This document shows, piece by piece, positions 1 through 51,462 of a stretch of DNA of 51,462 nucleotides (the stretch's first letter is position 1; every line of letters starts with the position of its first letter). The translations under genes and the position numbers were made by a program. Under the pieces are notes generated by a model. The model was not told the origin of the DNA. It searched no databases and worked only from the letters and a program-made list of their open reading frames with translations. This stretch comes from an uncultured Clostridia bacterium (GTDB lineage: Bacteria > Bacillota > Clostridia > TANB77 > CAG-508): positions 1-51,462 of the forward strand of contig CANRKF010000003.1 in the NCBI GenBank assembly GCA_947631145.1, read 5' to 3'.

Positions 1-63
1 TTCTAGCTTCATTTTCCTCTTGCTTTCTTTTAAGTTTTGTCTTTTCCTTTGTTCTTTTACCAT
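1..63 (-). CDS. 5' end of a gene running off the window (MVKEQRKRQNLKESKRKMKLE...), product unknown
   Basis: ATG at 63 with an AAGGAGG RBS upstream; frame is open to the window edge. Confidence 0.7.
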   Translation of the reverse strand, partial: MVKEQRKRQNLKESKRKMKLE

Positions 64-299
64 TGTTTTTCCTCCTTCTTTTATTTTGTTTTTTTCTTTT
101 TAGTTATTTTATATAGAAAATAACATTTTACAAAATAATATTTTTTACTTAATATTTTCTTTAAAAATATTTCCTTATTTATATTTTTACATAAAACTTT
201 CATTATAAAAAATATTTTTTAATATTACTTTCTTTATAAAATAAATTAAATTATATAAATTTAAAATATTAAAATCTTTTTTAGTATATTTTTAAGCAC

Positions 300-340
300 A
301 ACAAAAGGACAGACTATTTTTTTCAAATAATCTATCCTTT
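300..340 (-). terminator. Intrinsic terminator/attenuator upstream of the gene starting at 63
   Basis: Minus strand AAAGGATAGATTATTT-loop-AAATAGTCTGTCCTTT then TGTTGT; the two stem mismatches are G-U pairs only in this orientation. Confidence 0.75.
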
Positions 341-388
341 ATTATTCTTAATATATTTTTACATAAAAAATAAACTACTAATAAACTC

Positions 389-475
389 TTAGTATTGTTT
401 TCTTTCTTTAATAGTATAAGTGTGTGTGTGTGTGTGTACAGCCTCAAGGCTTTCAGCCGTTTTTTCTTGTGTCAT
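389..475 (-). CDS. 28-aa leader peptide MTQEKTAESLEAVHTHTHTYTIKERKQY containing an (AC)9 tract
   Basis: AAAGGAG RBS, ATG at 475, TAA at 389-391; translated by hand. Confidence 0.6.
   Translation of the reverse strand: MTQEKTAESLEAVHTHTHTYTIKERKQY
420..437. repeat. (GT)9/(AC)9 dinucleotide microsatellite
   Basis: Seen directly; the only such tract noticed in the window. Confidence 0.95.
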
Positions 476-757
476 TTTTCTTTTCTCCTTTGTTTATTTT
501 TATGCTTTTTATTTGATTTGTTCTTATTAAATCACATTTACATTTTTTTGTAAATACTTTTTTTTATTTTTTTATATAAATTACCTCTACTGTTACAAAA
601 TAACAATTTTTTCTAAATTTAATCTTTATTTCTAATTTGTAATTAATAACTTTGACTTTTCTATACTTTTATGCAATAATATGTGGTACCAGATAAATGC
701 TAAAAAATGTATTTTGAAATTAAAATATTAATTTTAAAAATTTCTGAAAGGATAAAA

Positions 758-3175
758 ATGGATACGCTTTTAAATAAATTAGAATATAATCAAATTATTC
801 AAATAATAAATAAATATTGTAAAACATATCTTGGAAAAAATTTATGTAATAGTTTAATTCCAAGTTTTGAATTTGAGCATGTAAAAAACTCTTTAGAAAA
901 GGTTAATCAAGTAACTTCTCTTCTATTTCAAAAAGGAGCTCCTCCTTTATATGAAATAGAAGAACTTGAACTGCCTATTAAAATGCTAGAAAGTATGCAA
1001 ATATTAACTGCCAAAAACTTGCTTGATATTGCACACCTTTTAAAAATGGCTTCTGAACTACACAGTTATTTTTATAACGATGAAAATTTTGATTTATCTT
1101 CTTTTAATTTAATAGAAGATTACTTTTCTTCGCTATATTCTAACCCTAATATTTTGAAAAATATTACTTCTAAAATTTTAGATGAGAATACTATTGCAGA
1201 TAATGCTTCTAGCAAATTAAGTGCTTTGCGCAAAAGCAGAAAAAATTTAGAGCAAGATGTAAAAGATAAATTAAATTCATATATTCATTCTAGCAAGTAT
1301 TCTAAATATATTATGGATCCTATTGTAACTGTTCGTAATAATCGTTATGTAATACCTGTTAAGGAAGAATATAAAGATTTTGTTAAAGGTTTTATTCATG
1401 ATACTTCTTCAAGTGGTTCTACCCTATATATTGAGCCTACTTCAGTGTTTGAAGCTAATAATCAAATTGCTCATATTAAAGTTGAAGAGGAGCTAGAAAT
1501 TCAAAGAATTTTAAGTGAGCTTTCCTCTCTTCTTTACCCTTATGTAAATGAGCTTTCTAAAAATTTAGATTGTATTGGTGCTCTTGATTTGCTTTTTGCA
1601 AAAGCTACTTATGGTAAAGATGAAAATTGTAATGTTCCTAATTTAAGCGAAAAAAAGTATATTAATTTTTATAAGGCACGTCACCCTTTATTAGATAAGA
1701 AAACTGCCGTGCCTATTGATATTTATTTAAAAGAAGATAACCCTTGTTTATTAATTACAGGTCCTAATACTGGTGGTAAAACAGTTGCTTTAAAAACAAT
1801 TGGCTTACTTCTTCTTATGGCATATTCAGGTATTCCTATACCTTGCCATGAAAAAAGTAGTATTTGTGTGTTTTCAAAAATTTTTGTGGATATTGGCGAT
1901 GAGCAAAGTATAGAGCAGTCTTTAAGTACATTTTCTGCTCATATGATGAATATTATAAATATTACCAATAATGTGAATAATAATAGCTTAATACTTTTAG
2001 ATGAGCTTGGTTCTGGCACAGATCCTGTAGAAGGTTCTGCCTTAGCTATTAGTATTTTAAGCTATTGTAAAAATGCTGGTGCTTTTATATGTTGCACAAC
2101 TCATTATCCAGAATTAAAAGAATTTGCTTTAGTTACAGATGGTTTTGAAAATGCAAGCTTTGAGTTCGATTTAGAGAATTTAAAGCCTACTTATCGTTTG
2201 TTAATTGGTATTCCCGGAAAAAGTAATGCTTTTGAAATTAGTAAAAAGCTTGGTTTAAATTCTGATATTTTGCAAAATGCTTCTTCTTTTTTGAAAAAAG
2301 ATAAAGTTTCTATTGAAGAATTACTAAAAAATATATATAATAATAAGCTGTTAATTGATAAAGAAAAAGAAGAAATTGAAAAGAATTTAAGTCAAATTTC
2401 TGGCTTAAGGCAAGCTTTGGAAAATGAAAAAAGAGAGCTTGAGGAAAAGAAAAGGGATTTAATTGAAAAGGCTAAACTTGAGGCTAGAGAAATTGTTTTA
2501 GATGCTAAAGAAGAAGTTAATGATATTATACAGGAATTAAATAAAGAAAATATAGATATTAAAACTGCTAATTCTAATAGAAATAAATTAAATAAAAAAA
2601 TAAAGGAGTTAGTTCCAAATAGTAGTTTAAGTTCTTATGAAGCTTCTGAACTTGAAGGCTTAAATGCTTCTAAAAAGCTTAATCCAAATGAGGTTTCTCA
2701 GGGTTTAAGTGTATGGGTTCCTTCTTTTAATTCTGAAGGGACAGTTTTAAGCTCACATGTTAGTAAATCTGGCGAAGTTATGGTTCAAGTTGGACTTGCT
2801 AAAATGAGTTTAAAATTAGAACAACTTACTAAAATTGCTAATACTTCTGGTTATACCAATGGTTCTAATTCTGCTAATGGTTCTAATAATAAAAATGGTC
2901 AGGTTCATACTTTTTCTAGTTCTAAAGCTCAAATGGTATCTTCTGAAATTAATGTTATTGGGCAAAATGTTGAAGATGCAATTTATGTAATTGATAAGTA
3001 TATAGATAACTGCGTTTTAGCACACCTTTCTCCTATTCGCATTGTTCATGGAAAAGGTACTGGCAAGCTTCGTGAAGGTATACATGCGTATTTAAAAAGA
3101 AATCCTCATGTAAAATCTTTTCGTTTGGGTACTTTTGGCGAAGGTGAAATGGGCGTAACTGTTGTGGAGTTATAA
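758..3175 (+). CDS. mutS2: Endonuclease MutS2
   Basis: TGPNTGGKT Walker A, LDELGSGTDP, C-terminal Smr domain (IVHGKGTG); start moved to ATG 758 after the GAAAGGA RBS. Confidence 0.95.
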   Translation: MDTLLNKLEYNQIIQIINKYCKTYLGKNLCNSLIPSFEFEHVKNSLEKVNQVTSLLFQKGAPPLYEIEELELPIKMLESMQILTAKNLLDIAHLLKMASELHSYFYNDENFDLSSFNLIEDYFSSLYSNPNILKNITSKILDENTIADNASSKLSALRKSRKNLEQDVKDKLNSYIHSSKYSKYIMDPIVTVRNNRYVIPVKEEYKDFVKGFIHDTSSSGSTLYIEPTSVFEANNQIAHIKVEEELEIQRILSELSSLLYPYVNELSKNLDCIGALDLLFAKATYGKDENCNVPNLSEKKYINFYKARHPLLDKKTAVPIDIYLKEDNPCLLITGPNTGGKTVALKTIGLLLLMAYSGIPIPCHEKSSICVFSKIFVDIGDEQSIEQSLSTFSAHMMNIINITNNVNNNSLILLDELGSGTDPVEGSALAISILSYCKNAGAFICCTTHYPELKEFALVTDGFENASFEFDLENLKPTYRLLIGIPGKSNAFEISKKLGLNSDILQNASSFLKKDKVSIEELLKNIYNNKLLIDKEKEEIEKNLSQISGLRQALENEKRELEEKKRDLIEKAKLEAREIVLDAKEEVNDIIQELNKENIDIKTANSNRNKLNKKIKELVPNSSLSSYEASELEGLNASKKLNPNEVSQGLSVWVPSFNSEGTVLSSHVSKSGEVMVQVGLAKMSLKLEQLTKIANTSGYTNGSNSANGSNNKNGQVHTFSSSKAQMVSSEINVIGQNVEDAIYVIDKYIDNCVLAHLSPIRIVHGKGTGKLREGIHAYLKRNPHVKSFRLGTFGEGEMGVTVVEL

Positions 3176-3256
3176 AATTATTCTAGAAAGAATGTGTTTA
3201 TAGAATTTTTATTAAATACATCTTATAAACATATTATACGAGGTTTTTAAAAATTT

Positions 3257-4438
3257 ATGAAGAAAAAAATATCAATAATAAATGCTTGCACTGATTTAGG
3301 TGTTAATGTAAATGGAGCAGCTCTTGGTGCACAAATTTTAACTAAAGATTTTAATTGCAGTAATATTTCTAATATTCATGCAGAAAGTAATAATAACAAT
3401 ATTGCTAATATTCATACAGAGAGTAATAATAACAATATTGCTAATATTCATGCAGAAAGTAGTAATAACATTGCTAATATTTATACAGAAAGTAACAATA
3501 ATATTGCTAATATTTATACAGTAATGCAAGAAAGTATAAAGGGAACTGTAGATTTTAAAAATTTTAATACTAATAAAGAAACTCTTGATGATTTTGTAAA
3601 AGAATTTAATAATCTTTTACTTAAAATGCATGAGCTACATTTTGAAAATAACATGACTGAAAACGAAATTAAATTATATAATCAAAAAATGCAAAATTTA
3701 GTATTAGCGGTTAAAGCTTTAGATAGTAAATGTGAAAAAAGAAATATGGATTCTATTAATAAATTTAATGAAGAACTTTATAAAGTTGTTTCTAAAGTGT
3801 TAGAAAATAATGAGTTTCCCCTAACTGTTGGTGGAGATCACATTGTTGCCATTGCTTCTAGCTTAGCTTCTATAAAAAAGCATAAAAATTTGGGAATTAT
3901 TTGGTTTGATTCTCATGGAGATTTTAATACATACTCTACTTCTGTTACAGGAAATTTGCATGGGCTTCCTTTAGCAGTTGCTACACATTATGAGAAAGAT
4001 ATTCTAGCACCTTTCCATAATGGTCCATTTTATAACCCTAAAAATACTGTTATTGTTGGCGGTAGAGATATTGATCCATGGGAATGGGGTAATATTATAG
4101 ATGCTGGTGTTACTGTATTTTCTACTAAAGATATTCAAAATTTAGGCGCAGAAGTTGTTTGTAAAAAGGCTTTTGAAATTGCATCTTGTGGAACTAATGG
4201 TGTTCACGTTAGCTTCGATTTAGATTTAATTGATCCTGAAGTTGCACCCGGAGTTTCTGTACCTGCTTTAAATGGTATTAATTTAGAACAAACTTATAAT
4301 TTAGTAGATGAAATTTTGAAATATGCAAATATTATTAAATCTGCTGATTTAGTAGAGTTTAATCCTATTTTTGATAAGAATCATGTTACTGAAAACATTG
4401 CTAAAAATATTTTGTGTCGCATTAGGGACGTTTCTTAA
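3257..4438 (+). CDS. rocF: Arginase family protein with an N-terminal Asn-rich repeat insertion
   Basis: Metal-binding motifs GGDH, DSHGD and SFDLD, plus GNLHG. Confidence 0.85.
   Translation: MKKKISIINACTDLGVNVNGAALGAQILTKDFNCSNISNIHAESNNNNIANIHTESNNNNIANIHAESSNNIANIYTESNNNIANIYTVMQESIKGTVDFKNFNTNKETLDDFVKEFNNLLLKMHELHFENNMTENEIKLYNQKMQNLVLAVKALDSKCEKRNMDSINKFNEELYKVVSKVLENNEFPLTVGGDHIVAIASSLASIKKHKNLGIIWFDSHGDFNTYSTSVTGNLHGLPLAVATHYEKDILAPFHNGPFYNPKNTVIVGGRDIDPWEWGNIIDAGVTVFSTKDIQNLGAEVVCKKAFEIASCGTNGVHVSFDLDLIDPEVAPGVSVPALNGINLEQTYNLVDEILKYANIIKSADLVEFNPIFDKNHVTENIAKNILCRIRDVS
3360..3520 (+). repeat. In-frame 30-33 bp tandem repeat (NIANIHxESNN), about 5 copies
   Basis: Repeated ctaatattcatgcagaaagtaataataac units. 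Confidence 0.9.
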
Positions 4439-4513
4439 CGCGACACTTTGTCGCGTAAAGAAACGTCCCCAATGCGACATTTTGTCGCGCCAAGAAACGT
4501 CCCCAACGCGACA
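4415..4513. repeat. REP-like palindrome cluster 1 (three 31-bp units)
   Basis: TGTCGC...AAGAAACGTCCCC...GCGACA units at a 34-bp period, first unit inverted. Confidence 0.9.
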
Positions 4514-4517
4514 TTTT

Positions 4518-6929
4518 TTATTTTCTTAGTTCTGCTCCTAAGTTTTTCTCTAATTCTGCAATTATTTCTTTCATAATGCTATTGATTTCATCATCTGTTA
4601 AGGTTCTATCTGGAAGTCTGAATTTTAAGCTATATGCAACGCTTTTTTTGTTTTCTCCTAATTTTTCGCTTCTGTAAATATCAAATAATTTTGCTTCTTC
4701 TAATAATTTTTTAGCTTTCTTTTGGATGATTTTCTCAATTTCTCCTACTTCTATTTCTTCATTTATTACCATACTAATATCTCTTTCTACTGCTGGGAAT
4801 TTAGTAATTGGTGCATATTTTTGATTTTTTCTAGCATATTTTGTTAATTTATCTATATCTATTTCTGCAAGAAGTACTCTTTGAGTTATATCATAATTTT
4901 TTGTAAGTAGTGGATTTGCCTCTCCTATTGTAGCAACTACATCAGTTCCTACATTAAGGTTTGCACATCTTCCCGGATGATACATTTTATTTTCTTTTTC
5001 TTTTCTAATATCATATCTTTGAAGTCCTGCTACTTCTAATACATTTTCTACTAAGCCTTTTAGTGTGTAAAAATCTTCTTTTTCGCTGTATATACCAATA
5101 GTTAAAACATTTTTTTCTTCTGGCAAGTTTCCGCTTTCTATTACTCCATTTTTGTTTCTATATACTCTAGATAAATCAAATAGTTTTACTTCTTTGTTTT
5201 TATAATTGTTGTTAGTTTCTAAAATTTGCATCATGCTTGGAATAGAAGTAGTTTTCATTATAGTATAATCTTCACTTAATGGATTTTGAATTTTTACAGC
5301 TTCTGTAAGATATTCATTATTTCCTTCTATATTGCATTTTGCCAAGTCTTTTTCACTTAGGAAACCATAGGTGCAAATTTCTGATAAACCACTGTTTACT
5401 AGGTATTCTGATACATTATCTGCTATTTTTTGCTCTTTATTTTTGCCCCCTAAGGTTGTTTCTGCATTAATTAAAGTTGTTCCTAATTTATCATATCCAT
5501 AAAATCTTAAAACTTCTTCTGCTACATCTGCAAGTTGCTCAATATCTGGTCTAAAGTATGGTGGTATAACTTCGCCATTTTCTACTTTTATTTCTAATTT
5601 TTCTAAAGTTTTTACCATTTCTTCTTTAGATAAATTTGTTCCTAATAAAACATTGATTCTATCTACGTTTAATGGAATTCTTGCTATTTTTTGTTTAGTT
5701 GGATACACATCAATTTTTCCTTCTACTGCTTCTCCAGCACCAATTTGCTCTACTAATTCTACTGCTCTATTGATTGCTCTTAATGCATTTTCTTGAGATA
5801 AGCCTTTTTCGTAACGGCTAGATGCTTCTGTTCTTAAACCTACTGCTTTTGCAGTTTTTCTAACACTTCCTCCATAGAATACAGCAGATTCAAATACTAC
5901 TGTTTGAGTTGTAGGTTCTATTTCAGAGTTTTGTCCTCCCATAACTCCTGCAATAGCTACTGGCTTTTTGCTATCTGCTATTACTAGCATATTTTCATTT
6001 AATTTTCTTTCTTGGTCATCAAGTGTAATAATTTTTTCATCTTTTCCTGCTCTTCTTACTGTAATATGCTTTCCTTCAATAGAATTTATATCAAATGCAT
6101 GCATTGGTTGCCCCATTTCAAGCATAACATAGTTAGTAATATCTACTATATTATTTATAGCTCTTACTCCACAGCTATTAAGCCTTTTTACCATCCATTC
6201 TGGAGATGGAGCAATTTTAACATTTTTTACAACTCTTGCAATATAACGGTAGCATAAGTCTGGAGCTGTAATTTCTACTGTTAGGCCATCTATGTTGTTT
6301 ACATCTTTTACGGTCATTTCATCTATGTTTTTACGAGGATTTTTAAATGGTACATTTAAAGAAACTGCAGTTTCTCTACCTAATCCTTCAATAGAAAAAC
6401 AATCTGGTCTATTTGGTGTAATTTCAAAGTCTATAACTGTTTGGTTAATACCTAAAACTTCCTTAATATCTTTTCCAAGTTCTTTTTCTAGTTCAGGCTT
6501 TAAAATCATAATACCATTTTCAATTTGATCTGGATAATTGTGAATGTCTAACCCTAATTCTCCAACAGAACACATCATTCCACAAGAATCAACACCTCTT
6601 AATTTACCAGTTTTTATTTCTACTCCTCCAGGTAGTTTTGAGCCATCTTTTGCTATTGGAACAATGTCTCCTTCTTTAATATTTTGAGCTCCTGTTACAA
6701 TTTGTAAAATTTCTCCGTTTCCTACATCTACTTTTGTAACTACTAAATGATCTGAATTTATATGTCGCTTAATTTCTAATATTTTTCCAACAACTACATT
6801 TTGAATATCACTTCCCTGTTCTTCTATAGTTTCTACTTTAGAACCAGTCATTGTTAGAATATCTCCTAACTCTTTTGGACTTACATTTATATCTGCATAC
6901 TCGCTTAACCATTCTATACTTGCTTTCAT
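4518..6929 (-). CDS. pheT: Phenylalanyl-tRNA synthetase beta subunit
   Basis: ITPNRPDC, tRNA-binding OB fold, FDX-ACB C-terminus; lies downstream of pheS. Confidence 0.97.
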   Translation of the reverse strand: MKASIEWLSEYADINVSPKELGDILTMTGSKVETIEEQGSDIQNVVVGKILEIKRHINSDHLVVTKVDVGNGEILQIVTGAQNIKEGDIVPIAKDGSKLPGGVEIKTGKLRGVDSCGMMCSVGELGLDIHNYPDQIENGIMILKPELEKELGKDIKEVLGINQTVIDFEITPNRPDCFSIEGLGRETAVSLNVPFKNPRKNIDEMTVKDVNNIDGLTVEITAPDLCYRYIARVVKNVKIAPSPEWMVKRLNSCGVRAINNIVDITNYVMLEMGQPMHAFDINSIEGKHITVRRAGKDEKIITLDDQERKLNENMLVIADSKKPVAIAGVMGGQNSEIEPTTQTVVFESAVFYGGSVRKTAKAVGLRTEASSRYEKGLSQENALRAINRAVELVEQIGAGEAVEGKIDVYPTKQKIARIPLNVDRINVLLGTNLSKEEMVKTLEKLEIKVENGEVIPPYFRPDIEQLADVAEEVLRFYGYDKLGTTLINAETTLGGKNKEQKIADNVSEYLVNSGLSEICTYGFLSEKDLAKCNIEGNNEYLTEAVKIQNPLSEDYTIMKTTSIPSMMQILETNNNYKNKEVKLFDLSRVYRNKNGVIESGNLPEEKNVLTIGIYSEKEDFYTLKGLVENVLEVAGLQRYDIRKEKENKMYHPGRCANLNVGTDVVATIGEANPLLTKNYDITQRVLLAEIDIDKLTKYARKNQKYAPITKFPAVERDISMVINEEIEVGEIEKIIQKKAKKLLEEAKLFDIYRSEKLGENKKSVAYSLKFRLPDRTLTDDEINSIMKEIIAELEKNLGAELRK

Positions 6930-6950
6930 TTTTAATTTCCTCCTTCATTT

Positions 6951-7140
6951 TGTCGCGTTAGGGACGTTTCTTTACGCGACACTTTGTCGTTTCTGGGACA
7001 CATCTTTTATTTCTATATTTTTTTCTAATTTAGAAATTTTAGTTAATTACCATATTTTATTATGGTATTTTTAATATATTTTTAAACATGTGTCCTAAAT
7101 GCGACACTTTGTCGCGTTAAGAAACGTCCCCAACGCGACA
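6951..7140. repeat. REP-like cluster 2: inverted pair of units flanking an AT-rich core (REPIN/MITE-like)
   Basis: Units at 6951-6981 and 7110-7140 in opposite orientation, with half-units inside. Confidence 0.85.
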
Positions 7141-7145
7141 TGACA

Positions 7146-8165
7146 CTAAAATTGTTTCAAAAATCTTACATCGTTTTCGTATAATAAACGCATATCGTCA
7201 ATTCCAAATTTTGCCATAGCTATTCTTTCAACACCGAAGCCAAAGGCAAAACCTGAATATTCTTCTGGATCAATTCCGCAATTACGAAGCACGTTTGGAT
7301 GAACCATTCCACATCCTAAAAGTTCTATCCAGCCTTCTCCTTTACATACTCTACAGCCTTTTCCTCCACATACAAAGCAAGATACATCTGCTTCTGCACT
7401 TGGTTCTGTAAATGGAAAATGGTGTGGTCTAAATCTAACTAAAGTTTTTTCTCCTAAACATTTTTTAGCAAACATTGCAAGTGTTCCTTTTAAATCTGCC
7501 ATTGATATGTTTCTATCTATAACCAAACCTTCTATTTGATGGAATACTGGTGAATGTGTTGCATCTACGCTATCTGAACGATATACTGCTCCCGGACAAA
7601 TAATTTTAATTGGTGGCTTTGTAGTTTCCATTACTCTTGCTTGAACTGATGATGTTTGTGAACGAAGTATTATATCATCTGTAATGTAAAAAGTATCTTG
7701 TATATCTCTTGCTGGATGGTCTGGTGGTGTGTTTAATTTATCAAAGTTATATGTTGCAAGCTCTACTTCTGGTCCATCTGCAATTTCATACCCCATTCCT
7801 ATGAATATTTCTTTTACATCATTTATTATTTGTGTTATTGGGTGTACACTTCCTAAATTATTCTTTTTACTTGGCATAGTAACATCTATATTTTCTGTTG
7901 CTAGCTTTTTTTCAATTTCTAGGTTTGCAAAGTGCTTTTCTCCATTTTCAATTTTTGCTTCTAATTCGTCTCTTATTTCATTTACTAAACTTCCTATTAC
8001 TGGTCTTTCTTCTGGTGAAAGCCCTCCCATTCCTCTTAACATTAAAGTAAGCTCTCCTTTTTTTCCTAAGTATTTAATTCTTACATCTTCTAGTGCTTTT
8101 GCATCTTTTGCTTCTTGTATATCCTTTAGTGCTTTTTCTTTGATTTGTGCAATTTGTTCTTTCAT
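7146..8165 (-). CDS. pheS: Phenylalanyl-tRNA synthetase alpha subunit
   Basis: [27 protein letters not shown]. Confidence 0.98.
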
Positions 8166-8374
8166 AGTAAAATTTCATCCTTTCTTGCTTTTTCGGAAGA
8201 TTAATATAATTTTCAAATTAAAATCCATTTCTTTCTTGCTTTGCTCAAACACATAGAAATGAAAGATTGCTTTTTTTCAAATTATTATCTTCCTATTTTT
8301 ATATTTAGGTTTTTTAAGTTTTCCTATAAAACTTTTAATTTTATTTTTGTTATAATTTTATGCTATATATTTTT

Positions 8375-8745
8375 AAAACTCCATTCCATCCTGAAATAGG
8401 ACGAAATGGAGCTTTCGTGGTACCACCTAATTTTATTAATTAAATTTAAATTTTACTTAATTTTTATATGACATTGTTATTTTATATAAGTAATTTTAAA
8501 AAAAATTAACCTTATTATAGTTATAACGTGACTAACGCTTTTTCCTAATAAAACTTGACATTTTATATTTTTTTATTATTTTATGCTTATTTTTTATTAG
8601 CACATTTAAAATAATTGTGTCAGGTATTTTTCAGAAAAAGGCCAAAAAAGTGAAATTTCGGTAAAAGCTATAATAATAAACTTTCAGCTATTGTTTATTT
8701 CTCTTTCTTATACTTTACTTTACCTACTTTGCTTTTTTATTGGTT
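8375..8745 (-). promoter_or_regulatory. T-box riboswitch (Phe) upstream of pheST
   Basis: AATTAGGTGGTACCACG T-box at 8416-8432, terminator CTCCATTTCGTCCT/AGGATGGAATGGAG-TTTT, stem I AGAGA and GCTGAA motifs, TTC specifier at 8652-8654. Confidence 0.9.
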
Positions 8746-9162
8746 TGTTATTGCATTATTTATTTATTGGTTTGTTTTTTGTTTTTTATAGATTTATTTA
8801 TGGTTTGTTTTTTATTTTTTATAGTTTTATTTATTGATTTGTTTTTTTATTAATGTTATTTAACGTAAACTATTTTAACATTTTTTTGCTTTTAAATCAA
8901 GTGTTTATTTTAATTTTTGACTTGACGCATTTTACTATATTCCTCATCAAAAATTCTTGCATAAGGTTCTCCATTACTTTTCTGTTTTTCAATTTGTTTT
9001 ATTTCTTCTTTCTTAAACTAATTATCTACACTATATTTTTCTTTTGCAATTTGTTCTAAATCATAATTTTCCTTTGCATCAATTCTTTGCTTTTCATATA
9101 TTCGTTTTATTATTTGATGTAGATTTGTTCGTCAATATCATTGCAGTACCAATTAATAATTT

Positions 9163-10189
9163 TTATTCGTCTTCTACTTCATCTATATCAATGTGTAAGT
9201 TTAAATCTTCTTCAGTAGGTAAAGCATCTATTATTTCTTTTGGCAATATTTCAAAAGATGATACTCCTATTGGATTTTCAACATTATTTAATGAATATTC
9301 AACAGTTAATCTCTTTTTACCTTTACAAAGTATTAATCCTATTGTATCGTTATCTTGTTCAGTTTTTAATATATTATTTACAGCATTTATATAAAAGTTC
9401 ATTTTTCCAGCATACTCTGGTTTAAATTCACCAACTTTTAATTCAATTACTACATAACATCTTAATTTTAAATGATAGAATAACATATCAAGAAAATAGT
9501 CGTTATTATCTACTGTTATTTTATATTGATTTCCAACAAAACTAAATCCTTTTCCGTAATTCTATTAAAGTGTCTTTTATTCTTTCCACTAATGCATTTT
9601 CTAATTCTGTTTCAATATATTTTTCTTTTAAAAGTGGTAAATTAAAAATATATGGGTCTTTTTGCATACTATTTGCCATATCACTTAATGGAGAAATTAG
9701 TTTTTCATTAAAATTGTTATCTTTAATTGCTTTACCTTGTCTTTCATATAATTTTGTATCAATTTGCAATTCAAGTACATCAACAGACCAGCCATTTTCA
9801 ACACATTTTTGCATATACCATAATCTTTCATCTATATCTTTAATCTTATCTAAAATAAGCAAATTATGAGACCACGGAATTTGTGCAGACGCCATCTGCA
9901 CTTTTTCATTAGAACTTATTTCTGCATAAAATTTTTTCATATTTTTAATATTTCTTACTGAAAAACCTTTTATATTAGGAAATTCAATTTTCATCTCGGT
10001 ACTTAAACTTTCTATAAATTTATTACCCCAAGAAGAATTTTCATTTACCACTTTGCCAATATAAAAATATAATTCAAGTAATCTTTTATTAGCATCACTC
10101 ATAATTAAAGTTTGAGTTTTATAAATTTCATTTTTTATGTTTTTAATTATTTCTTTAAAATCTTTTTCTAACATATTTTCATTATCCAT
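9163..10189 (-). CDS. YhcG/DUF1016 PD-(D/E)XK nuclease family protein, about 341 aa after a +1 shift at CGG-A (9553-9556)
   Basis: WSHN and KDPYIF in ORF1; skipping base 9556 gives IELGKGFSFVGNQY...DMLFYHLKLRCYVVIELK. Confidence 0.9.
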
Positions 10190-10372
10190 ATATTAGATCC
10201 TCCAATTTTGCCACTATTAGTGGCGGATTTTATTTTTTCTTTTTTAATCCTTTTATAATTTCATTAAAAGTTATTAGCAAAGCGATACTTTTTTCGAAAC
10301 AAGGAGCAACAGTGTTTTGACTTATGTTGTTTTATAAAATAAAACAACTAGTCAAACTAACTGGTTGCGACG

Positions 10373-10448
10373 TGGCTGGGGTACTAGGATTCGAACCTAG
10401 GAAATGTCGGAGTCAGAGTCCGATGCCTTACCGCTTGGCTATACCCCA
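10373..10448 (-). tRNA. tRNA-Gln(CTG)
   Basis: 76-nt cloverleaf, anticodon arm TCGGA-CTCTGAC-TCCGA, GGTTCGAATCC T arm, encoded CCA. Confidence 0.97.
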
Positions 10449-10572
10449 ATGTAATTATATTTTTATAATTTTGCGCCACAAGCCTAATTTGTATATATTT
10501 TTTGTACTTTAGATTAAAAAATATATACAAAATGGCTATGGCGATCTTTTTAATTCTAAATTATTTTATGAA

Positions 10573-11904
<1,332 letters not shown>

Positions 11905-12059
11905 TTAACCTTTTATATTAAAGTACATCTATGTTTATTATGCACTAATATTAAATTAGACTATTATTTTTTAATATATTAAATTTTTAATTATTCACTT
12001 TCAAAGTTATTTTATTTATTGAATTTGCAAAGCTTTAAATACTTCATTTAATAAAATAT

Positions 12060-12704
12060 TTAAACTCCAAGACTTAATATTTGCGTTTTTACCTCACAGT
12101 TTTGCATATCTTCTATTGGCTTTGGTTGTTCTTTTTGATATTTTACCATATATTTTATAGGATTATAATATATTGTGTCTGAATAAATAGATTTATTTGG
12201 TACTATATTTTTTTCTAACTCTGTTATTAATAAATTCCTTTGTTCCTTACTTAATGTTTCTACTGGTATTTTTAAATTATTATAAGCCCATAATATATGC
12301 TTTTTTTCCACTTGTTCTTTTAAAATAGGCACCTCATCGTAGTTAAATTCTACTGTGAATTTTACTCCTTCTATTTTTATGGTAATATTAGTCCACGACT
12401 TTCTACGTAATTTATTAAATTCCTCTTTTAGCTCTTTAATTAGATCATATAATTTTATTGCTGATTTTATATATTGATTTTCATCTAAATTAAATCTGCT
12501 TGGAATTTCATAACTATTTATAGGTTTCTTTTTTAATATTCCCTTTGGAAAGTAATAGAAGAACATTTCGCCTGTTTTAAAGTTGCCCAAACTTTGTGCT
12601 ATAGAAGCATATAAATAAATTTTATCCCATTTTTCAGGTATCATATAGAAAAGTTGATTTTGTATTTTTTTATAAATTACTTTAATTGTTTCTACTTCTT
12701 GCAT
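12060..12704 (-). CDS. DUF600/YezG-like immunity-family protein
   Basis: MIPEKWDKIYLYA, EMFFYYF and WTNITI resemble the DUF600 (TIGR01741) family. Confidence 0.65.
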   Translation of the reverse strand: MQEVETIKVIYKKIQNQLFYMIPEKWDKIYLYASIAQSLGNFKTGEMFFYYFPKGILKKKPINSYEIPSRFNLDENQYIKSAIKLYDLIKELKEEFNKLRRKSWTNITIKIEGVKFTVEFNYDEVPILKEQVEKKHILWAYNNLKIPVETLSKEQRNLLITELEKNIVPNKSIYSDTIYYNPIKYMVKYQKEQPKPIEDMQNCEVKTQILSLGV

Positions 12705-12722
12705 TTTATAAAATTCCTAAAT

Positions 12723-14252
12723 CTATTTTTCTATTAGACTCTTGCCCGTCATTTCTTTAGGCTTTGGAAGCTCTAAAAGTTCTAACATTGTTGGGCTTAA
12801 GTCTGCCAACTTTCCTTCTTTTAGTTTTACACCTTCTAGTCCAATTAATACTAATGGAACTGGGTTTGTTGTATGGGCTGTATGTGGTTCTCCTGTTTTA
12901 TAATCTATCATTTGTTCAGCATTTCCATGATCTGCTGTCATTAATATTATTCCATTTTGCTTATTTACAGCATCAACTACTTTTTGTACACATTCGTCTA
13001 TTGCTTCTATTGCTTTAATTGCTGCTTCTAAGTTTCCTGTATGTCCTACCATATCTGGATTAGCATAGTTTAAAATAATTGAATCATATTTATTTGAATT
13101 TATTGCTTCTACTACTTTTTCTGTTACTTCATATGCACTCATTTCTGGTTTTAAATCATAAGTTTGTACTTTTGGAGATGGTATTAATATTCTATCTTCT
13201 CCTTTATATTGCTTTTCTTCTCCTCCATTAAAGAAGAAGGTAACATGTGCATATTTTTCTGTTTCTGCTATTCTTAGCTGTGTTAATCCTTTACTTGAAA
13301 TATATTCTCCAAATGTATTTTTTAATTCTTCTGCTTTAAATGCAATGTGTACATTTGGAATAGTTGCATCATATTCTGTAAAACATACATAATGTAAGTT
13401 TAAGTTTTCCGTTTTAAATTCTTTAAATTCTGGATCTACTAAACTTCTAGTAATTTCTCTCGCCCTATCTGGTCTATAATTAAAGAATATAACAGAGTCA
13501 TTTTTTGAAATTTTAGCAACTGGTTCTTCTCCATTGTATATAACAGTAGGTTCAACAAATTCGTCAAATACTTCTTTTTGATATGAACTTTCTATTGCTG
13601 AAATAGCAGATACAGCCTTTTCACCTTCTCCTTTAACTAATGCGTTGTAAGCTTTTTCTACTCTTTCCCATCTTTTATCTCTATCCATTGCATAAAATCT
13701 TCCGCAAATAGTTGCTATTTTTCCAACATTTTTTTCCTTCATTTTTTCTTCTAGTTTTGCAATATAGGTTTCTCCTGAAGTTGGTGGTGTGTCTCTTCCA
13801 TCTAAAAAGCAGTGTACATAAACATCTTCAAAATCCTTTCTTTTAGCAAATTCTAAAAGCGCTACTAAATGTCTAATATGGCTATGCACTCCTCCATCTG
13901 AAAGAAGCCCCATTATATGAAGCTTAGATTTGTGTTTTTTACAGTTTTCTATTGCATCTGAAAATTCTTTAATGCTAAAAAAATCTCCATCTTCTATAGA
14001 TTTTGTAATTCTAGTTAAGTCTTGATAAACAATTCTACCAGCTCCTATATTTGTATGACCTACTTCTGAATTTCCCATTTGTCCTTCTGGCAGACCAACA
14101 TCTAATCCGCTTGTGTGAAGAATTGTAGTTGGCCATGTTTTCATTAGTTTATCTATATTAGGTGTATTTGCGAGTTTTACTGCATTTGCTTTTTCATTTT
14201 CATTAATACCAAAACCATCTAATATCATTAGCATTATAGGCTTTCTTTTCAT
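12723..14252 (-). CDS. gpmI: 2,3-BPG-independent phosphoglycerate mutase
   Basis: [21 protein letters not shown]; start at MKRKP. Confidence 0.97.
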
Positions 14253-14289
14253 TTTTTTATCTCCATTTCTATTGCGTTTTGTCATTTTT

Positions 14290-14580
14290 TAGCTTTACAA
14301 TTTTATAACTTTTTTTAATTTGTGTATTTTTAGTTATATAACTTTTATAAAAAATTGCACATTTTTAATTATATAATTTTTTTTTAATTTGCAATGTTTT
14401 TAATTTTATATAACTTTTTTAAATTTGCGTATTTTTAACTATATAATTTTTATAAAAATTTGCATTTTTTTATATATATTTTTTTAATTTGCAATATTTT
14501 TTATTATACAACTTTTTTAAAGATTTGTATATCCTTAATTATATAAATTTTATATTTGTATATTTTTTGACTCACTTGTT
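14290..14580. repeat. Degenerate ~40-bp AT-rich tandem repeat between tpiA and gpmI
   Basis: Recurrent tataa(c/t)tttt...aaattgc units. Confidence 0.7.
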
Positions 14581-14601
14581 TTTTATTTTCTGGATTTGTA
14601 T

Positions 14602-15351
14602 TTACACAGATAAACAAATTTTAGCAAATTCATCTGGTTTTAAGCTAGCTCCACCAACTAAACCACCATCTATGTCTGAAGTAGAAAATAATTCTTTACT
14701 ATTTTCTGATTTTACACTTCCTCCATATAAAATAATTAGTTTTTGTGCTACTTCCTCACTATAAAGATTTGCTACTTCATTTCTAATAGTTTTTATCATT
14801 TCATTTGCATCATTTGATGTTGCTGTTCTTCCAGTACCAATAGCCCAAATAGGCTCATAAGCAATTATTATTTTTTCTAACTGCTCACTTTGTATTCCTT
14901 CTAATGCAAGTTTTACTTGATTTCTTACTATATTTTCGTGATTACCTGCTTCTCTTTGCTCTAAAGTTTCTCCTACGCATACAATTGGCTTTAATTCGTT
15001 TTGAAGAGCTGATTTTATTTTTTTATTAACTGTTTCATCGGTTTCAGCAAAATACTTTCTTCTTTCAGAGTGACCTATAATAACATATTCTACTCCAATT
15101 GATTTTAGCATTTGTCCAGAAATTTCTCCTGTGTAGGCTCCTTTTTCTTCCCAATGCATATTTTGTGCCCCTATTTTTATATTTGTATTTTGAACAGTTA
15201 ATAGGCTATAAAATAAATCTGTATATGGTACGCAAAGTATTATTTCATTTGATGTGTTTTTTACCTGTGCAGATAATTCTTCAATAAATTTTATTGCTTC
15301 ATTTGGAAGCATATTCATTTTCCAATTTCCTGCAATTACTTTTCTTCTCAT
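14602..15351 (-). CDS. tpiA: Triosephosphate isomerase
   Basis: AGNWKMN, GHSERR, AYEPIWAIGTG. Confidence 0.98.
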   Translation of the reverse strand: MRRKVIAGNWKMNMLPNEAIKFIEELSAQVKNTSNEIILCVPYTDLFYSLLTVQNTNIKIGAQNMHWEEKGAYTGEISGQMLKSIGVEYVIIGHSERRKYFAETDETVNKKIKSALQNELKPIVCVGETLEQREAGNHENIVRNQVKLALEGIQSEQLEKIIIAYEPIWAIGTGRTATSNDANEMIKTIRNEVANLYSEEVAQKLIILYGGSVKSENSKELFSTSDIDGGLVGGASLKPDEFAKICLSV

Positions 15352-15522
15352 TTAAAACTCCATTTCTTTTTTTATAATGCATTTTTGCTTTTTGTACAAA
15401 GCAAAATCATTTATCTATGCTTGCTATGTGAAGCAAAGCTACGGTCATTTTACCTATATGTTTGCTATATAAAGTAAAGCTTGTAGCATTTTCTTCACAC
15501 ATTAATTCAGACATTATTTTTT

Positions 15523-16860
15523 CTATTTTTCTTGTCCAATATTTTTAGCTTCTTGACTACTTGTTTTCTTTACTGTTTTTTCAGCATTATTTAAGGCTGC
15601 AATTCCAGGTAGTTCTTTTCCTTCTAGAAATTCAAGTGATGCTCCTCCACCTGTAGATAAATAAATATTTGAAAACTGCTTTGTGTTTTCTCCATTTTCT
15701 TTTGCTTTTGTTTTAATTTTTTGAATAGCTGCTACTGAATCTCCACCGCCGATAACACATTTAGCATTTCCTGCAGAAATATATCTTGCAATAGATTCTG
15801 TTCCATGTGCAAAGCTTGGTGCTTCTGTATAGCCTAAAGGTCCATTCCATACTACTGTTTTTGCACCTTCTAGACCACTTGCAAAGTGTTCTAAAGTTTT
15901 TTCTCCTACGTCTAGCATTTGCCAGCCTTCTAGGCTTTCACCTTTTCCTTCTTCAATTTCTTGCTCTGTATAAAGCTTTACTTGTTTATGTTCTACTGCT
16001 TCTATTTTTTCGCTGTCTAATTCTGCACCTGCTGGAAGTTTTGCTACTTTTGCATCTACTGGTAAAATAATTTCTACGCCTTTATCTTTGGCTTTTTTCA
16101 TTAATTCTTTTGCAACTTCTACTTTATCTGGTTCATATATTGAACCTCCAATATCATAGCCTTTTGCTTTTAAAAATGTAGTTGCCATTGCTCCGCCAAT
16201 TTCTATTCTTTCTACTTTTTCTAATAAATTTTCTATTACACCAATTTTATCTGAAACTTTTGCTCCGCCAAGTATCGCTACAAAAGGTTGCTCTGGGCTT
16301 TCTAATACTGCACCTAACTGTGCTATTTCTTTTTCCATTAAAAGCCCTGCTACTGATGTTTCTACATGATGTGTTACACCTTCAGTAGAGCTATGTGCTC
16401 TATGTGCTGTTCCAAAAGCATCATTTACATATATTCCATCTTCTCCTATTAGTTCTGCAAGTTCTAAAGATAATGTATCATCATTTTTTTCTTCTCTTGG
16501 ATCAAAACGTACATTTTCAAGTAGACCCGCTTCACCTTCTTTTAAGTTATCTGCCATTTCATGTGCGCTACTGCCTGTAACATCTTCTGCAAGTTTTACA
16601 TCTAGCCCTAATTCTTCAGATAATTTTTCAGCTACTGGCTTTAAAGAATATTTTTCATTTACTTCTCCCTTTGGTCTACCTAAGTGTGAACATAATACAA
16701 CTTTTGCACCATTTTCTATTAAATACTTAATAGTAGGAAGTGCTGCTTTAATTCTTGTATCATCTGCAATCTTTCCTTCTTTTATTGGTACGTTAAAATC
16801 ACAACGTACTAATACTTTTTTTCCTTTTACGTCAACATCGCGTATTGTTTTTTTCTCCAT
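15523..16860 (-). CDS. pgk: Phosphoglycerate kinase with an internal insertion and a C-terminal tail
   Basis: RCDFNVP, NDAFGTAHR, STGGGASLE. Confidence 0.97.
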   Translation of the reverse strand: MEKKTIRDVDVKGKKVLVRCDFNVPIKEGKIADDTRIKAALPTIKYLIENGAKVVLCSHLGRPKGEVNEKYSLKPVAEKLSEELGLDVKLAEDVTGSSAHEMADNLKEGEAGLLENVRFDPREEKNDDTLSLELAELIGEDGIYVNDAFGTAHRAHSSTEGVTHHVETSVAGLLMEKEIAQLGAVLESPEQPFVAILGGAKVSDKIGVIENLLEKVERIEIGGAMATTFLKAKGYDIGGSIYEPDKVEVAKELMKKAKDKGVEIILPVDAKVAKLPAGAELDSEKIEAVEHKQVKLYTEQEIEEGKGESLEGWQMLDVGEKTLEHFASGLEGAKTVVWNGPLGYTEAPSFAHGTESIARYISAGNAKCVIGGGDSVAAIQKIKTKAKENGENTKQFSNIYLSTGGGASLEFLEGKELPGIAALNNAEKTVKKTSSQEAKNIGQEK

Positions 16861-16919
16861 TTTATTATATTTCCTTTCTATTTACTTTCTATTTTTTATG
16901 TTTTTTTATTTGTAATTCA

Positions 16920-17110
16920 TTTTATATTTTTTGTACTTTTTTAGCTAGTTTCTTAACTTTTAAATTTATATTGTACATGTTTATTTAGCTAATCTTTTTG
17001 ATTTATATTGTACATGTTTACTTAGCTAATTTACTAGCTTTTTGATTTACATTGTACATTTTTATTTAGCTAATTTACTAGCTTTTTTAATTTACTACTT
17101 TGACATTTAT
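16920..17110. repeat. Degenerate tandem repeat (atttatattgtacatgtttatttagctaat)
   Basis: 3-4 visible copies. Confidence 0.75.
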
Positions 17111-17134
17111 TTGACTTTAAATATTCATGTATTT

Positions 17135-17395
17135 TTATGCTTTAAAAGTTGGTGCCACACTTTCATTTTCTTGCAATTCAAATCTATATTTTTGCTTTAC
17201 ATTTGGATATTTTTCGTGGTCTACTTCACTTAAAAACATATCATATGGTCTAATGTATAATTCTTCTTTTCCATATAAACCTCTATATACTATATATTTT
17301 TCTTTAGTTTCACTGTGTATTGCTATATCTTCAACTATATAATAGTCACCTTTGAAATGTTTATATATTCCATGTATTTTTATTTCTCTTTCCAT
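17135..17395 (-). CDS. DUF1653 family protein
   Basis: YKHFKG, HSET, RPYDMFLSEVD, QKYRFE. Confidence 0.85.
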   Translation of the reverse strand: MEREIKIHGIYKHFKGDYYIVEDIAIHSETKEKYIVYRGLYGKEELYIRPYDMFLSEVDHEKYPNVKQKYRFELQENESVAPTFKA

Positions 17396-17494
17396 ACTTT
17401 CTTACCATTCCTTTTTATAAATTAGCTTTAAATACTATTTTTAAATTTTACTTTATTTTATAAATTTTGCTAATAAAATAAATCTTTAACTCAT

Positions 17495-17762
17495 AATTAC
17501 TACTATGTTTTTTATAAGAAAATCGTTTACTTCGTAAACAATTGCCACGTGCTCTGCACGGGCGAAAATAGGGAGATTAACCTTGTTTTCTAGGAAAAAT
17601 GCATTAAAAAAATGCACTTTCCTAGAAAATAAGAAAATCGTTTGCTTCGTAAACAATTGCCACGTGCTCTGCACGGGCGAAATTAGGGAGATTAACCTTG
17701 TTTTATATGGAAATTGCATTAAAAAATGCAATTTCCTATAAAATAAAAACATAGTAGTAATT
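17495..17762. repeat. Two 115-bp structured direct repeats enclosed by an 18-bp inverted repeat
   Basis: Units start at 17514 and 17629; inverted repeat arms at 17495-17512 and 17745-17762. Confidence 0.9.
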
Positions 17763-17771
17763 TTATTTATA

Positions 17772-18839
<1,068 letters not shown>

Positions 18840-19110
18840 TCACTGTAATTTTATATCAAAAAAGAATACTTTTCAAGTATTCTTTTTGATTTTGTATGAT
18901 TTATTTTAAATTATATCTAGCTTTTTTTACAATTTATTTAAAATTGTATTTAGCTTTTTACTTTATAATTTATTTTAGTAATATTGCTCTATTATTTATA
19001 TACATTTTAAATAAATATTTTACTTTTTAAATTTAAGAAATAGAAAATAAATCCTACTTTTGCAGAATCTATTTTCTATTTCTTATTAGATAAATTATAC
19101 ATATATTTTA

Positions 19111-19359
19111 TTATAGAGTGATATTATCTACAATTTCAATTTCTTGAAATAAAAAGTCATGTATACCTTTTGCTGTAACATCTTGATGCCAAAAATCATG
19201 TACTTCTTGGAATACTTTTTGTTGTTTTGGTGTTAATGTTACTGTAATTTCTTGGCATAAAAAGTTTTTTACTTTAGTCCATATGCTAACTTCTGCTGGT
19301 AAACCATTTGCTCCTGTTGGTACTCCACCATTTACTCCATTATTTTCTAGATTATCCAT
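19111..19359 (-). CDS. Hypothetical protein with an internal W-x(5-6)-FL-x-QE repeat
   Basis: Strong AAAGGAGG RBS; downstream hairpin at about 19045-19085. Confidence 0.75.
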   Translation of the reverse strand: MDNLENNGVNGGVPTGANGLPAEVSIWTKVKNFLCQEITVTLTPKQQKVFQEVHDFWHQDVTAKGIHDFLFQEIEIVDNITL

Positions 19360-19494
19360 AGTTCTTCCTCCTTTGTAAGGTTATCTCTTAATTCATTTAC
19401 ATATTATTTATACTATAACAATTTAAAATATTCAAGTATTTTTTTGATTTTTTGTATTACGTTTTTGTTACATCAATGTTACAGAAATATTACA

Positions 19495-20049
19495 TTAAAT
19501 TTCCATTTGACTTCCCAGAAAACTAGCTGCTGATTGTGCTACTTTTTGTTCTATTTCTGTCATTTTTGTATTATTATCTTTTGATAATAATATTACACTG
19601 CCTATAACATCTCCATCTGATATAATTGGGTATACTACTTGTGAATTATATCTTCTTTCCTTATTTTCATTTTTTGTAATTGGTATTGCTAAATCGTTGT
19701 TTTCTTTGCTTGTATATCTTTCTTTATCATCCATTACTTTTTCCAATTCTTCACTGATATCTTGCTCTAAAAATTCTTTTTTAGATCCTCCTGATACAGC
19801 AATAACTGTGTCTTTATCTGTAATGCAAGCAATATGTCCTGTTGTTTTTGCTAAGGTTTCTGCATATCCTGTTGCAAATTCTGTTAATTCGCCTATAGGA
19901 GAATATTTTTTTAATATAACTTCTCCTTCTTTGTCTGTAAAAATTTCTAAAGGATCGCCTTCCTTTATTCTTAATGTTTTTCTTATTTCTTTTGGTATAA
20001 CAACCCTTCCTAAATCATCTATTCTTCTAACTACTCCTGTTGCTTTCAA
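19495..20049 (-). CDS. spoVT: Stage V sporulation protein T (AbrB-GAF regulator)
   Basis: MKATGVVRRIDDLGRVVIPKEIR plus GAF domain. Confidence 0.95.
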   Translation of the reverse strand: MKATGVVRRIDDLGRVVIPKEIRKTLRIKEGDPLEIFTDKEGEVILKKYSPIGELTEFATGYAETLAKTTGHIACITDKDTVIAVSGGSKKEFLEQDISEELEKVMDDKERYTSKENNDLAIPITKNENKERRYNSQVVYPIISDGDVIGSVILLSKDNNTKMTEIEQKVAQSAASFLGSQMEI

Positions 20050-20120
20050 AATATTACCTCCTTTTAAATTTAGAGCTAATTGCTCTATGCAAAATAAAAA
20101 TTATTTTTTAAAACTATTCT

Positions 20121-20150
20121 TATTATTGCTTTAAAAGGAAATTTTTATAC
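20121..20150 (-). promoter_or_regulatory. Putative sigma-G promoter of spoVT
   Basis: GTATA-N17-CAATAATA on the minus strand; spoVT is a forespore gene. Confidence 0.6.
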
Positions 20151-20276
20151 ATTTTTTTATAAAATGCTACTTTGATTTATAGCTTGTGCTCTTATTACAT
20201 CAGCAGTTACAAATATTTCATATATAGGTAAATTTTTGTCCTTTCGGTTCAAAAATATATTTTTACTTTTAATTTG

Positions 20277-20603
20277 CTATATTTCTTCTATAATATTTAA
20301 ATAATCCATTCTTCCATTTAGCACTCTATAGATAATTACTTGCTTGCTTTTTTCTTCAACATCATATAAAGCTATATAATTATTAACAATTAGTCTTCTA
20401 TATATTTCATTATGTGGTTTTACACATACTTTCATACATGAATATGGATTATTTTCTAATCTTAAAAAATTTTGTTCAATTTTTTCCATTAGTCTATTAG
20501 CTGCTAATTTTTCATTTAAATTATTTGAAATATAGTCATATATTTCCTCGAGTTCTTCCTTTGCTGTATCTGTTAATATAATTTCATAATTATTAATATC
20601 CAT
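20277..20603 (-). CDS. RelE/ParE family toxin
   Basis: YEIILTDTAKEELEEIYDYI, YRRLIVNNY, IYRVLNGRMD; overlaps the antitoxin. Confidence 0.85.
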   Translation of the reverse strand: MDINNYEIILTDTAKEELEEIYDYISNNLNEKLAANRLMEKIEQNFLRLENNPYSCMKVCVKPHNEIYRRLIVNNYIALYDVEEKSKQVIIYRVLNGRMDYLNIIEEI

Positions 20604-20829
20604 ATTTTTCTCTTAGTCCTTTAAAAATAGTTCTTGCATTGTGTATTTTACCATCTTTATATTCTTTTTTGCTTTTTTCAAGTTTGTTTAAAAATATTTC
20701 TTTTTGATATTGTTCTAAGCTTATTACTAACAAATCTTTTTTATTTTCTCTTTTTATTATCATTGGTTCTATATCATCAGTTTCATTTACTGCATTTTCA
20801 AATTCTTTAATTGTTATCTCTTTTTGCAT
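20593..20829 (-). CDS. Phd/YefM-like antitoxin
   Basis: EPMIIKRENKKDLLVISLEQY; directly upstream of the toxin. Confidence 0.75.
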   Translation of the reverse strand: MQKEITIKEFENAVNETDDIEPMIIKRENKKDLLVISLEQYQKEIFLNKLEKSKKEYKDGKIHNARTIFKGLREKYGY

Positions 20830-21241
20830 ATTATCACAACCTTCCTATATTTAGATTATAACATAATTTTTTAGAAAATTACTACTCTATTTTAATATTT
20901 TTATCATTTTATAAAATATTATGCGGTAAAAAAGATATCTACTTTTTATGTATTCAAAATTTTTAAAGATTATTTCATATCAATATTTTTTTGCTTTTTA
21001 ACTGCAATGTAATACATATAAAATATGTAAATTTGTATCATAAAAATATAATGTATAATAATAAAATTTTTCATAGTCAGCCTTTCTATATTTATATTTA
21101 TTCTATACTTATTCTATACTTTTTCAACTACAATCTCGTCAAAAATATGTTTTTATATAACTTTTTATTTTTTCTAAACATATTTTTAATTTAATTTAAA
21201 AAAAGACAGTATCCTATAATAGGAACTATCTTCTTTATTTA

Positions 21242-22854
21242 TTAAAAATTATATTCTTTATATTTTTTATATGCAACAAATCCACCTGCAATTAATGTAA
21301 CTGTTACAATAGCTACTATACAAGCATTTACGCCAGTATTAGGAAGATTTCCTCCAGCTATAGTATTATCTTTACCTTTTGTTGGTGTAGTTCCTCCTGT
21401 TGCACTTCCAAAATCTGCCCATTCAAATTCGTCTTTACCATAGAAGAATAAAAACCATGAATCTGAATCAGCATATGCATGTGCTTGAGCTAAAGTTACA
21501 GCTTCAGCAGGAATATATTTTCCATTTTCGCTATCTACTTTTACATATAAATAATAGTATTCATTATGTTGAAGATTCTTTAAATCAATAGGTTTTGTAG
21601 ATTCTAATATTGAAGAATTATCAGCATCAACAGTTTCATTATACATTCCAGAATTTTCTTTAGCATAACTCAATAAATCTGCAAAACCAGAAGAATCTTT
21701 ATTTTTTATTTTTTGTAGTATAGATTTATCGGTTATTTTTCCAATTTTTATTTGCATTTTTCTATTATAATCAGATGAGTGTGTAAAGTTTGTTACAATT
21801 TGAGTACCAGAATATGTTACAAAGGATAAATCACTAAATGCATCTGCATATTTAGGTTCATCATATCTTTTAAGTTTAATTCCAGAGGCTATCACATTAT
21901 ATTTGCCATCTTTTTTTTCTAAAATATTTGCATATAGATCTTTATTTAATTCAACATATTCTGTAACAGTAGCTTTTAATTTTTTTGAAGTTTTATCATA
22001 ATCTAAATATAATCTATCTTCATCTTTTAAATTGGTTACATCTGGCTTTTTAGAATCATTAGTTAGCATTACATAATAGCTTTCACTTTCATCTACTGAA
22101 GCGCCTGATATTTCTAATATTGCTCCGCTTACTCCATCTTTCTTTAATTCAAATTTAGCTTTTGAAAAAGCTCCTGAAGTATCACCACCTGTACTAGAAC
22201 TTGATTTTATTTCAGATGAGTATACATTAAAATCTAATATGTGTCTGTTCCATTTGTAGCCTTTGCCCACAACACAAAGCATACTGTTCCTGTATATGTT
22301 TTAAAATCTAGGCTAACATTGCCTGTAGTATTAGTGGTTTCTGTCCAAGAATTTGTGTAATTTGGTATTAATGCATAATATTCATCTTCTAATTTTTTAA
22401 TTTCAGCTTCTACACCTTCATAATAGGTTTTATATGCGCTAGTGGCATCTTCATATGCTTTTTTAGCCACTGCAATTGCTTCTGCATTTTCTGGTTCTGT
22501 TTGTAGCAAGTTTTGATAATCTGTTTGTAATTTAGTTAAGTCTTTTGTTTTTGTTTCTATTTCTGCATTGCTTGTTTTTATATAATCATTAACTGCTGTA
22601 TGCTTTGCAGATATGCTATCCATTGTACTTTTTGTTATATCTACTTTTTGATATGAAATTGTATACCCTGTTGCACTTGATGATAAACTTATTGTTCCTG
22701 TTGCTACTCCATCCTTAATGGTTATAAGTATTGGTAATGTTATATATCCTTTTGGATCGATTTCTCCTGTGTATGCTTTTACTTTGCAGAAGCTTGAAAA
22801 CATTGTTAGAATAAGTACTAATAATACTATACTTGTTACTATTTTATTTTTCAT
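21242..22854 (-). pseudogene. LPXTG-anchored surface protein split by a 1-nt deletion near 22235
   Basis: Signal peptide in ORF 22234..22854; LPNTG, TM segment and basic tail in ORF 21242..22282; junction ACA TAT TA GAT TTT. Confidence 0.75.
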
Positions 22855-22966
22855 TGTATATTTCCCCCTATTTTCATTTGTTATAATCATATTTTTTTAA
22901 TTGATTATTTAGTGAAAATTGTATCATTAAATAATAAGATTTACAATAATTATTATTTTACATTTT

Positions 22967-24955
22967 TTATTCTTGAGAATAACTTTCTTTAACTTCTACA
23001 GGTTCTGGTTGTTTATACATATTTAAAATATTTCCAAGTTCATTGGTAAAGTCCTGTAATAAAACAATTTTAATGCTTGGTAATTTTCCATCAATGTAAT
23101 CATCTATAATTTGTTTTAATTTTTTTACATTTTGCATTTCTGGCTCAATTTCTTTAGTAAATCTTTTTGCTCTATCTACTAGCTTTTCCTTTATTGTTAC
23201 AATATCTTCATTACTTGCGCATGAAATTCTTTGGAACATTTGAAATGGATCATAATATTTTAAAATAGGTATATTCATACATTCTTTGTCAAATAAGTCA
23301 TAGAATTGTTCCATTTTCATAGGAATATTTTTAAATATTTCTTCTGCTTTTTCACGGTACATTTTATCTTTTAATTGTAAATTAATTCCATTAAAATGAA
23401 TTAATATTTCTTCCATTTCAGTAGCAATATCTTCTTCAATTGCAACTTGTGATAGTTCTTCTTCAACATTGCTACAATAACTAGAAGTTAAAGATGCAAT
23501 ATTCATTCCATTAAAGAATACACTTTTTATTGTTCTCATGTCATATCTTATTAAATCTTTTCTAATAAAATATACAAAATATGCAAATAGTTTTACAATT
23601 TGAATAAGCTCAATATTTCCATTTTTAACATCATCTAAAGTTTGATCTATTACGCCATCAAATTGGTCATCTGGAATTTTCCAATACTCTTCTGTAAGAA
23701 GTCTTTTATAGCCGGGTAACTGACTAGTATCAATAGTATTACGTATTACTTCCATATTTTCTTTAAATACTTTCATATCAAAAATACGTGTACGAATGTA
23801 TTTTTCTATGAATTTAAAGAAACGATATTCTGCTTTAAAGTTATAATAGTAGTTATTATCAAATTCTTTAATATAAAATTGCCTATTATCCATAAATACC
23901 CTTGAAGATACTAAAATAGATTTGTATTCTTCGTTGCTATTAATGTTAATAAATTTATCTTTTGTAATTTTACCTGCTTTAATTTCGAACGAAATTGCTA
24001 TTGTAAAAATAAGCATGGTTTGTAATATACGATTGTTTGTATTTGGATATGCTTTAGATACCATATCAAATATTTTTTTGAAGTCATTTAATGCATGTTT
24101 TAAAATACGCAAGTTTCTAGTTCCACTTTTATTAAAGGTTGATGTGATTAAATTTGTGTTTTCTCTTAAGAAACGTATTAAATCTGGATATGATTCATAA
24201 CGCATTAAAAGTCCATTAATAATGTAGTTAAATTCTGGCGCATATTCAAAAGTTTCACCTATTAATTTTTCTTTAATTCTTTCATAATCATTTGCTTTAT
24301 CAAAAACATATTCAATGGTATCACGTATTCTTTCTACCATTGGTTTATCTGTTTTCATGGTTAGTTTGTTTTCTTTATCTAATAAATAAGTAGCAATAAA
24401 GGTTTTCATTTCTAAATTGCTATTTTTTAATTTTGTAGATAATTCTTTTTCATTACAAATTATAATAGTTTTTATATGGTCATGTTCTACAAAGTTATTA
24501 ATGTAACCTAAAATATCTATAACGTCTACGTTTGCTCTTTCTAGGTCATCAAAACAAAGTACTTTATCTTCTGTAGAGAAAAATTGTGCATAGTCTAGTC
24601 TATCTCCATTTTGTGTAACTCCAAAGAAGTTTGCCATATCTAAACCTGTTTTGGCATATTCTGGAATATTTCCTATGCCACTTGCATCCATATATTTTTT
24701 TAAGTTTTTGTCCATTAATTGTGTGGTTTCAATAAATATTTTTTTACTAATTTCTTCCAAATTAGAAATTCCATATAATGACATATAAATTGCTGTTACT
24801 TTTCTTCCACCTACTTGCATTGCTTCTATTTTTGGTCTGATTTTATGGTTCCAGAAGTAGGTTTTTCCGCTTCCCCATTCACCATTAATCATTATGGCAT
24901 AATCTGTGTATTCTGCTCTAATATAATCTAAAATGCTTTCTACTAAATCGTCCAT
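22967..24955 (-). CDS. KAP family P-loop NTPase
   Basis: GEWGSGKT Walker A, LCFDDLER Walker B, NLR motif. Confidence 0.85.
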   Translation of the reverse strand: MDDLVESILDYIRAEYTDYAIMINGEWGSGKTYFWNHKIRPKIEAMQVGGRKVTAIYMSLYGISNLEEISKKIFIETTQLMDKNLKKYMDASGIGNIPEYAKTGLDMANFFGVTQNGDRLDYAQFFSTEDKVLCFDDLERANVDVIDILGYINNFVEHDHIKTIIICNEKELSTKLKNSNLEMKTFIATYLLDKENKLTMKTDKPMVERIRDTIEYVFDKANDYERIKEKLIGETFEYAPEFNYIINGLLMRYESYPDLIRFLRENTNLITSTFNKSGTRNLRILKHALNDFKKIFDMVSKAYPNTNNRILQTMLIFTIAISFEIKAGKITKDKFININSNEEYKSILVSSRVFMDNRQFYIKEFDNNYYYNFKAEYRFFKFIEKYIRTRIFDMKVFKENMEVIRNTIDTSQLPGYKRLLTEEYWKIPDDQFDGVIDQTLDDVKNGNIELIQIVKLFAYFVYFIRKDLIRYDMRTIKSVFFNGMNIASLTSSYCSNVEEELSQVAIEEDIATEMEEILIHFNGINLQLKDKMYREKAEEIFKNIPMKMEQFYDLFDKECMNIPILKYYDPFQMFQRISCASNEDIVTIKEKLVDRAKRFTKEIEPEMQNVKKLKQIIDDYIDGKLPSIKIVLLQDFTNELGNILNMYKQPEPVEVKESYSQE

Positions 24956-25079
24956 ATTTTCCTCCTTCATTTGTATTATTGCTTTTTATTTCTTTCTTAC
25001 GAAATATATATTTTACTTTTTAAATTTTGGGTTTGCAAATTTTTTGTTTTTTTAAATTCTTTTCATTGCAAAGCCATTA

Positions 25080-25210
25080 GGTTTTCGAAATTTCTTACTT
25101 TGCAAAAACATTTGCTTTTCGAATTTTCTTACTTTGCAAAATCACAAAATCTTTTGGTTTTCGAAACCATTTACTTTGCAATACTTTGCTTTTCAAGATT
25201 ATTTACTTCT
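25080..25210. repeat. Degenerate ~35-bp repeat (ttttcgaa...ttactttgcaa) downstream of comF
   Basis: About 4 copies; the last overlaps the comF stop. Confidence 0.7.
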
Positions 25211-25853
25211 CAAAATCTTTTGCTAAAGTTAATAAAGCTACTGACTTTGCTCCTGCTTGCATTATAATTTTTTGACATTCCATGCAGGTTGCACCAGTAG
25301 TATAAATATCATCAAAAAGTATAATATTTTTTTCTTTTATTTTTTGCATATTTTGAATTTTATATGCATTTTTAACATTATTAAATCTTTCTTTTTTACC
25401 CAAAGTGCTTTGTATATTTGTTTCTTTTTGTTTTATTAAAATATTGTTTAAATATTCCAAATTTTCAGTGTTTTTAGCTATTTCTTTTGCTATTAATTCG
25501 GTTTGATTATAACCTCTTTTAGCAATTTTCTTTTTTGTCATTGGAACTGGAATTATTATATCATAATTTTTTAAAAATCTACACACTTTTTCATTTTTTA
25601 TAAAAAATTCCGAAAACATTTTGTAAAGATATGCTTTATCTTTAAATTTATATTGTAAAATTTTTTCTCTTATTATTCCTTCATATTGAAAAATATAGCA
25701 ATGTTTAATATTTCCATAAGTTATTATTTGTGGCATATAATTTTCTTGTATTTTTTTTGCACACGCTTTGCATATATAATTTTCAGTTTCTTTTCCGCAA
25801 ATTCCACATGTAGGCGGAAAAATAAAAGTGAGCACACTTTCTAAAAAGTTCAT
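25203..25853 (-). CDS. comFC: ComF family phosphoribosyltransferase-like competence protein
   Basis: CGIC...CKAC zinc finger, RGYNQ, LFDDIYTTGAT. Confidence 0.9.
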   Translation of the reverse strand: MNFLESVLTFIFPPTCGICGKETENYICKACAKKIQENYMPQIITYGNIKHCYIFQYEGIIREKILQYKFKDKAYLYKMFSEFFIKNEKVCRFLKNYDIIIPVPMTKKKIAKRGYNQTELIAKEIAKNTENLEYLNNILIKQKETNIQSTLGKKERFNNVKNAYKIQNMQKIKEKNIILFDDIYTTGATCMECQKIIMQAGAKSVALLTLAKDFEK

Positions 25854-26051
25854 ATTTGTATAAACCTCCTTAAAAATAATGCCCCCAATTTATTTAATTT
25901 AAAATACTCTTATTATAAATATTAGTTGATATTAAATATAAGTAACTTAATAAAGAAGTTACTTTATTTTCATTATAAGTAACTTAATAAAGATGCTAGT
26001 TTATATTAATTATAAAAACTTGACTGTAACTTATTAATATTAGCAAAATTA

Positions 26052-28275
26052 TTAACTTATTATAGTCTTTAGTTTAAATTCTAGCCCAGTATTACGTGTT
26101 TTGCTATTTGCATTTTGTATCATAAATTCTAAAACTTTTGGATTTCCTATTAATATTAGTAGTTTTTTTGCTCTTGTCATAGCAGTATATAGCAAAGTTC
26201 TAGTAAGTAAAACTGGTGCTGCTTGCATTATTGGCATAATAACAACATCAAATTCACTTCCGCTGTGCTTTATGAACAGTAATAGCATATGCATGTTCTA
26301 TTTGCTCTAATTCTTCAAAACTATACCAAACTAGTTTATCATCATCAAATTTTATTTTTATTCTTTTTTCTTCCTCATCTATGTTTAAAATTGTTCCATA
26401 TTCCCCATTAAATACGCCTTTTCCCATTTCTAACTTTGGCTCATGTTTTTCCCAGTAAATATCATAATTATTTTTTATTTGCATTATTCTATCTCCTTCG
26501 CGGAAAATAGAATCTATGTACTTTCTTTCTTTTTTGTTTTCTGATGGTGGGTTAACTGTATTTTGTAAACATTTATTTAATTCTTTTGTTCCAAGTTCTC
26601 CTTTTTTTGTTGCACTAATAACTTGAATATTTTTTATGAAATCATAATCTCCATAATTTTTAAGTCTTCCATTACTTAATGAAATTATATTTTCTAGTAT
26701 TTTTAGTTTATTAGGTTCATTAATGAAGAAAAAGTCATCCAAAAGATTTTGAGTATTTTCTTCTTTTTTAAATATACTAACTCCTTCATTTACCTTATGG
26801 CTGTTTAAAATAATTTTACTTTTTGCAGCTTGTCTAAAAATTTTATTTAAAGTTATTGTAGTTATTTTGTTAGAAGCTATAATGTCTTTTAATACATTTC
26901 CCGGTCCTACAGATGGAAGTTGATTACTATCTCCTACTAATATTAGCTTAGTTCCTTTATATATAGCTTGAAGTAAATAATTCATAAGAAAAATATCTAC
27001 CATAGAAACTTCGTCTACAATAATAACATCTGCATCTATAGGTGTTACTTCAACATCTGCTTCCAAAGTTTGTAATTCATCATTTGAGGTTTTTCCTATT
27101 TCTAACAATCTGTGAAGAGTTTTGGCTTCTTCACCTGTTGTTTCTGTCATTCTTTTAGCGGCTCTACCAGTTGGTGCACAAAGAACCACTTTTTTTTGCT
27201 CATTTTTATATAATTCAATAATTGTTTTTATAATTGTGGTTTTACCTGTGCCGGGTCCTCCTGTAATAACACATACATTATTTTCTTGCACAGCATATAA
27301 AGCTTCTTTTTGCTTATCTGACAATTCTAGTTCAGATTTTTCAATTTTTTTAAGTTTTTTATCAAAATTATCAATTTCTTTTACATTTAAATAATTATTT
27401 AAAGCAAGTAAGTTTTCTGCTATATTTACCTCTACTTTATAGTAATTTTGCAAATATACCCACTCTTGTTTTGAATCTCTATCTTCAATTACAATTTCTT
27501 TATTTACCTGTAAAAATATTATATTATTTTCTATCATTTGATCTGAAACGCCTAATAGTTCTTTTGAAAATTGAACTAGATTTTCATATAAAACTGCGCA
27601 ATGCCCATTATTAGTGGCAAGCTTTAAAGCATATTTTATACCACTTCTAATTCTTACATCACTTTCAACATCCATTCCCATTTCTATAGCTTTTTGATCG
27701 ATTTGCATAAAATTGGCTCTTGCAGATAAATCTATTAATATGTATGGGTTGCTTTCAATTTGTTCTATTGTTGTAGGTCCTAATTTTTTATAAATTGCTT
27801 CTGCTCCATTAGCACCTATTCCAAATTTTTCTAGATATTCAACAATTCTCCAAATATCCCAATTACTATTAAAGCTTTCTGAAATTTCTATTGCTTTTTC
27901 TTTTGTAATACCTTTTATGCACACCAATTTTTCTGGTTCATACCTTATAATTGCTATTACTTCTTTTCCAAAGGTATTTATCATTTTTTTTGCAGTAGCA
28001 GCGCCAATTCCTTTTATTTTTCCACTTGATAAGTATTTTTCTATTGCATCTAAAGATTCTGGCATTAGTTTTTCAAAGGTTTCCACTTTAAATTGCGTTC
28101 CATATTCTGGATGTTCTACAATATTTCCAACTACCTTTAAATTATCTCCTTTTTCAATAAAAGGAAGATAGCCAACTACTGTGGTTTCTTCTTCTTCAGT
28201 TTCAAAGTTTGCTATAGTATAACTATTTATTTCATTACGATAAATTATTTCTTTAATTTCACCTTTAAGTTCCAA
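26052..28275 (-). CDS. recD2: ATP-dependent RecD2 helicase, about 740 aa after a +1 shift at CGG-A (26259-26262)
   Basis: GGPGTGKT, VDEVSM; skipping base 26262 restores TVHKAQGSEFD...LLYTAMTRAK; TTG start after GAGGTG. Confidence 0.92.
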
Positions 28276-28293
28276 ATTAACACCTCTTGTTTT

Positions 28294-28444
28294 TGTCGCT
28301 TCAGGAACGTTTCTTTTTGCGACATTTTGTCGTTTCAGGGACGTTTCTTTTTGCGACATTTTGTCGCCTCGGGGACATATGTTGTTTTAACATGTGGCAC
28401 TAATGCGACACTTTGTCGCGTTAAGAAACGTCCCCAACGCGACA
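28294..28444. repeat. REP-like cluster 3
   Basis: Four TGTCG...GCGACA units just upstream of the recD2 RBS. Confidence 0.9.
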
Positions 28445-28474
28445 ATTTGCAAATTTACATATATTATATATTTT

Positions 28475-28831
28475 TTATTTTATATTGTCTATACTATCTA
28501 TTAATTCTTTACATTCTCTCCAATTTGCTATTTTTATTTCGTCATAATCTTTTGAAAGTTTTTCTAAAATTTTTTCTGTTTCATCTGTTGAATTTAGGTC
28601 AACTGCTATTATATCTTTAATGTTTTCTTCCTTTCCATATATTATACGAAATAATAGTGATCGCAAGAAACCTTCTATTTTTCTTTCTTGATTTTTTGCA
28701 GCAATAATAACATAAATTCCATCTGATTTTAAATTTGTATATGTATAAGTATAAATTATTGTTTTTATTATTTCAAATAGTCCATATAGAGCTAAAACCC
28801 ATAAAATTCCATTTAAAATATAATTAAACAT
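28475..28831 (-). CDS. Small membrane-anchored protein with a GT2-like fragment
   Basis: N-terminal TM segment; VIIAAKNQE and VDLNSTDET. Confidence 0.65.
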   Translation of the reverse strand: MFNYILNGILWVLALYGLFEIIKTIIYTYTYTNLKSDGIYVIIAAKNQERKIEGFLRSLLFRIIYGKEENIKDIIAVDLNSTDETEKILEKLSKDYDEIKIANWRECKELIDSIDNIK

Positions 28832-28914
28832 TTTCTTTCTCCCTATTCTATTTTTTATTCAATATTTTATGCTATGCTAGTTTTTTATGTTACGGTTTTA
28901 GTTTAAATTTTATT

Positions 28915-28943
28915 TTGACACTTTTTTATTTTTATTATATACT
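28915..28943 (+). promoter_or_regulatory. Sigma-A promoter predicted to give a leaderless mRNA
   Basis: TTGACA-N17-TATACT, ATG 7 nt downstream, no Shine-Dalgarno. Confidence 0.75.
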
Positions 28944-28950
28944 TAAACGT

Positions 28951-29841
28951 ATGAAAGAAATTATTGTAACTCCTAAATATAATGGAAAAAAATTAAATAC
29001 TTTTTTGTTAGATACCTTTAGCGGTCTTTCTATGAATTTACTATATAAAACTCTTCGAAAAAAAGATATTCGTGTTAATGATATAAAAGTTTCAGAAAAT
29101 GTAGTAATTCATACAGGAGATAATATTAAGGTATTTCTTTCTGATGAGCAATTACTTGGTACAATTACTAGTTTAGAAATTATATATGAAGATGAAAATA
29201 TAATAGCTGTAAATAAACCTGCCGGTATTGAAGTTGTTGGAAATGATTCTTCTTTAACTAATATTGTAAATAATTTTTTAAAACAACGACTTTCAAGCGA
29301 ACTAAATTCTAATTTTAAAAATATTGAAGCTAAGCCTTGCCATCGTTTAGATAGAAATACTACAGGAATAGTTTTGTTTGCTAAAAATGATGCTAGTTTA
29401 AATATTCTGCTTGATAAGTTTAAAAATAGAGAAATTGAAAAGCATTATTACGCTAACGTTTATGGTATTCCTAAAGTAAAACATGAGGATTTAACTGCTT
29501 ATTTATTTAAAGATGCTAAAAAATCTTTAGTATATATTTCAGATGTTCCTAAAAAGGGTTATGAAAAAATTAAAACTTCTTATGATGTAATTAGTGTGGA
29601 TAAAAAAGCAAATACAAGTATTTTAGATGTTACGCTTCATACTGGCAAAACGCATCAAATTCGTGCTCATTTAGCTCATATTGGATTTCCAATTATTGGT
29701 GATGGCAAGTATGGAAATAATGAAATTAATAAAAAGTTTAAGGCAAAAGTGCAAAAGCTTACAAGTTACTCTATTGAATTTAAATTTACTACTTCTGCTG
29801 GGCATTTAGATTATTTGAAAGGAGTAAAGATTTCTCTTTAA
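28951..29841 (+). CDS. RluA/RluC family pseudouridine synthase with S4 domain
   Basis: NKPAG, HRLDRNTTG, TGKTHQIR, GDGKYG. Confidence 0.93.
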   Translation: MKEIIVTPKYNGKKLNTFLLDTFSGLSMNLLYKTLRKKDIRVNDIKVSENVVIHTGDNIKVFLSDEQLLGTITSLEIIYEDENIIAVNKPAGIEVVGNDSSLTNIVNNFLKQRLSSELNSNFKNIEAKPCHRLDRNTTGIVLFAKNDASLNILLDKFKNREIEKHYYANVYGIPKVKHEDLTAYLFKDAKKSLVYISDVPKKGYEKIKTSYDVISVDKKANTSILDVTLHTGKTHQIRAHLAHIGFPIIGDGKYGNNEINKKFKAKVQKLTSYSIEFKFTTSAGHLDYLKGVKISL

Positions 29842-29981
29842 TGAAGCAATCTTTCAAAATAGTTAGTTAATGGTTTTATAGCTAATTACTTGAATAGTAC
29901 AGTAAAACTTGCTTTTTCTCATTGAAAGAGTTATAATTTAGCCAAGACTTTTTGTCTAATATTTTTTTAGGAAGTGATAAA

Positions 29982-30512
29982 ATGTTTACAGATGAAATGC
30001 AGGCAAAAATTCGTAGCTACACCCCTCCTCCAGTAAGTGAATTTGAAAAACAAAAGGAACTAAAACGGCAGCAAAAAATTGAAAAGAGAGTAGAAAAAGA
30101 CGCACAATATCTTTGGAACAAATTGCAAGAGCTTTACGAAAAGTACATTCCATACTTTGCAAAGTATAATCTTAATGGTAGTCATCCAATAAGATTTATG
30201 TTTGGAAGCACCAGAGTTGGCACTCATCCTCACCATGTTTATTACACTATTCCTATATATGCAGATTTTGGATATTTTTTGCTTTCTCGAAGAAAAATAA
30301 AATATCCTGAATTAACTTTTCGTCTTTTGAAGGAAATAGCTTTAAACAATGGATTGGATGTATACTTTCAGGCTGATACCAGTTATCAAGGTTTAAGTAA
30401 TTGGTTTGAGCACTATTTTGAGCACTATTATACATTTAAATTTACAAAAAATTGGTATCCTGGAGGGAAAGGAACTTTCGATTACCATCCTAATAGTAAG
30501 CTTTATATTTAG
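29982..30512 (+). CDS. Hypothetical protein
   Basis: 176-codon ORF with AGGAAGTGA RBS and downstream terminator; no family recognised. Confidence 0.65.
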   Translation: MFTDEMQAKIRSYTPPPVSEFEKQKELKRQQKIEKRVEKDAQYLWNKLQELYEKYIPYFAKYNLNGSHPIRFMFGSTRVGTHPHHVYYTIPIYADFGYFLLSRRKIKYPELTFRLLKEIALNNGLDVYFQADTSYQGLSNWFEHYFEHYYTFKFTKNWYPGGKGTFDYHPNSKLYI

Positions 30513-30521
30513 TTTTATCAT

Positions 30522-30560
30522 TTCAAAACAGTAACCTATAATTTTAGGTTACTGTTTGAA
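30522..30560. terminator. Intrinsic terminator between convergent genes
   Basis: aaacagtaaccta / taggttactgttt inverted repeat. Confidence 0.75.
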
Positions 30561-30667
30561 TTTTACTCAAATACATTTTTCTCCTTTGTTTCCTAAGCTT
30601 TTGATTTTCATTTCTTTTTAAAGTTTTGTAAGCAAAATATTATATCTTTTAATAATTTTGTATTTTT

Positions 30668-32467
30668 TTATTTAATAACTTCTTGAAATTCTTCAGCTGA
30701 TATTACTTCTTTTTCAATTAATACTCCAGCTAATCTGTTTAGCTTATCCATGTTGTTAGCTAAAATAGTTTGTGCTTTTAAGTAAGCGTTATCTAACATA
30801 ATTTTTACTTCGGCACCGATTGCATCTCCAAATTTTTCACCTAGTAGTTGCAATTCGTAAGGATCTTTTTCTGTATCTATTGAAATTGGACCTAAGTTAT
30901 CACTCATACCATATTTTGTAATCATATCTTTTGCTATTTGAGTTGCAACTTCTATATCGTTACTTGCACCAGTAGAAATATCATTTAATGCAATTTTTTC
31001 TGCAGCTCTACCACCAAGTAGTGCAATTAATTTTTCTTCCATTTCTGTTTTAGAAATGTAATATTTATCTTCATTTGTTTTATACATTGTGTAGCCACCT
31101 GCTATACCACGTGGTATAATTGAAACCTCTTTAATATCTTTTTGAGTTTCTAGCTGACTACTTACAATGGCATGTCCTGCTTCATGGAAGGCTGTTAATT
31201 TTTTATCTTTATCTGAAATTACTCTACTTTGTCTTTCTAGTCCTACTGTAACTTTTTTAATTGCCTCTTCAATATCATCATGCGTAATTTCTTCATGTCT
31301 TTTAATTGTTGCAATTATAGCTGCTTCATTTAAAATATTTGCAAGTTCTGCTCCTGAAAAGCCTGCCGTGTCTCCTGCAATATCTTTTAAATCTACACCT
31401 TTTTCTAACTTTTTACCTTTAGCATGAATTTTTAAAATTTCTTCTCTACCATGCATATCAGGAAGTGCAATATTAATTTGTCTATCAAATCTTCCGGGTC
31501 TTAATAAGGCTTTATCTAACATTTCTGGTCTGTTAGTTGCTGCTAAAACTATAATTGTTTCATCGGTGTCAAATCCATCCATTTCAACTAATAGCTGATT
31601 TAAGGTTTGATTATTTTCTGTTTCTGCACCGCTTCCGCTTGTTCTTCTTGAACCTATTGCATCAATTTCATCTATAAATATAATGCAAGGTGCAATTTTT
31701 TTAGCTTTTTCAAACAATTTTCTTACTCTAGATGCTCCAAGCCCTGCAAACATTTCTATAAATTCTGAACCACTCATAGAAATAAATGGTACATTTGCTT
31801 CTCCTGCAATTGCTTTTGCAATTAAAGTTTTACCAGTACCAGGTTTTCCACATAGTAAAACTCCACGTGGAATTTTGGCTCCCATATCATAAAATTTCTT
31901 AGGATTTTTTAAGAAGTCTACTATTTCTATCATTTCATTTTTTTCTTCATCTAAGCCTGCTACATCATTAAACTTTATTTTTGATTTTGTAGTTTCTGCA
32001 TCATATACTTTTCCTTTATCTCCCAAGCCCTGCATTTTAAGAAGAAATACAAATAGTATTACAATTAAAATTGTAGGTAATAAAGAAAATAAATAATCAA
32101 ATATTGTTACAAAAATGCTTCTTTCTTTTTGTATTAATTCAATTTGGTTTCCTTGCAATTTCTTTTCTTGTATTAATTCTACAAAAGCTTGCGTACTAGG
32201 TACAAGTGCTGTTTTTTCCTTCTCTTCACCTTTTATTTTTACTTTTACAGATGTGCTTCCTACTTTCATTTCTACTTTTTCAATGTTATTTGCATCTATT
32301 TTTTCTATTAAATCTGTGTATGCAATTGTATTTTCATCTTTAGATTTGCTTTGATTTATTAGTAAAACTGTTACAATTAAAATAACTAATAATAATGCTA
32401 TTAATGCTATAATATAATATGTGGTATAATCGTTTTTTTCTTTTTGTTTATTATTATCTTCACTCAT
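30668..32467 (-). CDS. ftsH: ATP-dependent zinc metalloprotease FtsH
   Basis: Two TM segments, GKPGTGKT, FIDEID, HEAGH. Confidence 0.96.
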   Translation of the reverse strand: MSEDNNKQKEKNDYTTYYIIALIALLLVILIVTVLLINQSKSKDENTIAYTDLIEKIDANNIEKVEMKVGSTSVKVKIKGEEKEKTALVPSTQAFVELIQEKKLQGNQIELIQKERSIFVTIFDYLFSLLPTILIVILFVFLLKMQGLGDKGKVYDAETTKSKIKFNDVAGLDEEKNEMIEIVDFLKNPKKFYDMGAKIPRGVLLCGKPGTGKTLIAKAIAGEANVPFISMSGSEFIEMFAGLGASRVRKLFEKAKKIAPCIIFIDEIDAIGSRRTSGSGAETENNQTLNQLLVEMDGFDTDETIIVLAATNRPEMLDKALLRPGRFDRQINIALPDMHGREEILKIHAKGKKLEKGVDLKDIAGDTAGFSGAELANILNEAAIIATIKRHEEITHDDIEEAIKKVTVGLERQSRVISDKDKKLTAFHEAGHAIVSSQLETQKDIKEVSIIPRGIAGGYTMYKTNEDKYYISKTEMEEKLIALLGGRAAEKIALNDISTGASNDIEVATQIAKDMITKYGMSDNLGPISIDTEKDPYELQLLGEKFGDAIGAEVKIMLDNAYLKAQTILANNMDKLNRLAGVLIEKEVISAEEFQEVIK

Positions 32468-32549
32468 TTAAAAAAACATTCCTTTCTTTCTAACTTCTCT
32501 TTGAGTACATATTTTTAATTATTTTTTTATTAATTACATTTTATAATTT

Positions 32550-32740
32550 TAATTATCGGTTTTTATATTAGCCTGTGGGCTATTTCCTTTATGTTTTATT
32601 TTTATATTAGCTTGTTGTACTATTCTCATTATGTTTTTCTTTTATATTTGCTTGTGGGTTATTATCATTATGCTTTACTTTTATATTTGCTTATGGACTA
32701 TTTTCATTATGCTTTTTCTTTTATATTTGCTTGTGGTTCA
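32550..32740. repeat. ~39-bp decaying tandem copies of the 3' end of the upstream gene
   Basis: ttatgctttttcttttatatttgcttgtgg at 32707 recurs at about 32668, 32629 and 32589. Confidence 0.8.
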
Positions 32741-33774
32741 GGGCCATTATTATTTTCTTTTTTTTCTTGTTTTTTCTTTTCTTCTTTTCTTTGCTTTTCG
32801 TCTTTCTTTCTAACTCTTTCTTTTTCTTCTTCTTCTTTTCTTTCTAACTCTTTTTTTGCCATTTCTTGTTTGATTTTTTCTTGTTCTTCTATAATTTTTG
32901 AAAGTTCCATTTGTTTTTTAATTATATCTGATTTTATCATTAAAATTGCTGTAAATATATAAATACATGTAATTGCTGTATACATTACTGAAAAATAGGT
33001 TATTGTGTACCCTGTTAATGTATTTATTACTGTATAAACTAAATTAAGTAAAACTGGTAAAGTTAAACTATATATTGCTATATTATATACAACACTAAAT
33101 CTCAATTTTATTCTAGAAATTCCACCTAATATATATCCTATTAATGAGTATAAAATAGCATCTAACAACACTAAGGCAAAATTATTAATATATAAGAATA
33201 TAAATATTACGCCAAAGAAAATTGCATCTAATTTATATACAGAACTTCCAGAAATAAAATTTATTATATCATTTTTTTCTATATTTACTAAATGAATTCC
33301 ATCTGTTAAATCTTTTAAATATATTGGTTCAGAAATCATATTGTAAGTTTTTATTATTATTTTATCTTTTAAAATAATTAGGCCATTATAATAACTTTCT
33401 ATATCGCTTTTATATTTATTAATTTGTTCTTCTGTTAAATCTGCTGTATCAATAATTATTCTTCCATTAAAGTTTGTTTCTTCATCTATAATTATTGCTT
33501 CATTTGGCTTGTCCTTTGAATTAACGTAAAGAATTCCATTTTTAAAGCTAAGCTCTTCTATATGTTCTTCTATATAAGCTCCTATATTTTGAATTACATT
33601 ATGAAATACATACGTTATACTTAAAGTAGAAAAGAAAGCAAAAATTAACATTAAAATTGCTATATAGATTATTGTTCTTTTTATTTTTTCTGTAGCTAAT
33701 TTTTGATATTCTTCTAAATTGAATATGCTTAGCTTTAATTTTTTGAAAAATGACATTTTACTTTCTTCTTCCAC
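32707..33774 (-). CDS. DUF1189-like membrane protein with a charged C-terminal tail
   Basis: N-terminal TM segment, three C-terminal TM segments, YSLTLP motif. Confidence 0.7.
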   Translation of the reverse strand: MEEESKMSFFKKLKLSIFNLEEYQKLATEKIKRTIIYIAILMLIFAFFSTLSITYVFHNVIQNIGAYIEEHIEELSFKNGILYVNSKDKPNEAIIIDEETNFNGRIIIDTADLTEEQINKYKSDIESYYNGLIILKDKIIIKTYNMISEPIYLKDLTDGIHLVNIEKNDIINFISGSSVYKLDAIFFGVIFIFLYINNFALVLLDAILYSLIGYILGGISRIKLRFSVVYNIAIYSLTLPVLLNLVYTVINTLTGYTITYFSVMYTAITCIYIFTAILMIKSDIIKKQMELSKIIEEQEKIKQEMAKKELERKEEEEKERVRKKDEKQRKEEKKKQEKKENNNGPEPQANIKEKA

Positions 33775-33875
33775 TTTTTAGCCTCTTTTCTTACATTCCG
33801 TTTTGATTTATAAATATTTATTAGTTTCGTCAGTTATATATTTTTTTACTTTGCCAATTTATGTTCTATTCATTT

Positions 33876-33990
33876 TGTTAGCTATTTTATAACATATGTT
33901 ATATTAGCTTTGCTAGCTATTTTATAACATATGTTATATTAGTTTTGCCAGCTATTTTATAAAATATGTTATATTAATTTTGCTAATTAT
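33876..33990. repeat. 33-bp tandem repeat (agctattttataacatatgttatattag), 3 copies
   Basis: Seen directly. Confidence 0.8.
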
Positions 33991-34037
33991 TTTTATTATT
34001 TCCAAGAATTGTTATAGTATTCTTTAGTTTTATATTT

Positions 34038-51462: not shown

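Follow-up and report, generated by a model that had tools for sequence, protein, structure and literature searches.

A repeat-bearing leader as a candidate phase-variable attenuator before pilin-like genes in uncultured gut Clostridia

A short leader open reading frame (ORF) carrying an (AC)n tract, followed by an intrinsic terminator, lies at one end of a contig from an uncultured Clostridia bacterium, and comparison with its relatives indicates that this locus is probably a phase-variable leader-peptide attenuator of the kind known from the pil1 and pil3 pili of Streptococcus gallolyticus. By "the window" we mean the whole stretch of DNA that was analysed (51,462 nt); its contig is referred to as C3 among the contigs of the source genome. 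The same anatomy recurs within that genome and across an order of gut Clostridia.

In the mechanism that we propose, a promoter at approximately 554-526 would drive a transcript opening with a short translated leader that holds the (AC)n tract, and slipped-strand changes in n would shift the frame of the leader. In two registers, including that of n = 9 found here, ribosomes would stop 48-67 nt before the terminator, the hairpin would form and most transcripts would end (a low or OFF state). Values of n such as 10, 7 or 13 give the third register, in which the ribosome would translate through the hairpin and stop 10 nt beyond it. A ribosome passing through the hairpin would prevent its formation and transcription would continue into the downstream gene (ON). 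This gene probably belongs to a family of about 30 surface-protein paralogs whose N-terminus is pilin-like. The elements of the window copy are listed in Table 1.

Table 1. Elements of the repeat-bearing leader cassette in the window.
Feature	Positions	Strand	Remarks
Leader promoter, inferred	526..554	-	-35 TTTACA 554-549, 17-nt spacer with TGn, -10 TTTAAT 531-526
RBS AAGGAG	485..490	-	9 nt ahead of leader ATG; read from sequence
Leader ORF, n = 9 assembly register	389..475	-	28 aa, MTQEKTAESLEAVHTHTHTYTIKERKQY; start ATG 475, stop 391-389
Slippery tract (AC)9	420..437	-	inside leader ORF, read as (His-Thr)n
Leader ORF continuation, n+1 / n-2 register	292..419	-	41 codons across terminator, stop TAA 294-292
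Intrinsic terminator	295..340	-	16-bp stem-loop 340-304, U-rich tail 303-295
Conserved motif AGATTTTAATATTT	264..277	-	14 nt, past terminator, in spacer
Promoter-like site TTGTAA-16-TAAAAT, weak	106..133	-	9 of 12 match, in spacer; candidate independent promoter
Downstream gene start	1..78	-	RBS AAGGAGG and first 21 codons, ATG at 63

A first-pass annotation of this DNA had described an RBS, an ATG, an (AC)9 tract, a terminator and a further gene in that order, and all of these elements are present where it had placed them, on the minus strand of positions 1-600. The repeat unit is not a multiple of three and lies within a translated-type leader ORF that has an RBS and a start codon. In the n = 9 register the leader stop is 48 nt upstream of the terminator stem, in agreement with the earlier description of a peptide ending at 389, about 50 nt before the hairpin. 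With n = 8 the stop comes earlier still, as had been predicted, after LYY at 410-408 (67 nt upstream of the stem). With n = 10 or 7 the frame (ILLKKENN...SLSFCCA) stays open after the tract, traverses the hairpin just as the annotation had claimed and ends 10 nt beyond the full stem; Pfam gave no family for this ON-register continuation. All three frames of the window copy therefore end before or just past the terminator, beyond which a separate RBS and ATG serve the next gene. This is not the arrangement of classical in-frame SSR phase variation, in which the tract and the controlled protein share one ORF. Judged from the frames, the OFF state that had been assigned to the locus would be correct for the assembly register, n = 9.

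A terminator scan of positions 1-800 returned a single site (340-304, 16 pairs, T-rich tail) as compared to 0.0 in 50 shuffles, and when 285-480 was folded as RNA the hairpin appeared in the MFE structure as well as in the centroid (z = -4.57). As in pil1-type switches, it stands between the leader and the next gene. An Rfam search of window positions 1-1500 in E-value mode gave chance-level matches to eukaryotic families only, and no known riboswitch or leader. Upstream, the positions of the inferred -35 and -10 boxes are kept in related cassettes, where the -10 reads TAAAAT, TTTAAT or TTAAAT. The TTTAAT of the window copy is non-canonical, and the inferred promoter is absent from the promoter-scan listing because this box has T at position 2. 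A perfect inverted repeat, TTTACA-N6-TGTAAA (537-554, minus strand), overlaps the inferred -35 and may be an operator.

Only the first 21 codons of the downstream gene are present, as position 1 of the window is also the start of the contig. Searching all of the retrieved loci by tblastn with these 21 residues returned the window itself only, with no significant relative. Divergent to the cassette is a plus-strand ORF of 822 aa (707-3175), which by eye we take to be MutS2; tblastn with its N-terminus against the same loci likewise returned the window alone, and hence no relative at the same locus. By comparison with the copies on C60 and C39 and with other relatives, the cut gene is presumed to be a pilin-like paralog, and it would be transcribed together with the leader.

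We found the leader several times in the source genome (1.55 Mb, 26.8% GC). This genome has four (AC)n tracts of five or more units and all four sit in the same leader context, so the tract is not a chance occurrence; a fifth copy of the leader is cut by the end of contig C42. In the complete copies n is 9 (C3, the window), 8 (C12), 13 (C48) and 10 (C60), and copies with flanks that are 96-98% alike differ between 9 and 13 units, which is consistent with the tract instability proposed for the window copy. The tracts of C3, C48 and C60 have a terminator after them and are not fused to a protein. C60 has a pilin-like gene past the spacer, with its own RBS and ATG, and the C39 contig starts within the terminator and has the layout of C60, while the C48 contig ends before any downstream gene. 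In each of the three copies one frame is open from the tract to just past the hairpin, for 41 (C3), 71 (C48) and 66 (C60) codons. The C60 assembly is in this open register (an 82-aa ORF ending in CPFCCI), and C3, C48, C12 and C8 are not.

On C12 the wiring is different: one register of the leader MKKIAETVGAV(HT)n reads on into a protein of approximately 500 aa, with a pilin-like helix (G/ITLIALVVTIVVLLILAGITI) at its N-terminus and an FGE-sulfatase-like stretch at its C-terminus. On the evidence of its reading frame, C12 is a case of ordinary in-frame phase variation. C8 has a (GA)14 tract (C8:10702-10729) in the same leader position, ahead of a 509-codon pilin-like ORF that is out of register in the assembly. 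In the fused copies, C12 with (AC)8 and C8 with (GA)14, the repeat thus lies within the N-terminal pre-sequence of the protein itself, and the number of repeats sets the frame of the whole protein. Two further tracts, (CT)12 at C41:33-56 and (CT)17 at C65:2-35, stand at contig starts, and together with that of C8 they appear from their sequences to form a sister family of (AG)n switches. A leader that senses His or Thr, as in his or thr attenuators, was considered and rejected, since the value of n is not constrained, the controlled genes encode surface proteins, and the sister cassettes have (AG)n, read as Glu-Arg, in place of (AC)n.

Upstream of a pilin-like gene at the end of contig C52 is a version of the cassette that has no tract. 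The stop of its leader, MKQQNIESEKIKGIDYS, falls within the loop of a hairpin that is a degenerate form of the cassette terminator, and this copy may be locked in one state. In C48 (1640-1760 of its extract) the (AC)13 tract is followed about 35 nt on by the leader-like GTTGGACAGTCTG and (GA)5, an arrangement that looks, from its sequence, like the remnant of two tandem switches. The window copy corresponds to a C48-like copy from which approximately 97 nt are missing, the missing stretch including the degenerate (GA)5. Relative to C48, the junction of the deletion in the window lies at 419-420.

Given this deletion, the window copy could be degenerate. One possibility is that it is a decayed relic, in which the downstream gene is transcribed from a promoter of its own in the spacer and the length of the tract has no effect. 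The loss of DNA relative to C48 would fit this explanation, as would the promoter-like site at 133-106, the conserved motif in the spacer and the length of the spacer itself, which is about 240 nt in the window and belongs to a hairpin subfamily in which spacers are long (100-240 nt). An independent promoter in the spacer of the window copy is therefore possible, when weighed on the site at 133-106 and the motif at 277-264. However, the site at 133-106 may be due to chance, since the whole scanned region has 10 such sites as compared to 6.6 +/- 2.5 in shuffles, a match no better than expected in DNA this rich in A+T. Paralogs that do have their own promoters carry near-consensus boxes. Moreover, after the deletion one frame is still open for 41 codons across the hairpin, with a shuffle probability of 0.079 for the cluster of the window (see below). 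We consider it unlikely that the window copy is a relic of this kind.

The motif itself, AGATTTTAATATTT, was present in 11 of the 105 leader-type loci described below, all of them of one hairpin subfamily. In its form AGATTTTAATATTT(TATTCT) it is invariant across species and lies 10-70 nt past the terminator in that cassette subfamily. The source genome has it past the terminators of C3, C39, C48 and C60, and two further matches are strays. We rejected a role as a recombination site common to all of the paralogs, since it occurs only after these four cassette terminators and at the two strays. No consistent sigma-70 geometry was seen around it by eye. Its role may be that of a promoter, an operator or an RNA element.

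Beyond the source genome, the motif GCTGTACACACACACAC (with at most one mismatch) was found in 21 of the 61 genomes of the order, the window's own counted, and the reversed control gave 0. As many as 40 matches occurred in one genome of the order. A longer form of the pattern recovered at least 123 stretches from a species-representative collection. Among the matches listed (80 records), all were titled as assemblies of uncultured Clostridia, Clostridium, Clostridiaceae, Eubacteriales or Lachnospiraceae; several titles among these listed matches refer to material from rabbit, sheep or roe deer, and one record is Clostridium sp. CAG:389.

From the retrieved DNA we compiled 125 non-redundant tract loci, dropping exact duplicates and loci with less than 150 nt after the tract. 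There were 105 leader-type loci and 20 in-frame fusions, with n ranging from 6 to 36. By the criteria used, 73 of the 105 leader-type loci had a terminator within 330 nt and 32 did not. Exactly one frame reached the hairpin in 65 of the 73 loci with a terminator, while more than one did so in three and none in five. In the 65 single-frame loci the stop was most often inside the hairpin (41 loci), and otherwise up to 20 nt after it (14), up to 12 nt before it (6) or further on (4). The register found in the assembly reaches the hairpin in 17 of the 73 loci.

Because these loci are related, their counts are not independent. We therefore grouped them into 42 clusters according to the 9-mers that they share and took a single representative per cluster for the test, which lessens this problem and does not remove it; read with that limit, a frame was open to within 12 nt of the stem in 37 of the 42 clusters as compared to 16.7 expected. 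The expectation came from dinucleotide-preserving shuffles of the intervening DNA, and in 1000 shuffled sets the maximum was 26, with none at 37. At least eight unrelated hairpin sequences have this common geometry of frame and terminator. One open frame to the terminator is thus kept by selection. The first-pass annotation had proposed a search for other copies of the leader with the same geometry, and it does recur, both in the source genome and across the order of gut Clostridia.

What is kept is not a protein. The long-frame peptides have no common sequence, vary in length from 17 to about 100 aa and have no Pfam match, and so what has been conserved is a route to the terminator along which a ribosome meets no stop. 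These observations bear on another possibility, namely that the tract switches a small protein whose ON-register form has about 60 aa, that the hairpin is the terminator of that gene and that the next gene is independent. The ORF does have a promoter-like site, an RBS and a terminator, and its long frame is kept open; however, the peptides are wholly different between clusters, and the next gene begins within 40 nt of the stem in 17 of 41 relatives. In addition, the stop of the long frame lies beyond the U-tract, so that terminated transcripts would have no stop codon. This makes a switched small protein highly improbable.

The spacing of the next gene also supports control at the terminator. 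A pilin-like gene lay downstream within the retrieved DNA at 41 leader-type loci. In 17 of the 41 the distance from stem to ATG was 27-40 nt, most of it RBS, and in 34 of the 41 the best promoter-like match was 8 of 12 or worse. A promoter does not fit into 40 nt or less, and in these relatives the target can therefore be transcribed only through the terminator (three examples were checked by eye).

It could be argued that translation through the hairpin acts after transcription, by unfolding, by stabilising the mRNA or by coupling into the next gene. In tight relatives the RBS of the target is 15-25 nt past the stem, and coupling is conceivable there, but in the window about 225 nt separate the hairpin from the RBS, too great a distance for coupling. 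The hairpins have G+C-rich bases and U-tracts that are typical of intrinsic terminators, and in S. gallolyticus the effect was at the level of the transcript (PMC3894217). We judge a post-transcriptional effect to be very unlikely. The first-pass annotation had suggested that slippage would switch the downstream gene by ribosome occlusion of the terminator, and the comparison, comprising the 37 of 42 clusters, the short spacers and the S. gallolyticus precedent, favours that reading and the attenuator model for the window copy.

To what family would the downstream genes belong? About 30 open frames in the source genome carry the pilin-like helix. Class III prepilin signals have a G ahead of a hydrophobic helix with Glu at +5, and the paralogs read G/ITLIALVV with Ala in that position. 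Pfam searches of the paralogs returned only FGE-sulfatase at cut-off for one of them (P0001), nothing for the paralog on C6, and no pilin family. In view of the missing Glu and the missing Pfam match we call these proteins "pilin-like" only. As expected of a type IV pilin system, the genome has both a prepilin peptidase (Peptidase_A24, 71.7 bits), which is on C31 beside another paralog, and an assembly ATPase (T2SSE, 337.8 bits) on C17. The region C17:8000-17300 has an array of about ten short pilin-like genes (130-170 aa) with the same N-terminal helix, followed directly by two T2SSE ATPase genes.

Several paralogs have no leader and carry instead near-consensus TTGACA/TATAAT boxes with palindromes. 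Upstream regions with such promoters were seen on C6, C9, C10, C22, C25, C31 and C56. On C6 (extract 1157-1375, minus strand) a divergent gene upstream encodes a 72-aa XRE-type HTH protein (Pfam HTH_3, E = 1.5e-15). From these sequences it looks as though the same gene family has a second, regulator-based mode of control.

The sequencing runs on record for the window stretch are eight DNA runs, represented as contigs, and no RNA run; the best is from a rabbit gut metagenome. In the four of these DNA runs that were aligned, all contigs break at the tract, with none bridging 408-445. A scan of metagenome contigs with the window's own leader sequence gave 0 matches. Contigs end at the tract, and also where the paralogs encode their conserved helix (C42:14114, C39:1, C3:1 and Logan contigs). 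Since assemblies break at both places, loci of this kind are systematically fragmented in MAGs. The cassette accounts for the assembly breaks at these loci, and also for why gene callers would miss the state of the switch.

On balance we lean slightly towards a broader proposal: that one conserved repeat-bearing leader cassette, with either (AC)n or (AG)n as its repeat, acts across the order as a random switch for general use, wired either as an in-frame fusion or as a ribosome-dependent attenuator and placed before up to dozens of pilin-like paralogs per genome, so that each cell would draw one of very many surface combinations. The carriers of the cassette are uncultured commensals of rabbit, ruminant and human guts. 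If the proposal is true, slippage-driven leader-peptide attenuation would be a widespread source of surface variation in gut bacteria, with a bearing on immune and phage evasion, and a mechanism known from one streptococcal pilus would rank among the main ways in which the gut microbiota varies its surfaces.

Parts of this arrangement are familiar from other systems. In the opa genes of Neisseria, CTCTT repeats in the signal or leader coding region give classical translational phase variation. The fused copies on C12 and C8 resemble these genes, as each has its repeat in the protein's own N-terminal pre-sequence; in contrast, the tract of the window is parted from the next gene by stops in all frames and by a terminator, and that gene has its own RBS and ATG. 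In the pyrBI attenuator of E. coli the leader ORF extends through the terminator, as here, and a closely following ribosome blocks the hairpin. The signal there is physiological, UTP-dependent pausing, whereas here it would be a heritable change of frame. In Clostridioides difficile, cwpV undergoes phase variation through DNA inversion catalysed by a recombinase, which makes or removes a terminator in the 5' leader. The likeness is in the phase variation of a surface protein by way of a terminator in the 5' leader; the difference is that the cwpV switch relies on neither repeat slippage nor translation, through which the switch here would operate.

The closest system is that of S. gallolyticus. 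Its pili are the only experimentally studied example that we found in the literature on this switch, and nothing was found there on (AC)n leaders or on Clostridia. Danne et al. 2014 (PMC3894217) proved a phase-variable leader-peptide attenuator for pil1 and pil3, with GCAGA repeats, by means of start-codon, stop-codon and terminator-deletion mutants. The mechanism is thus already published for that species and is not new. In that system (PMC3894217) a low-state leader ends 39 bp ahead of the hairpin and a high-state leader within or after it, and isolates with a leader stop 28 nt or more upstream of the hairpin behaved as low. The registers of the window fit this rule, as two of them stop 48 and 67 nt short of the stem and the third stops 10 nt beyond it.

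In both systems an SSR lies within a leader ORF and a premature stem-loop terminator precedes a gene for a surface appendage. The short register stops tens of nucleotides before the hairpin (39 bp there, 48 nt in the window), the long register stops within or just after it, and the outcome is a stochastic on/off switch, which for the window is proposed. They differ in the repeat unit, which is GCAGA (5 nt) in S. gallolyticus and AC (2 nt) here, and in the targets, which are sortase pili there and type-IV-pilin-like paralogs here. The host in our case is an uncultured, low-GC lineage of gut Clostridia; the cassette is multi-copy (up to 40 motif matches per genome) and its leader is also used as an in-frame fusion. 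The logic of the S. gallolyticus switch would be found here with a different repeat, in a different bacterial class and before a large family of surface proteins. What sets the present case apart is the number of copies, the breadth of occurrence in a gut lineage that is uncultured, and a leader that is put to two uses, as fusion and as attenuator.
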